The notes under the pieces were generated by a model that saw only the letters and a list, made by a program, of their open reading frames with translations, did not search any database and had not been told where the DNA came from. A program made the translations under genes and the position numbers. Below are positions 1 to 64,000 of a stretch of 64,000 bases of DNA, piece after piece. Origin of the DNA: an uncultured bacterium (lineage in GTDB: Bacteria; Desulfobacterota_D; UBA1144; Nemesobacterales; UBA2774); NCBI GenBank assembly GCA_963825135.1, contig CAWGRW010000009.1:2091301-2155300 (forward strand). The letters run 5' to 3'. Positions within the stretch are counted from its first letter, which is position 1. Every line of letters begins with the position of its first letter.

Positions 1-401
1 TCTATGTCGCTTACTACTATTGCTATGTGCTGAAACCAGAGGTCGTTGCTCCTTGTATCACGGGGGAAGGGTTTACCTTCCGGGGTTAGGTACTCGGTCA
101 GTTCGATCGTTTCGTCCCCGAGCTGCATGTGTACGACCCTGATCCTGAGCCCGAATACCCCGAGTAAATGCTCATACTCGTCACCGTATACCTCGGTGTC
201 GGAAACCTTTTTAAAATTGAGGACTTTGGAATAAAAATCTACGGACCTGTCCATGTCCGAAACCGTCATGCCGACGGCGTCTACCGCGTGCACGGAGGCT
301 TTATCTTCAGAGTAGGCGGCCGTCAGCCAGGCTAAAGAAATGATGATTATAGCAAGGCATGTCAGAACTTGTCTTCCGGTTTTCAGAGAGACTGCTTTCA
401 T
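1..401 (-). CDS. VOC (glyoxalase/bleomycin-resistance/dioxygenase) family protein, exported; 3' end runs off the window
   Basis: Hand translation of the minus strand from ATG at 399-401. MKAVSLKTGRQVLTCLAIIIISLAWLTAAYS is signal-like, followed by VHAVDAVGMTVSDMDRSVDFYSKVLNFKKV...IELTEYLTPEGKPFP...HIAIVVSD, a typical VOC N-terminal module. Absent from the ORF track because there is no stop in the window. Confidence 0.6.
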   Translation of the reverse strand, partial: MKAVSLKTGRQVLTCLAIIIISLAWLTAAYSEDKASVHAVDAVGMTVSDMDRSVDFYSKVLNFKKVSDTEVYGDEYEHLLGVFGLRIRVVHMQLGDETIELTEYLTPEGKPFPRDTRSNDLWFQHIAIVVSDI

Positions 402-458
402 AAGATTCCCGTCCTCGTGCTCGTTTGCAGTTTATGGTTCATTGTCTTTTCCGGTTTC

Positions 459-2009
459 TCACGCGAGTCTTTCGAGCAGATGATCCCCGACGCGCAGGGC
501 GTTCGCCATTATCGTGAGGGCCGGGTTAACAGCGCCGCAGGAGGGGAAGAAACTCGCATCGACGACGTAGAGGTTATCGAGGTCGTGCGCCTTGCAGTTC
601 ACGTCGAGGGCCGAAGAAGCCGGGTCTTTCCCGAAGCGTATGGTCCCGTTCTGGTGAGCGACCCCCGCGAGAGGTATCTGCTGACCTATGAAGAGGTTCC
701 TCGGGATGAGATGCTCCTCGTGGCACCCGATCGCGTTCATTAGGCCCTTGAGCCTGGCGATTAAACGTTTGTGCGGCTCCTGGTTGTTGGGCGTATAAGA
801 GAGAACGATCTTCCCGTTCGAGTCGAGCGTGACCCTGTTATTCGGATCGGGCAGGTCCTCGGACGTTATCCAGAAATCGAGCGAATGCTTGGCCATGATA
901 TCGAGGGTCATTCCTGGAACGATAGCCGGGGCTCCTGCTGAAAGCGTCGCCGCGTCCAGCTTTCCGACGAACGATATGTGGCCCATCGGGAATTCGTAAT
1001 CGTCCGAGCCGAAATAAAAATCGTTGAGGGCAAGTGTTTTCTGGAATATTGTCGGATTGGGCTTTTTGGACAAAGCCATGACTATGGAATTCACGTGTCC
1101 CATGTAGTGTCTTCCGACGGTGTCGGAGTTGTTCGCCAGTCCGCGCGGGTGTCTGTCGTTTGCCGACCTGAGGAGAAGCGCCGCCGAGTTTATCGCGCCG
1201 CATGATACCACGACCATTTTCGCCGTATATTCCTCGGTGTTTCCGTTCCTCTCGACTATTACCTTCGAGACCTCGCGTCCGGAGGGACTCGTCTCTAAGC
1301 GTGCTACGTATGAGTTCGTAAGGAGTGTCACGTTTTCATGTTCGAGCGCGGGGTCCACGCAGAGCACCTGAGCGTCTGATTTCGCGTTTACCAGGCACGG
1401 ATGACCGTCGCAAGTGCTGCATCTTATACAGGGGCTCTTCCTGGGGTCGCTCTCGTCGAGCCTCACGCCCACCGGGACGTGGAACGGCTTTAATCCGCAC
1501 TTCTCCAGATCATCGTGAAGCTCCTGCATCCTCGGTTCGTGAGATACCGGAGGGTGGGGGTAGGGCGCGCTCGCCTCGGGTTCGGTCGGGTCTTCCCCGC
1601 GCTTTCCGTGCACATGATACAGGTTCTCCGCTTTTGTGTAATAGGGCTCCAGCTCTTCGTAAGAAATAGGCCACGCGGGAGACATGCCGTCTTTGTGCTG
1701 ATACTCTCCGAAGTCCTCTCTCCTAAGCCTGAAGAGCGCGGCTCCGTAGAATTTGGTGTTGCCCCCGACATAATAATTCGTATGCGGGTGGAGCGGCTTG
1801 CCGTCCTTGTCGTGCCAGATTTCTTTCGTCTGATACTTGCCCTGGACGTTCACGGCGCGGGTGTCCCAGTTGTCTTTTTCGCGGGGCACATAGTTGCCCC
1901 TTTCGAGGAGGAGTATTTTCTTGCCTGAAGGAGCGAGTGCGTAAGCCAGCGTGCCGCCCCCTGCCCCGGTCCCGATTATTATTACGTCGTAATGGTTCTC
2001 TGATGACAT
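459..2009 (-). CDS. GMC-family FAD-dependent oxidoreductase
   Basis: Rossmann motif DVIIIGTGAGGGTLAYALA and a GMC-type C-terminus (HQNGTIRFG...NLYVVDASFFPSCGAVNP). Internal Cys cluster CIRCSTCDGHPC. Start trimmed from 2081 to ATG 2009, which has GGAGG 8 nt upstream. Confidence 0.85.
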   Translation of the reverse strand: MSSENHYDVIIIGTGAGGGTLAYALAPSGKKILLLERGNYVPREKDNWDTRAVNVQGKYQTKEIWHDKDGKPLHPHTNYYVGGNTKFYGAALFRLRREDFGEYQHKDGMSPAWPISYEELEPYYTKAENLYHVHGKRGEDPTEPEASAPYPHPPVSHEPRMQELHDDLEKCGLKPFHVPVGVRLDESDPRKSPCIRCSTCDGHPCLVNAKSDAQVLCVDPALEHENVTLLTNSYVARLETSPSGREVSKVIVERNGNTEEYTAKMVVVSCGAINSAALLLRSANDRHPRGLANNSDTVGRHYMGHVNSIVMALSKKPNPTIFQKTLALNDFYFGSDDYEFPMGHISFVGKLDAATLSAGAPAIVPGMTLDIMAKHSLDFWITSEDLPDPNNRVTLDSNGKIVLSYTPNNQEPHKRLIARLKGLMNAIGCHEEHLIPRNLFIGQQIPLAGVAHQNGTIRFGKDPASSALDVNCKAHDLDNLYVVDASFFPSCGAVNPALTIMANALRVGDHLLERLA

Positions 2010-2023
2010 TGTTATGGCCTCCG

Positions 2024-2866
2024 TTATTTGGATGCTGCTAGTGGAGCCGTACCGAAGTTGACGCCGAACCGTTCGCACCATATCGTCACTGAATGGTAGT
2101 CTGCAAGATTTATATCGGACGGTATCTCGTAGTTCTGGTCTCCGACGTTGCCCTTGAGCGGCCCAAGCTCCAGATAGCCGGCTTTGGTGACCGTGTCGTT
2201 ATCGTTCGCATCCTGAGCAGCGCCCAGGAATATGTGCACGTCGGGGCCGTTCGACGTCTCGAAGTCCGTGAGCCTGAGCACGCGCTTCCCGTCGGGGAGC
2301 TCGAATATCGCTGCCGTCCCTTTGGTCTCGTGCGCCACTCCATGGAAGCTGCCCTCGGATATACTTACCGGTCCGGAATTCGCGGCCGGAGCCGTTTTAA
2401 GAGGAGCGGTTCCGAAATTGACGCCGAATCGTTCGCACCAGATCGTCACGGAATTATATTTGCCCAGATCGGTGCCAGGAGGTATCTCGTAGTTCTGGTC
2501 TCCGACGTTGCCCTTGAGCGGCCCAAGCTCCAGATAGCCGGCTTTGGTGACCGTGTCGTTATCGTTCGCATCCTGAGCAGCGCCCAGGAATATGTGCACG
2601 TCGGGGCCGTTCGATGTCTCGAAGTCCGTGAGCCTGAGCACGCGCTTCCCGTCGGGGAGCTCGAATATCGCTGCCGTCCCTTTGGTCTCGTGCGCCACTC
2701 CGTGGAAGCTTCCTGCTTTTATCGTGCTGGTTGAATCGGCGTGCTCAGTGGAAGCGCCCGGCAGACCTTCGTTCACGCTCTTGTTGATAAACAGCTTCTC
2801 GGGCCTGAAAAGATACCAGGCTATCAGAATTACGATTATTCCCAATACTATAATAACTTTTCTCAT
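2024..2866 (-). CDS. Membrane-anchored protein with two tandem DM13 domains
   Basis: N-terminal TM helix MRKVIIVLGIIVILIAWYLF. Two copies follow of GSFHGVAHETKGTAAIFELPDGKRVLRLTDFETSNGPDVHIFLG...VTIWCERFGVNFGTAPL, the DM13 pattern. Start set at ATG 2866, with GGAGG about 10 nt upstream. Stop is 14 nt before the GMC gene start. Confidence 0.7.
   Translation of the reverse strand: MRKVIIVLGIIVILIAWYLFRPEKLFINKSVNEGLPGASTEHADSTSTIKAGSFHGVAHETKGTAAIFELPDGKRVLRLTDFETSNGPDVHIFLGAAQDANDNDTVTKAGYLELGPLKGNVGDQNYEIPPGTDLGKYNSVTIWCERFGVNFGTAPLKTAPAANSGPVSISEGSFHGVAHETKGTAAIFELPDGKRVLRLTDFETSNGPDVHIFLGAAQDANDNDTVTKAGYLELGPLKGNVGDQNYEIPSDINLADYHSVTIWCERFGVNFGTAPLAASK
2121..2710. repeat. Intragenic tandem duplication, 360-bp period, inside the DM13 gene
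   Basis: Positions 2121-2350 and 2481-2710 are identical by direct comparison except at 2255/2615 and 2342/2702. The remainder of each 360-bp unit is clearly more diverged. Confidence 0.9.
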
Positions 2867-3186
2867 CTCAGTGAAGCCTCCGTTTAATTTTGTAAGAGGC
2901 ATAAGCTGCTCATTGCCCATGCCGTACTTCGGATTTGGTACGTTAGACGCATGAACCTAATCGAGGGATTTATGGGTGTGTTAAGGCCGGATTAATGTTG
3001 ATAAAGGAGAAATCAACTAACCATGATTATTTGGGTCCGGACCGAGGGGCCTAAAGCCAGCCTATCTCGTATTTAGCGTGATTCTATTGAGGGGGACACG
3101 CCTGTCTTTAAAATGCCGGGGAGCGCCCCATCCGGGGAGAATATGTAAGCTACAGGGTCAGGCCCCCGGTTGAGTGTTAATAGAAA

Positions 3187-3227
3187 GGCTGCTGCATATG
3201 CCATTATAATGATCGTGTGCAGCAGCC
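3187..3227 (-). terminator. Possible terminator hairpin downstream of msrB
   Basis: Perfect 10-bp inverted repeat: ggctgctgca (3187-3196) and tgcagcagcc (3218-3227). On the minus strand it is followed by tttctatt. The loop is long (21 nt), so the call is weak. Confidence 0.3.
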
Positions 3228-3269
3228 GGATTGCCAGTTTACATGACTATATTTTATGTGTCTGCAAGA

Positions 3270-3884
3270 CTATTCGAATAAAACAACGAATTCTGCATAG
3301 CCGTTTTTTTTGAGATCTTCTTTAGGTATGAATCGGAGCGACGCCGAGTTGATGCAGTACCTCAGGCCTGTCGGGGGAGGGCCGTCGTCGAAGACATGGC
3401 CGAGATGCGAATCGGCCGCCTTGCTCCTCACTTCAAATCTCGTGATTATGAGACTGTTATCCTTAACTTCGACGAAATTTTCCGGAACGAGGGGTTTCGT
3501 GAAGCTAGGCCAGCCCGTGCCGGAATCGAATTTGTCTTTCGAGCTGAATAGCGGCTCGCCCGAGACTATGTCTACGTATATACCGTCTTTATGGTTGTCC
3601 CAGTATTCGTTGTTGAAAGGCTTTTCAGTCCCGTTTTCCTGTGTGACTTTATACTGTATCGGGGTGAGCTCCTTTTTGAGCTCGTCTTTGGAGGGTTTAA
3701 CGAACCCACCGCTCTCCTGACCCGTATTGACCGCCTGTCCGTTGCCGGCTTTATCTGTTCCGCTATCGCTCGCCGAGCTTGCCGGGGTGGTCTCGGCCCT
3801 CATCATCATGTCCATGTCGAGCCAGTTCAATGCAACAAAAATGGCAATAACGGCTGTAACTACAATAAGCGTAGTTTTAATCAT
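3270..3884 (-). CDS. msrB: Peptide-methionine (R)-S-oxide reductase MsrB with N-terminal membrane anchor and low-complexity linker
   Basis: Motifs [15 protein letters not shown] and RYCINS. N-terminus [19 protein letters not shown] is a TM helix. GGAGAGGG lies upstream of the ATG. Confidence 0.9.
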
Positions 3885-3996
3885 GTTTTGTCCCTCTCCA
3901 TATTGATTTGTACATCTTATCCATAGTATACGGAACCCGGGCGCTTTTGGATTTCTCTTTTTTGCCGGGATGCCTCGAAATCCCTCAAGTTAATCT

Positions 3997-4629
3997 TTAT
4001 CTCTGTGTTTCTCGCGGCGTCAGCCTCCCCGTGAGCGTATAAAACGGAAGCAGGAGCGCGTAGACGATCAGGAGTATCTCGATACTCCAGAAGCACAACA
4101 GCATTGTGATCGTCGCTATTATCGGTATGATGAGAAACCTGAACCGGACCGAATCCGCGTACTCGCGGGTTACAAAATCAGCGATAAGGTCGGGCTTAGA
4201 GCTCGCGTAAACCCACTGAAAATAAAGCGTCCAGCCTATGAGCGTGAGGTTAGCGCCGAAGAATAACGGGGCTATCTGTGTCTGGCCGAACGAGTTTATG
4301 AGGCTCGTGGAGAAAGGCAGCAGGGAGACGAACATAAAGAATAGTATGTTGAGCCAGAGCAGCACCCGGTCCGAATGCTTTATCGAATGGTACATGTAGT
4401 GATGCGCCACCCAGTAGATTCCGAGTCCGATGAAGCTCACTATATAAGAAAGGAACTTGGGCCACATATTGAAGAGCGCCGGGGCAAGCTGAACGTTAGA
4501 CGCGTGCTGGGGAAGATCCGATGTCTTGAGCTCGAATATGAGGAGCGTCATCACGATCGCGAATATGCCGTCGCTCAGCGCCTCGATTCTGTTCTTGCCT
4601 AATTCAAAGGGTTTGGCCCGGGTATCCAT
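3997..4629 (-). CDS. TMEM175/DUF1211-family potassium channel homologue
   Basis: RIEALSDGIFAIVMTLLIFEL matches the TM1 RxxxFSD-type signature. About 6 hydrophobic helices over 210 aa. GGGAGGAG RBS. Confidence 0.7.
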   Translation of the reverse strand: MDTRAKPFELGKNRIEALSDGIFAIVMTLLIFELKTSDLPQHASNVQLAPALFNMWPKFLSYIVSFIGLGIYWVAHHYMYHSIKHSDRVLLWLNILFFMFVSLLPFSTSLINSFGQTQIAPLFFGANLTLIGWTLYFQWVYASSKPDLIADFVTREYADSVRFRFLIIPIIATITMLLCFWSIEILLIVYALLLPFYTLTGRLTPRETQR

Positions 4630-4709
4630 GGGTGTTACTCCTCCCTGTTAACAAGCGCTTCCCAGCGCATAGATATCGTTGTTTCCCTGCTGTGCCTGAT
4701 TGGCCTGGG

Positions 4710-5714
4710 CTAGGCTGTTTTGCGGGCGAGGTCTTCGTACCTGATATTCCAGTCCGCCTGCATGCCTATGTTTTTCAGTGTCGATAGCACGCGTCCCGGT
4801 TCACCGAGATCGCTCCATTGTACGTCCTTCACGGCAAGGACCATGAGGTTGTCGGTGGATATCTCGAGCACTCTCTGTGAGAAATTGGCCTGGGTAATTT
4901 TTTCGTAGATATAATCCACTGCGTCGCTTTCCGAAGGGGTGCCTATCATATCGGACGACCTCACGAAATCGCGGTAGAGCACGGGGAGAGACCTGCTGAT
5001 CATGCCGAGGAAGGCAGATACCCTTCCCGTCATGACGAAACTATTCCAGAGACAGCCTCCTTGCAGCAGCTCGACGGCGGTTTTTTTGTCCGGCTTCTCC
5101 CAGAACCGTCTGACCCGTTTTGGAGCTGCCGGGGATTCGCTTGCGAGTCCGGTGCAGGGCTCGATCCATCCGTATTCCGTTTCGGCCGAGCTCGGGGTGA
5201 TCCCGAGCAGTACCACCATATCCTGATTGCGCTCTACGGCTTCGAAAGCCGTTTCGACCTGTCCCATGAACACCTCGTCATCGGACAGATAATGGTCCGA
5301 AGGGAAAAACGTGACGGACGCATCGGGGTCGACCCTGGCGATCCGGAGCAGGCTGTAGAGAATCGCGGGAGCTGTTCCCAGGTTCGCGGGTTGATCCACG
5401 ATCTGGTCGGGTTTGAATCTGTCGAAGAGGTAATTATAGAATCTTTCGTGGGTACGTGTGACGGACAGGAGTATATTACCGCTCTGTATGCGGGCCCTCA
5501 CCCGTTTAATCGTCCTCTCTAGAAGAGACTCTTCCCCCAGAATGGGACAGAATTGCTTCGGTCTCTCGTCTCCCGTTATCAGTTTCGTCATGGAGCGGAG
5601 CCGTGTACCGTCGCCGCCTGCCAGAATAATCCCCCACCTGTGGAGCTCGGATTCCTTTTTAATCTCCTTTCCGTCTTCGTCCCCGATCCTGTGAGTAGTC
5701 GGATGTTTTTTCAT
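4710..5714 (-). CDS. Sugar-phosphate nucleotidyltransferase (mannose-1-phosphate guanylyltransferase-like)
   Basis: WGIILAGGDGTRLRSMT pyrophosphorylase motif, then ERPKQFCPILG, FPSDHY and EYGWIE. Start chosen at MKKHPTT (5714). The ORF-track start at 5765 would overlap the upstream gene. Confidence 0.75.
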   Translation of the reverse strand: MKKHPTTHRIGDEDGKEIKKESELHRWGIILAGGDGTRLRSMTKLITGDERPKQFCPILGEESLLERTIKRVRARIQSGNILLSVTRTHERFYNYLFDRFKPDQIVDQPANLGTAPAILYSLLRIARVDPDASVTFFPSDHYLSDDEVFMGQVETAFEAVERNQDMVVLLGITPSSAETEYGWIEPCTGLASESPAAPKRVRRFWEKPDKKTAVELLQGGCLWNSFVMTGRVSAFLGMISRSLPVLYRDFVRSSDMIGTPSESDAVDYIYEKITQANFSQRVLEISTDNLMVLAVKDVQWSDLGEPGRVLSTLKNIGMQADWNIRYEDLARKTA

Positions 5715-5748
5715 GAGTGTGTCCTTGTGGTTCCGTTTCTTTTTTTGT

Positions 5749-7389
5749 CTAATTATAATGCGCATTCGCTCCCTGTATACCGAGGCGCATCATATATAAT
5801 CCGCTCTGGGCGCATAGAAAGAGCGTCTTTCCGTCTTCCCCGCCCCAGGCCATGTTGTGTACGTGCCTGGGAGCGATAATGGTCCCTATGTGCTTTCCGC
5901 CCGCTGAAATCACCCAGATACCGCCCGGGCCCGAGACATAGAGGTTCCCCCGGGAATCGACTTTTATACCGTCGATTGCGTCCTCACCCGGGGCTTCCGT
6001 CATATCGAAGAAGCGCTCCCCCTCCGATAACGTGCCGTCTTTTTTAACTTCATAGCGCATTACGACTTTGTTTTCCGGGTCCCAGTTCCCGACGTAGAGA
6101 TGCTTTTCATCGGGCGAGAATGCTATTCCGTTGGGCCCCTTCAACTCCTTATTCAATAAGACGATTTGACCGTCAGGAGATATCCGGTATACCCCGCTCC
6201 AGGGGATTTCTTTCCTGGGGTCGTTCTCGAACATCGGAAGTCCGAAGGGCGGGTCCGTGAAGTATAGGGAGCCGTCCGACTTGTAAACGAGGTCGTTGGG
6301 GCTGTTAAGCCTCTTGCCCTCGTAGCTGTCGGCAAGCACCGTGACTGCCCCGTCCTTCTCGATTCTCGAAACCCTGTGGTTTCCGTGCTCGTCGATTGTG
6401 AGTCTGCCTTCTTTATCGAGAGCGAGGCCGTTTGATCCGGGCTGCTTAAATTCGGCTATGTCGGAGCCTGAATACCCGCTCGGTTGACGGAATATGGAGA
6501 GCTCCCCGTCCTTCGAGATTTTATAGATAATATTGCTGTTGGGGTCGCTGAAGAGAAGGTATTCACCGTCGTTTACCCAGACCGGGCCCTCGGTGAATTT
6601 GAATCCTTCGGCGAGCTTGAATATCTTCGGGTTAGGCCCGGCTATAGCGTCCATAGCGGGATCGAGCCTTACTACCTCTACATTCACCTCTGAAGGCGTT
6701 ACCGCTATCGGCGCCTCGCTCCCCTCGTAGAACTCAAGCTTTGCCTCCCTCATCCATATGAAATTGGTCGGCGGGTTGGATATAGGTCCGTTAATGCCGA
6801 AGACCGCGAGCTGGATGGTATCTCCCGGCTTCACGTCTCGCCCTATTACAAGCCTGTTGGCTGCGTTCCATCCCGCTATAACGGAGCCGCCCGCCTGACC
6901 GAGGTACCGGGCGAGCTCGCCGTTTACCCAGACCTCTGCGTAGTCGTCAATCGCGGTCTCGAATACGACTGTCGAACCTTCGGTAGCGAAACCGCCGACG
7001 CTTTCAGGGATCGTTACCCTGATCCGGTACCAGTTGAAGCATATCCTGCCCGTCGAACGGCGCTGGCTCAGGGTCTCGGGCGCGATCTTTTCCCATTTCG
7101 AGTCGTCGTAATCGGCGCCGCCCGCTTTTGGCGTGTAGTCATATGTTTTGACGGGGGCCCCCGTGGGCTGATTGTCGGTCCCCGGGCCCTTGAAATCGAC
7201 TTCGGTTATCTTGACGTCGCTGTAGAGCCACTGCCCTTTTACCTCCTCTGCCCCCTCCGAAGTAGCGAGATCGATGACGGCGGCGGGCTTCCCGTTCGGA
7301 ACGTCAACAGGCTCGACACTGCGGGCGACGAGCGCAGATATGATGGATAAAAGAAATACGGCCGTGTATATGATGGATTCGAGTATCAT
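5749..7389 (-). CDS. SMP-30/gluconolactonase/LRE-family protein with N-terminal anchor and galactose-binding-like domain
   Basis: The C-terminal half (FTEGPVWVNDGEYLLFSDPNSNIIYK...NGLALDKEGRL...PNDLVYKSDGSLYFTDP...PNGIAFSPDEKHLYV) is a typical lactonase beta-propeller. ATGA start/stop overlap with the upstream GlcG gene at 7386-7389. Confidence 0.8.
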   Translation of the reverse strand: MILESIIYTAVFLLSIISALVARSVEPVDVPNGKPAAVIDLATSEGAEEVKGQWLYSDVKITEVDFKGPGTDNQPTGAPVKTYDYTPKAGGADYDDSKWEKIAPETLSQRRSTGRICFNWYRIRVTIPESVGGFATEGSTVVFETAIDDYAEVWVNGELARYLGQAGGSVIAGWNAANRLVIGRDVKPGDTIQLAVFGINGPISNPPTNFIWMREAKLEFYEGSEAPIAVTPSEVNVEVVRLDPAMDAIAGPNPKIFKLAEGFKFTEGPVWVNDGEYLLFSDPNSNIIYKISKDGELSIFRQPSGYSGSDIAEFKQPGSNGLALDKEGRLTIDEHGNHRVSRIEKDGAVTVLADSYEGKRLNSPNDLVYKSDGSLYFTDPPFGLPMFENDPRKEIPWSGVYRISPDGQIVLLNKELKGPNGIAFSPDEKHLYVGNWDPENKVVMRYEVKKDGTLSEGERFFDMTEAPGEDAIDGIKVDSRGNLYVSGPGGIWVISAGGKHIGTIIAPRHVHNMAWGGEDGKTLFLCAQSGLYMMRLGIQGANAHYN

Positions 7390-7883
7390 TGTTTCTCTCC
7401 TGGATTTTCGGTCTCGCTTACCGCCGATGCTCCGACTATTGCGATATCTTCGTCTTCCTGCGGGGTGTTTCCGCTGACGCCGATTGCGCCCGCCACCTTG
7501 CCGCTAATGATGATCGGTATCCCTCCCTGGAGAGGCGTCGCACCCGGAAGCGCGAGCGCCGCAACCCGGCCCTCGCGAATCTGGTCCTCGAATACCTTGC
7601 TCGGCCGCCTGAATATGGCGGCTGTGCGCGCCTTACCTATCCCCACTTCGACGCTCGCCACCTGAGTATCGTCCAGGCGCTCGAGGAGTATCAGATGCCC
7701 GCCGTCGTCGACGACCGCTATCACCACTGTCGCGCCTCTCCTGGCCGCTTCCTTCTCCGCGGCCTCGACCGCTTTCTTCGCTGCTCCCAGGGTGAGGATC
7801 GGTTTTACTGGAGTCTCGGCTTCGGCCGCGAGCACAGCGGGTATCGTCAGAATTAATAGAAGAGTGGATATTATTTTTTTCAT
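7386..7883 (-). CDS. GlcG/HbpS-like (DUF336) protein, exported
   Basis: Signal peptide MKKIISTLLLILTIPAVLA. Core GATVVIAVVDDGGHLILLERLDD...GIGKARTAAIF...LQGGIPIIISGKVAGAIGVSG. Confidence 0.8.
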   Translation of the reverse strand: MKKIISTLLLILTIPAVLAAEAETPVKPILTLGAAKKAVEAAEKEAARRGATVVIAVVDDGGHLILLERLDDTQVASVEVGIGKARTAAIFRRPSKVFEDQIREGRVAALALPGATPLQGGIPIIISGKVAGAIGVSGNTPQEDEDIAIVGASAVSETENPGEKQ

Positions 7884-7901
7884 TTTCGCTCTCTCCCCGA
7901 C

Positions 7902-8762
7902 CTAACCAACCTTGACTACGTAATAGAGGAGCGGACCGTTCACTGTCTTAAACCAGTGAGGGACGCCGGCCGGCACGATGATCACGTCACCGGGCTTGAT
8001 CTCGCGCGGCTCACCCCCTGAGATCTCTTTCCCTCGTATCTCATCGGGCGCAATTGACTTGCCTTCGACGACTGTCCCTTCCGTCACGAACATGGCGGAC
8101 CCTTCGAGGACATAGATGATGTCCGTATCTTTGGTATGGACCTCCGCGACGCCCGGCTCGGTTCTGCGGCTCGCATGTACTTTGTAGCCGGCCGTCTCTG
8201 TGAGCGGCATGCCCTTGGCGAATGCAGCCTTGACCTCACTATTGTCGAAGTAAGTGACGGGAGCGGTGCTCATCTCTGCGGATGAACCGTTCATTAGCGC
8301 GCCGGCCCCTGCGAGCGCGAGCTCTTCGTCCTGCTGTGCGCTGGATGCACCGCTCACTCCGACGGCTCCCACAATCTCCCCGTTGATCGTTATCGGCACC
8401 CCGCCCTGGAGGGGGGTGAAGTCCTGAAGGGCGACCATGCTGGTGCGCCCGTTCTTGATTACGTCTTCAAAAAACTTGGTCGGCTTCTTAAAAAGAGCGG
8501 CCGTCCTCGCCTTTCCGATGGAAATATTCGCGCCTGCCGCAAACGTCCCGTCGATACGCTCAAGCGCCATCAGGTTTCCGCCGTCGTCCACGACCGCTAC
8601 TACCGCGCCCGGAGCGTTCAGTCTTTTTGCCTCGGCCATGGCCGCTGCGATCACGATATCGGCGCCCTCGAGCGTGAGTGATTTCTTCTCCGCCACCTGC
8701 GCCTCCGCTGACACGGCGCACGTAAAAAGCAGTATTGCCAAAACCAGTTCGATAATCTTCAT
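7902..8762 (-). CDS. Exported GlcG/DUF336 domain fused to a C-terminal cupin domain
   Basis: N-terminal half: GAVVAVVDDGGNLMALERIDG...GKARTAALF...LQGGVPITINGEIVGAVGVSG. C-terminal half: HTKDTDIIYVLEGSAMFV...PGDVIIVPAGVPHWF, a cupin pattern. Start set at MKII (8762), with GGGAGGG upstream. Confidence 0.75.
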   Translation of the reverse strand: MKIIELVLAILLFTCAVSAEAQVAEKKSLTLEGADIVIAAAMAEAKRLNAPGAVVAVVDDGGNLMALERIDGTFAAGANISIGKARTAALFKKPTKFFEDVIKNGRTSMVALQDFTPLQGGVPITINGEIVGAVGVSGASSAQQDEELALAGAGALMNGSSAEMSTAPVTYFDNSEVKAAFAKGMPLTETAGYKVHASRRTEPGVAEVHTKDTDIIYVLEGSAMFVTEGTVVEGKSIAPDEIRGKEISGGEPREIKPGDVIIVPAGVPHWFKTVNGPLLYYVVKVG

Positions 8763-8855
8763 TATTAATCCCTCCCGGAATTTATCTGACTCTGAACGGC
8801 CGGCTTGTCTCTCGATATGAAACACGGCCGGCCGTCACATGATTTGATTCACTGT

Positions 8856-9269
8856 TTAATTCATCGCCGCTGCGAACGGAGCCTCGCCGAGCAGGGCTTG
8901 CGCGTATGCGCACCAGATCTGGACCTTTGCTACATCGTGCACGTATGAGGGCACCGTGATTGACTTATTAATCTTGTCACCCTTTATGGGCAGGCGCTCC
9001 AGCAGGTAAACGTTGCCTTTCGAATCCACGACCTGCCAGTGTGGGTCGGGGGTCCCCGGTACTACGAAATCGTCGGAGAGCGTAAGGACGGTTTTGCCCC
9101 CGTCTTTCGTGAGCGTCACGGTACCGCCGTTTACCTTAGCGCCCGAGAACGGCTGCGAAGTCATCTGATCCGCGGCGTAGCCGGCCGCTGCCCCGATTAT
9201 CAGCACGAGAAGCATAACGATCGAAACAACGCCTGATTTAATACTCGTCGACTTAAAAGAGCTAAGCAT
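8856..9269 (-). CDS. Exported hypothetical protein, weakly DM13-like
   Basis: TM/signal helix followed by VTLTKDGGKTVLTLSDDFVVPGTPDPHWQVV...VQIWCAYAQALLGEAPF. This resembles the DM13 layout (L.L.dF....gPD ... iwC......fG.a). The resemblance is judged by eye only. Confidence 0.4.
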   Translation of the reverse strand: MLSSFKSTSIKSGVVSIVMLLVLIIGAAAGYAADQMTSQPFSGAKVNGGTVTLTKDGGKTVLTLSDDFVVPGTPDPHWQVVDSKGNVYLLERLPIKGDKINKSITVPSYVHDVAKVQIWCAYAQALLGEAPFAAAMN

Positions 9270-9303
9270 TTTACTTCCTCCTGTGTTAGTGTTTTTAAAT
9301 CTT

Positions 9304-10137
9304 CTAAATTAAGCTTCTTACTTTTTCCGTCGCCAGATTCATATTCTCGGACTTTACCTCTCCCGGATACCCGCAGTGAATGCACCGCTTGTTGTTCTGA
9401 TGGTGGAGCTTCGCGCACGATACCGCGTTCGCCCCTTTAACGCGGACATAAACCTCCGCGGCCAGCAGCATCCCGAATAAAGGAGCCGTAAAGTAGATCC
9501 ATAGCCCGCTATGGTTGTTCGCGAAGAGGCTCGAGCCGAGAGAGCGCGCCGGGTTCATGCTCATTCCCGAGATCGGGGCCTCGAACGTGATGTAAGTCGC
9601 TACGAGCAATCCGGCGAAGAGCCCCGTGTACCTCGCGATGCTCGGGGTGTTCGATACGGTGAGCACGACCGTCATGAGGATGAACGAGATGACCGCCTCC
9701 GCAATAAAAGCGATTATCACCCCTTGCATACCCGGAAAGGTGGCTGCGTAGTTCACGTGGGGGTGCGATGCGATCCTGCCGATTAATATGTGAGCGATAA
9801 GCACGCCTGCCGCCGCTCCTGCGAACTGGGCTATTACGTAAAACGCCGCGTCCCAGGCCTTTACCTTGCCGAGCCTGAGGAATGTGAGGGTTACTGACGG
9901 GTTGATGTGCGCGCCTGACTGCTTGCCCCAGGGAGAATAGATGATGGATATCGCGGTCAGACCCATTGCCATACCCATCAGCACTCTCCTGGTCATCGGG
10001 TCGGGTATTGCGCCATGGACCGGAGAAGAGGGGTGCTCTAGAAGCGCCACGAATAAGCACGCGGATATCATAAAGAACCCGAGCCCGGCGGCTTCGATCA
10101 GGTATTCGGGCCAATGATTTTTCAGTATTGTCAGCAT
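9304..10137 (-). CDS. MIP/aquaporin-family channel with Cys/His-rich C-terminal tail
   Basis: Two half-helix motifs, HINPSVT (NPS) and MNPARS (NPA), and six hydrophobic helices. C-terminal tail is CAKLHHQNNKRCIHCGYPGE. Confidence 0.85.
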   Translation of the reverse strand: MLTILKNHWPEYLIEAAGLGFFMISACLFVALLEHPSSPVHGAIPDPMTRRVLMGMAMGLTAISIIYSPWGKQSGAHINPSVTLTFLRLGKVKAWDAAFYVIAQFAGAAAGVLIAHILIGRIASHPHVNYAATFPGMQGVIIAFIAEAVISFILMTVVLTVSNTPSIARYTGLFAGLLVATYITFEAPISGMSMNPARSLGSSLFANNHSGLWIYFTAPLFGMLLAAEVYVRVKGANAVSCAKLHHQNNKRCIHCGYPGEVKSENMNLATEKVRSLI

Positions 10138-10155
10138 GGCGGTATTGACCCTATT

Positions 10156-11262
10156 TCAGTTAAGCGGAGCTACTTCGCAGAAGACTTTAATCGCGCCTTT
10201 CGCGTTTGTGAGGGTGTTCATGAGCTCTTTGTAGTTTTCGAGTCCTTTGACCGGGTGAGTGAGGAAATTGGAAATCCACCCCGGCCATTCATGCTCCGCG
10301 TGCGAAATGTCTTTTACGCCCATCTCGAAGTATTCGCGGTTCGCGTTGACGGTTCCCACGACTACCTTGTTACCCAGGACGAATCCGAGGTTTATCATGT
10401 CGCAAGGCACTTCGACCTTCCGGTCCCCTCCCGTAACGCTCGAGAGCACGAGGACGCCGTTCTTACCAAGGCAATTCATCGCCTCGAACACGATTGGAGA
10501 GAAGCCCGTCGCCTCGAAGATTATGTCGAAAGGACCGTGTTTGTCCGCCGCTTGCATAATATTTATTTCGTCTGTCGTGTGGTAATGCGCACCGATCTGT
10601 TCTATCAGGTCCGAGTTCAGGTACGGGGCTTTGGTCCTGCCGAATACATGTACCTGCATACCCCTCAATCTGAGGGCCATGGCGGCGAGGAGACCGATGG
10701 TCCCGGCTCCCAGCACCGCCGCGCGCTTCGGGCGCCAAACGCGGAGGCGTCTCTGTATCTCGTAAGCCTGGGCAATGCCCTTTTCGATGACACTCGTGGG
10801 CTCGAGGAGAACTCCGAATTCCTTCAAGCCCCTAGGGACTTTCACGAGGTATTCGGGATCCTCAACATAATATTCAGTCAGGAAGCCGTGGAGGAGGTTT
10901 ATTCCATGCTCAAAGTAGTTGTCGTCGGTCGTCGTATCGTACTTGCCAATTTTGTCGTAGATGCTTCCGCCGGGTCTCCTGACAGTGGCCGTGACGTAGT
11001 CTCCGGGGACGAACTCCGTGACGTTCTTTCCCACTTCCTCGACTATCCCGAAGCTCTCGTGTCCTATCACCAGAAAATCGTATCCGGTAGGCGCGGCCCC
11101 GTACTCGGCGGCGTTTATCTCCTTATCCGTTCCGTCCACCCCCACGCGCAGTACTTTCACCAACACCCCGCGCCCGTCCGGTATCTCGTTTATATTGGGC
11201 TTCGGGAGCTCCGTAAGGTGAACGCTGCCCGGCTTGCCCGGAATGACTCCTATCGCTTTCAT
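10156..11262 (-). CDS. Glucose 1-dehydrogenase, archaeal-type medium-chain (zinc) dehydrogenase
   Basis: MKAIGV...[12 protein letters not shown]...[14 protein letters not shown]...TVRRPGG...[14 protein letters not shown] closely follows my recollection of haloarchaeal GlcDH, including Asp in place of the usual zinc-ligand Cys in GVDGTD. The 419-aa plus-strand ORF opposite is a shadow. Confidence 0.75.
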
Positions 11263-11386
11263 AAATCCGCTCTCCTTGGTACTAAAGTTGCCAAGTTAGA
11301 CGAACGTATGGCGGGGATGGATTTACGGCATGGCTATGTGGAGCTGATCGCTAAAGGCGGCAGGGCGATATAGGGCAGGGAGAGTA

Positions 11387-12157
11387 TCAAACCCCTCTTT
11401 CCAGGAGTATCTTCGAGGGCTTCGGGACCTTCCTCAATTTTATACCGAACTTGTCGACGATGTTCTTATGAATATAGGCGACGGCTTCATCGACCGAATC
11501 GGTGAACACGAGGAAGCCGAGGTCGTTCTCGTCTATCGTTTGTTCCATGACCATCAAATCGAGAAAATCCATGAGGGGCTTGAAATAATCCCTACCCAGG
11601 AGGATTATCGGAAAGTTGTAGATCTTCTTTGTCTGGATCAGGGTCAGCGTTTCAAAGAGCTCGTCCATTGTCCCCGCGCCGCCCGGCAGCACGACGAACG
11701 CATACGAGTATTTAAGGAGCATGAGTTTCCTGACGAAGAAATACTTGAAAGTTACCATTATGTCGAGGTAGGGGTTCGGCTTTTGCTCCATCGGGAGCTT
11801 GATATTACAGCCTATCGATTTTCCGCCCGCTTCCTTCGCCCCCCTGTTGGCCGCTTCCATGATGCCGGGCCCGCCTCCGGTCATTACGGCGAAGCCCATG
11901 TTCGCGAGCTCGTACCCCATCTTCCGTGCGAGCTCGTACTTCGGGTTCCCTTCCTTCGTTCTCGCCGATCCGAAGACAGTGACGACCGGGCCTACGAAAT
12001 GGAGTATCCTGAACCCCCTTAAGAACTCCCGCATTACGCGGAATAAAAACCAGAGCTCCCTCAGCCTCGAGTGCGGCCCTTCGATGAACTGCATCTCCTC
12101 CGTGCGGGGTTTTACGCTCTTTTGCCTGTAAAAGAATTCCCTGAGGTCCTTTAACAT
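11387..12157 (-). CDS. LOG-family (TIGR00730) nucleotide phosphoribohydrolase
   Basis: Motifs GGGPGIMEA and PGGAGTMDELFE. Confidence 0.85.
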   Translation of the reverse strand: MLKDLREFFYRQKSVKPRTEEMQFIEGPHSRLRELWFLFRVMREFLRGFRILHFVGPVVTVFGSARTKEGNPKYELARKMGYELANMGFAVMTGGGPGIMEAANRGAKEAGGKSIGCNIKLPMEQKPNPYLDIMVTFKYFFVRKLMLLKYSYAFVVLPGGAGTMDELFETLTLIQTKKIYNFPIILLGRDYFKPLMDFLDLMVMEQTIDENDLGFLVFTDSVDEAVAYIHKNIVDKFGIKLRKVPKPSKILLERGV

Positions 12158-12298
12158 GTTCGTATTATCCCCGTAGATATTTAAACGCTACAGCCGCCAC
12201 GCTCTGGAGTCTATCTCTTAAATACATCAATATAGTGGATTGTGTCAATAGATTCCGGGGTTTCGGTTATGATTTCGACCGGCGTTCTCCGGCCGCTT

Positions 12299-13462
12299 TC
12301 AGTAAACGGCTTTATCGGCCGGCTTGGCGGATCCGATAACGAAGCTGTTAATAATTGTCCGGGCGTATTCTTGACCCTGCGCCCTGTCGTACACGCCGCC
12401 CTCGGCCAATCTGTCTGAGTATTCGAACAGGTATTCGTATAGTTTTTTATCCTGATAGCTATTTTTCAATCTTAGAGTCGGGTTTGACTTAATCGCTTCT
12501 TCCCACACCTGTCTCACATCAGCCCAGAACGGCGCGGTCCGCTCCCAGTATTCTCTGGCGGCCGAGTCGTTAAAACCGGACAACCGTTCATACCGGTCGA
12601 GCCCGATCTCTTTTGCGAGGTAGGGGTCGTTCCCGAGCTCCTTACCGTCCCCGTCCACGACCATTTTGAGGTTGTCCTGTTCATGCGCCCAGCCGGTGGG
12701 AGTGATGGTTATGCGGTTCACGCCCGAGAGCACGTTATAATCGTCCCTCACGCTGAATTCCCGCCTCGGCAGCGGGCGCCATGTGACGGGGCTCGTCCAG
12801 GTCACATCGTTCCCGTCGTACACCCATTCCGCGAGCGCTTCGTATCTGGGCGTATCGTCTACCTGATAGACCGCCTGGGACCATTTCCCGGCGGCTTGGT
12901 CCCTGGGGACTTTGACCGTTTGCCAGGTGTTGTTGCCTCTGTACTCCAAAATCTCCTCGTCCTGATAAGTCCAGTCCTGACGCCAGTGTTTGGTTACTGA
13001 CGGGCCCTCCACTTTCCCGTTTTCGTCCAGGAAATACATTACGAGTATGTGCTGGAGACTTATGAAGCTGCCCGTGTCCTCGATCACCTTTATGTATTCA
13101 GTCGCCCAGGACTGATAGGGGCGGTCAACCTTGTATCCGGTACGGAGCGGTATTGTCTCGATGAAATTGAACGTGACCCTGTATGTTCCGGCCATCGACA
13201 GAATGGCTCTTCTGTCGCGCTCGTACTTCGTGATGCCGGGTTCCCGTACGGCGATCAATCCGGGGTTCGGGGATTTGTCCAGTATGACGGGCGCGCCCGC
13301 GGTCACGCCGCCCCTGGGCTTCATAGAGTCGTTATCCGAGTATTCCCAGCTGAAGGTGAATTGCTTCTCCGCCGGCGGGTTTTGTTGAACGGCAGTCTTC
13401 GCGGCGCAGCCGCTTACTGCGATCGGCAAACAAATGAGTAAGGGCAGCAGTTTTTTCGTCAT
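12299..13462 (-). CDS. Hypothetical lipoprotein
   Basis: Start trimmed to MTKKLLPLLICLPIAVSGC, which contains a lipobox. I recognise no family for the remainder. Confidence 0.55.
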   Translation of the reverse strand: MTKKLLPLLICLPIAVSGCAAKTAVQQNPPAEKQFTFSWEYSDNDSMKPRGGVTAGAPVILDKSPNPGLIAVREPGITKYERDRRAILSMAGTYRVTFNFIETIPLRTGYKVDRPYQSWATEYIKVIEDTGSFISLQHILVMYFLDENGKVEGPSVTKHWRQDWTYQDEEILEYRGNNTWQTVKVPRDQAAGKWSQAVYQVDDTPRYEALAEWVYDGNDVTWTSPVTWRPLPRREFSVRDDYNVLSGVNRITITPTGWAHEQDNLKMVVDGDGKELGNDPYLAKEIGLDRYERLSGFNDSAAREYWERTAPFWADVRQVWEEAIKSNPTLRLKNSYQDKKLYEYLFEYSDRLAEGGVYDRAQGQEYARTIINSFVIGSAKPADKAVY

Positions 13463-13686
13463 GACCCGGCTTGCTCGCAAGAAACGTTTAAAGATTACCC
13501 AAGCCGAAGAAAGATTCGAAATTAAGCCGGATTTTTGTAAATATCCCGGGAAGATAATTTTAATGATAAATATTAATAAAGTTCCTGATATTCGCCCGTA
13601 CCCGAGCTGAAAGTTCAATTGAGCTGTATATTTTGCCTATGGCAACGGTCGGAAACACGCCTCAAAACCGATTGAAGGAGGAAGTG

Positions 13687-14373
13687 ATGAGCACTCGTAT
13701 CTTTCTTATAATTATATATTTAGTTTTTGTAATATTAGTCTCGGCATCTATAGACTCGCGAGCCGATGTGCTTTGCGCCAACGAAAGAAGCGGAGTCGTC
13801 AGAATCCGCCCTGAGGAATGCGAGCCTGATGAGACTGTAGTGGATTTGAGCGGAATTGCGCAGTCCCCCGCGGTCAAGCCGCCCCGGTGGAGATGGCTGG
13901 GCGAGGGCGAGGGGACCTACTGGTACGTACCAAAAGCAAACCTGCCCGCCGTAGAATGGGATACATCCGATCCCGAGAGCTATTCGCCCGTAATTGACCA
14001 GACGGTATGGCATATCGATCATTACGCGAACGGATATTTCTCAGGAACCGTAGTCGCGCAGATAGGGGTGCATCCGCCGCAGTGTCAGTACCTGATTGGG
14101 TCCGTAACTCCGAACGGCACGGTCTATATCACCTTCAATTCTCTTGCTGCTGTGCCTGTGGGCTCGCCTGCGTTGACGACTGGGGTGGGGACAATGGTGC
14201 TTAAGGGAAACGACTGGACATTCAACATGCAGATGGCCTCGGGTCAAGCCTCTAGCCAGATCACACACTGGGCTTACATGCTCGAGTGCACGCCGGATGA
14301 GAAGTGCTGGACGGACCTGCCCGGGATACAGACGAGCCTGCCTGATTTTGTCGCCGAATGCGGTACCCAATAG
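13687..14373 (+). CDS. Hypothetical exported protein
   Basis: AGGAGG RBS 7 nt before ATG 13687. Signal-like MSTRIFLIIIYLVFVILVSASIDSRA. No recognised family. Confidence 0.5.
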   Translation: MSTRIFLIIIYLVFVILVSASIDSRADVLCANERSGVVRIRPEECEPDETVVDLSGIAQSPAVKPPRWRWLGEGEGTYWYVPKANLPAVEWDTSDPESYSPVIDQTVWHIDHYANGYFSGTVVAQIGVHPPQCQYLIGSVTPNGTVYITFNSLAAVPVGSPALTTGVGTMVLKGNDWTFNMQMASGQASSQITHWAYMLECTPDEKCWTDLPGIQTSLPDFVAECGTQ

Positions 14374-14614
14374 CCTCGCTGGGGACCACAATAGGCAAAG
14401 CCCAATAACGATTTGTAAAATACGGGCGGGAGCCGGTCCACGCTCGCATTCTGCATCGGAGATTGCCTGCCGGGCCCGGGCTTGGCGACGCTATCGGGCT
14501 TCTATGTAAATATTACATTAAGGGGAGTGTATAACCTTAACAACTTTCCCGTAATGACTTATACTAACTTTTGGTCTCAGGTTATGATGATATGAGCCTT
14601 TACCCCGAATCGTA

Positions 14615-17287
14615 ATGAATAAAGTCGATAAAAAGAAACCCGGGAAAACAAATAAGTCCGTAATTGATTCCGGAAACCATCTGTTGGCGGTTCTCGATAC
14701 GGTGGGGGAAGGGATTGTGACGATCGATTCCGAGGGCACGGTTATCATGGTCAACAGAGAATTCGAAAATATCTGGGGTTATCAGCGCGACGAGATAATC
14801 GGAGTCAACCTGACGATTCTCATGCCGGAGAAATACAGGGGCGCTCACAAAGCCGGTATGAAGCGCTACCTCTCGACAAGAGAGGCTGTCGTTCTCGGCC
14901 GCAGGCTTGAGCTCGAGGGTCTCAGAAAAGACGGGTCCGTCTTCCCTCTCGAAATCCGCATAACCGAAACGGAGATAAACCGTGACGTCTATTTTACCGC
15001 GGCGGTTCGGGACCTTACCGATCTTAAAAAAGCGGCCAAGCTCCTGCACGACGAAGCGCAGCTAAGGAGGCAGAACGAAGTTCTTCTGGAGCTTGCAAAG
15101 AGCGAAGCGATCGAAGCGGGAGACCTCGACGCGATCCTGATAAAGATAACTGAAGCAGCGACTAGAACACTGGGAGTCGAGAGGGCTAATATATGGTTAT
15201 ACGATGAGGCGCGGACCCGGATCCATTGTATCGAGCAGTATGAGGCCGGGACCGGAAAGCACTCCGACGGAGCCGAGTTGTCAGCCTCCGACTACCCGAC
15301 GTACTTCAAGGCTCTGGAGAACGAAAGAATTATTGCCGCGCACGACGCCGCAACCGATCCAAGGACGTCGGAGTTCGACGAAACGTATCTCAAACCGTTG
15401 GGTATCACTTCCATGCTCGATGCCCCGGTAAGGCTTAAGGGGCGAATGATAGGACTGATATGCCATGAGCACATGGGGCCGCAGAGGACGTGGACCCTCG
15501 AAGAACAGAACTTCGCGGGATCTGTCGCAGACCTGCTTTCGCTCGCTCTGGAAGCGAGAGAGCGGAAAAGGGTGGAGAAATCCCTGAGAGAGAGCGAGGA
15601 AAAATTCCGCACATTAGTTGAAAATACATATGACTATATCTATGAAGCGAGCATCGACGGCAAATTCCTTTACCTGAGCTCCAAACACAAGGATGTCCTC
15701 GGTTATGATCCCCAGGAATTTATCGGCAGTGATATATTTGAGCTGATCTACCCGGAAGACCGTCCGGCGGTGATGGAGGTATTTCAAAAGATTATTAATA
15801 CCTCGACCTCGGGACACGCCGTATACAGGTACCGGCACAAGAACGGTGACTGGCTCTGGTTTGAAGCTACCGGCAGGCCATACGTAACTATGGGCGGTAA
15901 GACGCGGATACTCATCTTCAGCAGGGAAATCACGGAGAGGAAGAATGCCGAGGAAGCCCTCAAAGAGACGCTCGGCCAGCTCTCCAGGAAAAACAGATAT
16001 GAGACTATAATCAGCGCGGTTACCAGGAGCGTTCACCAATCGACGGACCTGGAAAACGTGCTTGAAAACGCCGTCCAGGCGATATTCGAGAACATAGAAA
16101 AGGCCGATAGCGTATCTATTTATTTTGTAGAAGGGGAGGAAGCCGTTCTAAAAGCGCACAGGGGTTATGTCGACTGGTATATAAAGAGGGTAGCCAGAAT
16201 CCCATATCCCCGCGGATACGCATGGAAGGTGATTATGGATGAAAATCCGAGGTATTGCCCGGATACGGAGATGGATACCGTGATAGGGCCCGCGGGAAGA
16301 GAGTTAGGAATAAAATGCTATTTGTCCCTTCCGATCCTTTATGCGGGTAAGACTATAGGTACGATAAATATTAACTCGTTCCAGAAGGGGGCGTTCGATG
16401 AGGAGGAGCTGAAACTCCTCGAGATAGTGGGTGATCAGATTTCGGTCGCGATAGGTAACGCCAGGCAGAAAGGGGCGCTCCAGGAAGCGATGTCCGAAGT
16501 TGAGCTGCTAAAAAAGCGGCTTAAGAATAATAAGCTCTTTTTGCCCGAGGAAGAAACGCGCGAGCTGCATTTCGAAGGGATCATAGGCAAATGCTCTCCG
16601 CTGCGCAAGGCGATGTTCATGGCGGAGCGGATCGCTCCCACGGATTCTGCAGTGCTGATCAAGGGCGAGCCGGGCACGGGCAAGCATTTATTCGCGGAGA
16701 CTATTCACAGGATGTCTGTGAGGGCCGAAAACCCTTTCGTGAAAATCAACCTTAAGGGCCATGAGGGAGGCCTTGCCGAGGTTCGGATGTTCGGGTTTGA
16801 AGAAAAGGGTGCCGACAGCACCGCTATTTCCCTTTCCGTAGGCAGCGTGGAGCTCGCAAATAACGGCACTGTATATATTAAAGATATCAGCGGGTTGTCC
16901 ATAAATATACAGAGAATACTATTGTCCATATTACAGGAAGGGGAGTTCGTTCGTCCCGGCAGCTCGCGTGCAATTAAAGTGAATGTCAGGGTCATTGCGG
17001 GGACGAACGGGGAACTGGAGAAGTCGGTGGAGGACGGACTATTTCTCGAAGACCTGTTTCATGAGCTCAGCGGGTCTCAGATTATACTACCGCCGTTGAA
17101 AGAGAGGTTGGAAGATATCCCACTTCTTGCCCAGCATTTCTTATTAAAGCACGGTAAAAAGCCCGGGAAGGAATTGAAATCCATATCACAGCATCTGCTG
17201 GACAATTTTGATTCTTATGATTGGACGGATAACGTCAGGCAGCTCGAAAGAATAATAAAAGACGCCGTTGCCGCATCCGGCACCTGA
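14615..17287 (+). CDS. PAS-GAF-PAS-GAF sensor protein with degenerate sigma-54-activator-type AAA+ domain and no DNA-binding domain
   Basis: Two PAS-like segments (VTIDSEGTVIMVNREFENIWGY...; YIYEASIDGKFLYLSSKHKDVLGY...) and two GAF-like segments. The AAA+ core has Walker A GEPGTGKH and ILPPLKERLEDIPLLAQHFL...NVRQLERII. The protein ends directly after sensor II. Confidence 0.8.
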   Translation: MNKVDKKKPGKTNKSVIDSGNHLLAVLDTVGEGIVTIDSEGTVIMVNREFENIWGYQRDEIIGVNLTILMPEKYRGAHKAGMKRYLSTREAVVLGRRLELEGLRKDGSVFPLEIRITETEINRDVYFTAAVRDLTDLKKAAKLLHDEAQLRRQNEVLLELAKSEAIEAGDLDAILIKITEAATRTLGVERANIWLYDEARTRIHCIEQYEAGTGKHSDGAELSASDYPTYFKALENERIIAAHDAATDPRTSEFDETYLKPLGITSMLDAPVRLKGRMIGLICHEHMGPQRTWTLEEQNFAGSVADLLSLALEARERKRVEKSLRESEEKFRTLVENTYDYIYEASIDGKFLYLSSKHKDVLGYDPQEFIGSDIFELIYPEDRPAVMEVFQKIINTSTSGHAVYRYRHKNGDWLWFEATGRPYVTMGGKTRILIFSREITERKNAEEALKETLGQLSRKNRYETIISAVTRSVHQSTDLENVLENAVQAIFENIEKADSVSIYFVEGEEAVLKAHRGYVDWYIKRVARIPYPRGYAWKVIMDENPRYCPDTEMDTVIGPAGRELGIKCYLSLPILYAGKTIGTININSFQKGAFDEEELKLLEIVGDQISVAIGNARQKGALQEAMSEVELLKKRLKNNKLFLPEEETRELHFEGIIGKCSPLRKAMFMAERIAPTDSAVLIKGEPGTGKHLFAETIHRMSVRAENPFVKINLKGHEGGLAEVRMFGFEEKGADSTAISLSVGSVELANNGTVYIKDISGLSINIQRILLSILQEGEFVRPGSSRAIKVNVRVIAGTNGELEKSVEDGLFLEDLFHELSGSQIILPPLKERLEDIPLLAQHFLLKHGKKPGKELKSISQHLLDNFDSYDWTDNVRQLERIIKDAVAASGT

Positions 17288-17305
17288 GGGCCGGGAATAG
17301 TTTAA

Positions 17306-20152
17306 ATGAAGAAAAATTATAGGAACCTGAATCAGGCGCTTCTTACAGCGCTCATGACTTATTCCGGGAGAATTTGTTACAAGTCCAAGCGGGAGGGAGA
17401 GTTCCGGGATATATCGTTCGGGGATTTTAAGAAGCTGGTCCTCCGGTTGTCGGCATATCTTCTCGGCAAGGGGTTTGAACCCGGGTCGAGAGTAATAATT
17501 TTTTCGGAAAATTCGCCGGAGTGGATGGCTGTCTGTATAGCGTCCCTGTTTTCAGGCGGGATTGTCATTCCCGTAGCCGCGAATTCCAAGCCCGAACTAT
17601 TGAACCGCATACTAAAAGATTCATCGGCGTCGCTAGTGTTCGTGCAAAACGTTTTTCAGGCGGCCGGTGTCGGGAATATGTGTGAGAACAAACCTTCTAT
17701 AATAGTTATGGAGGATATCGACGGAAGCGGGGATCGGACGATGCACCTCACTTCTATTGGTAAAGGCTCAATTACGGAGGAGGATGTCAAAGCGGTAAAG
17801 ATACGCGCCGAGAGCGTAAACCCGGAATCTACTGCCCTAATTTTCTACACCGCCAAAGAGACAGGGGTTCCGAGGGGCGTCGTGTTCTCACACGGCAGGA
17901 TGCTCGATACACTCACCCACGTTTCGGAATGGTTTGGTCTGGACGAATTCGACCTGGGGTTCACATCTACGAACTGGAGCAATTTCCAGAGTTTCGTGAT
18001 CGCCCTCGAATACATATATTCAGGCATTGGGAATGCGCTCTCCCAGAGCATAGATACCGTATTCGAGGACCTTCAGCAGACGAGTCCCACTGTCACCATG
18101 ACAAGCCCATTTGCCCTGGAGTATATTCACAGACGAATTATGCACGAGCTTGACGAGATGCCTGAGTCGAGGCGGAAAATTTTCCAGTGGGCGCTTGCAC
18201 TTGGAAGGCAATACCGCTCCGAGGAGTCCACGGCGTCAAAGGAGCTGCGTGAGCAGTATACCCGCGCAGATATGGCATTTTTCGGGAGGATGAGGGCGAT
18301 ACTGGGAGGGAGGCTCCTGCGGATTTATTGCGCGGGTGCTCATTTGTCGAGGGAGCTCGCCGGTTTCGCCGAGGCCATAGGACTGTTGCCCCTGAACGTT
18401 TATTCAATCGTTGAGGCTGGCGGCTTTCCTGCCTTGAGCCGCCCTTACGCCCGCAGGATGGGTTCCTGCGGTCAGGTCGCTCCGGGTTTCCAGATAAGAA
18501 TCTCGGACGAAGGCGAAGTCCTGGTGCGAGGAGAAACGGTTTCCGCCAGTTACTGGAACTCCCAGGAGCAATATGAGAATCTCTTTGACAGGGACGGGTG
18601 GTTCCGTACCGGAGATTTGGGGAAGTTCGACCAGGACGGGTATCTGTTCCTGACCGGTCATAAGGAGTCAATTTTCCTCCTGTCAAACGGCCATAAAATC
18701 GTACCGTCCAAAATTGAGAACTATATCGCGGACAACCCCTTCATAACGCAAGCCCTCGTATTCGGCGAAGGTAAATCCTATGTGTCTGCTTTGATCGTTC
18801 CGAATTTTCAGGTAATCGGGGAATATCTAACCGCTTATGAATCTTCACAACAAAACGGCGACATGCCTATCGATACGTTTAATCCGGCGGTTAAGGCGCT
18901 CATAGATAAAACGGTCTCGGATGTAAATAATCAGCTGAACGTGTGGGAAAAGATACAGGCGTATACGATGATCGATAAGCCATTCAGCGGGTATGGTTCG
19001 GATTCGGCGGAGCTCGAAAGGAGCGACCGGGCCGAAGTTCTAAAGAAATACTCGCTCTATATCAACGCTATGTATCCCGACACCCTCAAGATCGATAACG
19101 ACGATATAAAGCTCGTGCAGCTCGATCCCGACCAGCTTCGCGACCTTCTCGAAAAGCAGGACATTCTGACCGCATGGATGGAAGAAGCCGGCATCGGGTT
19201 TTTGCTGGATCTCGCGCGTTCCAAAGGCATTGACGCACTATCCATGGTGAACATTTGCGAGACCGCGACCAGCATCGCGCAGATGCAGAGCGAGGAAAAA
19301 CCTATATCCACCGCTCTTATCGTTGGCGATCCGACGCACATATCCAGCGTGCTGCCCGACGGGGAGATACAATTTCACCGTTTCGATCATATAAGGCGTA
19401 TGCAGCAGGTGGTTATCGCCCTGGCGAAAATAGTCGACGGTGTGGTGCTGGGTTACGGGATAGATAAATACGGGTATCTGAGGCGTGTCCATAAGCTGGA
19501 AATAGATGCGGATGGTCCGTCTAACTTTCTCCTGGGTCCGCAGTTCAGGAAGCATGCCGCGATATCGAGCAAGTGCGATGCGATTGTATTCTATGTGCCG
19601 GTAGGCGGCAGGCAGGTGCGGGTATTTTCGGACGGGCAGATGGTCGCGAGGTATTCGAACGGGAACTGGATGGCCGAGAACTTTCCGCACATCGACGAGA
19701 CCGTCGAAAGGCTTGCTCTCAAAAAGAGCTATGACGTCGAACTCCTGAGGCGAATTTTTCGTTGTGCTTTCCTGATGTCGGAGAGGAACCTGGGAGCTAT
19801 TTTCGTTGTCGGTGAGTCTGATAAAATATTGAAGAAGTCGGACCCTCCTGAAATAAGCCCTTACGCGACGATAACCAATGCTTATATAGGCAAATTGACG
19901 GACAGCGAGATAATAAATTTTGCGAAACAGGACGGGGCGACTATAATAGATTCGGCCGAAGGCGCGTTTCGGGGCTGTATGGTACTTCTACGTCCCAGCG
20001 CCGATACCCAGGCGGAGATAGGGATAGGCAAGGGCTCGAGACACTCGAGCGCGTCAAAAATGAGCGCAGAGGCGGGGTGTCTTGCAATCACTGTATCCCA
20101 GGACGGTCCGATCACCGTGTACGACAGCGGGGAGCGTATTATGACCATATAG
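17306..20152 (+). CDS. ANL-superfamily (acyl-CoA synthetase-like) adenylating domain fused to two tandem DisA_N/diadenylate-cyclase-like domains
   Basis: N-terminal ~590 aa are COG1022-like (GWFRTGDLGKFDQDGYLFLTGHKES...IVPSKIE). The C-terminus has two DAC-pattern segments, ending ...GSRHSSASKMSAEAGCLAITVSQDGPITVYDSGE. Starts 18 nt after the sensor gene. Confidence 0.7.
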   Translation: MKKNYRNLNQALLTALMTYSGRICYKSKREGEFRDISFGDFKKLVLRLSAYLLGKGFEPGSRVIIFSENSPEWMAVCIASLFSGGIVIPVAANSKPELLNRILKDSSASLVFVQNVFQAAGVGNMCENKPSIIVMEDIDGSGDRTMHLTSIGKGSITEEDVKAVKIRAESVNPESTALIFYTAKETGVPRGVVFSHGRMLDTLTHVSEWFGLDEFDLGFTSTNWSNFQSFVIALEYIYSGIGNALSQSIDTVFEDLQQTSPTVTMTSPFALEYIHRRIMHELDEMPESRRKIFQWALALGRQYRSEESTASKELREQYTRADMAFFGRMRAILGGRLLRIYCAGAHLSRELAGFAEAIGLLPLNVYSIVEAGGFPALSRPYARRMGSCGQVAPGFQIRISDEGEVLVRGETVSASYWNSQEQYENLFDRDGWFRTGDLGKFDQDGYLFLTGHKESIFLLSNGHKIVPSKIENYIADNPFITQALVFGEGKSYVSALIVPNFQVIGEYLTAYESSQQNGDMPIDTFNPAVKALIDKTVSDVNNQLNVWEKIQAYTMIDKPFSGYGSDSAELERSDRAEVLKKYSLYINAMYPDTLKIDNDDIKLVQLDPDQLRDLLEKQDILTAWMEEAGIGFLLDLARSKGIDALSMVNICETATSIAQMQSEEKPISTALIVGDPTHISSVLPDGEIQFHRFDHIRRMQQVVIALAKIVDGVVLGYGIDKYGYLRRVHKLEIDADGPSNFLLGPQFRKHAAISSKCDAIVFYVPVGGRQVRVFSDGQMVARYSNGNWMAENFPHIDETVERLALKKSYDVELLRRIFRCAFLMSERNLGAIFVVGESDKILKKSDPPEISPYATITNAYIGKLTDSEIINFAKQDGATIIDSAEGAFRGCMVLLRPSADTQAEIGIGKGSRHSSASKMSAEAGCLAITVSQDGPITVYDSGERIMTI

Positions 20153-20233
20153 ATTGGACCGGCTCACTCTGATTTCTTTGAGTGAGACGGTATCCGGCGG
20201 CCAAGCAAAAAAGAGCCTGAAATATTATTAAAG

Positions 20234-20262
20234 TTGACGGCAGGATTTAAATAAGTTAAAAT
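20234..20262 (+). promoter_or_regulatory. Sigma-70-type promoter of cspA
   Basis: TTGACG (20234-20239), 17-nt spacer, TAAAAT (20257-20262). This leaves a leader of about 95 nt before ATG 20365. Confidence 0.55.
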
Positions 20263-20364
20263 ACAGTTAAGGTTGCAGTAGTTCTTGTCAAATGTAAGAT
20301 TACCATCTGAAAGCGATTTTGAACCACTTGCATAACCCAATTTAAAATAGGAGGTAGCACCCTA

Positions 20365-20574
20365 ATGGCAGAACGTAAAATTGGCACTGTAAAGTGGTTC
20401 AATTCTACAAAAGGTTTCGGTTTCATTGAGGTAGAGAACGGCGAAGACGTTTTCGTACATTACAGTGAAATTAAAGCGACCGGCTTCCGCACGTTGGAAG
20501 AAGGTCAGCGCGTAGAGTTCACCGTTGTAAAGGGACAGAAAGGTCCCCAGGCTCAGAATGTAGTACTGGCTTAA
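20365..20574 (+). CDS. cspA: Cold-shock protein (CspA family)
   Basis: [15 protein letters not shown] (RNP1) and DVFVHYS (RNP2). AGGAGG RBS. Confidence 0.95.
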
Positions 20575-20586
20575 CGGAAAAAATTG

Positions 20587-20622
20587 GTGAGCCGGATACC
20601 CCGGCTCACTTCTTTCCTTTTA
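20587..20622. terminator. Bidirectional Rho-independent terminator between cspA and the convergent gene
   Basis: 9-bp stem gtgagccgg/ccggctcac with a 5-nt loop. Followed by ttctttcctttt on the plus strand and preceded by aaaaaa, which gives a T-run on the minus strand. Confidence 0.7.
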
Positions 20623-20633
20623 TTAACCCCTGT

Positions 20634-21470
20634 CTACTCAAAAGCTCTTATGCTTCCGATCTTAAACTTCTGGTTTCCGGTGATCTGATTAAATTCCACC
20701 CGGCTGTTTACGTTCGGGATCTCGGGTTTGAAGGCGAAGTTCGTTATAGGCTTTCCGAAAATCAAGTCTTTTATCAGGGCGATGAACTGCGGTGACTCGG
20801 CCATGTTCTTATAGGTAATCACAAGCTTCCTCGGGACCGGGCGTTTGCCGTCTTCGATCCAGATCTGCCAGTCAATATCCTTCTCGACGAATACCAGATG
20901 GTGGCAATTCGTGCCCATGACCTTGCTTAGACCAAAATAGGCCCCGGAAATAACATCAGCTGTCATTGCCTTGTACGTATCTATAAAAAGAAACTCGCTC
21001 AGAGCGGGGGTAAACTGATATTCCTCTTTCAGCTTATTCAGTGCCTGGTCTACAGAAGGGGGAAGCGTCGCGAGTGAGAAATCGTTAAGCGGCACTTCAA
21101 GGAGCGTCGCCTGTCCTGCGTCATACCAGAGTTTGTATCCCCCGAGGTCGGTTATATATCCCACGTAAAATTTATCCGGTTTCTTGAGGTATACGGTTTC
21201 TTCCGCGTTGTATTGAATCTTCTGTTTGGATTCCAGCACATCGTCGAACATCATTTCCGCTTTAAATGTATATTCATATTGACTGCCCATATAGTAGCTC
21301 ATGGCCTGAAGGACGGCTGCAGCCTTAGGGTCTATATTCGGATTCGCATCCTGGGCGTTGGCGCTAACCTGCAGGAACAACGAGCCGTAGCCCGCAAATA
21401 ATACGGCAATGAATATATAGAGTGAGATTGAACTCAGCTTCTTTGGTAAACAGTGTGCAGCTCTAATCAT
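20634..21470 (-). CDS. Periplasmic DUF2092-like (LolA-fold) protein
   Basis: Signal peptide, then AAAVLQAMSYYMGSQYEYTFKAEMMFDDVL..., which resembles DUF2092 from memory. GGAGGGGG RBS before ATG 21470. Confidence 0.4.
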   Translation of the reverse strand: MIRAAHCLPKKLSSISLYIFIAVLFAGYGSLFLQVSANAQDANPNIDPKAAAVLQAMSYYMGSQYEYTFKAEMMFDDVLESKQKIQYNAEETVYLKKPDKFYVGYITDLGGYKLWYDAGQATLLEVPLNDFSLATLPPSVDQALNKLKEEYQFTPALSEFLFIDTYKAMTADVISGAYFGLSKVMGTNCHHLVFVEKDIDWQIWIEDGKRPVPRKLVITYKNMAESPQFIALIKDLIFGKPITNFAFKPEIPNVNSRVEFNQITGNQKFKIGSIRAFE

Positions 21471-21812
21471 AATACCCCCTCCTTTTTCCTTGTGGTAAGC
21501 CCGCATTTTATTTTTGTAAAGCTTCCCAGCAGTTTATACAGTATCATAATTCTTTCACGGTTTTCAACCTTCGGCCATAGAGTCCGGACAGGATACCGGC
21601 TATCCCCTCGTTACGACCTTCGTCTGCGGGGACTATTAGAACTCTTCCGGCACCATGCCTGATCTGAATCTATTCTATTGACTGTATTGACATAAAATTG
21701 AAAGAGACCAATAATTAGGCAAACGTTTAATCAATCCCGGGTGTAAGCCTTGAGCGGGACGGAGGGCGGGAGATTTCTTTCAATAATTCAAATGGGTAAG
21801 GAGATGAGAGAT

Positions 21813-23036
21813 ATGAACTTTTTGCGTGCCGTCATTGTGGTTCTTTTTGCCGTTAATTTGTTCTTTATTCCGCGCTCGCACGCGGGATTCAGCTTCGTGC
21901 CGAACGATTTGATGACTACCCCGTTCGGCCCTGCATATGCCGATATATTACTCGAACCTACGAATTTTCTGCCGTGCGAAGGGGGACCGTATGCCCTCTG
22001 TTATTACTCGGGCCCCGGACCAGAGACATGCGAGCTTACCGGGGACGGTACGTTCGCAAATTGCAAGTGCTTCGAAATCGCGTATGGGAAATATTTCGTC
22101 GATATAAACGCAATACTCGATAAGGACATATATCTCGATACTGTGGATGTATGCGGCGCCGACGGAAGCGGTTGTCAGACGACGAACTCGGCTCCTGTCT
22201 GCGAATCTATAAACAGCGGGAGTTTTATTCCCGGGGCTGACGTCATATCCGTGTTCAGCTTCGATTGCATCCCTGAGGAGGGTATAGGAGATACGAACTG
22301 TCCGCAATCCCTTTATGCCGGGTGCATGACGGCTCCCTGTCTCAGGACCGGGGAGGAGGGGATAGTGCAATGCTCGTGTCCGACCTACGACGGGCCCTAT
22401 CAGGTGGGGCTCGATAATCAGGCCTGCGTGCTGGAGGACGACCTCGTGTGGTCAGCCGCATACAACCCGAATATCACCGGCACAGCGCCGGTACCGCCTC
22501 CGGGAGGCTGCATACCCGACGCGCCGGAATCGGTCGGAGGTTGTCCGCTTATCAGCGAGGACATTCCTCCTCCCCCGCCTAACGTCGACTGCGGTGAGGT
22601 GTGCGAGGAGTATGACAGCTGTGTTAGTTCCAATGACCTCCAATCCGGGTATACATGCGACGCTACTTTGTGTACATCGCGGTGTAACGACAGGGGGCTC
22701 GTGGGGGAAGCGTGCTCCGGACTTCAGGGCTGTGCAATTTCGGAGATAGTCAAGCTCGAATCGGAGGTCGGGTGCAGCTGCTGCGCGAGCCAGATTTGCG
22801 GCTGTGACGCTGACAGCAAAACCGACAAAGCGGTGTTCGGACTCAATAAGCGACAGAGGGAGAAGGGTATAACACCCCAGTGCGATATAAACGGCACGCT
22901 TTGCGGGGAGAGTAAGCATAACGGGGGCTCGGGCTGCGCTCTCGCCGCCGAGGGCGGGGACGGAAGCTTTCCGCTACTTTTCATGTTGCCTGCACTTGTG
23001 GTTGCGGTAAGATTATGGAGAAAGTCCCGCTATTGA
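21813..23036 (+). CDS. Cysteine-rich exported protein with C-terminal Gly/Cys motif, TM helix and basic-tail sorting signal
   Basis: AAGGAG RBS 9 nt before ATG 21813. Signal peptide MNFLRAVIVVLFAVNLFFIPRSHA. Dozens of Cys residues. C-terminus is NGGSGCALAAEGGDGSFPLLFMLPALVVAVRLWRKSRY. Confidence 0.7.
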   Translation: MNFLRAVIVVLFAVNLFFIPRSHAGFSFVPNDLMTTPFGPAYADILLEPTNFLPCEGGPYALCYYSGPGPETCELTGDGTFANCKCFEIAYGKYFVDINAILDKDIYLDTVDVCGADGSGCQTTNSAPVCESINSGSFIPGADVISVFSFDCIPEEGIGDTNCPQSLYAGCMTAPCLRTGEEGIVQCSCPTYDGPYQVGLDNQACVLEDDLVWSAAYNPNITGTAPVPPPGGCIPDAPESVGGCPLISEDIPPPPPNVDCGEVCEEYDSCVSSNDLQSGYTCDATLCTSRCNDRGLVGEACSGLQGCAISEIVKLESEVGCSCCASQICGCDADSKTDKAVFGLNKRQREKGITPQCDINGTLCGESKHNGGSGCALAAEGGDGSFPLLFMLPALVVAVRLWRKSRY

Positions 23037-23048
23037 TTGGAGAAGTCC

Positions 23049-23279
23049 GTGGGTAAAAAAAGCGTATATATCGGAATGAGAAAAGTGCTTATCGCTCTGG
23101 CAATCGTCACGATCCTGTCGGCGGCAGTCATTTATCTGACGTCGACACCCGTAAAGTGCGACGACTGCAATCAGGGGAATAAGTGCAGCACTTCCTTTGA
23201 CTGCGGGGAGATCGGGGTCTGTTATTGTCAGTATACCTTCGAGGAGGAGAACGGCGAAGGTACCTGTTTTTTTGAATAG
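23049..23279 (+). CDS. Small membrane-anchored Cys-rich protein
   Basis: GGAG 6 nt before GTG 23049; alternative starts are TTG 23037 and ATG 23076. TM helix VLIALAIVTILSAAVIYL, then CDDCNQGNKCSTSFDCGEIGVCYCQYTFEEENGEGTCFFE with 8 Cys. Confidence 0.5.
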   Translation: MGKKSVYIGMRKVLIALAIVTILSAAVIYLTSTPVKCDDCNQGNKCSTSFDCGEIGVCYCQYTFEEENGEGTCFFE

Positions 23280-23346
23280 CGAGGCTGTCCGGCAGATACC
23301 ATGGAGCGTGCTTCCCGCATGTCCCGGCGGCGATTACCAGAGTTGT

Positions 23347-24039
23347 CTACTTACACCCTTTTCTTAATTGTTCGAGCGACGTATTGAATCCCCTCAGCGC
23401 GGGCGGTATGTCGATGCTGAACAGCATTATATCCACAGGCTCCACGTCCTGCTGATATGCATTGAAAGTATCCCCGCTATCGTAAACGAGCGTGCCGCCG
23501 GATGCGTCATACGCCTTAACCTGGCCGCCTGCGGGTCCGGCGTAGGCTATGAAGGATTTCGGCGTTTCGTTGCCTGTCCCCGAACCAGAAACCGTATTAT
23601 CGTGATTCAGCTGAACCTGATCGCCGAGAACGGACTTTACGCCGCTTCTGTCCATGACGAGCACTACGAGTCCCCCGCCGTTTTCATTGAAGGTCTCAAG
23701 GTTCGTAATCTGAAAGAATATAGGGGGGGCGAATTTCCCGGAATCCGTGTAGCGGCATCCGAGAAGTCCCGTGCCTGCAAAATCGTCCCTGCCGGGAGCC
23801 ACATGGATCGACGGGATTGCGAGAATGCATTCGGCTCTGCAGATTATATTCTGCGGGATGGAGTTATTCGGGTCTCCTTTCACATCCGCCGAAATGCCGT
23901 TGATGAATTTAGAGGAATTGTCGGATATGGTCTGGACGGGGGTTTTGACATTAAATCCTTCTGTCTGTGCGAAGGATGAAACACCGGTGAGTATTGCAAA
24001 TAAAGCGGCGGACATGATCGGCATTGCAAATTTTATCAT
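23347..24039 (-). CDS. Exported protein, possibly SYLF/DUF500-like
   Basis: Signal peptide MIKFAMPIMSAALFAILTGVSSFAQ. The overall pattern (AECILAIPS...GTGLLGCRY...PPIFFQI...GGLVVLVMDRSG...) loosely matches SYLF domains from memory. Confidence 0.35.
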   Translation of the reverse strand: MIKFAMPIMSAALFAILTGVSSFAQTEGFNVKTPVQTISDNSSKFINGISADVKGDPNNSIPQNIICRAECILAIPSIHVAPGRDDFAGTGLLGCRYTDSGKFAPPIFFQITNLETFNENGGGLVVLVMDRSGVKSVLGDQVQLNHDNTVSGSGTGNETPKSFIAYAGPAGGQVKAYDASGGTLVYDSGDTFNAYQQDVEPVDIMLFSIDIPPALRGFNTSLEQLRKGCK

Positions 24040-24135
24040 TAGCGGGGTCTCCGGGAAAATAGAATGTAAAAAAAACTGACGACACATTAAACTATTCGAG
24101 AAAAGTTAAGGTACCGTTAAGATAGAGTTAAAATT

Positions 24136-24654
24136 CTATTTGCGCTCCATCATAATTTGAAGGGAAGGCAGAAACGGAATATCCGTAATTCCGGGATCGA
24201 TTCCGAGCTGCTTAATTAATGTCGTTATTTGACCACGGTGGTGCGTTTGATGATTGAACATGTGCGCGGCAAGTATCCATCTCGGAAACGTCCTGGTCTG
24301 CCCGTCCACATTGCTGATATATACGTAATCACGGTCCATGTATTCCCCGGTCAATGTCCCCGCCCACTCAATCAATTCGATGTCGATTTTTTCCTGGGCC
24401 GCTCTCAGATCGTCAAAATCCTCGAAAATATCGACGCCTAATTCCCGCGGGGTGAATTTAGTGTCGCGGAGTCTTTCAAGCCAGGCTATGTCACCGTAAT
24501 AAATATGGTTCAGGGTGCCGTGTATCGATTTGAAGTATGTCCCCAGATCCTTCTTTCGGTCGTTATCCGGGATCCGGCCGCATACGTCGTACAGCTTGCC
24601 GTCCATCCACAGGTTATATTGAGCCATGAGTTCGTAGTAATTTTTTGGGAACAA
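24136..24654 (-). CDS. DinB-family protein
   Basis: HIYYGDIAWL...HMFNHQTHHRGQITTLIKQLG, the metal-binding His pattern of the DinB four-helix bundle. Confidence 0.8.
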   Translation of the reverse strand: MFPKNYYELMAQYNLWMDGKLYDVCGRIPDNDRKKDLGTYFKSIHGTLNHIYYGDIAWLERLRDTKFTPRELGVDIFEDFDDLRAAQEKIDIELIEWAGTLTGEYMDRDYVYISNVDGQTRTFPRWILAAHMFNHQTHHRGQITTLIKQLGIDPGITDIPFLPSLQIMMERK

Positions 24655-24725
24655 AGGGGGAGCGCCTCGTTTGTCTCCTGGATAAGGTCGTAATCCTGTA
24701 TGTTAAGGCGGCCCCTGTATGAGTC

Positions 24726-25073
24726 CTAGATCAAATGATATATGAGCATAAAGACGTATCGGAGGTTCCTCACCTTATCCCTCACTTCATGCGTGTCGCT
24801 CATGGTCCTTACCTGGAGCTCGAGGAAGCTGTTATAGTGTCTGGCGACAATCTCGAATTCTTGAAAGTTTATTCTTATCGGGTCATGGATCATCAGGGGA
24901 CGGACGTTTAGCCTGGCGCTTTCCACGATAATATCGTCTCCATCCATATGTGCATGGAACCAGCGCTCGGAATCGGGCAGGGGCAGCTCAATCCCCGTAC
25001 CTATTTTCGATTTCAGGAGCTCCCATTCTTCTTTTTTGGAATCGCTGAATTCAATCTTTCTGTCGAATAGCAC
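24726..25073 (-). CDS. Hypothetical protein
   Basis: GTG start preceded by AAAGGAGG. 115 aa with no recognised family. Confidence 0.5.
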   Translation of the reverse strand: MLFDRKIEFSDSKKEEWELLKSKIGTGIELPLPDSERWFHAHMDGDDIIVESARLNVRPLMIHDPIRINFQEFEIVARHYNSFLELQVRTMSDTHEVRDKVRNLRYVFMLIYHLI

Positions 25074-25200
25074 TATTCACTACCTCCTTTGGCGTTAACA
25101 AAGCCGCAGTGAGACTGTAACAGGTTTTTACAGAAATGCTAGTATCTTGAGTTCTTCCTGCTTCCCGGTTACGCGGTGCATAACTCTGGCGCGTTTACAA

Positions 25201-25674
25201 TTACTCGTCATTCACTATGGGCGTATTCTGGTTAACGACGGGGTCGGGTTCGTTTACGACGGCTTCGGGCTCTTCTACGGCGGGTCCTGGCTCGTCCTGT
25301 ACGTCCCCATTGTCGTCGGCCTGCTGAGGTTCGGGTTCGTTTACCACGTTTACGTTCTCGTTTATTACAGGCTCGCCGGGCTGTATTATGTAGGGCTCTG
25401 TCTGGTCTATAGGCGGATCAGGCTCAGTGATTACGCTATCGGGCGAGAGAGCAGGGTCGTCGATATCGCCGGGCTCGGGGGCCTGGGGGGTGTCCGGAAT
25501 AGGGGGCGCCATGTCATCGTCATCGTATTGGACCAGCAGGGTCCCTTTGCCGGAGGATAACACAGACGCGCTGGCGGTATCAGAGCTCGCGAATAATGCT
25601 GTGAGACCCGGAAGGGCCATTAACGCTAATAATACATATCCTGCCGGTAATATATTATGTTTAAAGTTTTTCAT
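25201..25674 (-). CDS. Exported acidic Pro-rich protein (paralogue of 25787-26494)
   Basis: AGGAGAG RBS and signal peptide. Shares VQYDD..APP.PD..QA.EPG.I.DD...EP.PP.D.TEPY with the next gene. Confidence 0.6.
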   Translation of the reverse strand: MKNFKHNILPAGYVLLALMALPGLTALFASSDTASASVLSSGKGTLLVQYDDDDMAPPIPDTPQAPEPGDIDDPALSPDSVITEPDPPIDQTEPYIIQPGEPVINENVNVVNEPEPQQADDNGDVQDEPGPAVEEPEAVVNEPDPVVNQNTPIVNDE

Positions 25675-25786
25675 GCTTTCTCTCCTGTTGCTCTATTTAG
25701 TTGTTATATTGACCTTTTGTAAAATTGTCAATAGGCTGTCGATATCGCTCTGAGCGAGCGCGGTCCTATCTATAAGCCCTGAGTTC

Positions 25787-26494
25787 CTAGTGCGCCAGGG
25801 GTGCGGGATGAATAACGAGCGGGGCGGGCTGTCTTACGAGGGGCGCCGGGTGATTGACGAGCGGAGCGGACTGCCCTACGAGGGGAGCAGGTTGGATAAC
25901 GAGCGGGGCGGGCTGACGTACAAGCGGCGAGGGCTGCTCAACGAGCGGATATCCCTGGTCGACGAGAGGCCGGGCCTGCTCGACTAGAGGGTATGGTTGG
26001 CCGACTAGGGGTGCTGTATGTTCTACAAGAGGGCCGGGCCTGTCAACTAGCGGCGGGGGCTCGTCTACTAAAGGGTCGGGTTGTTCCACCAAAGGCGCCT
26101 GCTCGTCCGATAAAAACTCTTCATTTTCCTGGAACTCTTGCGGATCTCCGTCCTGATAATTTTCGGATTCGTCTCCATATGTATCAGGGTCCTCAACGTA
26201 GGGCTCGGTTTCGTCGACAGGCGGGTTGGGCTCGGAGGCTGTGCCGTCCGCGGACTGCGCGTCGTCTTCAATTTCACCCGGCTCCCCCGCCTGGGTTACA
26301 TCGGGTACCGTAACCGGCGCAATGCCGCCTTCGTCGTATTGAACGCGTGTTCGACCGGAGTCGGAGGATAAAGCGGCCCCTGACGCAGGGATGAAATCAG
26401 TCGTTAGAATGAATAGGGAAATTCCCGCCGCGATTAGAAGCAAGTGAAAAAAAGACGGTTCTGCGCGGGCTGAGTGTTCGCTTGACTCTCTCAT
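25787..26494 (-). CDS. Exported acidic protein with 15 C-terminal heptad repeats (PLVxQPA)
   Basis: TM/signal segment, then an acidic region homologous to the neighbouring gene. PLV then recurs at exactly every 7th residue from aa 134 to 232 (last unit PLA). Confidence 0.65.
   Translation of the reverse strand: MRESSEHSARAEPSFFHLLLIAAGISLFILTTDFIPASGAALSSDSGRTRVQYDEGGIAPVTVPDVTQAGEPGEIEDDAQSADGTASEPNPPVDETEPYVEDPDTYGDESENYQDGDPQEFQENEEFLSDEQAPLVEQPDPLVDEPPPLVDRPGPLVEHTAPLVGQPYPLVEQARPLVDQGYPLVEQPSPLVRQPAPLVIQPAPLVGQSAPLVNHPAPLVRQPAPLVIHPAPLAH
25790..26098. repeat. 21-bp coding tandem repeat, about 15 units
   Basis: DNA underlying the PLVxQPA heptads. Units are degenerate at the nucleotide level. 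Confidence 0.8.
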
Positions 26495-26537
26495 TGTGCG
26501 TTATTACTGCTTTCAGGACTTATCGTAGGGATATAAT

Positions 26538-26966
26538 TCATTCCTTGATCGGCGTCGCCGATATTACCTGTATATCGCCCAAGTCATAGTTCTGGTTCCC
26601 GGCTCCCACGGTTAAGCCGCCCTTCAGATATGTGTTCTTGCTTTTTGGCGGGAGCGTGACAGGCAGCATCCCGGTGGATGTGGCAATGATTCCGGCGGCG
26701 GGCTGTGAATACGAGGTGTAAATGAGATTCACGCGTATGTCCCTGTACGGAACGTCGGCTGTGTTCTCTATCGTGACGGAGCTCAGTATCGCGACCCTGG
26801 CGGCTGTATAAAAGGACCAGTCCGTGATCTTTATGTACCACTCGGGATGAAGCACCTGGTTGCTGTCATAGCTGAATTTATCCGAATCGACGGGGTTCTG
26901 GGCGTAAGACATCGTGCATATGCATATGAATGCCAGAGCGAACAGCATCTTTCCGAGGTTTTTCAT
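26538..26966 (-). CDS. Hypothetical exported protein
   Basis: Start trimmed to MKNLGKMLFALAFICICTMSYAQ, a signal peptide. No recognised family. Confidence 0.5.
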   Translation of the reverse strand: MKNLGKMLFALAFICICTMSYAQNPVDSDKFSYDSNQVLHPEWYIKITDWSFYTAARVAILSSVTIENTADVPYRDIRVNLIYTSYSQPAAGIIATSTGMLPVTLPPKSKNTYLKGGLTVGAGNQNYDLGDIQVISATPIKE

Positions 26967-27048
26967 AACGCAAAGTGTAATCAATAATATTTGCATATTC
27001 CACAAATATATATATGCGGGCAAGCGGGCTATCCTCTAATCGCCGAAC

Positions 27049-27726
27049 ATGGGATATAATGTTTTAACTTCAGACGACATGAAAAAGAATCTCCTGATAA
27101 TATTGACACTTGCAGCCGCAATTGCCGGGTGGGCCCTGTTGGCGTATATGTTTCATAACTATGACTTAAGGGAGAAATACTACGGCAAGGCTTACAGCAG
27201 GCAGGCCCCGGATTTCAACCTCATCGATCAGGACGGGCTCCCCATATCCCTCAAGCGGTTCCGCGGTAAAGTGGTGCTCTTGGAGTGGGGGTACACGAAC
27301 TGCCCCGATGTATGTCCCGTAACCCTATCGAAGCTGAAAAAAGTGATGGAGGAGCTTGGTAACCGATCTGCCGATGTGCAGGTCCTCTTTATAACCGTTG
27401 ACCCCGAGAGGGATACGCCAGAGAGGTTAAAAGAATACATACCTTACTTCAATAAGGACTTTATAGGCGTGACGGGGACACCGGAAGGGATAAAAAAAAC
27501 GGCCAGGGATTACGGGGTTACAATTGTGAAGCACGAGGAAGTTTACGGGAGGAGCGAGAAGGACCACTGGGACAAGTACCTCATGACCCATACTAACACT
27601 GTATTTCTCGTCGACGGGGACGGCACGCTGCTCTTGACGTACCCCCATTACCTGCTCGAGCCCGCAAAAATCACTTCCGATATTAAAAGGCTATTGCGGG
27701 AAAAGGAAAAAATCCCTACACTGTAG
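27049..27726 (+). CDS. SCO1/SenC-family copper chaperone (thioredoxin fold)
   Basis: CPDVCP motif, with F.LIDQDG.P and VLL.WGYT upstream of it and FITVDPERDTPE downstream. TM anchor present. Alternative start at ATG 27079. Confidence 0.85.
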   Translation: MGYNVLTSDDMKKNLLIILTLAAAIAGWALLAYMFHNYDLREKYYGKAYSRQAPDFNLIDQDGLPISLKRFRGKVVLLEWGYTNCPDVCPVTLSKLKKVMEELGNRSADVQVLFITVDPERDTPERLKEYIPYFNKDFIGVTGTPEGIKKTARDYGVTIVKHEEVYGRSEKDHWDKYLMTHTNTVFLVDGDGTLLLTYPHYLLEPAKITSDIKRLLREKEKIPTL

Positions 27727-27754
27727 ATATAGTGAATTCGGGACAGGAGGATAC

Positions 27755-29224
27755 ATGCGATACCACGCCGGAGCCGCAGGCACATTATTAATAATTTTCA
27801 TCATTTCCTTTTTGTCGGTAAGCGGATGCGAAACCACCCATCATAAGCCTGACGGAGAGGCCTTTCACAATCCTCCCATTATATCCAGCGTAGGAGGAGT
27901 GATCGACGAGGACTTCGATGTCCTGTTCTCTCAGAACGAAGTAAACGGAAAACAGTTCGTGAGCCCAACTTACAACGGCGAATATACGCCGCCTGTGCTA
28001 AGGGTGAACCCGGGCGATACGATAAGGCTCAGGGTACACAACCTGATAGACCAGATGACGAACGTCCATTATCACGGCATGAATGTAAGCCCCTTGAGCC
28101 CTTCTGACGATATATTCATCATGATAACGCCGTCAGGGAGCTTCGACTATGAAGTCCAGATCCCCGATGACCACCCTGTAGGTATGTTCTATTATCATGC
28201 CCACCTTTTCGGTCTCACGGAATATCAGATTATGAGCGGACTTTCGGGGGGGCTGATCGTCAACGGAGTGCTCGCCCCGTTCCCTCAGCTCCAGGGCGTT
28301 AAGGAGCAGATCATGTACCTGAAGGACGTGCAGATAATAGACGGTCAGGTGCCGCAGGGAGATGATATAGATATTAGCGCGCCTACGAACCCAACGGTCA
28401 ACGGACAGACGAACCCGGTGCTGACGATACGACCCGGCGAGACGCAGTTCTGGCACATCGCCAATATCGGCGCCGACCACTACTATGACCTGGTACTCGA
28501 AGGCCATCAGTTCTATGAAATTGAAAGAGACGGCAACAGGCATAACCAGACCGTGGTAAAGGACGAGGAATACATGCCGACCGCTTCCCGTGTCGGGGTT
28601 CTGGTCCAGGGCGGCAAGCCGGGGACATACAGGCTGAGGGCGAGGAAAATAAGCACCGGTCCCCAGGGAGACCAATACGGAGGAGAGACTGTGCTGACGA
28701 TGGTCGTCGAGGGCGACCCCGTCGAGAATCCGATCGAGCTTCCAATTTCCCAGGCCGAATTTCCTGTCGTTGAGAATCTGTGCGACCAGCCGGTCCAGAG
28801 GAGCAGGAATTTCGTATTCTCCGAAACCGAGGACGGGGACACCTTCTTCATTAACGGCAAGGAATTCGACCCCGAGCGTGTGGATACTGTGGTGCATATC
28901 GGGGGCCTCGAAAGATGGACGCTTCAGAATACGTCTCAGGAGCTCCATGTATTCCACATTCACTTGACGGACTTTCAGGTATGCGAGATCAACGGTGTTG
29001 AGCAGCCGTTCATAGGGTATCAGGATACCGTGAACCTGCCTTATGAGGGACAGGACCCGGACTTTGACGGGCCCGGTGAAGTCGTGGTAGTCATCGATTT
29101 CAGGAACCCCATAATAGAGGGCAAGGCGGTTTACCATTGCCACATCGGACAGCACGAGGATAACGGAATGATGGCCGTGTTCGAGGCTTGTTTTGCCGAC
29201 GACTGCCCTCCCGAGGAGATGTAA
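27755..29224 (+). CDS. Multicopper oxidase, lipoprotein
   Basis: Copper ligand motifs HYHGM, YHAH, HIHLTDFQV and HCHIGQHEDNGMM. Lipobox SVSGC in the N-terminus. AGGAGG RBS. Confidence 0.85.
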   Translation: MRYHAGAAGTLLIIFIISFLSVSGCETTHHKPDGEAFHNPPIISSVGGVIDEDFDVLFSQNEVNGKQFVSPTYNGEYTPPVLRVNPGDTIRLRVHNLIDQMTNVHYHGMNVSPLSPSDDIFIMITPSGSFDYEVQIPDDHPVGMFYYHAHLFGLTEYQIMSGLSGGLIVNGVLAPFPQLQGVKEQIMYLKDVQIIDGQVPQGDDIDISAPTNPTVNGQTNPVLTIRPGETQFWHIANIGADHYYDLVLEGHQFYEIERDGNRHNQTVVKDEEYMPTASRVGVLVQGGKPGTYRLRARKISTGPQGDQYGGETVLTMVVEGDPVENPIELPISQAEFPVVENLCDQPVQRSRNFVFSETEDGDTFFINGKEFDPERVDTVVHIGGLERWTLQNTSQELHVFHIHLTDFQVCEINGVEQPFIGYQDTVNLPYEGQDPDFDGPGEVVVVIDFRNPIIEGKAVYHCHIGQHEDNGMMAVFEACFADDCPPEEM

Positions 29225-29281
29225 CGGGGCTTGAACTTGATCTGATGTGTTAGATTATAATTGACTGGCAACCATCTGGAA

Positions 29282-29677
29282 TTATGCTATTTTCTCGGAA
29301 GCGAGGGTTTCCAGTTGCTTCATAGTTGCGAGGACGAGTTCTTTTAGCCCGGCTCCTGTTGCGGAGGATACGGGGCAAATCGTGATTCGCTTTTTATCGA
29401 AATATTTTTTGACCTCTTTGAGCTTCTCTCTAGCTTCCGTAATGTCTATCTTATTGGGCGCGACGATCTGGGGTTTCCTCGAAAGCTCCGCGCTGTAAGC
29501 TTCGAGCTCCCTGTTCAGGGTCTCGTAATCGTCGAGAGGATCCCTTCCCGTATCCGGAGAAAGGTCGATGAGGTGTATGAGAATCTTCGTGCGCTCGACG
29601 TGCCTCAAGAACTGGATGCCGAGTCCGGCCCCTTCATGAGCGCCTTCAATAATGCCCGGGTATATCGGCGATAACAA
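29282..29677 (-). CDS. obg: Obg GTPase, C-terminal fragment (gene split by frameshift near 29655-29660)
   Basis: [30 protein letters not shown]...APNKIDI...VSSATGAG; G3-G5 region of Obg. Confidence 0.85.
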
Positions 29678-30305
29678 ACGTTTTTCCGTCCCCGTAGCTT
29701 ACCACCCCAAGGTTCGGTACGAGCGTCGTGAAGGGGTAATCCGCGACCTTCGGTCGTGCGGCCGATATTCTGGATATGAGCGTGGATTTCCCGGCGTTCG
29801 GAAACCCTATTATGCCCACGTCCGCGAGGAGTTTCAGCTCGAGGAGTAATGTCTTCTCCTCGCCTTCGCCGCCGGGCTCGGCTATCTTCGGCGCCTGGTT
29901 GGTCGATGTCGCAAACCGGGCGTTTCCTTTGCCGCCCCTGCCGCCTTTCGCGACGAGCAGCGTTTCATCCTTTTCAGTAAGGTCTCCGAGGACCTCACCC
30001 GTTCCGAAGTCCCTGACAATCGTTCCCATTGGCACAGGGATGTGGAGCGTCTCGGCGTTTTTCCCGTGCATATCCTTTCCCTTTCCGTGCTCGCCTCTTT
30101 TCGCCCTGTAGTGCTGCTTGTATCTGTGGTCGAGGAGTGATGTCATGTTTTCATTCGTTATGACCACTACGTCGCCGCCGTTTCCGCCGTCCCCCCCGTT
30201 CGGGCCGCCGTGCGGGACGTACTTCTCCCTCCTGAAACTAACGCAGCCCCTGCCTCCGTCCCCGGACTTCACGTATATCTTCGCTTCATCAATGAACTTG
30301 ACCAT
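29646..30305 (-). CDS. obg: Obg GTPase, N-terminal fragment (frameshift-split)
   Basis: [46 protein letters not shown]..., the Obg fold, then GFPNAGKST (G1) and FVIADIPG. The frame then ends in HY-stop. Confidence 0.9.
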
Positions 30306-30478
30306 GGGCTGTTATTATAATCGATTATTAAGAATATTCCGGCGAAGACCAAATCGGGTCGTCACGGAGAAAGCGCGTCGAGCTGTAATGTATAATTAAA
30401 ATGGTCGTACGAGACAGCAGACTGTATAGCTCAGTTTGAAACTGTTTAGAAAAATAAACCCTTCGGGAGAGAAACCAA

Positions 30479-31276
30479 ATGTCCAAATCTACTTCGAGAC
30501 AGCACGGATGGACGTCGTCTTCGGAAAACCGGGAGCCCGTGCCCGAGCCCTCTTATGCGGAGCGAGTCAGGACACTCGTATACAGGAACAGAACAGGGAC
30601 GCTATCGACGAATTCTAAGAAGCACCCGGGCTCGCCCTTCGGCTCGCTCATGCCTTACGGGCTCGACGCCAAAGGGCGTCCTATACTCCTTATCAGCACC
30701 ATGGCCGTGCATACTCAAAACCTCGAGCGCGACCCGCATGCGAGTCTCTTTATATCGCAGACCGATACCCAGGGAGACCCGCTCGACGCATCGCGCGTTA
30801 CGCTGATCGGCGGGGTGTCGAAGGTCCCCGGGGGCGAGACCGGCGAGGCCAGGGAGCTTTATCTCTCCCGCTACAGAAACGCCAGCTACTGGGTCGATTT
30901 CGATGATTTCTTTTTCTACCGCATGGATATCGCGGATATTTATTTCGTGGGCGGCTTCGGCGCGATGGGGTGGGTGACCGCGGAAGAATATTACGGGGCC
31001 GGAGTCGATCCGCTCGCGGACGACTCTCAGGGGATAATCTGGCATATGAACGAGGATCACCGTGACGCGCTCTTACTACTCGCGAAGGGGTTCGCAGGAG
31101 TGAACGCGGAAGAGGCCTCGATGACGTCTGTCGACAGGTTAGGATTTCACTTGCGGCTCAGGGCGGGCTCCGAGGTGTTCAGCAGGCGGATCGGTTTTAT
31201 CAGGGAGGCGAGGAGCAAGGAGGAGGCCCGGGAAGTGATCGTGGAAATGGTGAGGCGCGTGAGGGAAGGAGAATAG
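30479..31276 (+). CDS. Pyridoxamine-5'-phosphate-oxidase-like / DUF2470 protein (HugZ/haem-utilisation-like)
   Basis: ARTLVYRNRTGTLST....GSPFGSLMPYGLD..GRPILLIS..A.HT.NL..DP.ASL, plus a C-terminal MNEDH...L segment typical of DUF2470. Confidence 0.6.
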   Translation: MSKSTSRQHGWTSSSENREPVPEPSYAERVRTLVYRNRTGTLSTNSKKHPGSPFGSLMPYGLDAKGRPILLISTMAVHTQNLERDPHASLFISQTDTQGDPLDASRVTLIGGVSKVPGGETGEARELYLSRYRNASYWVDFDDFFFYRMDIADIYFVGGFGAMGWVTAEEYYGAGVDPLADDSQGIIWHMNEDHRDALLLLAKGFAGVNAEEASMTSVDRLGFHLRLRAGSEVFSRRIGFIREARSKEEAREVIVEMVRRVREGE

Positions 31277-31282
31277 CCCTTT

Positions 31283-32261
31283 ATGAGAAAAAGGAACGCT
31301 ATAATACTTGGCGCCGGGGTGTCGGGTCTTACATGCGGGGTCAGGCTATTGGAGCAGGGGGTTGATGTCAGGGATAGCCGCCTATTCGCTCCCCCCGAAT
31401 ACCACATCGGATGTCGCGCCGGCGTACTGGTATCCGTATAAGGTCGCGCCCCGGGACAGGGTGCTCGGCTGGGCGGCCTTTTCGTACGGGAGGTTCGTCA
31501 ATCTGAGCCTTATCCCCGAAACCGGCATCTCGATGTCCCCTCTGCTCAAGATATTCGATGAGAAAGTAGAAGAGCCGTTTTGGAAAACCGCGGTGAGTGC
31601 GTTCCGAAGGGCAGGGCCGGAGGAGCTTCCTCCGGGCTATGTGGACGGGTTCGTCACGGAAGTGCCGCGTATAGAGACCCCGGTATATATGCGGTACCTC
31701 CTCAATAGGTTTACTGAATTGGGTGGGGTATTGGAAAAGCTCGACAGGGAAGTGGTTTCCCTCGAGGATATTTCGGGAGACAGGCGGTTACTCATTAACT
31801 GTGCCGGGCTCGGAGCGGGGAAATTATGTCGAGACGAAAACACCTTTTCGATCCGCGGGCAGATAGTGTTGGTGAGGAATGTCGGTTTGAATCGTATTAT
31901 CAGCGTAGAATCGGGGAAGCTCGCCCCTATCTACATAGTGCCCCGGAACGAGGACTGTGTTCTCGGAGGGACAGCGGAAGAGAATGACTGGAATCTGAGT
32001 ATTGACCCCGAAACCTCTGACAAAATATTGGAGAAGTGCATCGCAATCGAGCCCCCGCTGGCAGATGCGGAGGTTATCGGCCATAGGGTCGGGCTCCGCC
32101 CTGGAAGGTCGGAGGTAAGGCTCGAGATCGAAGATCTGCCCGGCGGCAGGGCCCTAGTACACGACTACGGCCATGGTGGTGCGGGGTTTACGCTATCGTG
32201 GGGCTGCGCCGAGGAGGTGTATAAGCTCGCGGAGGATTTCTTTTCCCGAACCGGGAATTAA
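31283..32261 (+). pseudogene. D-amino-acid oxidase (DAO family), N-terminus displaced by a frameshift near 31370-31373
   Basis: Frame from ATG 31283 gives MRKRNAIILGAGVSGLTCGVRLLEQGVDVR (FAD Rossmann). The ORF-track frame continues IAAYSLPPNTTSDVAPAYWYPY...HDYGHGGAGFTLSWGCAEEV. Confidence 0.75.
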
Positions 32262-32431
32262 TCACGGAATCTCCGCGTTATTCTTTCGATTGGATCAACC
32301 GTTAATGCAGTTTATACAAAGTATTTGGCGTTCTCCGTTAAAACATTAGACTCGGTGGTTGAAATGGTATCGAAAGATATACTGCCCGCTTTCAGGGATT
32401 GAGCGATCGGGGCTGATACCCGCGTAAAGTT

Positions 32432-32854
32432 TTATTCCTTGACGTTTGCCTGCTTCGCGACTTCAAGCTGCATTACGTTCTCGAGCACATCCGCCCAGTA
32501 GCGCCACCAGTAGGAGTTTTGCTTGTGCGCGTTCTTCTGGACGTCTGCCCACGATATCACCTGATGTATGTCTCCGTGAAAGAGGAAGAGCTTCTCTGCA
32601 GCGTCTTTGGCCTCATCCGGGTCGACCTGGATTTTATCGAGCTGTGTTTCTATCTGGTTTTTTATTTCGTCTATATACGGGCTTATCTTGTCGGAAAGCT
32701 CTTTTATCGCTTCGGTAGCCTGGATCAAGTCTCCTTCGAGGTCTTCCGAGTTTTTATTAATAACATCGACGAAGTCGAGGATTTTATCTGCGTTGAGTCT
32801 GGCTTTCGTGCTCTCTTTCGAAAGGTCTGTAAGCTCTTTAGCGTTAAGGGCCAT
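32432..32854 (-). CDS. Hypothetical helical protein
   Basis: 140 aa, charged and helical, with Trp-rich C-terminus SYWWRYWADV. No recognised family. Confidence 0.5.
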   Translation of the reverse strand: MALNAKELTDLSKESTKARLNADKILDFVDVINKNSEDLEGDLIQATEAIKELSDKISPYIDEIKNQIETQLDKIQVDPDEAKDAAEKLFLFHGDIHQVISWADVQKNAHKQNSYWWRYWADVLENVMQLEVAKQANVKE

Positions 32855-32924
32855 AATATTTCTCCTTTCTATGTTGTGTGGGAATTATAAGGTTAGCACT
32901 TTTTATCGAAAATAACAGTTTCGA

Positions 32925-33590
32925 TTAAGGGAGAATAGCCTTTAGCTCCTCGTCGGCCTGGGCTTTTTCTCCGAGCGCGGGTTCGAGCTCGATGGCCCTT
33001 TTCAGGTCTGAGACGGCCTTTTCGGGTTCACCCGCTCTGAGGAGAAGGCCCGCACGGTTATAGAGTGCGTCCGAGTAATCGGGGTCGATCTCGAGCGTCC
33101 TGTCGTAAGCCTTGAGCGCTCCTTTTAGCTTGTCCAGATTCTGGAGCGATACCGCCTTGTTATACCAGGCTTCGACGTAATTCCCCCGTATGGCTATAGC
33201 CCTGTCGTACGCCTCGATCGATTCGAGCTCTTTGCCTAACGCGCTGAGAGCGGCTCCCTTGTTGCACCATGCAACGGGGAAACCGGGATTCAGCTCTACA
33301 GCCTTAGCGGCGGCTTCGAGCGCGGCTTCGTATCTGCCAAGCCTCCCCAGAGCGGACGCCTTGTTGTTCCAGGCCTCTGCGTAACGCGGATTTATAGTTA
33401 ACGCATTGTCGTAGGCCCTGATTTCATCTTCCGTGCGGCCCATGACCGAGAACGTAATGCCCTTGTTGTACCAAGCCTCCGCGAAATCGGGGTTAAGCTC
33501 GATCGCTTTATCGAGCGCCTCGATCGCGCGGTCGAATTCGCCTTTGTAATAATAATCGGTCGCTTCTAATACGAGATCTTCGGGGTTCAT
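32925..33590 (-). CDS. TPR-repeat protein
   Basis: About six consecutive 34-aa repeats of the form AEAWYNKG..L..LGRYEEAI.AYD.AL.I.P. Confidence 0.9.
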   Translation of the reverse strand: MNPEDLVLEATDYYYKGEFDRAIEALDKAIELNPDFAEAWYNKGITFSVMGRTEDEIRAYDNALTINPRYAEAWNNKASALGRLGRYEAALEAAAKAVELNPGFPVAWCNKGAALSALGKELESIEAYDRAIAIRGNYVEAWYNKAVSLQNLDKLKGALKAYDRTLEIDPDYSDALYNRAGLLLRAGEPEKAVSDLKRAIELEPALGEKAQADEELKAILP

Positions 33591-33600
33591 CGCATGTCCG

Positions 33601-34446
33601 TTACCTGACCGGCCTGTATACCACCAGTCCGGGCTTATTTTTCATGTATTCGCTCAGGTTTTCATCGACGACCTTTTGATTCTTTTCCTTCGATGACGCG
33701 TGCCTTAAGAAAGCCTTGCCGTTTTTCTTGATGACCATCCCTGAATGAGAGACGTCGAGACCTTCCTTCTCGGTGTATATGCCGACGAAGTCGCCGGTCA
33801 TAAGATTGCTCAAAACGGATGCGTCGAGTGCGTCCGAAGGTATATAGTAAATGGTCCTGCTTACTACGGGGATTCCCGGCAGGTAATACGTGCCGTCGCC
33901 TTTACGGTTCAGGTATTTCGATGCCTCCATTGTTTTATCTCCGCCCAGGGCTGAAGTCACGTCCTTTATATATGTGGAATTGTATACAGGCCAGTCGGAT
34001 AAGAAATGATTCCTGTTAGGAAACGCGACAACGCCGTTACGGTACCTTATCTTCCTGAGCGTGTCCTTAAATTCCGGGAACGACCCGGAAAGGCTCATGG
34101 CCTCGACGTAATCAATGAACGTGAAGCAGTCCATGCCCTCGAGGTCGATCGTGAATACTTCGGGGGTTTTAATGTCCCCGGTGAGTGTCGAGCCCGCGTA
34201 CGGCGTGCCGATAAATTTACCCGATATAAAATTTATCCGGTCGCCTGCGCCCCCGAGTTTCGAGGATTCGGTCATGATTTCGGTAAGGCCGCCCTCGGTC
34301 CATTTGCCGAGCTCGATAACCTCCGTCATGTTCTCACCTGCTCCTGCCTCGGCGTAAGCGACGAACGATGCGAGACAGCACACTACTGCCAATGTGATAG
34401 ATAGGATACGTAATTGCGAAAAAATCATATGCGGCCCTGTGCTCAT
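33601..34446 (-). CDS. DUF1460-like (amidase-like) exported protein
   Basis: Signal peptide, then FIGTPYAGSTL...EVFTIDLEGMDCFTFIDYVEAMS, as remembered for DUF1460. Confidence 0.5.
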   Translation of the reverse strand: MSTGPHMIFSQLRILSITLAVVCCLASFVAYAEAGAGENMTEVIELGKWTEGGLTEIMTESSKLGGAGDRINFISGKFIGTPYAGSTLTGDIKTPEVFTIDLEGMDCFTFIDYVEAMSLSGSFPEFKDTLRKIRYRNGVVAFPNRNHFLSDWPVYNSTYIKDVTSALGGDKTMEASKYLNRKGDGTYYLPGIPVVSRTIYYIPSDALDASVLSNLMTGDFVGIYTEKEGLDVSHSGMVIKKNGKAFLRHASSKEKNQKVVDENLSEYMKNKPGLVVYRPVR

Positions 34447-34586
34447 GAAGACCTCTTTTGGTGATCGTAGAAGTGTACCAGTACGCCGGGCCTAAAGGAA
34501 CTGTCGGCCGTCATGAGAACGATGTGCCTTCACGGTCGTTTATATTGCAGTCCGCAAGCAGCGAGTTTAGCCCTATTGAATGTCTT

Positions 34587-35816
34587 TTATTCGAATACCT
34601 CGTCGAGCCAGTCAAGAGCGACGGCGGCTGCGTAAGAGGGGTTCCCCACCTGGCAGTGCGTGTCGGCTCCTTCTAATTCCGTGAACCGGTATTTCGTTAC
34701 GGGCCCCGAGACTTTTTCGGCGAACTCGTTAAATTGTTTCTCGGGCTCTCCCCCCTCGCCCGAGCCTTCGAGCGCGAGGCAAGGGCATTTGATGTTCTTC
34801 ACCACGGCGTCGCCAACGTTAAATTCCCTCAGATAAATGAACGTGTCCCTGAACGTGGGCTGTCCATAGCGCACGATCAGGTTCGTGGTCCTCGATTTCG
34901 CTTCCGGAGGGAACACATCGTCCGGGATATTGGGGATGTCCTCTAATGTGAAATTCCGGTCGTCCGGTATCTCCGCGGGGTCGTAGCCGATAAATGCGCT
35001 CAGGTAATCGTGCAGGTTCATTATGGGGGAGTTCGGGATGAGGGCCTTTATCCTGGGCTCGTGAGCAGCGGACCTCGCCGAAAAATATCCGCCGACGCTT
35101 ATTCCCATGAGGGCAAGCCTCGCGGGGTCTACCTCGGGTCTCTCGATAATAAAGTCAATTACGGTTTTCGTGACGTTCTCGAAATCGGGCTCGAAGTGTG
35201 TGTTCGCAAAAAACCTGTAAAGGTCCATCTGACCCGGCCCGGCATAGAGTACGACGTTGTATCCCCTTTCGAGAGCCGGATAGCCGTGCATCAAGTACTC
35301 CTCTTCGAGAGTGCCGTCGAATCCGCTCACGATGAGGAGTGTTTTCCTCTTCTGCGCTTCGGGGCTTGGTGTCATGATGTAGACGGGGAGATCGATATTT
35401 TTATAAGTCAGCATCTCTTCCTCGAAGGTATGCCAGACGTACTTCATGGCTTCGATGAAACAGTCGCGGGATTTTATACCGAGGTCCCTGTGCGCGGGGT
35501 CGAGGGGGCTGGTGTAATACTCGGCCGCGCGGAAGGAATTCGAGGCTTTAAAAAACAGGTCTCGGGCGCTCGTCGTGTGTCCCTTCGACGCGCGCTTGTG
35601 CGCGTCCTTCTGCTGCCACCGGGCGAGCTTCGCGAATTCGTCAACCCAGCTTTCCGGGTCTCCGTCCTTTATGCGCGCCGCGGTCGAGAGGCATTCGCCC
35701 ACGGACGCCCCTCCGAAAGAGGCTGAGCCCAATTGCCTCATGAGCTGAAAGTCCATTTCATCGTTCTCGAAACCCTTGACTCTGGTCTTGCTTCGGGTTA
35801 TTTCCGCCACGGTCAT
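34587..35816 (-). CDS. Alpha/beta hydrolase
   Basis: Nucleophile elbow GISVGGY, about 400 aa with an N-terminal helical lid region. C-terminal ADTHCQ carries a likely catalytic His. Confidence 0.7.
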   Translation of the reverse strand: MTVAEITRSKTRVKGFENDEMDFQLMRQLGSASFGGASVGECLSTAARIKDGDPESWVDEFAKLARWQQKDAHKRASKGHTTSARDLFFKASNSFRAAEYYTSPLDPAHRDLGIKSRDCFIEAMKYVWHTFEEEMLTYKNIDLPVYIMTPSPEAQKRKTLLIVSGFDGTLEEEYLMHGYPALERGYNVVLYAGPGQMDLYRFFANTHFEPDFENVTKTVIDFIIERPEVDPARLALMGISVGGYFSARSAAHEPRIKALIPNSPIMNLHDYLSAFIGYDPAEIPDDRNFTLEDIPNIPDDVFPPEAKSRTTNLIVRYGQPTFRDTFIYLREFNVGDAVVKNIKCPCLALEGSGEGGEPEKQFNEFAEKVSGPVTKYRFTELEGADTHCQVGNPSYAAAVALDWLDEVFE

Positions 35817-36054
35817 GCTCCGGGATGTGCTTTTTTCTGGTTCGAATATAGAAAACGCTAATTACTATACTGTTTCGACGAAGACATAACAACATTCTAG
35901 TTACCGCCCGCATTCGTTGCCTTAATCCTATACTGCTCCCCATTAAGAAGATAGTAGGACACTACAGTGGAAGAAGAGCTACAAGCAGAGAATGGCTGGA
36001 AGCCTTGCACCGGTTCAGGCGGAAGAAGAGTATTTTAGGAATCATATTTCCCGT

Positions 36055-36090
36055 TTAAACGCAGCTTGATAGAAATGGGGAGCAGTACAA
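36055..36090 (+). repeat. Left copy of ~35-bp imperfect direct repeat flanking the RTX-CAP gene
   Basis: ttaaacgcagcttgatagaaatggggagcagtacaa. By hand alignment, 31 positions are identical to 37278-37311. Confidence 0.8.
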
Positions 36091-36117
36091 CTTTAATAAG
36101 AAATGCTGAGAGACAGA

Positions 36118-36975
36118 TTACTTTATCTCAGTCGCAAGGTCTAAAGTCCAGTATGTTTCCATTTTGCCCTTGAACTTACCTTTATCAACCCCGACCCCGA
36201 CATCTTCATAAGAAGGGTCCATTATGTTCGCACAGTGACCGGGGGAATTGAGCCATGCGTCCATAACAACAGCCTCGAGATCGAACCCGACCGCGATATT
36301 CTCCCCCCAGTTACTCGGGTCATAGCCTTCGTTCATGAGCCTGTCCCCCGGGTCTGAGCCGTCAGAGCCCTCATGGTCGAATAACTTGTTCTTGGCCATA
36401 TCGGTCGAGTGGCTGAGGGCGGCTGCCGCAACCCTGTCGTCCCAGTTAAGTGGAGGAGCCGCGGGGAAAAACGTATCGCCGCAGTTCCTTGCTTCCGCCC
36501 GGACGTTATTGATCAGATCGAGCATCATGACCTCGTTGTGCCCTTCACAACTAGTGAAGGCATGTAATCTTATTTGGTCCAGGCATTCATCTATACCGAG
36601 ACCGCCATTTAGAAAATCAGTTCCCCTACCACCTTTCAATGTATCATTGCCGGTCTTGCCTCTTAAAGTATCGGCTCCTGGTCCCCCAAAGAGCTGATCG
36701 TTTCCAGCTCCACCTATGATTAAATCATTACCTAATCCCCCGCATATTGTGTCGTCACCCCCGAGGCCCCTAATTACATCATTCCCAGCAAGTCCGACGA
36801 TGACATCCGGACCAGGCGTGCCGTCAATCATGTCATCAGCAGGCGTGCCTATGATTGTGGCTTCCAGACCGTTGCATTTGGGTTGAGCAAAAACTGAATC
36901 AGCGTACAATGCGCTGACGGCAAGCGATAGAAATAACAAAATAATCAACTTACTTAATCTCATGAAGATATTCAT
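36118..36975 (-). CDS. Secreted protein with RTX-type Ca-binding nonapeptide repeats plus CAP/SCP (PR-1-like) domain
   Basis: GGxGxD-type repeats ([60 protein letters not shown]). C-terminal part is [13 protein letters not shown]...[15 protein letters not shown]...F.HEGSDG...GENIA...[14 protein letters not shown]. Confidence 0.8.
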
Positions 36976-37277
36976 GTACCCACACGCCTCATATGTAATA
37001 TTGGCCCATAACATAATTCTCCGATACTAATTCTAATGCTCTTAAATTATTTTTGTTGAAGTACTTACAAGCCCTTCGTATTTAGATTTATGTATAAATT
37101 ACTTTTCAGGCCAAATTATAACTAATGAGTATTATGCAATGTAATTTGAAATGACTTTTCTTGATTGCTGGGCTTGCTAAAATCGGATAAAGAGCTAAGC
37201 ATGATAGGGTGTTAACTTTCAAGAGTAAAGCAATATATAAAGTTATAGGAAGTTGCCACACACTTCAAAATCCCAAC

Positions 37278-37311
37278 TTAAACCCAGCTTGACTAAAGGG
37301 GAGCAGTACAA
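37278..37311 (+). repeat. Right copy of the direct repeat flanking the RTX-CAP gene
   Basis: ttaaacccagcttgactaaaggggagcagtacaa. Confidence 0.8.
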
Positions 37312-37370
37312 TCCATATCTATCGGCTGACGCCGTAAGATATTCTTTGATTATGGTGTTATGATTTAAGT

Positions 37371-37715
37371 ATGAGATTAAAAGAGTTTTTTGATTCCATT
37401 ACGGATCGGCTCTACGGGGGAGCGGCGGTCAAGTCCGTTTACGGAGAGCCTATAGAGGCACAGGGGAAGACGATTATCCCTGTGGCCAAGGTCGTCTACG
37501 GCTTCGGCGGGGGATTCGGGGAGACTGGGAAAGATAATAAGAACGGGGCCGACAAAGAGGGCGGCGGCGCGGGGGCCGGGGTACGTGCAAAGCCCGTCGG
37601 GGTTATCGAGGTAACCGAAGAGAGCACCCGTTTCATCCCCTGCTGCGACGGAAGGAAGTACGCCGCGCTTCTGGCGCTGGGTTTTATTGCCGGATTTTTT
37701 ATCGGCAGAAGATGA
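37371..37715 (+). CDS. GerW/YtfJ-family protein
   Basis: VYGEPIEAQGKTIIPVAKVVYGFGGGFG...GGGAGAGVRAKPVGVIEVTEESTRFIP. Confidence 0.6.
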   Translation: MRLKEFFDSITDRLYGGAAVKSVYGEPIEAQGKTIIPVAKVVYGFGGGFGETGKDNKNGADKEGGGAGAGVRAKPVGVIEVTEESTRFIPCCDGRKYAALLALGFIAGFFIGRR

Positions 37716-37752
37716 ATTCAGTTTACGGATTCATTATCAGTATCGCCGCGCT

Positions 37753-38187
37753 TCATTTCGTCTTCCTTTCCCCGATTATCGTTACGATCAATTTCCTCGG
37801 CCCGCCCTGGTTACGGTGCTCGCATAGGTAGATACCCTGCCAGGTGCCGAGATTGAGCCTGCCGTCCTTCACGGGGACCGTCACCGAGCTCCCGAGTATA
37901 GACGCCTTAATATGAGCCGGCATGTCGTCCGGGCCTTCGAGCGTATGCTCGTAGTAAGGGGCCTCTTCCGGGACATGTTTATTGAAATGGCTTTCGAAGT
38001 CCTCCCTCACTTCGGGTGAGACGTTTTCGTTTATCGTGAGTGAAGCGGAGGTATGGCATATGAATATATGCGCGATGCCGACCGGGTATTCGGATAGCTC
38101 CTTAATCTGCTCGACTATCTCGCGGGTGACGAGATGGAACCCGCGCCTTTTGGGGGAGAGCGTGATTTCTTTCTGTATGGTGTTCAT
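37753..38187 (-). CDS. YjbQ/UPF0047-family protein (secondary thiamine-phosphate synthase)
   Basis: Start trimmed to MNTIQKEITL. Motifs HTSASLTINEN, DMPAHIKASILG and LGTWQGIYLCEHR. Confidence 0.8.
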   Translation of the reverse strand: MNTIQKEITLSPKRRGFHLVTREIVEQIKELSEYPVGIAHIFICHTSASLTINENVSPEVREDFESHFNKHVPEEAPYYEHTLEGPDDMPAHIKASILGSSVTVPVKDGRLNLGTWQGIYLCEHRNQGGPRKLIVTIIGERKTK

Positions 38188-38210
38188 ATGCAGGGCAGGG
38201 GATTTTACTC

Positions 38211-38690
38211 TCAGCTCCCTTTTTCTTCGATGACGACTGCGCCGAGCCTCCGGGCGAGCCCTTGCGCGCCCCAGCTCATTACTATATCGTGGTTCCACTT
38301 AAAGAGCGGCCTCGCGAGGGGCGCTATGAGGTTCATCCAGGCTTTTGTCGTGTCCACACTCCAGTCATACCTGGCGGTGACGTATTCGCCCCGGTCTTTA
38401 ATATTCCAGACCCCGCGGCCCGAGAGCTCTCCCCGCGCGATCCCTTCAATAACGGTCATGGGCTCGACCCGCACGGTCTCCACGTCGAACTTGAGCCTGT
38501 AGGGGAGCGTGCTCTTCCACGTGTAGCGGCGTATGCTGCCTACGCCGAGGTCGTCCCCCTTTTTCAACTCCCTGACCTCTTCCACCCCCCTCCACCATTC
38601 CGGCCACTTCTCCGAATAATAGATTTCATTCCATACCTTATCCAGAGGGGCTTTCACGCGCCAGACTGTTATGAATTCATATGAAGGCAT
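38211..38690 (-). CDS. SRPBCC (START/polyketide-cyclase-like) family protein
   Basis: First ATG gives MPSYEFITVWRVKAPLDKVWNEI...WPEWW, a typical SRPBCC N-terminus. Confidence 0.6.
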   Translation of the reverse strand: MPSYEFITVWRVKAPLDKVWNEIYYSEKWPEWWRGVEEVRELKKGDDLGVGSIRRYTWKSTLPYRLKFDVETVRVEPMTVIEGIARGELSGRGVWNIKDRGEYVTARYDWSVDTTKAWMNLIAPLARPLFKWNHDIVMSWGAQGLARRLGAVVIEEKGS

Positions 38691-38739
38691 AATGTTACCG
38701 CGTCTATCATTAAGTATTTCGATGCACCAAGACGCGCGT

Positions 38740-39060
38740 TCAGTCAAAGCCGAAAATCAATTTCCCGACAGCGTCTGCCATAGCGTCGATAAATTTGGGG
38801 TCGTCGTTTACCGTCCTCGCGCGGAGGAGTTTTATTCCCGCTTCCTCCGCCGCTTCCTTCGCCTCTATACCGATGTCGAAGAGCACCTCCACGTGGTCGC
38901 AGAGGAACCCGATCGGCTGGACTACCGTATAGCGTACCCCTTCTTTTGCGATCTCCCGTATGACGTCGCATACGTCGGGCTCGAGCCACGGGTCCTGCGG
39001 GCGTCCGCTCCTGCTCTGATATACGAGCCTCCATCTATCGTGCTTAAGCTCTCTCAGCGA
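38740..39060 (-). pseudogene. hemH: Ferrochelatase, C-terminal fragment in a shifted frame (no start codon of its own)
   Basis: Hand translation: ..LKHDRWRLVYQSRSGRPQDPWLEPDVCDVIREIAKEGVRYTVVQPIGFLCDHVEVLFDIGIEAKEAAEEAGIKLLRARTVNDDPKFIDAMADAVGKLIFGFD-stop. Confidence 0.8.
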
Positions 39061-39673
39061 TCAGACGCGCGGTTGTCATAAGCTGCTCCACGTATGGAGA
39101 GCTTTCCGCCATAGGAACGGGGACGCTGTGCGCGGAGAAAAGGACCATCGTGTCCTTCCTCTCCTCTGCGGGTATTTCGTCGAAGCATTCGGCTAGACGG
39201 TCGGCCAAGTCTTCGATAAAGAGGGGATGGTCGAAGAGGGGGGTGGTGTATTCGAACTCGATCACTACCCCTGTTTCGGCCATCGCTTCGACAACGTCCA
39301 TCTCGTACCGCTCCCAGCTCGCCTCGCACTGATGCGCGGCCATTATCATGCCTATTGCCTTTTTCACCCCGCGGGCGGCCATCTCTTTGAGCGTATCGGG
39401 GATGAACGGATGCCAGTTCCTCATTCCGACGAACACCGGAATTTCGATGCCGCCATCGGCGAGCCTGTTTTCGAGACCCTTTGCCTGCTTGTACGTGTAT
39501 TCGTTAATCGGGGACCTGCCGCCGATAAGCTCGTAATGGCGGGCGACTTCATCGAGCCTCTCTTTCGGTATGGGCCTTCCCTCGGCTACGAGCTCGAGGA
39601 AAGGGCGGATGTCTTCCGGTTTTTCGGGCCCCCCGTATCCAAGGAGCAGTATTGCGTCGAACTTATCTCGCAT
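39044..39673 (-). CDS. hemH: Ferrochelatase, N-terminal fragment (frameshift near 39046-39056)
   Basis: ILLLGYGGPEKPEDIRPFL...GGRSPINEYT...FVGMRNWHPFI...LFSAHSVP, ending ARLIAERA-stop. Confidence 0.85.
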   Translation of the reverse strand: MRDKFDAILLLGYGGPEKPEDIRPFLELVAEGRPIPKERLDEVARHYELIGGRSPINEYTYKQAKGLENRLADGGIEIPVFVGMRNWHPFIPDTLKEMAARGVKKAIGMIMAAHQCEASWERYEMDVVEAMAETGVVIEFEYTTPLFDHPLFIEDLADRLAECFDEIPAEERKDTMVLFSAHSVPVPMAESSPYVEQLMTTARLIAERA

Positions 39674-39702
39674 AATAAAATCCTTCCTTGGTTTCGGCTT
39701 TC

Positions 39703-41400
39703 TTAAAGTTTTGCGGCCTGGTATTCGTGAACCGCGTCCACGAGCGCGAGCACGTTATCGACGGGCGTCCGCGGGAGTATGCCGTGGCCGAGGTTGAAAA
39801 TGTGTCCGGGCCTTCCCGAAGCCTTGTCCAGGATCTCTCCGGCTCTCTTTCTTATCTCGGAATGGCCTGCAAACAGGACTACCGGGTCGAGGTTCCCCTG
39901 TACCGCTACGTCGTATCCGACCCTCTTCCATGCGTCCGCCAGATCGACCCTCCAGTCAAACCCTATGACGGAGCTTCCGCATTCCTTCATCATATCGAGG
40001 AGCGTCGACGTTCCCGTGCCGAAATTTATTACGGGTACGCCTTTCTCGATCGAGCCTATGAGCTTTCTCATATGCGGCAAAACGTATTCTCTGTAATCGT
40101 CCGGCGACAGGCAGCCGACCCAGCTGTCGAAGAGCTGAACGGCGTCTGCGCCCGATGCTATCTGTCCGTTGAGGTATTTTCCGGTCGCGTCCGTTAGCTT
40201 CTCCATGAGGGTGTGCCATGCCTCCGGGTCCTTATACATGAGCTGTTTGGTGTTCTCGTAATTCCGCGAGCCCCCTCCCTCTATCACATAGGATGCCACT
40301 GTGAAGGGCGCGCCCGCGAATCCGATGAGCGCCTTTTCGGGGTCGAGAGCGCGGCGCGTAATTCCGACCGCTTCATACACGAACCTCATGGCCTCGGGCT
40401 CGAATTCCCGCATACGGTCTACGGCGTTTCCGGACCTTACAGGCCTTAAAATCCTGGGTCCTTCCCCTTTGGAGAATTCAAGCTCGATTCCGAGGGGTTC
40501 TATGATGAGCAGAATGTCCGAGAATATTATGGCCGCGTCGACGCTGAGCCTGTCCACGGCGCTCAGCGTAACCTCGGCCGCAAGCTCGGGCGTCTTGCAG
40601 AGATCGAGGAAAGTTACCTTCGCCCGGAGCTCCCTGTACTCCCGCATGAACCTTCCGGCCTGGCGCATGAGCCATATCGGGGTGAAATCGGTCTTCTCCC
40701 TCCGGCACGCCTTCATGAACGCAGAATTATATGTAATGTCCTTATTCGTTTTATCCTTATCGCTGTTCCAGACCATCTGAACGCGGCGCCAGCTGTTCGT
40801 ATCCACACCGTTTTTGCGGGCCGTCCTCTTCTTCCTGAGAAGCTCGCTCCCGCACCTCGCCATCTCGCGTATTAGGTTCCCCATCTTCGGACTGTCGGGC
40901 TCGTAATCGGCCGCGAGTCCGAACCTGGCGAGAGCCTCCGTCGTCGTCGGCCCTATGGAGCCTATTACAATGTCTTTGAATCCCTCATTGAGGCGGTCTT
41001 CGAGCCCCTCCTCGGATGCTATCTTGAACAGGTTGTAAATCTGCTGGGAGCTCGTGAAAAGCGAAATGTCTTCGTTCTTATCCGTTATAGACTTTATTGC
41101 TTCTCGAAGCGGTTTTGTATCTTCCGGAAGGTCCCACTTATATACGGGTACGGCTGTAACGTAAGCGCCGCGGTTTTTGAGCTCCTCCAGGAACTCTTCG
41201 TTCGAGATTCCGTACTCCTGGACCGCGACGTTCTTACCTCTCACGGCGAGCTCGGCGTCGAGTGTCGAGAGCACGTCGCGCCATGTGTTGGGCTCGGGGA
41301 CTGTGATGTCGGGATCGAGCCCGAGCTCCCTGAGAGCGGCTACGGGCTTCGGGCCGCGCGCCACGATCTTGGTTTTTGCCGAGGGCTTTGGTGAATTCAT
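39703..41400 (-). CDS. hemE: Uroporphyrinogen-III synthase (C-terminal part) fused to uroporphyrinogen decarboxylase
   Basis: First ~190 aa are the HemD second half (KIVARGPKP...VAVQEYG...IGPTTTEAL). A linker follows, then HemE: FMKACRREKTDFTPIWLMRQAGRFMREYRELR...GFAGAPFT...NLGHGILP. Confidence 0.85.
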   Translation of the reverse strand: MNSPKPSAKTKIVARGPKPVAALRELGLDPDITVPEPNTWRDVLSTLDAELAVRGKNVAVQEYGISNEEFLEELKNRGAYVTAVPVYKWDLPEDTKPLREAIKSITDKNEDISLFTSSQQIYNLFKIASEEGLEDRLNEGFKDIVIGSIGPTTTEALARFGLAADYEPDSPKMGNLIREMARCGSELLRKKRTARKNGVDTNSWRRVQMVWNSDKDKTNKDITYNSAFMKACRREKTDFTPIWLMRQAGRFMREYRELRAKVTFLDLCKTPELAAEVTLSAVDRLSVDAAIIFSDILLIIEPLGIELEFSKGEGPRILRPVRSGNAVDRMREFEPEAMRFVYEAVGITRRALDPEKALIGFAGAPFTVASYVIEGGGSRNYENTKQLMYKDPEAWHTLMEKLTDATGKYLNGQIASGADAVQLFDSWVGCLSPDDYREYVLPHMRKLIGSIEKGVPVINFGTGTSTLLDMMKECGSSVIGFDWRVDLADAWKRVGYDVAVQGNLDPVVLFAGHSEIRKRAGEILDKASGRPGHIFNLGHGILPRTPVDNVLALVDAVHEYQAAKL

Positions 41401-41662
41401 CGAGAGGGTATTTTTTGGAGACGGCCTCCGCGAGCGAGCGAGCGCCGACGCCGGTCATGAAGATTACGATGTCGAATTTGTCCTGTAAGAGCTTTCCCGC
41501 GAATTTCAGGGCGTCCCCGGATTCTGATAGCGGGACCTCCCTCATGGAAGGCGCCACCCTCGGCACCCCTCCGTGATAGAGTATCAGCTTCTCTATCTCC
41601 TTCGCTCTCCGGCTTTCAAACGCCGTGACCCTGAGTCCGTCGAATGAAAAATTACTCGTCAT
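41234..41662 (-). CDS. hemD: Uroporphyrinogen-III synthase, N-terminal fragment (frameshift in T5 run 41373-41377)
   Basis: LRVTAFESRRAKEIEKLILYHGGVPRVAPSMREVPL...FDIVIFMTGVGARSL...EFTKALGK. After this point the frame becomes Arg-rich nonsense. Confidence 0.8.
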   Translation of the reverse strand: MTSNFSFDGLRVTAFESRRAKEIEKLILYHGGVPRVAPSMREVPLSESGDALKFAGKLLQDKFDIVIFMTGVGARSLAEAVSKKYPLDEFTKALGKNQDRGARPEARSRSQGARARSRHHSPRAQHMARRALDTRRRARRER

Positions 41663-41824
41663 TTTGGCTGGTTATAAATATATATCTGAGTTTATCACAG
41701 GAGCGAAAACGGTCAATTTCGGAAGAGGCCGGATCGGGCAGAGCGACCGTAATCACGCCCGCTTGATATTAAACCCCTTATTTCATATAATCCCCTTTAC
41801 ACCAATTAACTCCGGAGACGAAAA

Positions 41825-42419
41825 ATGGGAAAGAAGGTCGAATTCTACTACGATTTCAGCAGTCCTTACACATACATAGCCTCAACGAGGATAGAGAAGA
41901 TTATGCAAGGACAACGGGGCCGATCTCGAATGGAAGCCCTTCTTGCTGGGCGGGCTCTTCAACGACACGGGCGTGAAACCGGCGATAGAGATCGGTAACA
42001 AATTTGCATATGCAAAGCAGGACACACAGGATTCGGCGAAGCATTACGGTGTCGATTTTAAATTCCCCGCTATTTTCCCTCTCAACAGTGTAAAGTCAAT
42101 GAGGGGGGCTTTAGCCGCTTCGGAAAAGGGTAAACTGGCCGAATATAACCATGAGATGTTCAGGCTCTACTGGACCGAGGGACGGGACCTGAGCAAGGAC
42201 GACGTGCTCAAGGAAGCTGTCGCCGGTGTCGGGCTCGACCCGGAGTGGTTTATTGCGCGCATAGGGGAGCAGGATATTAAAGACAGGCTCAGGGAGGAGA
42301 CCTCGAAAGCGGCCGCGCGCGGGGCGTTCGGGGCTCCCACCATATTCATAGGGGAGAAGATGTTCTGGGGGAACGACAGGCTCGATTATGCGGACAATTA
42401 TTTGAAGGGGAAGTTGTAG
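41825..42419 (+). pseudogene. 2-hydroxychromene-2-carboxylate isomerase / DsbA-like family protein, frameshift near 41903-41910
   Basis: ATG 41825 gives MGKKVEFYYDFSSPYTYIASTRIEKIM. The +1 frame continues KDNGADLEWKPFLLGGLFNDTG...APTIFIGEKMFWGNDRL. Confidence 0.75.
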
Positions 42420-42532
42420 AACGCCGCGGCAAGCTGCTAATTCCGGATAGATTCCGGCTTTAATCATCCCTGTTTTCATTTGAATTAGTTTGTGTAAATT
42501 CTTCCCAGTTCGTTCCAAGGAGAATTCGGACC

Positions 42533-43795
42533 ATGCACAATTCCTATCGATACAGAGACGGTGAGTTCTACGTCGAGGACGTCCCTCTAAGAAAGATCGC
42601 GGAGGCCGTCGGGACCCCGTGCTACATATACAGCTACGCGGTGCTGAGGGACGCGTTCCTGAGCTACAGGGACGCCTTTTCCGGCATCGATACGCTCTTG
42701 TGCTATTCGGTGAAGGCGAATTCCAATCTCGCCGTCCTGAACGCGTTCGCCGGGCTCGGGGCTGGGTTCGATATCGTTTCTCTGGGCGAGCTCATAAGGG
42801 TAAAGCGCGCCGGGGGAGACCCGTCGAAAGTCGTATTTTCAGGCGTAGGGAAAACTGAAGAGGAGATGAGGGCCGCGATAGAAGCGGGGATACTCTTCTT
42901 TAACGTGGAATCGGTCGAGGAGCTTCGCCTGCTCAACAAGGTCGGGAAAGAGCTCGGCAGGAAAGCGCCCGTTGCACTCCGCGTGAATCCGGACATAGAC
43001 CCGAAGACCCACCCCTATATCTCCACCGGCTTTAAAAAGAGCAAATTCGGTATCGAGATTGGAAAGGCGGTCGAGGTCTATGAGGAAGCGGGCGCAATGG
43101 ACGGTATCCGTGTCACCGCTATAGACGCGCACATCGGCTCCCAGATATTCGAGCTCACACCCTTTGTCGATTCGTTAACGAAGCTCGTGAATCTGGCGGA
43201 CGATCTCATAGAGAAAGGCGTAGGTATAGAATACATCGACATCGGAGGCGGACTCGGGATAAGCTACAAGATGGACGAGATACCTCCCCATCCGAAGGAA
43301 TATGCCGGGGTGATAACGGGTCTCGTCGGCGGAAAGCCCTATAAGCTCGTGCTCGAGCCGGGGAGGTCTCTCGTCGGCAATGCGGGCATGCTCGTAACGA
43401 AGGTCTTGTTCCTGAAGGAAGGGACGGCAAAGAAGTTCGTTATCGTCGATGCGGCGATGAACGACCTCATACGCCCGGCGTTCTACGAGTCATACCACGA
43501 GATTCTTACTGTGAGCGGGCCCGCCAAGGCCGTTGAAAAGGTCGATGTCGTCGGGCCAATATGCGAGTCGGGTGACTTCCTCGCGAAGGATAGAAAGTTC
43601 CCGAGGGTAAAGAGCGGCGACCTGCTTGCGGTCATGAGCGCGGGCGCATACGGGTTCGCGATGTCCTCCAACTACAATACCCGGCCCAGAGTACCCGAAG
43701 TGCTCGTAAAGGGCGGCGAGTTCCGCGTTGTCAGGAAGAGGGAGACCTACGACGAAATGCTGAGCGGGGAATCGATCCCCGAATTCGGCGGCTAG
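42533..43795 (+). CDS. lysA: Diaminopimelate decarboxylase
   Basis: YSVKANSNLAVL (PLP lysine), DIGGGLGI, EPGRSLVGNAG, GPICESGD and AGAYGFAMSSNYN. Confidence 0.95.
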   Translation: MHNSYRYRDGEFYVEDVPLRKIAEAVGTPCYIYSYAVLRDAFLSYRDAFSGIDTLLCYSVKANSNLAVLNAFAGLGAGFDIVSLGELIRVKRAGGDPSKVVFSGVGKTEEEMRAAIEAGILFFNVESVEELRLLNKVGKELGRKAPVALRVNPDIDPKTHPYISTGFKKSKFGIEIGKAVEVYEEAGAMDGIRVTAIDAHIGSQIFELTPFVDSLTKLVNLADDLIEKGVGIEYIDIGGGLGISYKMDEIPPHPKEYAGVITGLVGGKPYKLVLEPGRSLVGNAGMLVTKVLFLKEGTAKKFVIVDAAMNDLIRPAFYESYHEILTVSGPAKAVEKVDVVGPICESGDFLAKDRKFPRVKSGDLLAVMSAGAYGFAMSSNYNTRPRVPEVLVKGGEFRVVRKRETYDEMLSGESIPEFGG

Positions 43796-43951
43796 TACTC
43801 GGGACCGAACCCTTGCGGCATAACGATTGGATGTATTGAGCCGTGCATCCCCGAAAGAGCATAGCTGCGCAACCCTCCGATCCGTGGAAGAGGCCGGAAA
43901 TGTCACATTTCACTTGTGCATGGATACGGGCAAATTCCCTTGCGGGAATGA

Positions 43952-44203
43952 CTAACCGAAGGTGCTGCTGCTCACGGTAGTGTCGATGAGCTTCTCGGCT
44001 TCCTGTATCACCTCTCCCAGTCTCTCTTTGAAGAGGTTGATTCCGCCGAGCGGGATTACGATGCAGGACCTGCCGCCGCTGAGCTCCGTTATTCTGAGAT
44101 ATTTGCCTTTGTGATTTTCTTTCACATCGAAGAAAAAACGCTTCGATTCTATGTCGACATGCTTGCTCGCATGTTCCTTCTCGTCTTTCTCGAGTCTGTC
44201 CAT
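43952..44203 (-). CDS. PUR-like (DUF3276) nucleic-acid-binding protein
   Basis: VDIESKRFFFDVKENHKGKYLRITELSGGRSCIVIPLGGINLFKERL matches the PUR repeat pattern from memory. Confidence 0.55.
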   Translation of the reverse strand: MDRLEKDEKEHASKHVDIESKRFFFDVKENHKGKYLRITELSGGRSCIVIPLGGINLFKERLGEVIQEAEKLIDTTVSSSTFG

Positions 44204-44374
44204 TATCTTTCTACCTCCGCCTCTTTCCCGCTCGTATTATGAAGGGAATTCGATGTTGTGGTGTATTAGGGTAGGAAATAATAACTCTTGGTTTTACAAA
44301 AATCAAGATAATAGTTTAAAATAATTTTGTGTATAATTCCTGAGCGTTATGAGTAGTATAGGGGGTCTCCGAAA

Positions 44375-45424
44375 GTGGGTAAAAACATTAGATTCGGTAT
44401 TACCGCGCCGGTCCCCGGCGAGTCCGTCGAGGGGCTGATCGGGTTCGCGAAAACCGCCGAGGACGCAGGGTTCGACACGCTCTGGTTCCCGGACCACATC
44501 GTATTCATGGCCAATAGAATCACCCCTGAAGTCTGGTCGGTCGTGACGGCCGCGGCCGTGAAGACGGGGAAAATAAAAATGGGCACGGTCGGCGACGCGC
44601 ACAGGATGCACCCCGCGGTATTCGCACACCGCCTCGCGACTGTGGACCGTATTTCGAACGGGAGGATTTTCGTATGTGTCGGGTACGGAGAAAAAATGAA
44701 TCTCGATCCCTACGGCATAGCATGGGACAGGCCTCTCACGCGCGTCGAGGAATCGATAAAAATTATGCGCGCGCTGTGGAGCGGGGGACCCGTGAATTTC
44801 GACGGGCAGATATACAAGCTCAAAGACGCGGAGCTCAGGATAGAGCCGGTCAACGATAAGCGAGTCCCTATTTACGTGGCCGCCACGGGCCCGAGGGCGC
44901 TCAGGTTGGCCGGCAAGTTCGGGGACGGATGGGTGACCAACGCCATGCCCCCGAGGCTCTTCGCGGACAAAGCCCTCGCGGTCGGGGAAGGGGCGCGGGA
45001 CAGGGAGGACGGATCGGCCGGGCCCGAGAAGACGCTCTATATATTCACCTCTATAGCGGGGAGCAAGGACGAGGCCTACAAATCGCTCGAGCCGATCAAG
45101 CACGCGTTGATCTGGCCCGAGCTCCTCACACAGGCCGGATACGACATCGAGATCGACGATGAATACAGGGGGCTCGAATACACGAAAATTATGCCTAACG
45201 ACACCGGGATGCTGAAGCGGTTCAAAGAGATGGGCGATAAATACTATTCGCGGGAAATCGTATTCGATTTCGTCGCCGCGGGCTCGAAGAAGGACGTAAT
45301 AGCGAGGCTCGAAGAATACGCCGATGCGGGGGTCGAGCACTTCATATTAAGGGACTTCAGCGCCAACAGGGAAATGTCGATGGAAATATTGTCCGGGGAA
45401 ATAATCCCGTATTTCAGAAAATAA
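44375..45424 (+). CDS. LLM-class (luciferase-like) flavin/F420-dependent oxidoreductase
   Basis: GTG start. FDTLWFPDH..., GYGEKMNLDPYG, AATGPRALRLAGKFGDGW, ...GVEHFIL. The 345-aa minus-strand ORF opposite is a shadow. Confidence 0.8.
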   Translation: MGKNIRFGITAPVPGESVEGLIGFAKTAEDAGFDTLWFPDHIVFMANRITPEVWSVVTAAAVKTGKIKMGTVGDAHRMHPAVFAHRLATVDRISNGRIFVCVGYGEKMNLDPYGIAWDRPLTRVEESIKIMRALWSGGPVNFDGQIYKLKDAELRIEPVNDKRVPIYVAATGPRALRLAGKFGDGWVTNAMPPRLFADKALAVGEGARDREDGSAGPEKTLYIFTSIAGSKDEAYKSLEPIKHALIWPELLTQAGYDIEIDDEYRGLEYTKIMPNDTGMLKRFKEMGDKYYSREIVFDFVAAGSKKDVIARLEEYADAGVEHFILRDFSANREMSMEILSGEIIPYFRK

Positions 45425-45474
45425 ATTTATCCATGATTTGATAACGGACGCGTGAGTAATGTATCTGGACAGAC

Positions 45475-46026
45475 TCAGTGCCTTATCCTGGAAAGCCGGG
45501 CGGTGAAGCTCTTAAAGAGGTCTCCCTGGTTCTCAGGGCCGAAATAGACCCTCCTCATGTAATCGAGCGCGCCGGAGTAGAATTCGAATTCCCTCGAAAG
45601 CTTGCTGAACATGATGGGATTCCCTTCTCCCCTCTCCAGGTCGAGTCTGGACACCACGAAGTAGGATTTCATCCCCTCGTTCATGTAATAACGGAGGTAA
45701 GAGCCCCTGTTTACGTAGTCCCTGAATATGCCGCTCATGAATAGCGCGAAATCCCCCACGTACTTCCTCATTTCCCTCTCATACGCGGAATCGTTCGCCT
45801 GAATGTTCTTGCTCTCGAGGAGCATATGCACTATCGTGTGTATCTTTTTTCCTTCCGAGTCGGTTATTTTATAAAGGCTCTCGGCGCGGGCGAATTCGGT
45901 GAGCATGTCTATTAAATAGACAGCCGCGTCCCTGTCTTTTTCTTTCCCAAGGTCGAGGAAGCTCATGTTAACGAGGCTCCTGAAGAACGATTTGATGGAA
46001 GCAGAGTTGATTTTACCTGTGGTCAT
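45475..46026 (-). CDS. Hypothetical protein
   Basis: 183-aa intact ORF with ordinary composition. No recognised family. Confidence 0.45.
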   Translation of the reverse strand: MTTGKINSASIKSFFRSLVNMSFLDLGKEKDRDAAVYLIDMLTEFARAESLYKITDSEGKKIHTIVHMLLESKNIQANDSAYEREMRKYVGDFALFMSGIFRDYVNRGSYLRYYMNEGMKSYFVVSRLDLERGEGNPIMFSKLSREFEFYSGALDYMRRVYFGPENQGDLFKSFTARLSRIRH

Positions 46027-46210
46027 CGCGCGTATACCCCCGTTCAGCTTCGTTGAGTATAATACAAATTTAGCAAATGATTCGGCTATATGTCAACTGG
46101 TAATTTGGACAGGCCGGGAGCTAAGAAAAAAAAGATTGCCCGGATGGAGCGTCTTCCCGCAGGATGGGTCTCCGGAATGGCGAAAAAGTGATATTCAAAA
46201 GGACACTCTC

Positions 46211-46663
46211 ATGGCAAGGATAAAGATGGAGTACCCCGGGGACGCGGCATTTTCCGCTGAAATAGAGCTGAGGATAAGCGATATAAACTACGGAGGGCAT
46301 CTGGGGCACGATTCCATTCTGTCCCTCACGCACGAGGCCAGGGTCAGGTTCTTCAGACACTTCGGATTCTCCGAGCTCAATGTGGACGGGCCCGGGATAA
46401 TATTGTCAGACGTCGCGATAGTCTATAAATCGGAGAGCTTCTACGGGGAGACCATGATAGTGGAGGTCGCCGTGTGCGATTTCGTCAAATACGGATGCGA
46501 CCTCGTTTACAGGCTCCGCGAGAAGGAGACGGGCAGGGAGGTCGCGCTCGCCAAGACCGGGATCGTGTTCATGGATTACGCCGAGCGGAAGGTCGTCCCC
46601 ATACCCGGGAAGTTCAAGGCGCTCTTCAAGGAGCAGGGGTATTTCCTGGAGATACAGCCTTAA
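46211..46663 (+). CDS. Hotdog-fold acyl-CoA thioesterase (4HBT/YbgC-like)
   Basis: Start trimmed to MARIKMEY. ISDINYGGHLGHDSILSLTHEARVRFF...VIVYKSESFYGE...VYRL. Confidence 0.7.
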   Translation: MARIKMEYPGDAAFSAEIELRISDINYGGHLGHDSILSLTHEARVRFFRHFGFSELNVDGPGIILSDVAIVYKSESFYGETMIVEVAVCDFVKYGCDLVYRLREKETGREVALAKTGIVFMDYAERKVVPIPGKFKALFKEQGYFLEIQP

Positions 46664-46762
46664 CAGCGGATTGTCGAGTAAACCATTACGAGACGAGCTG
46701 ATCGCAATGCTCGATATGATATGACTCTTCAAGACGGGAATCGGTGAGCGAGGAAAGAGCGA

Positions 46763-46784
46763 GGGGAGGGCGTTTACCCTCCCC
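46763..46784. terminator. GC-rich hairpin between convergent thioesterase and thiolase genes
   Basis: ggggaggg (46763-46770) and ccctcccc (46777-46784) with a 6-nt loop. T-rich sequence follows on the minus strand. Confidence 0.45.
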
Positions 46785-46802
46785 CCGGTTAATTATCCAG
46801 AG

Positions 46803-47999
46803 TTAACTCTTTTCCTTTTCAACTATAATCGCGATACCCATACCGCCTCCGATGCAGAGTGCGGCGAGACCGCGCTTTACTTTCTTTCTCTTTTCCATCT
46901 CGTGAAGGAGCGTGACGAGAATTCTCGTACCTGAAGCGCCGATCGGGTGGCCGAGCGCTATGGCGCCGCCGTTCACGTTGATCTTCTCTTCGGGTATCGG
47001 GAGGTCCCTAAGCACCGCGAGGGACTGCGCCGCGAAGGCCTCGTTCAACTCGAATAGGTCTATGTCGTCGAGAGAGAGCTTGGCCTTGTCAAGAGCCTTC
47101 TGAATCGCCGGAACCGGGCCGATGCCCATGATGGAGGGGTCTACTCCGCCCACGGCGTAGGCAATGATAGACGCAACGGGCTTGAGTCCCAGGTCTTTCG
47201 CCTTCTTCTCCGACGTGACCAGCACGGCCGCGGCGCCGTCGTTGATGCCAGACGCGTTACCCGCGGAAACGGTCCCGCCCACTTTGAACACAGCGCGGAG
47301 ACCCTTCAGGGTTTCAAGGGTCGTATCGCCCTTCGGGTGCTCGTCCCTTTCGAAAGGAATGGGATCGCCTCTCCTCTGGGGGATCATTATCGGCACGATC
47401 TCGTCCTTGAACTTCCCCTCGTCCTGAGCAGCCTTGCACTTCATCTGGCTCTTGTATGCGAATGCGTCCTGCTCGTCTTTTGTAATGTTGTAGGATTCCG
47501 CGAGGTTCTCCGCGGTTACGCCCATGTGGTAGTCGTTGAATATGTCCCAGAGGCCGTCGTACACCATGCCGTCCACGATTTCGTCCTTGGGCATGCCCAT
47601 CCTGTAGCCGTAACGGGCTTTCTGCAGATAGAAGGGGGCGAGGTTCATGTTCTCCGAGCCGCCGGCGATTATCGCCTCGGAGTCCCCGGCCTTGATAGCC
47701 TGCGCGGCGAGCGCAATCGACTGGACGCCTGACCCGCATACCCTGTTGATAGTGAATGCAGGGGTTTCCACGGGCAGTCCCGCCTCTATAGCGATCTGTC
47801 TCGATATATTCATTCCCTGCCCCGCGCTCAGGATGTTCCCCATGATGCAGTCGTCAATTTCCTTGGGATCTACCCCTGTACGGTCCAATATTTCCTTTAC
47901 AACCGCGGCCCCTAACTTTGCCGGACTTATATCTTTCAATGTGCCGCCAAAAGCCCCAATCGCAGTTCTTAGCGGTTCGCTAATTACGACTTTCTGCAT
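46803..47999 (-). CDS. Acetyl-CoA C-acetyltransferase (thiolase II)
   Basis: [12 protein letters not shown] (active Cys), [17 protein letters not shown]-type motif ([18 protein letters not shown]) and CIGGGMG. AGGAGG RBS. Confidence 0.95.
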
Positions 48000-48168
48000 A
48001 GTTCTAACCTCCTAGATTTTTATTCCCTAATAATGCCGTGAGGGGATTTTACATTAAGGCTTTTTATTTGCAAGTTCGCGGGACCCGGTCTTGACAATGA
48101 TACGGGGTTTGGGTAACCCGTTAGTGATTTTTACCTGATAATCTATATCTATTTGGAGTATAGCATAC

Positions 48169-48606
48169 TTGTCCAAATTAACCGTAGGAGTGATATTTGG
48201 CGGGAGGTCGGTGGAGCATGAGGTATCGCTCCTGTCGGCGAAGTCGATAATCAGGAATTTGGACCCCCGGAAGTACGAGGTGCTCCCTATATTCATCGGG
48301 AAGAGCGGAATCTGGCGAAGGGCTTCCGTCTCTTCATGGCTCGAGGGGGGCGGCCTCGAGATCTCGGGCGACTCGATTCTGTCGCCGTCGCTCAATCCAG
48401 GAAATCACCTATTTTACGAGATATCGGAGCGGGAAGCTCGTTTCCGAGCACAAGGTCGATGTAATATTCCCTGTCCTTCACGGCACGTATGGGGAAGACG
48501 GCGCGGTGCAGGGTATGTTCGAGCTCATGGGGATACCTTATGTCGGCGCCTCGGTGCTGGGTTCTTCCGTGGGTATGGACAAGATAGTGATGAAGGCCCT
48601 GCTTAA
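48169..48606 (+). CDS. ddl: D-alanine--D-alanine ligase, N-terminal fragment (frameshift near 48430-48434)
   Basis: TTG start. MSKLTVGVIFGGRSVEHEVSLLSAKSIIRNLDPRKYEVLPIFI.... The frame becomes Arg-rich nonsense after YEISE. Confidence 0.85.
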   Translation: MSKLTVGVIFGGRSVEHEVSLLSAKSIIRNLDPRKYEVLPIFIGKSGIWRRASVSSWLEGGGLEISGDSILSPSLNPGNHLFYEISEREARFRAQGRCNIPCPSRHVWGRRRGAGYVRAHGDTLCRRLGAGFFRGYGQDSDEGPA

Positions 48607-49288
48607 GGACTCGGGGCTTCCCGTTCCGGAGTATCTGGGTTTTTATAAATCCGACTGGGTATCGGGAAAGAGCGCAGTGAGGTCGGGCATATTGAAAAAG
48701 ATCGGGCTCCCCTGTTTCGTCAAATCGGCGGACCTGGGATCGAGCGTCGGAATTTCCAAGGTATGGAGGGAAGAAGAGCTCGACGGAGCTGTCGATTATT
48801 CCTGCCGTTTTTCAAAAAGGGTAATCGTCGAGCGGGCCGTGAAGAAGCCCAGGGAAATCGAGGTAAGCGTGCTCGGGAACGAATATCCGCGGGCGTCCTG
48901 TCCCGGGGAAATAGTGCCTCACAGGGAATTCTATGACTACACGGCCAAGTATCTCGAAGAGGGGACAGGGCTTATCGCCCCCGCCGGGCTCGACGAGGCG
49001 ATATCGGAAAGGCTGCGGGATTACGCGGTGCGCACGTTCAGGGCTCTTGACTGCTGCGGGATGGGAAGGGTGGATTTCCTCCTCGAGGAAGGGACGGGGG
49101 AAATTTTCGTGAGCGAGATAAACACGATTCCGGGATTCACGCAGATAAGCATGTACCCCCGTCTGTGGGAGGTAAGCGGTATGAGCTACGGCGAGCTTGT
49201 AGACAGTCTTATAGAGCTTGCCCTGGAGAGGCGGAGGCAGGCTGACGCCCTCGAATCCGATTTTTCGGAAATCGGCGGGAAAGAGTAG
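48506..49288 (+). CDS. ddl: D-alanine--D-alanine ligase, C-terminal fragment
   Basis: The frame extends upstream as GKLVSEHKVDVIFPVLHGTYGEDGAVQGMFELMGIPYVG. It continues through the ATP-grasp region to RVDFLLEE..GEIFVSEINTIPGFT. Confidence 0.9.
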   Translation: MQGMFELMGIPYVGASVLGSSVGMDKIVMKALLKDSGLPVPEYLGFYKSDWVSGKSAVRSGILKKIGLPCFVKSADLGSSVGISKVWREEELDGAVDYSCRFSKRVIVERAVKKPREIEVSVLGNEYPRASCPGEIVPHREFYDYTAKYLEEGTGLIAPAGLDEAISERLRDYAVRTFRALDCCGMGRVDFLLEEGTGEIFVSEINTIPGFTQISMYPRLWEVSGMSYGELVDSLIELALERRRQADALESDFSEIGGKE

Positions 49289-49550
49289 CGCCGGGTCGGG
49301 GCGTCCTGCCGTATTGTCCCGGTAACGGTTAAATCCCGGTATCTTCAAGAATAACGTTCATAAAAAAAATCCTTTCACGCCGTGCTATAGTCCCGTATTC
49401 TTTATCTCTCCGGAACCGGGATATCTGATTTCCTTGGGTATATTTTAATGATATGCGAATTCACATTTTGACAATAAACTTTTGTAGCGGCGGGACTCCT
49501 TGACACAAAAACGACATAGCGCCTGTTCAACTATTCCGCGAGGTCCTCTA

Positions 49551-52500
49551 ATGAACAAGATTTTACTAGCTCTGTTGTTGTTCTCATTATTCGGAATCAT
49601 GACTGCATCGGCCGAGCCTGCGGGTGAGGGGACGGGGAAGAAGACATCGCCCGACGCACTCATGCTGCAATTCCCCGACGTGAGCGCCGATAAAATAGTC
49701 TTCGTCTATGCGGGGGACATCTGGGTGGTCCCGAAAGCGGGAGGAACAGCCGTCAGGCTGAGCTCGCCAAAGGGAGGCGAGCTATTCCCCAAATTCTCTC
49801 CGGACGGCAGCGAAATCGCCTTCAGCGGGAACTACGACGGCAATACCGACATCTACGTAATGCCGACCGGGGGCGGCGTGCCCAGGAGGCTCACTCATCA
49901 CCCCGACGACGACCTCGTCGCCGAGTGGTACCCGGACGGGAAAAGCATACTCTACCGCTCTAATATGCTCAGCCCCACGCAGCGATACAACAGGCTCTTC
50001 AGGGTCTCCGCGAACGGGGGCATGCCCGAGGCCCTCCCGCTCCCCTTCGGTGAGCTCGGGAGCTTCAGCCCGGACGGGAAGAAACTCGCTTTCGAATACA
50101 TGGCCCCCATGAGGGGGGTTTGGAAAAGGTATAAGGGGGGCATGGCGAGTGATATCTGGATCTACGATTTTACTTCCGGGTCGCTCGACAAGCTGACAGA
50201 CTTTCCGGGCACGGACGCTCTGCCTATGTGGCACGGGGACAGGATTTATTTCCTTTCCGACAGGGGGAAGGAAAAAAAGTTAAACCTGTGGGTTTACGAG
50301 ACCGATACGAAGAAGACGAGGCAGGTTACCGATTACAGCGAGTTCGACGTAAAATGGCCGAGCCTCGGTCCGCAAGACATAGTGTTTGAGAACGGCGGGA
50401 GGATCTACCTTCTGAGCTTATCCGACGAGAGCGTGAGCGAAGTCCCGGTCGAGGTCCCCTATGACCTGCCCGAGGTGCGTCCCCGCCAGAAAGACCTATC
50501 TGAGTATATCTCCGATATGTCTATTTCCCCGAACGGCAAGAGGGCGCTCTTCGAGGCCCGTGGGGAGGTGCTGACCGTTCCCGCGGGAGAGGGGAGCGTA
50601 CGCAACCTTACGAACACCTCAGGCGTAGCCGAGCGTTTCCCGGCGTGGTCGCCCGACGGAAAGTACGTCGCGTATCTCTCCGACAGGTCGGGCGAGTATG
50701 AGCTTTACATGAGGCCCAGTAACGGCGGGGGGCAGGAGGAGAGGATTACCAGGGACGGAAAAGTCTACCGCTACCACCCCGTGTGGTCGCCCGACAGCAG
50801 GAAGCTCGCGTTCAGCGATAAGACGGGAAGTCTTTTTATCGTGGACACCGGCGAAAAGAGCCCCAGGGAGGTGGATAGGGACGAATACGAGAGCATCGGG
50901 ATTTATTCGTGGTCGCCCGACGGGAGGTGGCTCGCTTACGCGAAGAATAACCCGAACAACCTGAAATCAATATATCTATACGATACGAAAAAAGGCGTCA
51001 CCCGCAGGGTTACAAGTGATTTCTATAACAGCAACGGCCCTGTGTTCGACCCCGAAGGTAAGTACCTGTATTTTTTCTCGGACAGGGGCTTTTCACCTGT
51101 TTACGGGGATATGGACGACACGTGGATATACCCCAACTCGACCCAGGTCTACGCCCTGACCCTGAGGAAAGACACGGCGTCGCCGCTCGCGGCCCGGAAT
51201 GAAGATGAAAACGATTCGGGCGGTACGGCGCAAAAGGACAGCGCCGGTAAGGACGGCGTCGTTGCCATCGACTTCGACGGGATTGAGGAGAGGGCGGTCA
51301 AGATACCGGTCAATGCCGGAAACTTCGGGACATTAAGCGCCGCTAACGGCAGGATCGTATATCTACGGTTCCCTCCCGCCGGCAGCGCAGGGCAGGACTC
51401 CCCCAACGGCACACTACAGTTCTTCGACCTGGGAGACCGGAGGGAGAAGACCGTAATACCACGCATTAACGACTACGCGCTTTCAGCGAACGGCGCGAAA
51501 GCGCTCTACCACTCGGGAGACACTTACGGGATCATTGACCTCGCCGAGGGAAAAAACCCCGGAGACGGGTCGATCGATCTCTCCGGAATGAAGACGTTTA
51601 TCGACCCGAGGAAGGAATGGGCTCAGATATTCAACGACGCCTGGCGCATAGAGAGAGACTTCTTCTATGACCCGGGCATGCACGGGGTCGACTGGGAAGC
51701 AGTGAGGGACAGGTACAAAAAGCTCCTCCCTTACATAGTGGACAGGGAAGACCTCAATTACGTGATAAGCGAAATGGTGGGCGAGCTCAATTCCTCGCAT
51801 ACATACGTGGGCGGGGGCGACATTGACGAGCCCGAATCGGTGCCTGTCGGTCTCCTGGGCATAGATTTCGAGCTCGATAAGAAGAATAACGCCTACAGGA
51901 TAAAGAAAATATACAGCGGCGGAGAATATAACGCCGATCTTTACTCTCCGCTTGCGGAGCCCGGAATAAAGGCGGCTGCTGGGGATTACATACTGGCGGT
52001 AAACGGCAAACCCATCGATACGTCGATCGACCCATGGGCGTCTTTTCAGGGGCTTAGCGGGGACACCGTTACATTATCGGTGAACTCCGCTCCCGATATC
52101 AAAACCGCCAGGGAAATTACGGTTAAAGTGATTTCGGATTCGGACGAGCAGAAGCTCAGGTATCTCGACCGCATACTGGAGAATAAGAAGAAGGTGGAGA
52201 AAGCCACCGGGGGGAGGGCGGGATACGTCTACGTCCCGGATACGGGCGTCCTCGGACAGAACGAGCTCGTGCGTCAGTATAGACCTCAGACGGATAAGGA
52301 AGGGATGATTATAGACGAGAGGTTTAACGGAGGCGGGCAGGTGCCCGACCGTTTTGTAGAGCTCCTCAACAGGCCGCTCCTCAATTACTGGGCGGTGCGG
52401 AATTTCAAAGACTCGAAGACCCCTTCGGTCTCGAATAACGGGCCGAAGGTGATGATGATAAACGGGTGGTCGGGCTCGGGCGGAGACGCCTTTCCCTATT

Positions 52501-52820
52501 ACTTCCGTAAAACGGGACTCGGACCTATAGTCGGCACCAGGACCCTCGGAGGGCTTATCGGCATAAGCGGGAACCCGGGTCTCATAGACGGCGGTTTCAT
52601 TACGGCCCCGGGCTATGCGTTCTGGAACTCCCACGGGAAGTGGGAGATAGAGGGGTACGGTGTGGACCCGGATTACAATGTCGAAGACCTGCCCCCGAAT
52701 ATTAAGGATTCTTACGATCCGCAGCTCGATAAGGCGATCGAGGTTATTACGGATCTGCTTAAAAAGAATCCGCCCCAAAAACCGGTAAGGCCTCAATACG
52801 AGGACAGGTCGGGGGCGTGA
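49551..52820 (+). CDS. Tricorn-protease-like S41 peptidase with TolB-type beta-propellers and PDZ domain
   Basis: Signal peptide. FPDVSADKIVFVYAGDIWVV, repeated SPDG.. propeller blades, and a C-terminal S41 core (DERFNGGG...INGWSGSGGDAFP). Confidence 0.85.
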   Translation: MNKILLALLLFSLFGIMTASAEPAGEGTGKKTSPDALMLQFPDVSADKIVFVYAGDIWVVPKAGGTAVRLSSPKGGELFPKFSPDGSEIAFSGNYDGNTDIYVMPTGGGVPRRLTHHPDDDLVAEWYPDGKSILYRSNMLSPTQRYNRLFRVSANGGMPEALPLPFGELGSFSPDGKKLAFEYMAPMRGVWKRYKGGMASDIWIYDFTSGSLDKLTDFPGTDALPMWHGDRIYFLSDRGKEKKLNLWVYETDTKKTRQVTDYSEFDVKWPSLGPQDIVFENGGRIYLLSLSDESVSEVPVEVPYDLPEVRPRQKDLSEYISDMSISPNGKRALFEARGEVLTVPAGEGSVRNLTNTSGVAERFPAWSPDGKYVAYLSDRSGEYELYMRPSNGGGQEERITRDGKVYRYHPVWSPDSRKLAFSDKTGSLFIVDTGEKSPREVDRDEYESIGIYSWSPDGRWLAYAKNNPNNLKSIYLYDTKKGVTRRVTSDFYNSNGPVFDPEGKYLYFFSDRGFSPVYGDMDDTWIYPNSTQVYALTLRKDTASPLAARNEDENDSGGTAQKDSAGKDGVVAIDFDGIEERAVKIPVNAGNFGTLSAANGRIVYLRFPPAGSAGQDSPNGTLQFFDLGDRREKTVIPRINDYALSANGAKALYHSGDTYGIIDLAEGKNPGDGSIDLSGMKTFIDPRKEWAQIFNDAWRIERDFFYDPGMHGVDWEAVRDRYKKLLPYIVDREDLNYVISEMVGELNSSHTYVGGGDIDEPESVPVGLLGIDFELDKKNNAYRIKKIYSGGEYNADLYSPLAEPGIKAAAGDYILAVNGKPIDTSIDPWASFQGLSGDTVTLSVNSAPDIKTAREITVKVISDSDEQKLRYLDRILENKKKVEKATGGRAGYVYVPDTGVLGQNELVRQYRPQTDKEGMIIDERFNGGGQVPDRFVELLNRPLLNYWAVRNFKDSKTPSVSNNGPKVMMINGWSGSGGDAFPYYFRKTGLGPIVGTRTLGGLIGISGNPGLIDGGFITAPGYAFWNSHGKWEIEGYGVDPDYNVEDLPPNIKDSYDPQLDKAIEVITDLLKKNPPQKPVRPQYEDRSGA

Positions 52821-52830
52821 TAGTTCTGTC

Positions 52831-53259
52831 GTGAAAAAGTTAATCGGCCTTATCACGGTGCTCGCGGGGCTGCCCGGGTTAGCCGGTATTTATCTCCTAT
52901 GGAAGCTCGGGAACCTTCCGCCGGGAGCGGTATTCATCGTCGTAAACGCTATCGTATTCAGGGGCATATGCGGTACGGCGGGAGGGGTTCTTCTATGGAG
53001 CGGAAAGAGATTGGGCAATTACCTCACCGCCCTGTCCTGGTCCTACCTGATAATAGTATCGCTCCTTACGCTCGTGAGTTTATACAATAAGGGTGCCGCC
53101 CATTCGGCGGGCGCGGCGGGTGAGAATTTCGCTGCCGCTCTCGGGAAGCCGGTCGCCTGGTCGCTCGTCAAGCTGCTACTCGGGCTCCCGATCGTGTATC
53201 TGGTGGTAAAGGATATATTTCAGTCAGGAAGACGAGAAAGTAAATACGGTTCTGTTTGA
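52831..53259 (+). CDS. Hypothetical membrane protein
   Basis: GTG start 10 nt after the protease stop. About four hydrophobic helices. Confidence 0.5.
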   Translation: MKKLIGLITVLAGLPGLAGIYLLWKLGNLPPGAVFIVVNAIVFRGICGTAGGVLLWSGKRLGNYLTALSWSYLIIVSLLTLVSLYNKGAAHSAGAAGENFAAALGKPVAWSLVKLLLGLPIVYLVVKDIFQSGRRESKYGSV

Positions 53260-53415
53260 CCTGTTTCGTGATGCTCCGCGAAAATAATCCGAATCCATTC
53301 CCTCGCACCGAGCGTATTAGACTAGAGCGTAATTGTGGCTTTTCCCCGGCCGCCCCTGAGCGTATACTTTTCAGTCCCGGTTCTAATGATTGAAAGGGAA
53401 AGGAGAAAGATCGAA

Positions 53416-53988
53416 ATGACTGATAAAAAACTTGAGAAGGCCACTTTTTCTGGAGGGTGTTTCTGGTGCATGCAGCCCCCGTTCGACAACCTTCAAGGGG
53501 TTATCTCCACCACGGTCGGTTTTACGGGGGGTAAGGAGAAGAACCCGAATTACCACGAAGTCTGCTACGGACGGACAGGGCACCTGGAATCTATCGAGGT
53601 GGTCTACGACCCGGAGCGTATCTCCTACGATGACCTGCTGGATGTATTCTGGCTCAACATAGACCCGACCGACGACGGGGGTCAGTTCGTGGACAGGGGC
53701 GGACACTATAAGACCGCTATCTTTTATCATAACGATGACCAGAAAAAAACGGCCGTGGAGTCGAAGAAGAAGCTCGGGGAGTCCGGGAGGTATAAGGCGC
53801 CGATCATGACGGAAATCAGGCCGGCTATGGAATTCTACCCCGCCGAGGAATACCATCAGAAGTATTACGAGAAAAACCCTATCGGATATTCACATTACAA
53901 GGTCGGCTCCGGCAGGGAAAGGTATATACAGCATATGAAAGAATATGAAATAAATACATCTCCGCCCGCTCCGGTCCGGGGACCGTAA
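53416..53988 (+). CDS. msrA: Peptide-methionine (S)-S-oxide reductase MsrA
   Basis: ATFSGGCFWC active site, GHLESIEV.YDP, and YHQKYY near the C-terminus. AGGAGA RBS before ATG 53416. Confidence 0.9.
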   Translation: MTDKKLEKATFSGGCFWCMQPPFDNLQGVISTTVGFTGGKEKNPNYHEVCYGRTGHLESIEVVYDPERISYDDLLDVFWLNIDPTDDGGQFVDRGGHYKTAIFYHNDDQKKTAVESKKKLGESGRYKAPIMTEIRPAMEFYPAEEYHQKYYEKNPIGYSHYKVGSGRERYIQHMKEYEINTSPPAPVRGP

Positions 53989-54025
53989 AAGAAGGCGCGG
54001 CAAAACACAAAGGAGGAATTGCGAC

Positions 54026-54325
54026 ATGGCTGACGATAAGAGATGGTTCGAGAAGAACGCCCCCAAGATGGCCGAGGGCTGGTGGAGCTTCTATAACGCT
54101 GTCGAGGGGGAGACCGTGCTCGACAAGAAGACGAAGGCGCTGATAGCGGTGTCCGTGGCGGTTCACGGCAGATGCCCCCACTGCACTGAGTCCAGGATAA
54201 AGAAGGCGCTCGCGCTCGGCATCACCAAGCAGGAGATAAGCGAAACGATAATGGAGACGGCCCTTCTTTCCTCGGGGACCGAGATATTCTGGGCCAAGGA
54301 AGTTTACGACAAATACCTGGGATAG
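54026..54325 (+). CDS. Carboxymuconolactone decarboxylase / AhpD-like family protein
   Basis: LDKKTKALIAVSVAVHGRCPHCTESRIKKAL; CxxC in the AhpD-like helix. Confidence 0.75.
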   Translation: MADDKRWFEKNAPKMAEGWWSFYNAVEGETVLDKKTKALIAVSVAVHGRCPHCTESRIKKALALGITKQEISETIMETALLSSGTEIFWAKEVYDKYLG

Positions 54326-54402
54326 CTTCGTACCTTACGAAAGAGCGACTACCCTATATCATTATTGAATTCGGGGTATTATGAATGCGGCTGGGCTTTG
54401 CC

Positions 54403-54430
54403 TTGTTGTTTTCAGCGGCATGGGTATAAT
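54403..54430 (+). promoter_or_regulatory. Candidate promoter for tRNA-Pro
   Basis: TTGTTG (54403-54408), 16-nt spacer, TATAAT (54425-54430). It lies 14 nt upstream of the tRNA 5' end. Confidence 0.45.
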
Positions 54431-54444
54431 CATTTTTCCTCTGT

Positions 54445-54521
54445 CGGGGTGTAGCGCAGTCTGGTAGCGCGCGGCGCTTGGGACGCCGAGGTCGGAGGTT
54501 CAACCCCTCTCACCCCGACCA
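54445..54521 (+). tRNA. tRNA-Pro (anticodon UGG), CCA encoded
   Basis: Hand-folded cloverleaf. Acceptor CGGGGTG/CACCCCG, D stem GCGC/GCGC, anticodon stem CGGCG/CGCCG with loop CTTGGGA. T stem GGAGG/CCTCT with loop TTCAACC, discriminator A, CCA. Confidence 0.9.
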
Positions 54522-54546
54522 CTTTTCATATACCCCCTCGAACTCT

Positions 54547-55983
54547 TCATTGCTTTCTAAGCGAGACCGGCGGGAAATAAAGTCCTACGAGCTGTCGGTT
54601 CCAGATAGCGCCGGTCCGGCTCCGTTCCTCCGGAGTAGTGAAATGATATTCGTATAATAACGCGCGAACATACCTCGGCGGCTTATCTGGAAAGGGGTTA
54701 AACCGAAGAAGTCCCAGGACGGCCTTATCACCCTCTAAAAGTTTTTCCAAAAAACTTATGAACCACGGATGCTGGCTCGGTGTAGAGAGCGCGGCAAACC
54801 ACATCAGCCAGTCAAGCCGCAGGTGATAGGGCGCGATCTGCGGCGGCGTGCGGTTCACATCCCCGGGTTTTCCGATAAATTCATATTCGCGCCAACGTGT
54901 AGCATCCGTAAGCGCAGGCTCATCGGTCCCCTCAACAATCACTTCATAGCGCGGCCGTGTGATGGACCCGAAGGCGCCGTAAGTATTCACCAGGTGGAGC
55001 GGCTCGAAAGAAGCGTTCATTAACTGGTTTGGGGATATCATGTTGCTTACAGTAAAAAAACTTAATCCCGCTACAAGTATTGTAAGACATATTGTGGCTG
55101 ACAGATAAAGACGGCCGGGCTTGATAAGCTCGGGTGGGTGAATTGGAATAACGTGCTTCAACCATGAGTCGCTAATGGTGCTCAAAGCCAGAACCATCGT
55201 GAGTAGCCCCAGGAATGAAAAGTTCCCGCTGACAAAGAGCCACGAATGAAAGAATATGGTTATCAACCCTGCAACGGCGCTTATTTGAAAAGGCGCAAAA
55301 TAAGCAAATGGGACGACTAGCTCGGCGAAGTGATTAAAGAGCACTCCTGTTTTGTGGATCCATCCCGGCAGCCAGTGGAAATACCAGCTAAGGGCATTCG
55401 GCATCGGTTGGGTTTCATAGTGGTACTGGAGGCAGGTTAAATCACGCCAGCAGGCGTCGCCCCGAATTTTTATCAGTCCCGCGCCGAACATCAGCCGGAA
55501 GAGCAGCCAATTGAAAAGAAGGATTACAAGAAACGACGGTGTGGTTCTTTCGGAGCCCAGAAAAATCGCAAGAAATCCGGCTTCCAAAAGCAGTGTCTCC
55601 CAGCCGAATGCATAAAACGTTTGACCCACGTTTACAAAAGAGAGGTAAATCAGCCAGAGTGCGCCCCAGGTTCCCGCGGAGATAAAATTGCCGAATTTTT
55701 CCGAGAATCCCGAAAGGGCAAACAGAGAAAGCGAAATGCCGACCCATCCGAACAAATCAAAAGCGAAATTAGTCGGGAGCCAGAAGAAGATGCTCGGCGA
55801 ATCGATGAAACGCACCTGTTTTACGAATTCCGGAACCGGAAGAAGGCCGTGTTCCCCCAAAAGCGGCTTGAACTGATGAATGACGGCTATAAAAGCGATT
55901 AGATAAACAAATGCCAGGCCCCGCTGAAGGACAAGTCTTGTCAGCCAGTAATTATCTCTCCATAGAATCGTTTTTAAGTTCAT
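54547..55983 (-). CDS. Lipase-maturation-factor (LMF1/DUF1222)-like polytopic membrane protein
   Basis: 478 aa with many TM helices. N-terminus YWLTRLVLQRGLAFVYLIAFIAVIHQFKPLLGEHGLLP, and a conserved C-terminal soluble part (LVNTYGAFGSITRPRYEVIVEGT...W.EYEF..KPGD). Recognised from memory only. Confidence 0.55.
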   Translation of the reverse strand: MNLKTILWRDNYWLTRLVLQRGLAFVYLIAFIAVIHQFKPLLGEHGLLPVPEFVKQVRFIDSPSIFFWLPTNFAFDLFGWVGISLSLFALSGFSEKFGNFISAGTWGALWLIYLSFVNVGQTFYAFGWETLLLEAGFLAIFLGSERTTPSFLVILLFNWLLFRLMFGAGLIKIRGDACWRDLTCLQYHYETQPMPNALSWYFHWLPGWIHKTGVLFNHFAELVVPFAYFAPFQISAVAGLITIFFHSWLFVSGNFSFLGLLTMVLALSTISDSWLKHVIPIHPPELIKPGRLYLSATICLTILVAGLSFFTVSNMISPNQLMNASFEPLHLVNTYGAFGSITRPRYEVIVEGTDEPALTDATRWREYEFIGKPGDVNRTPPQIAPYHLRLDWLMWFAALSTPSQHPWFISFLEKLLEGDKAVLGLLRFNPFPDKPPRYVRALLYEYHFTTPEERSRTGAIWNRQLVGLYFPPVSLRKQ

Positions 55984-56225
55984 ATCGTTTTGTGATCACA
56001 TTCAGGACCGGAGACCGATTCCCTGCGGCAGATGCCGCAAGCGCTGTCATAATAGATCGTTATTGGGTAATTCGGTCCCTTATCCATTTCTAAATTATAA
56101 TAGGGGCTGTCCCGGATAACTAGTCCAAATAACCTTTAACCCATTGTCTGAGTTGCTTTAATTGCGATTGGGGATCAGGGTTATGAACTGCTCCCCTTCA
56201 TATTCCGCGAAGACCCCCCTATCCC

Positions 56226-56254
56226 TTGACAACCGAAAGCGATTTGCATTATAT
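56226..56254 (+). promoter_or_regulatory. Candidate sigma-70 promoter for the lipoprotein gene at 56336
   Basis: TTGACA (56226-56231), 17-nt spacer, TTATAT (56249-56254); alternatively an 18-nt spacer with TATATT. Confidence 0.45.
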
Positions 56255-56335
56255 TGGGGGAGTGGGTCGTCGCGTCGTATTGAGATATTCTGCTTTTCGC
56301 ATTGAGACCGAAAACGGTTTTTCAGATACCATGGC

Positions 56336-57061
56336 ATGACCATTAGAGCAACACACCTTTTAGTATCTCTCATTGCTCCCGTTATTTTTGTGCTCGGCTG
56401 TTCGTCCACGAAATATGTGCGTATTGAAAATCCGTCGGAGAGGATAGTCAACGGCTGCATATCCATGCTCCCGCCCGCTCGGGGGGAGTGGTACGTGGAT
56501 AAGCACTGGACCGAGATACTGTACGGTCCCGAGCCTTGCGAGGACCGGCTGAGGCTCGCGAGCGGGGGAGGGCACGATCTCTACTATATCTATATCACGA
56601 CCGGGCTCAGGGAATGGAGCGATAAGCTCGACGATGAATATCTGTTGAAATGGGTCAGAAATTATCACGACAGGCAGTTAATAAAGAATAAAGAGCTCGG
56701 GGCGGAGGACATAGAATACGAATCCGGCACATGCAAACTGGCCGGGGCGGTCTGTGCGGAGGCGAGCTACGATTTCGTATCTTCCAAGCGCCTCCAGTTC
56801 AAGGCGGGCGGGCCCACTACGACGTTCAGGGACAAGGAGCTCAATCCGAGCGATAAGTACTTTTATGAAGTGGTTGAGTTCTACGTGTTCGAAGGTCCGT
56901 ACGACAAACTCGAAAAGGACAGGAACGCCTTTTATTATGAAGTCACGTTTCTGCATGTATCCGTGGATAAGATTAAGGACCCTGAGCTTAGGGAGAAGGC
57001 CTTCAAGGTCCTCGAAAATATAGAATTCAACCAGGATTGGGATAAGGAAGCTAATCGCTGA
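56336..57061 (+). CDS. Hypothetical lipoprotein
   Basis: Lipobox VIFVLGCSS. No recognised family. Confidence 0.5.
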   Translation: MTIRATHLLVSLIAPVIFVLGCSSTKYVRIENPSERIVNGCISMLPPARGEWYVDKHWTEILYGPEPCEDRLRLASGGGHDLYYIYITTGLREWSDKLDDEYLLKWVRNYHDRQLIKNKELGAEDIEYESGTCKLAGAVCAEASYDFVSSKRLQFKAGGPTTTFRDKELNPSDKYFYEVVEFYVFEGPYDKLEKDRNAFYYEVTFLHVSVDKIKDPELREKAFKVLENIEFNQDWDKEANR

Positions 57062-57309
57062 GAAGAATCGAAAGACGAATTGTATCAGGCGGCCTGAAAC
57101 ACATAGTTGAATCCTCCCATAAACGAAAAAGAAGCGCACATAGTCCCATTTTAAACCCTCTGTAAGTTTTTCGGACAGATGACGCTGGCTCTCATCGTAA
57201 ATAACTGAGTAATATCAAATAGATGCTTTCGCTCGTTCCGTGGTACGATGATTGCACCTATTATCAGTAGCCGGAGGTCTGAGAATATGACCGGGGTCGG
57301 AGAAGCGCG

Positions 57310-59073
57310 ATGACTATTAAAATCAGTGACGATATAGACAGGGAAGCGGACGTGCCCAACGCGCTTTCGGGAGTGGACAAGATGGTCCATTCCACCATAA
57401 GCCGTTTTACGCTCGGCGTATCGCCCGCGGCGCTAATGCTCGCCTACCTCGACTGGCTCGTGCATCTGGGGATATCGCCGGCGAAGCAGCTCGAGCTAGT
57501 GCAGAAAGCGCTCAGAAAGGCCGTAAGGTTCTATGTTTATACCTCCAAGTGTGCGTCTCATTCGGGAGCGCAGCCCTGTATCGAACCTCTGCCCCAGGAC
57601 AGGCGGTTCAGCGGCGAGGGGTGGCGGCATATGCCGTTTAACCTGATGTACCAGTCGTTCCTCCTGACACAGCAGTGGCTCCACAATGCGACTACGGGGG
57701 TTGCCGGGGTTAGCCGTCATCATGAGGACGTCGTCTCGTTCGTCACCCGCCAGATACTTGATATATTCGCGCCCTCGAACTTCATACTGACGAATCCCGA
57801 AATACTCAGAAAGACGATCGAGTCCGGGGGCAATAACCTCTACAGGGGTTGGCTCAACCTGCTTGAGGACTGGGAACGGTCCGTGATCGGCAAAAAGCCG
57901 GTCGGGATGGAGGAATTCGAAGTCGGGAAAACCGTTGCCGTCACGCCCGGCAAGGTGATCTACAGGAATCGTCTTATAGAGCTTATACAGTACGAGCCCT
58001 CTACAAAGAGCGTCTACGCGGAGCCTGTACTTATCATCCCCGCCTGGATTATGAAATACTATATTCTCGACCTCTCCCCGCATAATTCTCTTGTCGGATA
58101 CCTCGTCGATAAAGGACACACGGTTTTCATGATATCCTGGAAAAACCCGGGGCCTGAAGACAGGGACGCGGGCATGGAGGACTACCTGGATCTCGGTATA
58201 ATGGAGGCACTCAGGGCCGTGTCCGTAATTATGCCCGGGAGAAAAATCCACGCCCTCGGTTATTGTCTCGGCGGGACGCTCCTCGCGGTCGCCGCCTCGG
58301 CTATGGCCCGGGACGGAGACGGCCGTCTCGGGAGCATGACCCTGCTCGCCGCCCAGACGGACTTCCATGAGGCCGGGGAACTCATGCTTTTCATCGACGA
58401 GAGCCAGCTCGCGTTTCTCGAGGATATGATGTGGGACCAGGGTTATCTGGACACGAAGCAGATGGCGGGGGCCTTTCAGATGCTCCGGTCAAACGACCTC
58501 ATCTGGTCGCGCATGGTGCACGATTACCTGCTGGGAGAGCGCGAGCCGATGTTCGACCTGATGGCCTGGAACGCGGACGCGACGAGGATGCCGTACCGCA
58601 TGCATTCGGAGTATCTCACGAGCCTGTTCCTCAATAACGACCTTGCCGAAGGGCGGTACCTCGTAAAAGACAGGCCCGTATCGCTCACGGACATAAGGGT
58701 CCCGGTGTTCGTGGTGTCTACGGAGAGGGACCACGTGGCTCCATGGCGCTCCGTTTACAAGATCCACCTGCTCACCGACACGGAGGTTACGTTCGTGCTC
58801 ACGAGCGGCGGCCATAACGCCGGCATAGTGAGCGAGCCCGGACATCCCGGCAGGAGCTACCGCATAGGGACGAGGAAAGAGAGGGATACGTACATCGACC
58901 CAGAGAGCTGGACCGCGAGAACGCCCGGGAAGGAAGGCTCGTGGTGGGAAGCCTGGGAAGCCTGGCTGAGGAAGCGCTCGGGAAATAAAGCCAAGCCGCC
59001 TCGCATGGGGGCTTCGAGGAAGGGGTACGCGCCTCTCGAAGACGCGCCCGGCCTTTACGTGATTCGGGAATAG
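57310..59073 (+). CDS. phaC: Class I poly(R)-hydroxyalkanoate synthase
   Basis: Lipase-box variant GYCLGGTLL with catalytic Cys. N-terminal PhaC_N region (NPE.L....ESGG.NL..G). C-terminal D and H region (..RDH..PW...GGHNAG). Confidence 0.9.
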   Translation: MTIKISDDIDREADVPNALSGVDKMVHSTISRFTLGVSPAALMLAYLDWLVHLGISPAKQLELVQKALRKAVRFYVYTSKCASHSGAQPCIEPLPQDRRFSGEGWRHMPFNLMYQSFLLTQQWLHNATTGVAGVSRHHEDVVSFVTRQILDIFAPSNFILTNPEILRKTIESGGNNLYRGWLNLLEDWERSVIGKKPVGMEEFEVGKTVAVTPGKVIYRNRLIELIQYEPSTKSVYAEPVLIIPAWIMKYYILDLSPHNSLVGYLVDKGHTVFMISWKNPGPEDRDAGMEDYLDLGIMEALRAVSVIMPGRKIHALGYCLGGTLLAVAASAMARDGDGRLGSMTLLAAQTDFHEAGELMLFIDESQLAFLEDMMWDQGYLDTKQMAGAFQMLRSNDLIWSRMVHDYLLGEREPMFDLMAWNADATRMPYRMHSEYLTSLFLNNDLAEGRYLVKDRPVSLTDIRVPVFVVSTERDHVAPWRSVYKIHLLTDTEVTFVLTSGGHNAGIVSEPGHPGRSYRIGTRKERDTYIDPESWTARTPGKEGSWWEAWEAWLRKRSGNKAKPPRMGASRKGYAPLEDAPGLYVIRE

Positions 59074-59139
59074 CGGGCGCACACGGCGCGGCGCTTGTAG
59101 CTGTACCCCTGCTAATTACAATATAATAGAGGTGAATAT

Positions 59140-59688
59140 ATGAAGATTGAGCTCATAGGAAAGGGAATCGAGATATCGGAAGACATAAGAAGCGTCACGG
59201 AACACGGCCTCTCAAAAATGGAACGGCATTTGAAGGAGATGGGGGAGGGCGAGGTCGAGGCAGTCGTCACCTTCACCGTGGAGAAACACAGGGAGAGGCA
59301 CCGGGTCGACATAGACCTCTATCTCAAGACTCCGGGTGGAGGGGCGCTCCACGCGTGGGAGGAGTCGAAGGATACGTTCATGTCGCTCGAATTCACGCTC
59401 GACGACATCGACAAGCAGCTCAACCGTCTCAAGGAGAGGCGGATCGAGATAAGGAAGGACATCGCGCGGGAGAAAGCGAAGCGGAGGAGCGAAGAGCCCC
59501 CGGTACGCGAGGCTGGGCTGATATCGGAGGAAAGACTCTCCATCGAGAAGCCGCTGTCGCCCGAGGAGGCGCTTATGGTGCTTGAGGACGAGGACAGGTT
59601 CTTTCTCGTCTTCAGGAACGGGGACACCGGCGACTTAAACGTAATCTACAGAAAGAAGTCGGGGAAATACGGGCTTATAACGCCTTAG
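59140..59688 (+). CDS. hpf: Ribosome hibernation promoting factor, long form
   Basis: The N-terminal YfiA/HPF fold begins MKIELIGKGIEISEDIR. C-terminal dimerisation domain is PLSPEEALMVLEDEDRFFLVFRNGDTGDLNVIYRKKSGKYGLI. Confidence 0.85.
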   Translation: MKIELIGKGIEISEDIRSVTEHGLSKMERHLKEMGEGEVEAVVTFTVEKHRERHRVDIDLYLKTPGGGALHAWEESKDTFMSLEFTLDDIDKQLNRLKERRIEIRKDIAREKAKRRSEEPPVREAGLISEERLSIEKPLSPEEALMVLEDEDRFFLVFRNGDTGDLNVIYRKKSGKYGLITP

Positions 59689-59739
59689 ATTCAATCTTGT
59701 GTAAAATAGGACGCAAATTTTTTTAACGAGAAGTGTCCG

Positions 59740-61185
59740 GTGAATGACAGGATGGAGCTAAAGAAGATTCACGATTACCTCTGGGAGATTCCGCGGACGG
59801 GCGGGATGCTCGTCCCCGGACGGATCTACGCGACCGAGAAGATGCTCGACGCCATAAGGGAGGAAAAAGCCCTCGATCAGGTGATGAACGTCGCCTATCT
59901 CCCCGGCATCCAGAAATACTCCATAGCCATGCCGGACATCCACTGGGGGTACGGATTCCCGATCGGGGGTGTAGCCGCGTTCGATGCCGAGAGCGGAGTG
60001 ATATCGCCCGGGGGCGTGGGTTACGATATAAACTGCGGCGTCAGGCTCATGAGGACGAGCCTCACGGAAGAGGAAGTGAGGCCCCAGCTGAGAGACCTCG
60101 TCACCGAGGTATTCCGCCGCGTACCCTGCGGGTTGGGCGCGGGCGGCAAGATAAAGCTTTCCCGTGAGGATTATAAACATATAATATCGAAGGGTATTAA
60201 CTGGGCGATAGGTAAAGGGTACGGAGAGAAAGAGGACGCCGAGAGGGTGGAAGATTACGGCACTTTCCCGGGGGGAGACCCCGATGCCGTGAGCGAGAGG
60301 GCCTACGAGAGGGGGAGGGACGAGATCGGCACGCTCGGCTCCGGGAACCACTTCCTCGAGATCGACGTTGTGGAGGAGGTCTTTAACCCGTCCGTCGCCA
60401 ACTCCTTCGGCCTTTTCAAGGGCCAGGTATGCGTGCTCATTCACTGCGGGTCGAGGGGATTCGGCCATCAGATCTGCACCGATTACATAGACGTCATGCT
60501 CTCCTACATGAGGAAGAAGAACCTCGACCTCCCCGACAAGCAGCTCGCGTGCGCCCATATTACGTCCGAGGAGGGGCGAAGGTACCTCTCCGCGTTCGCG
60601 GCGGCGGTAAATTACGCCTGGGTGAACAGGCAGGTCATTATGTCGTTCGTCAGGGATGCCTTCCACTCCGTCTTCCGTATAGGGCCGCGGGACCTGGGCG
60701 GAAGCCTCGTCTACGACGTGAGCCACAATATAGCCAAGTTCGAAACGCACAGGGTAAACGGGGAACGTAAGAAGGTATGCGTCCACAGGAAGGGCGCGAC
60801 CAGGGCATTTCCCAAGGGGCACCCCCTGATACCCGACATATACAAGGACGTGGGTCATCCGGTGCTTATACCCGGGGATATGGGCAGGGCGTCCTATGTG
60901 CTCGTGGGTACCGAGGCTGCCCTCGACGAAACGTTCGGCTCATGCTGTCACGGGGCCGGGCGCGTGATGTCCAGGACGAAGGCCATGAAGATCGGCAGGG
61001 GTAGGGACATTATTTCCGAGCTCGGGGAGAAGGGGATTGTTGTAATGGCCAAAGGCAGAAAAACTGTATTCGAGGAGATGCCCGAAGCCTACAAGCTGAT
61101 AGACGACGTCGTCGACGTGGTCCACAACGCCGGCATCGCGAACAAGGTCGCGCGCCTGAGACCTATCGGCGTGGTGAAGGGGTGA
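59740..61185 (+). CDS. rtcB: RNA-splicing ligase RtcB
   Basis: MPDIHWGYGFPIGGV, GGVGYDINCGVR, GTLGSGNHFLE, HCGSRGFGHQ, ISHN-type motif (VSHNIAKFE), CHGAGR. Confidence 0.95.
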   Translation: MNDRMELKKIHDYLWEIPRTGGMLVPGRIYATEKMLDAIREEKALDQVMNVAYLPGIQKYSIAMPDIHWGYGFPIGGVAAFDAESGVISPGGVGYDINCGVRLMRTSLTEEEVRPQLRDLVTEVFRRVPCGLGAGGKIKLSREDYKHIISKGINWAIGKGYGEKEDAERVEDYGTFPGGDPDAVSERAYERGRDEIGTLGSGNHFLEIDVVEEVFNPSVANSFGLFKGQVCVLIHCGSRGFGHQICTDYIDVMLSYMRKKNLDLPDKQLACAHITSEEGRRYLSAFAAAVNYAWVNRQVIMSFVRDAFHSVFRIGPRDLGGSLVYDVSHNIAKFETHRVNGERKKVCVHRKGATRAFPKGHPLIPDIYKDVGHPVLIPGDMGRASYVLVGTEAALDETFGSCCHGAGRVMSRTKAMKIGRGRDIISELGEKGIVVMAKGRKTVFEEMPEAYKLIDDVVDVVHNAGIANKVARLRPIGVVKG

Positions 61186-61272
61186 GAGATATTACAGGCC
61201 GCTGTCCGAATAGAGGCCAGCCGCAAGATAGTTTCTGAATTCCCGTTCTGTGCTTTCCCTGATGCTTTAAAT

Positions 61273-61773
61273 TCACTCCCCCAGGCCCTTTCCCTCGGCC
61301 TCCCTGTCGCCGAGAGGCATTTCTTCCTGAACGGGCGCCTGGTCTTGGAGAGGGTATTCCTCTCCGGCCGGGCCCGGAGGCAACACTTCAGACGCCTGCC
61401 CGGCCGTCTCCGAGTCCGCGCCCACTTCTTCAGAGGCCTGATCATCCGTCTCCGAGTCCTGGTCGATTGATTCGGTCGGCGCGATATCCGACCCGACCTC
61501 TTCCGAGGCCTGCGCCGTCTCCGAATCGCATTCCTCCGAGGCCTGATCGTCCGTCTCCGAATCGGCCCCGATTTCCTCCGAGGCCTGGTCATCCGTCTCC
61601 GATACCTGATCGAGCTGCTCAGGCTCGGGGTCTATCTGAACCAGAGCTCTTTCATCCGATGCCCCGGCGGGTTTCGCGTCTCCGATGGCGATGCCAAACG
61701 CCGGATATGTAAATAGGACGGCGAACGCGGCCAGTAATGCGCAGGTTACGCTTTTTCGCAATATTTTTCTCAT
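61273..61773 (-). CDS. Exported highly acidic repeat protein
   Basis: GGGGAG RBS and a signal peptide. Repeats of SETDDQASEE[IV]GAD cover roughly 61368-61602. Confidence 0.6.
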   Translation of the reverse strand: MRKILRKSVTCALLAAFAVLFTYPAFGIAIGDAKPAGASDERALVQIDPEPEQLDQVSETDDQASEEIGADSETDDQASEECDSETAQASEEVGSDIAPTESIDQDSETDDQASEEVGADSETAGQASEVLPPGPAGEEYPLQDQAPVQEEMPLGDREAEGKGLGE

Positions 61774-61923
61774 AATATCTCCCCGTTACTTTCTATCTTA
61801 ACAATTCCTTAACATTGACCTGTATCATTCTAAGGATAGCGCCTGTATGAGCATTAGACAACGGATGAATCGAGACGGCGTTTTGAACAGGGTGATATCA
61901 GCGGGGCGGCCTCACGAGAGGAT

Positions 61924-61952
61924 TTGAAATAACCCGCGCGTTTTTATATAAT
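61924..61952 (+). promoter_or_regulatory. Candidate sigma-70 promoter upstream of ppk2
   Basis: TTGAAA (61924-61929), 17-nt spacer, TATAAT (61947-61952). This implies a leader of about 180 nt before GTG 62141. Confidence 0.5.
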
Positions 61953-62140
61953 ATCTGACGCAGCGAATCCGACCTGCCGAAGTGAAATTAAACCGTGTTT
62001 GCGTATAAATTAGATCATACTCGCCGCCCGCGTTTAAATAAGACAGACGGGGTGTGTTTTATATTTACGATTTTCAATGGTACGTTCATGAAATCTTTCG
62101 GGGCTGGTCTATGTAATGAAAGAAATGGAGGAAGACCCGC

Positions 62141-63028
62141 GTGAAAAAACTTACCGGCGACAGCGTGGAAAAGATCGAATCCCCGTATGAGGGGATAAGC
62201 CTCAAAGATTATTATATCGAGAAGAGGCGCCTTCAGCTCGAGCTGCTTCTCATACAGCAGAGCATAGTGAAGAACGGGGAAAGGTGGTGCGTATGCTTCG
62301 ACGGGCGCGACGCCGCGGGCAAGGGCTCGACAATACTCAGGTTTACGCAGAACCTGATGCCGAAGTACTACCACATAGTGGACCTCGGAGTGCCGACGCC
62401 TAAAGAGTCCAAGTACTGGTTCCACAGGTACGAGCAGCACCTGCCGGTGTTAGGCGAGATCGTGTTTTTCGACCGATCCTGGTATAACCGCGCGCTGATA
62501 GAGCCGACAATGGGGTACTGTTCTCAGAAGCAGTACGAGTATTTCATGGACAAGGTGCTCGACTGGGAGCACGGGATCATAGACGGAGGCCTCAGACTTG
62601 TGAAGTTTTACCTGTCTGTAGATCCCGAGCACCAGCTCTACCGTTTCCAGGAGCGCCTTACGGATCCGCTCAAATTTTGGAAATTCTCCGAAAACGATTA
62701 CAATGCCAGGAAGAAATGGGAGACTTTCACGAAGTACAAGGAACAGATGTTCTCGCATACGGCGTCGGAGAAGTCCCCCTGGATAGTCATTAATTCGAAT
62801 TCGAGGAAGACGTCGAGGCTTACCAGCATGCTTTATCTGGTGAGGATCTACGGCAATAATAAGTTCGTGCCGCTCACGGGAGAGGACGTGACCGAGACGC
62901 ATACGATTGAGATAAACGGAGTCGCTTTCGACGGACTCAACAAACTACAATATTCGGTACTGAAAGAACTGGCCGACGATCAGAATCTCCATGTTCAGGA
63001 CGTACTGACGGGACTGCAAGATGGATGA
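62141..63028 (+). CDS. ppk2: Polyphosphate kinase 2 (single-domain)
   Basis: CFDGRDAAGKGSTI (Walker A), FDRSWYNR, and lid/Walker B region. GGAGGA 8 nt before the GTG. Confidence 0.9.
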   Translation: MKKLTGDSVEKIESPYEGISLKDYYIEKRRLQLELLLIQQSIVKNGERWCVCFDGRDAAGKGSTILRFTQNLMPKYYHIVDLGVPTPKESKYWFHRYEQHLPVLGEIVFFDRSWYNRALIEPTMGYCSQKQYEYFMDKVLDWEHGIIDGGLRLVKFYLSVDPEHQLYRFQERLTDPLKFWKFSENDYNARKKWETFTKYKEQMFSHTASEKSPWIVINSNSRKTSRLTSMLYLVRIYGNNKFVPLTGEDVTETHTIEINGVAFDGLNKLQYSVLKELADDQNLHVQDVLTGLQDG

Positions 63029-63491
63029 AGATATTACATTAGCCAATACACTGAACCTGCCCCGCGTCAGGTCAGCGGGGGGGCTCGTTTATAACGACAA
63101 TTACCACATCCTTCTGATATTCAAGCGCGGTAAGTGGGACCTGCCTAAGGGCCGTTTCGAGATGGGCTCCGACCCGCTTGAGACTGCGCTAAGGGAGATC
63201 AGCGAGGAGACCGGCCTCGACAAGAACAAGCTCACTATTCAGGGGAAGCTCGTGTCCACCTGGCATACGACGAGACACGAGAAGACGAAATACCTGAAAA
63301 AGACCCATTGGTACCTCGTCCACTATCACGGCGAGGATTCGGACGTAGCTCCCCAGTTCAGAGAGGGAATAATAGAGTGCCGCTGGGTGCACCTTCCCGA
63401 TCTCGACAAGTACCGGTCGCTCCTGCTTCCGAGGATAGAGTACGTAATAGATTTCTGGCTCCAGAACCTGGCGTACGCGCCCCGTTTCTGA
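63021..63491 (+). CDS. NUDIX hydrolase
   Basis: Nudix box GKWDLPKGRFEMGSDPLETALREISEETGL. The start overlaps the ppk2 stop by 8 nt. Confidence 0.85.
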   Translation: MDEDITLANTLNLPRVRSAGGLVYNDNYHILLIFKRGKWDLPKGRFEMGSDPLETALREISEETGLDKNKLTIQGKLVSTWHTTRHEKTKYLKKTHWYLVHYHGEDSDVAPQFREGIIECRWVHLPDLDKYRSLLLPRIEYVIDFWLQNLAYAPRF

Positions 63492-63595
63492 CAAACTGCA
63501 GCGATCTGACACGAAAACAGGGTTTGACAAGGTACCTTGAACCGACGGGAACGACAGGCCGGGGGTTTGATGTCCGGAGTATTTATCCGGGCTTA

Positions 63596-63937
63596 TTATT
63601 TTACGAGCTTATTGATCCTTTCTTTATAAGCTGCGTTTACAGTGTCCTCCGGGTCATCGACTATCTCCACCCCCATACTGCCGGAGAGGCTCCCAACGAG
63701 GCGGGTGGACCATTTGACGACGCCTTCTATCCGACTTTCCTGACCCTCTTTTCCCGAATCCCCCTCTTCCTGGAAGGCTATTACTATCCTGGTGCCGGCG
63801 GGGAATATATTACGCGCCTCTATTACGAGACCCTGCTCGGAAATGTTAACGGCGTACCCCATAAACGTCGGGTTCTCTTTACCGAGCCTTATCCTCTTCC
63901 TGAAGTTGAGCCTTCTCGATTTTCTTTTCTCGCCCAA
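63596..63937 (-). CDS. PilZ-domain protein
   Basis: TTG start with GAGGGG RBS. RRLNFRKRIRL (RxxxR) ... GYAVNISEQGLVIE (D/NxSxxG). Confidence 0.65.
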   Translation of the reverse strand: MGEKRKSRRLNFRKRIRLGKENPTFMGYAVNISEQGLVIEARNIFPAGTRIVIAFQEEGDSGKEGQESRIEGVVKWSTRLVGSLSGSMGVEIVDDPEDTVNAAYKERINKLVK

Positions 63938-64000
63938 TTTGGTACCCCTCGCAAATTATAACTCTGTTTCTACCGTCCGGTTATAGGGTTTTAACATCCG

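Follow-up and report, generated by a model that had tools for sequence, protein, structure and literature searches.

When every nucleotide-handling domain encoded by two adjacent genes departs from its textbook motifs, are the genes decaying, or do they form a signalling module, and is any of the domains still likely to be catalytic? This question is raised by a gene pair in the window analysed here, a stretch of 64,000 nucleotides from an uncultured bacterium, in which a multi-domain sensor gene is followed by a gene fusing an acyl-CoA-synthetase-like (ANL) region to cyclase-like (DAC) copies. Signalling by c-di-AMP has been studied mainly in Firmicutes and Actinobacteria, and five classical classes of its cyclases are distinguished. 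A sequence-only reading of this DNA had noted the unusual motifs, each of which was recovered at its position in the present analysis, and had proposed a signalling complex of pseudoenzymes or divergent chemistry.

Organization and conservation of the locus

The sensor gene (14615..17287, + strand) is an ORF encoding 890 aa, to which Pfam assigned a PAS-GAF-PAS-GAF-pseudo-AAA+ architecture with a lid and without a DNA-binding domain. The ANL/tandem-DAC fusion gene (17306..20152, + strand) is an ORF encoding 948 aa. As had been reported, both ORFs lie on the + strand and are separated by an 18-nt intergenic spacer (17288..17305, + strand), in which a consensus scan found no terminator-like site. 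A sigma-70-like promoter sequence, TTAACA-17-TATACT, upstream of the sensor gene (14537..14565, + strand) is a consensus match only, at 10 of 12 positions. No sigma-54 (-24/-12) promoter match was found near the module.

A sensor orthologue was found directly upstream of the ANL-DAC gene, in the same direction, in nine other loci (L001–L005, L007, L064, L078, and L080), among which the other neighbours differ. In these ten loci, which belong to a clade with 52–80% identity, the linked genes are intact full-length ORFs separated by short gaps (about 20–60 nt in the orthologous loci). Furthermore, in two genomes (L065 and L066), a homologue of sensor residues 11–448 (PAS-GAF-PAS) is fused to the tandem DAC, and GAF1-PAS2 shares homology with the N-terminal half of the fused proteins (434–441 bits). 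These fusion proteins therefore constitute a Rosetta-stone link between the sensor and the DAC module. The recurrence of the upstream sensor and the fusions support the earlier view that the pair is probably a co-transcribed signalling unit, and the possibility raised with it, that the genes might not be neighbours in any relative, is contradicted by the nine further loci. The sensor pairing is limited to one clade; it is absent from approximately 60 Chloroflexota and Acidobacteriota loci and from L009.

A cspA-type cold-shock gene (20365..20574, + strand; Pfam CSD, E = 7.6e-30) lies downstream of the ANL-DAC gene, and its own promoter, which had been predicted previously, corresponds to a promoter-like match, TTGACG-17-TAAAAT, at 20234..20262 (+ strand) in the consensus scan. 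The same scan placed a terminator-like hairpin at 20586–20610, beyond cspA. The gene also occurs about 200 nt downstream in L001–L006, L070, and L080; it is a conserved downstream neighbour, and its membership in the module is uncertain. Searched with Rfam for RNA elements, a c-di-AMP riboswitch among them, the window gave only one tRNA. In PADLOC, the ANL-DAC protein and its neighbours had no defence match and the sensor had only generic AAA+ (RtcR) matches, on which grounds a CBASS- or Panoptoo-type defence system was ruled out.

Input region of the sensor

Pfam ordered the domains of the sensor protein as PAS-GAF-PAS-GAF-Sigma54_activat-AAA_lid_14. PAS1 (residues 20–135; 14672..15019, + strand) is a predicted FixL-type haem PAS domain. 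It was aligned without gaps over 116 residues to the RmFixL haem domain (1d06; E = 6.5e-23), its next-best structure matches were BjFixL and DosP, and the NCBIfam FixL model matched it with an E value of 4.8e-29. The segment ILMPEKYRGAH (residues 68–78; 14816–14848, + strand), aligned to ILMPEPYRHEH of the RmFixL haem domain, contains a putative proximal His, which is retained in L001–L005. Judged from its sequence, PAS1 is a haem PAS of the FixL type, proximal His included. Pfam assigned three further sensory domains, GAF1 (residues 170–312), PAS2 (336–443), and GAF2 (477–613), to 15122..16453 (+ strand).

A sigma-54-activator AAA+ domain without its catalytic and DNA-binding parts

The degenerate sigma-54-activator AAA+ domain (residues 656–823) and its lid (829–887) were assigned to 16580..17275 (+ strand) by Pfam and motif comparison, with the motifs judged against canonical bEBPs drawn from the same locus set. 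Sigma54_activat (PF00158) gave a full-length domain match in the sensor with 141.6 bits, compared with 246–249 bits for the canonical bEBPs of related loci, and the best NCBIfam match of the C-terminal part of the sensor was NifA (residues 466–883). Walker A is retained as GEPGTGKH (residues 684–691; 16664–16687, + strand). The loop that reads FGFEEKGADSTAIS (residues 726–739; 16790–16831, + strand) lacks GAFTGA, the motif by which bEBPs contact sigma-54; the corresponding position is EEKGADSTAIS with a one-residue insertion, and GAFTGA is likewise absent in all linked orthologues. The Walker B remnant VYIKDI (canonical LFLDEI; within 16865–16891, + strand) has Lys at the Asp position and Asp at the Glu position, and the corresponding pair in the orthologues is RN, KN, or EE, with DE only in L078. 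FLEDLFHEL (residues 810–818; 17042–17068, + strand) stands in place of FRxDLYYRL, and both arginines, and hence the arginine finger, are therefore lost. Of the earlier statement that the domain lacks the Walker B acids and the arginine finger, the second half was borne out, but the first was too strong because the Glu position still holds an acid.

The sensor protein stops just past the lid, HTH_8 being absent, and neither GAFTGA, the arginine finger, nor the HTH is present in any linked sensor. By these motifs, the sensor AAA+ domain is a genuine, conserved pseudo-bEBP. That the sensor activates the downstream gene as a functional bEBP was ruled out, given the missing GAFTGA, arginine finger, and HTH and the lack of a -24/-12 match near the module. 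When the AAA+ domain alone was used as the query, the homologues returned were only generic bEBPs at ≤46% identity; the orthologues were not recovered, and the search is therefore uninformative on their distribution.

The ANL region of the fusion protein

Pfam recognized AMP-binding, AMP-binding_C_3, and DAC in the fusion protein. The N- and C-subdomains of the ANL region (residues 21–417 and 456–591; 17366..19078, + strand; Pfam) are supported as an ANL fold by PF00501 (E = 2.5e-39) and PF23562 (E = 1.1e-10). The best NCBIfam match was a FadD11-type ligase (residues 30–592; E = 2e-52), which was far below the curated cut-off of the model. The A3 P-loop reads YTAKETGVPRG (residues 181–191; 17846–17878, + strand) instead of the canonical [ST][ST]G[ST][ST]GxPKG, and A5 reads YSIVEAGG (residues 366–373; 18401–18424, + strand) instead of YGxTE, with the Glu retained and Val replacing Thr; both deviations had been noted before and were confirmed. 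A7 is retained as TGD (18608–18622, + strand). A8 (GRxD..K) reads LTGHK, with His in place of Arg and the Lys retained, and the A10 Lys is replaced by Arg at the aligned position (AELERSDR; within 19007–19030, + strand).

Across the family, the A3 loop is variable, with three-residue deletions and loss of the PKG Lys, and the A10 Lys is present in only part of the members; the Glu of A5, the Asp of A7, and the Lys of A8 are conserved. The mean pairwise identity of the ANL region is 43%, and only 6–8% of its columns are ≥95% conserved. The alignment indicates that the ANL P-loop is under relaxed constraint. Some Chloroflexota members are near-canonical in this region (TSETGxPKG, TEAGG, GRK, and GELTxSxKxxR), and their ANL domain may therefore still be an enzyme.

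The tandem DAC module

A conserved linker (residues 600–660; 19103..19285, + strand; mean identity 69%), helical in the AlphaFold2 model, precedes an N-terminal DAC-like copy (residues ~661–800; 19286..19705, + strand) and a C-terminal DAC domain (residues ~810–948; 19733..20149, + strand). The two copies were alignable end to end (hhalign, E = 3e-5, 143 columns), and the AlphaFold2 models have a DAC fold in each. The RKH and RHS variants reported previously in the DAC-like copies correspond to QFRKHAA (residues 746–752) in the N-copy and GSRHSSA (residues 910–916) in the C-copy.

When modelled alone by AlphaFold2, the N-copy had a pLDDT of 86.9, and its best 50 Foldseek PDB matches were all DisA, CdaA, CdaM, or DacM, by which a pyruvate-kinase-C-like DacZ_N or another named DAC N-terminal domain was ruled out. 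No Pfam family matched the N-copy at E <0.01. Pfam DAC matched it in only 5 of 23 members, with a best E value of 0.011; apart from these weak DAC matches, Pfam gave one match to DACNV (E = 0.083). The family-conserved motifs of this copy are STALIVGD, VDGVVLG (DGV), and QFRKHAAIS. VPVGGRQ, which contains neither Ser nor an acid, replaces VSEE, and QFR-K-H is shifted by one residue. The N-copy is thus predicted to have a DAC fold and to lack the catalytic motifs, including the metal-binding Ser/acid motif.

The C-copy was matched by Pfam DAC with an E value of 2.2e-13 (50.3 bits against a cut-off of 27), and its top Foldseek matches were DisA and CdaA (probability 1.00, E down to 8e-9). A phmmer search of PDB sequences with the C-terminal 355 aa as a single sequence gave no match, and the family profile matched solved DACs weakly (best E = 0.16), whereas the Pfam and Foldseek matches were clear. 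Its motifs in this protein are NLGAIF, QDGATII, GSRHSSA, and VSQDGP. Motifs were scored in 69 members from Thermodesulfobacteriota, Dadabacteria, Chloroflexota, and Acidobacteriota; LGAI, DGA, G[AS]RHSSA, and VS[QH]DGP were the same in 68 of them, the exception being L051, which is garbled at the C-terminus, and DGA (D876-G877-A878) was found in all 69. In place of GxRHRxA, the C-copy has G-[AS]-R912-H913-S914-S915-A, in which the second Arg is Ser (68/69 members) and the Thr is Ala or Ser. In canonical DACs, GALI contacts the adenine, DGA supplies an Asp for the ribose and metal, and (V/I)SEE supplies a Ser and a metal-binding Glu. In VSQDGP, Ser931 is kept and Gln occupies the position of the first Glu of VSEE. 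In a profile alignment to CdaA, the DGA and RH motifs of the two coincided, and the invariant Asp933 fell opposite the second Glu of VSEE.

In CdaA, the residues of the ATP/metal site are the Leu of GALI, the Asp of DGA, Thr, the Arg and His of GxRHRxA, and the Ser and acid of VSEE (PMC7288161); the second Arg of RHR is absent from this list. The C-DAC retains every listed residue except Thr (Ala or Ser here). Moreover, PanS is an experimentally active DAC with DGF and GGR motifs (bioRxiv 10.64898/2026.08.10.743927). Because the second Arg is unlisted for CdaA and PanS is active with such motifs, RHS represents a family signature and not evidence of a dead enzyme. The mean pairwise identity of the DAC module is 64–69% (about 65%) compared with 43% for the ANL region, and the C-DAC, the helical linker, and the N-copy are among the most conserved parts of the protein. 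The earlier claim that all three domain types are degenerate is not supported for the strongly conserved C-DAC. These residues suggest that the C-DAC is probably catalytic with a c-di-AMP-like product, although any one of the changes from RHR to Ser, from Thr to Ala/Ser, and from VSEE to VSQD could abolish or alter catalysis.

Distribution of the ANL-DAC family and of the tandem DAC

The ANL-DAC fusion family comprises more than 110 protein clusters (90% identity) and 77 genome loci in at least four phyla. The tandem DAC was found in 222 representative clusters (E ≤1e-10), with ANL, PAS-GAF-PAS (L065 and L066), zf-HC2/Lon_C-like regions, or nothing as its N-terminal partner. This pattern is that of a mobile output module. 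The analysis thereby defines a widespread, uncharacterised module with a near-invariant signature of its own (RHSS and SxDG), which follows an ANL, a PAS-GAF, or an anti-sigma-like N-terminus in members of the Chloroflexota, Acidobacteriota, Dadabacteria, and Thermodesulfobacteriota. The combination of the tandem DAC with other N-termini, like the FixL-type PAS and the loss of GAFTGA and the HTH in the sensor, had not been mentioned in the sequence-only reading.

In Chloroflexota and Acidobacteriota, the ANL-DAC gene adjoins other signalling genes, and in six loci it adjoins a gene for a DHH-type phosphoesterase with NrnA and Rv2837c as the best PDB matches. Comparison of the locus set revealed no neighbour universally conserved across phyla and no acyl-carrier or lipid genes as conserved neighbours.

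Discussion

The observed domain composition, motif states, motif conservation, synteny, and fusion proteins mark the pair as an apparently undescribed form of a bacterial signalling system that is itself known, not a decayed operon. We give about an even chance to the reading that it is a two-gene nucleotide second-messenger module of a Dadabacteria/Thermodesulfobacteriota-type genome, namely a sensor-controlled cyclase in which the pseudo-AAA+, N-DAC, and ANL domains would be regulatory and the C-DAC catalytic. Gene 1 would encode a cytoplasmic multi-sensor with a FixL-type haem PAS followed by GAF, PAS, and GAF, and O2 or another haem ligand may be its signal. Its AAA+ domain would descend from a sigma-54 activator; with Walker A alone left, sigma-54 activation would be impossible, and the domain would most likely serve as a nucleotide-binding or oligomerisation scaffold that relays the PAS/GAF signal to a partner protein. 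The product of gene 2 would be this partner, with control presumably running from sensor to cyclase. The ANL domain with its relaxed P-loop is probably a regulatory pseudo-enzyme and would act as a second, ligand-binding regulatory module. The N-DAC may be an autoinhibitory pseudo-partner or an allosteric nucleotide site, and the C-DAC would convert ATP to c-di-AMP or a close relative once two C-copies meet face to face. A bolder version, which we consider improbable, is that the N-DAC and C-DAC of one chain pair into an asymmetric site with a single metal centre and, instead of symmetric c-di-AMP, produce a dinucleotide that is linear or mixed (such as pppApA or an A-N hybrid), gated by the haem O2/NO/CO sensor via a dead AAA+ ring. 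If true, such a mechanism would add a second messenger route to those already described, and the enzyme would be the first DAC under gas control.

The strongest competitor, although unlikely, is an all-pseudoenzyme complex in which the AAA+, ANL, and both DAC domains merely bind nucleotides or ligands and the pair senses the nucleotide pool without enzymatic output. All four domains are off their textbook motifs, the N-DAC clearly lacks a metal site, and the second Arg of RHR is missing in every member. The pseudoenzyme idea stands for the AAA+ and N-DAC domains and probably for the ANL domain; it is less likely for the C-DAC, in which, of the residues listed for CdaA, the acids, Arg, His, and Ser are kept and only Thr is replaced. 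PanS, which has still less of RHR, is active. In addition, a complex without an HTH, kinase, or effector is hard to tie to a cellular response, and the DHH-type phosphoesterase genes next to the ANL-DAC gene in six loci argue against it. The two readings differ in their consequences: with an active C-DAC, RHR would be unreliable as a DAC criterion and the haem PAS would tie the oxygen/redox state to c-di-AMP, whereas an inactive one would make the module a nucleotide sensor built from pseudoenzymes only, and an unusually elaborate one. The wiring might also be reversed, such that ANL-DAC makes a dinucleotide for which the degenerate sensor AAA+ is the receptor, comparable to FleQ, whose AAA+ domain binds c-di-GMP. 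The retention of Walker A without hydrolysis machinery would suit such a receptor, and AAA+ ATPase domains are among the listed c-di-GMP effectors (PMC7288161). Nevertheless, no output domain lies beyond the sensor AAA+, the PAS-GAF-PAS region N-terminal to the DAC in L065 and L066 follows the usual input-to-output order, and the AAA+ of the L078 partner still has the Walker B DE; we regard this arrangement as rather improbable.

Slightly less probable still is a metabolic role, in which the ANL domain would be an active acyl-adenylate/acyl-CoA ligase with an odd P-loop, the DACs regulatory appendages, and the sensor a tuner of lipid or acid activation. The FadD11-type match, the conserved A5 Glu, A7 Asp, and A8 Lys, and the near-canonical A3 and A10 of many Chloroflexota members are in keeping with this role, but ANL is the least conserved region, with P-loop deletions and loss of the PKG Lys, the tandem DAC is also found without any ANL domain, and acyl-carrier or lipid genes are not among the conserved neighbours. 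Drift in one genome, with unrelated neighbours or decaying genes accounting for the adjacency and the odd motifs, is very improbable. The sensor is missing next to most family members, and in L070, deletion has left only about 170 aa of the locus. On the other hand, the non-canonical motifs are common to the orthologues, contrary to the alternative raised earlier that orthologues might be fully canonical, and because the same motif states recur, chance is excluded and this copy is not merely decayed. Ten loci with intact ORFs and short gaps at 52–80% identity, and C-terminal motifs near-invariant across phyla, already contradict drift.

Comparison with known systems

The proposed sensor-controlled cyclase resembles the CdaA, DisA, CdaS, CdaM, and DacZ enzymes (DAC/DisA_N, PF02457) in its C-terminal DAC fold, in its GALI-like, DGA, RH, and Ser-x-acid motifs, in the position of the DAC at the C-terminus behind regulatory domains, and in the presumed requirement for two DACs face to face. 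It differs from these classical DACs in having RHSS for RHR, VSQD for VSEE, a second DAC copy without a metal site in the same chain, and an N-terminal ANL fold. The classification by Galperin (2023) reportedly sorts DACs into 22 families; in the searchable literature, to which that classification did not belong, no description of the tandem ANL-DAC architecture was found.

Cyclases that form a pseudo-heterodimer, in which one site is catalytic and the other degenerate, are represented by C1/C2 of mammalian adenylyl cyclase, and a related logic is that of the GGDEF I-site. The C1/C2 case is an analogy only, in that tandem homologous cyclase domains include one conserved copy without catalytic metal ligands; its fold and chemistry are unrelated, and the pairing of N-DAC and C-DAC within one chain is putative here. 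With FixL and DosP/DosC (c-di-GMP), the sensor shares a PAS domain alignable without gaps to the FixL/DosP haem domains, a proximal His, and a position upstream of a nucleotide-signalling output. In contrast to those proteins, the sensor here would act via a pseudo-AAA+ domain on an output DAC that belongs to a separate polypeptide. To our knowledge, no O2-regulated DAC has been described.

Like the bEBPs NtrC, NifA, and PspF (PF00158), the sensor has N-terminal PAS/GAF domains followed by a sigma-54-type AAA+ domain and lid. Some bEBPs lack a DNA-binding domain (FlgR and CtcC) or GAFTGA (TyrR); in this sensor, GAFTGA, the arginine finger, the Walker B acids (with Asp at the Glu position), and the HTH are affected all at once, and it is paired with a cyclase gene, not with a sigma-54 promoter. 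The locus appears to be a clean natural case in which the AAA+ domain of a sigma-54 activator has taken on a new use as a non-catalytic cyclase partner, with intermediate states kept in relatives.

The PanS/DS-2C defence DACs are similarly divergent, with partial DGA/RHR motifs; those DACs are active and use an asymmetric active site to make a non-canonical product, 3'3'-cUA (bioRxiv 10.64898/2026.08.10.743927), whereas the activity here is predicted. They occur either as minimal proteins of ~150 aa or with a DACNG-DACNH-DAC architecture, and they lie in defence islands, a context not seen at this locus, and any asymmetry in the present protein would instead stem from its fused pseudo-DAC.

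Organization of the gene pair and its surroundings

The sensor gene (14615..17287, + strand; 890 amino acid residues) and the gene fusing an acyl-CoA-synthetase-like adenylate-forming domain (ANL) to diadenylate cyclase (DAC) domains (17306..20152, + strand; 948 residues) were separated by 18 nt, a spacer in which a consensus scan gave no terminator-like site. In Pfam, the sensor ORF showed the order PAS-GAF-PAS-GAF-Sigma54_activat-AAA_lid_14 without HTH_8, and the ANL-DAC ORF matched AMP-binding, AMP-binding_C_3, and DAC. All motif strings cited in the sequence-only reading were found in these two proteins. The start at 17306, and with it the 18-nt gap, was supported by homologue alignment, in which an NLNQALL motif near the N-terminus was conserved; the database version of the protein (P0001, 932 residues) begins at an internal Met 16 codons downstream, at 17354.

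Downstream of the ANL-DAC gene, a cspA-type cold-shock gene (20365..20574; Pfam CSD) was preceded by a promoter-like match (20234-20262) and followed by a terminator-like hairpin (20586-20610) in the consensus scan. No clear terminator was found between the ANL-DAC stop codon and cspA, where just a 7-bp hairpin without a T-run was seen (approximately 20163-20186). A cspA-type gene lay about 200 nt downstream of ANL-DAC across the close clade (the window and loci L001-L006, L070, and L080; 90-99% identity). The module was flanked by a LOG/SLOG-type gene (Lysine_decarbox, LDcluster4; 11387-12157, - strand), a DUF6607 gene (12299-13618, - strand), and a gene for a DUF2092 periplasmic protein (20634-21506, - strand). 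All three were syntenic in L080, and DUF6607 and DUF2092 were also syntenic in other close relatives. SLOG is a nucleotide-processing protein family. One tRNA gene (54445-54518, + strand) was the sole Rfam match in the window.

Distribution and conservation of ANL-DAC proteins

The ANL-DAC fusion is a protein family and not a one-off. A protein collection search yielded more than 110 clusters of 940-990 residues with the same three Pfam domains, and a scan in which each species was represented by a single genome yielded 77 loci with the gene, whose neighborhoods were taken as flanks of +/-8-10 kb. These loci belonged to Thermodesulfobacteriota, Candidatus Dadabacteria, Chloroflexota (Anaerolineae, Caldilineaceae), and Acidobacteriota, and the nearest relatives, with 80-90% identity, came from Thermodesulfobacteriota and Dadabacteria MAGs, a hint at where the window comes from. 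Several genomes had two or three paralogues: two stood back to back in the Chloroflexota MAGs of L011 and L021, and three copies lay on different contigs in, for example, HK-STAS-CHLO-3, CALMIS, and CAZWZZ.

Conservation by region and motif states were surveyed in 69 full-length members. Mean pairwise identity was 43% in the ANL part and 64-69% in the C-terminal third (residues 600-948), with 6-8% and 26-30% of columns conserved at >=95%, respectively. At L070 (7989-8507; Ca. Dadabacteria RIFCSPHIGHO2_12_FULL_53_21), the last ~170 residues of ANL-DAC remained with 90% identity at a syntenic site (DUF6607 upstream, cspA and DUF2092 downstream); the deletion there has taken away the sensor together with the ANL part and N-terminal DAC copy. 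Translation from the earliest in-frame Met would yield ~160 residues of DAC alone. The fragment is a leftover of the gene or, alternatively, a minimal DAC that occurs naturally.

Catalytic motifs of the ANL and DAC domains

The ANL domain of the window read YTAKETGVPRG at A3, YSIVEAGG at A5, and LTGHK at A8, with Arg at the A10 lysine position, and thus departed from the canonical pattern at both A3 and A10. Across the family, the P-loop varied most among the ANL motifs, with K/R/L/V/M/E/Q at the Lys position of PKG, three-residue deletions, and Asp for Gly. The A10 Lys was kept only in part of the family, A5 Glu, A7 Asp, and A8 Lys were retained, and some Chloroflexota members had near-canonical motifs. 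The domain may be an ancestral ligase fold that today serves mainly as a ligand-binding regulatory module; in the window's clade, its degeneration is clear.

In the AlphaFold2 model of residues 604-948 (pLDDT 85, pTM 0.81), the helix/strand order occurred twice, and the best 50 PDB matches of this model in Foldseek were all DisA or CdaA. The two halves of the C-terminal third aligned end to end (hhalign, E 3e-5, 143 columns). The N-copy (~661-800) had no Pfam family at E < 0.01; modeled alone (pLDDT 86.9), it gave only DisA, CdaA, CdaM, and DacM among the 50 listed Foldseek matches.

The C-copy (~810-948) motifs [LQ]GAI, DGA, G[AS]RHSSA, and VS[QH]DGP were identical in 68 of the 69 members, the sole exception being L051, whose C-terminus is garbled. 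When the family profile was aligned to CdaA, the DGA motifs and the RH residues of the two coincided, and Asp933 fell on the second of the two Glu residues in VSEE. The ATP site of CdaA is listed in a review as the Leu of GALI, the Asp of DGA, Thr-Arg-His of GxRHRxA, and the Ser and Glu of VSEE, and the second Arg of RHR is absent from the listed residues (PMC7288161). In addition, the DAC PanS, whose motifs read DGF and GGR, is active, and its product is cUA (bioRxiv 10.64898/2026.08.10.743927). Because of the family-wide conservation, the pairing with CdaA, the CdaA site list, and the active PanS, RHS is taken as a conserved family signature compatible with catalysis. The C-copy departs from a strict RHR definition of DAC. 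The N-copy motifs were STAL[IV], DGx, QFRxHAA, and VPxGG[RK]Q family-wide, so that Asp-Gly and Arg/His are kept without the Ser-acid metal motif; by the same criteria, this copy looks non-catalytic. The simultaneous degeneration proposed from the sequence alone was supported for the N-copy and not for the C-copy.

The sensor as a degenerate enhancer-binding protein

The AAA+ motifs were read against the canonical bacterial enhancer-binding proteins (bEBPs) of the same locus set. The sensor retained Walker A (GEPGTGKH) and missed four defining bEBP features: GADSTAIS, with one residue inserted, stood where GAFTGA was expected; Walker B Asp-Glu was replaced by Lys-Asp; FRxDLYYRL had become FLEDLFHEL, with the loss of both arginines; and there was no HTH, since the protein ends directly after the lid. 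The previously proposed lack of the arginine finger was thereby borne out, and at Walker B an Asp stands in the Glu position, so that acidic character is not entirely lost there. Sigma54_activat scored 141.6 bits, compared with 246-249 bits in canonical neighbors, and no sigma-54 promoter match was found near the gene pair. PAS1 (residues 20-135) aligned without gaps to the RmFixL heme domain (E 6.5e-23), followed by BjFixL and DosP, and the proximal His of the heme domain was present and kept in the orthologues of L001-L005.

Linkage of the sensor and other partners of the tandem DAC

A homologous sensor gene immediately preceded ANL-DAC on the same strand, at a distance of roughly 20-60 nt, in L001-L005 (ANL-DAC identity 63-80%), L080 (65%), L078 (57%), and L007 and L064 (52%). 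In L007, L064, and L078, the remaining neighbors were unlike those of the window. None of the linked sensors had GAFTGA, an arginine finger, or an HTH. Walker B read DE in L078, EE in L007 and L064, and KD/KN/RN in the window's group; by sequence, these states represent a preserved series of ATPase-feature decay. The pair is thus kept as neighbors in relatives, and none of these linked sensors is fully canonical; neither of the outcomes named as refuting the sequence-only proposal was observed.

In L065 (381-2744) and L066 (3354-5717), a 788-residue protein carried PAS-GAF-PAS directly fused to the tandem DAC without ANL, and its N-terminal part was homologous to residues 11-448 of the sensor (434-441 bits). 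By a Rosetta-stone argument, this fusion suggests that the cyclase receives its input from the sensory region. Beside the fusion gene of L065, a canonical GAFx3-AAA+-HTH bEBP was encoded divergently.

Sensor pairing was missing in L009 and ~60 Chloroflexota/Acidobacteriota loci, where the immediate co-directional neighbors were other signaling genes. ANL-DAC neighbors included a membrane Ser/Thr kinase (10 loci), a DHH-type phosphoesterase with NrnA and Rv2837c as best PDB matches (6 loci), a cyclase-STAND-TPR protein (5 loci), a kinase-STAND-LuxR protein (4 loci), and, in Acidobacteriota, an SLC12-type transporter (4 loci). The phosphoesterase, a candidate degrading enzyme for the ANL-DAC product, was found in L014, L028, L031, L037, L057, and L068, directly adjacent in five and, in L037, ~300 nt downstream. 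It scored slightly under the Pfam DHH cut-off, and GGGK replaced GGGH. The AA_permease/SLC12-type gene was directly downstream in L052 and L059 (4 nt after in L059) and further downstream in L069 and L073. c-di-AMP is known to be linked to ion or osmolyte transport, which makes this neighbor suggestive. In L039, from an unclassified MAG, a response-regulator bEBP that was canonical throughout (REC-AAA+-HTH, GSFTGA; 6519-7970) ended 30 nt upstream of ANL-DAC, and L018 and L077 had the same regulator ~4.5 kb upstream.

An exhaustive tandem-DAC profile search gave 222 representative clusters at E<=1e-10, and 70 passed the stricter E<=1e-30. The proteins fell into several length classes, and in each case one continuous C-terminal match spanned both copies. 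By Pfam, the preceding N-terminus was ANL, PAS-GAF-PAS (P0244, i.e., L065 and L066), zf-HC2 plus a Lon_C-like region (P0249, P0254, P0263, and P0287; 620-800 residues), or a short segment of ~30-70 residues with nothing recognizable (P0250, P0270, and P0272; 350-390 residues). The zf-HC2 is of the anti-sigma type. C-copies of the latter two groups had RHY, RHI, RHM, RHF, RHT, RHE, and others for RHR, and SxDG was mostly kept. With this range of N-termini, the tandem DAC is a mobile module, and the pattern is that of an enzymatic output behind interchangeable sensory inputs.

Proposed function

Domain content, motif states, conservation, synteny, and the fusion proteins are observations, and the enzymatic activity, its product, the signal, and which protein controls the other are inferred. 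The PAS and GAF domains would sense a signal, the likely ligand of PAS1 being a heme ligand such as O2. The dead AAA+ domain may act as a nucleotide-binding or oligomerizing adaptor in contact with the ANL/tandem-DAC protein, whose ANL and N-terminal DAC domains would add regulation, and the C-terminal DAC would produce c-di-AMP or a close relative once two catalytic copies are apposed. As a whole, we give this sensor-regulated cyclase model an even chance.

The alternatives each received less weight. An all-pseudoenzyme nucleotide sensor is unlikely. That the AAA+ domain, with its retained Walker A, is a receptor for the DAC product is improbable, and an active ligase with regulatory DACs, favored by the near-canonical ANL motifs of some Chloroflexota and disfavored by the variable P-loop, is slightly more so. 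Chance adjacency or decay, set beside the conserved pairing, is very improbable.

In the searchable literature, a scope without the census of 22 DAC families in Galperin 2023 (J Bacteriol 205:e00023-23), neither tandem DACs nor ANL-DAC fusions were found described, nor was any pseudo-bEBP with a DAC as its partner. In its predicted working, the module resembles a sensor-regulated diadenylate cyclase.
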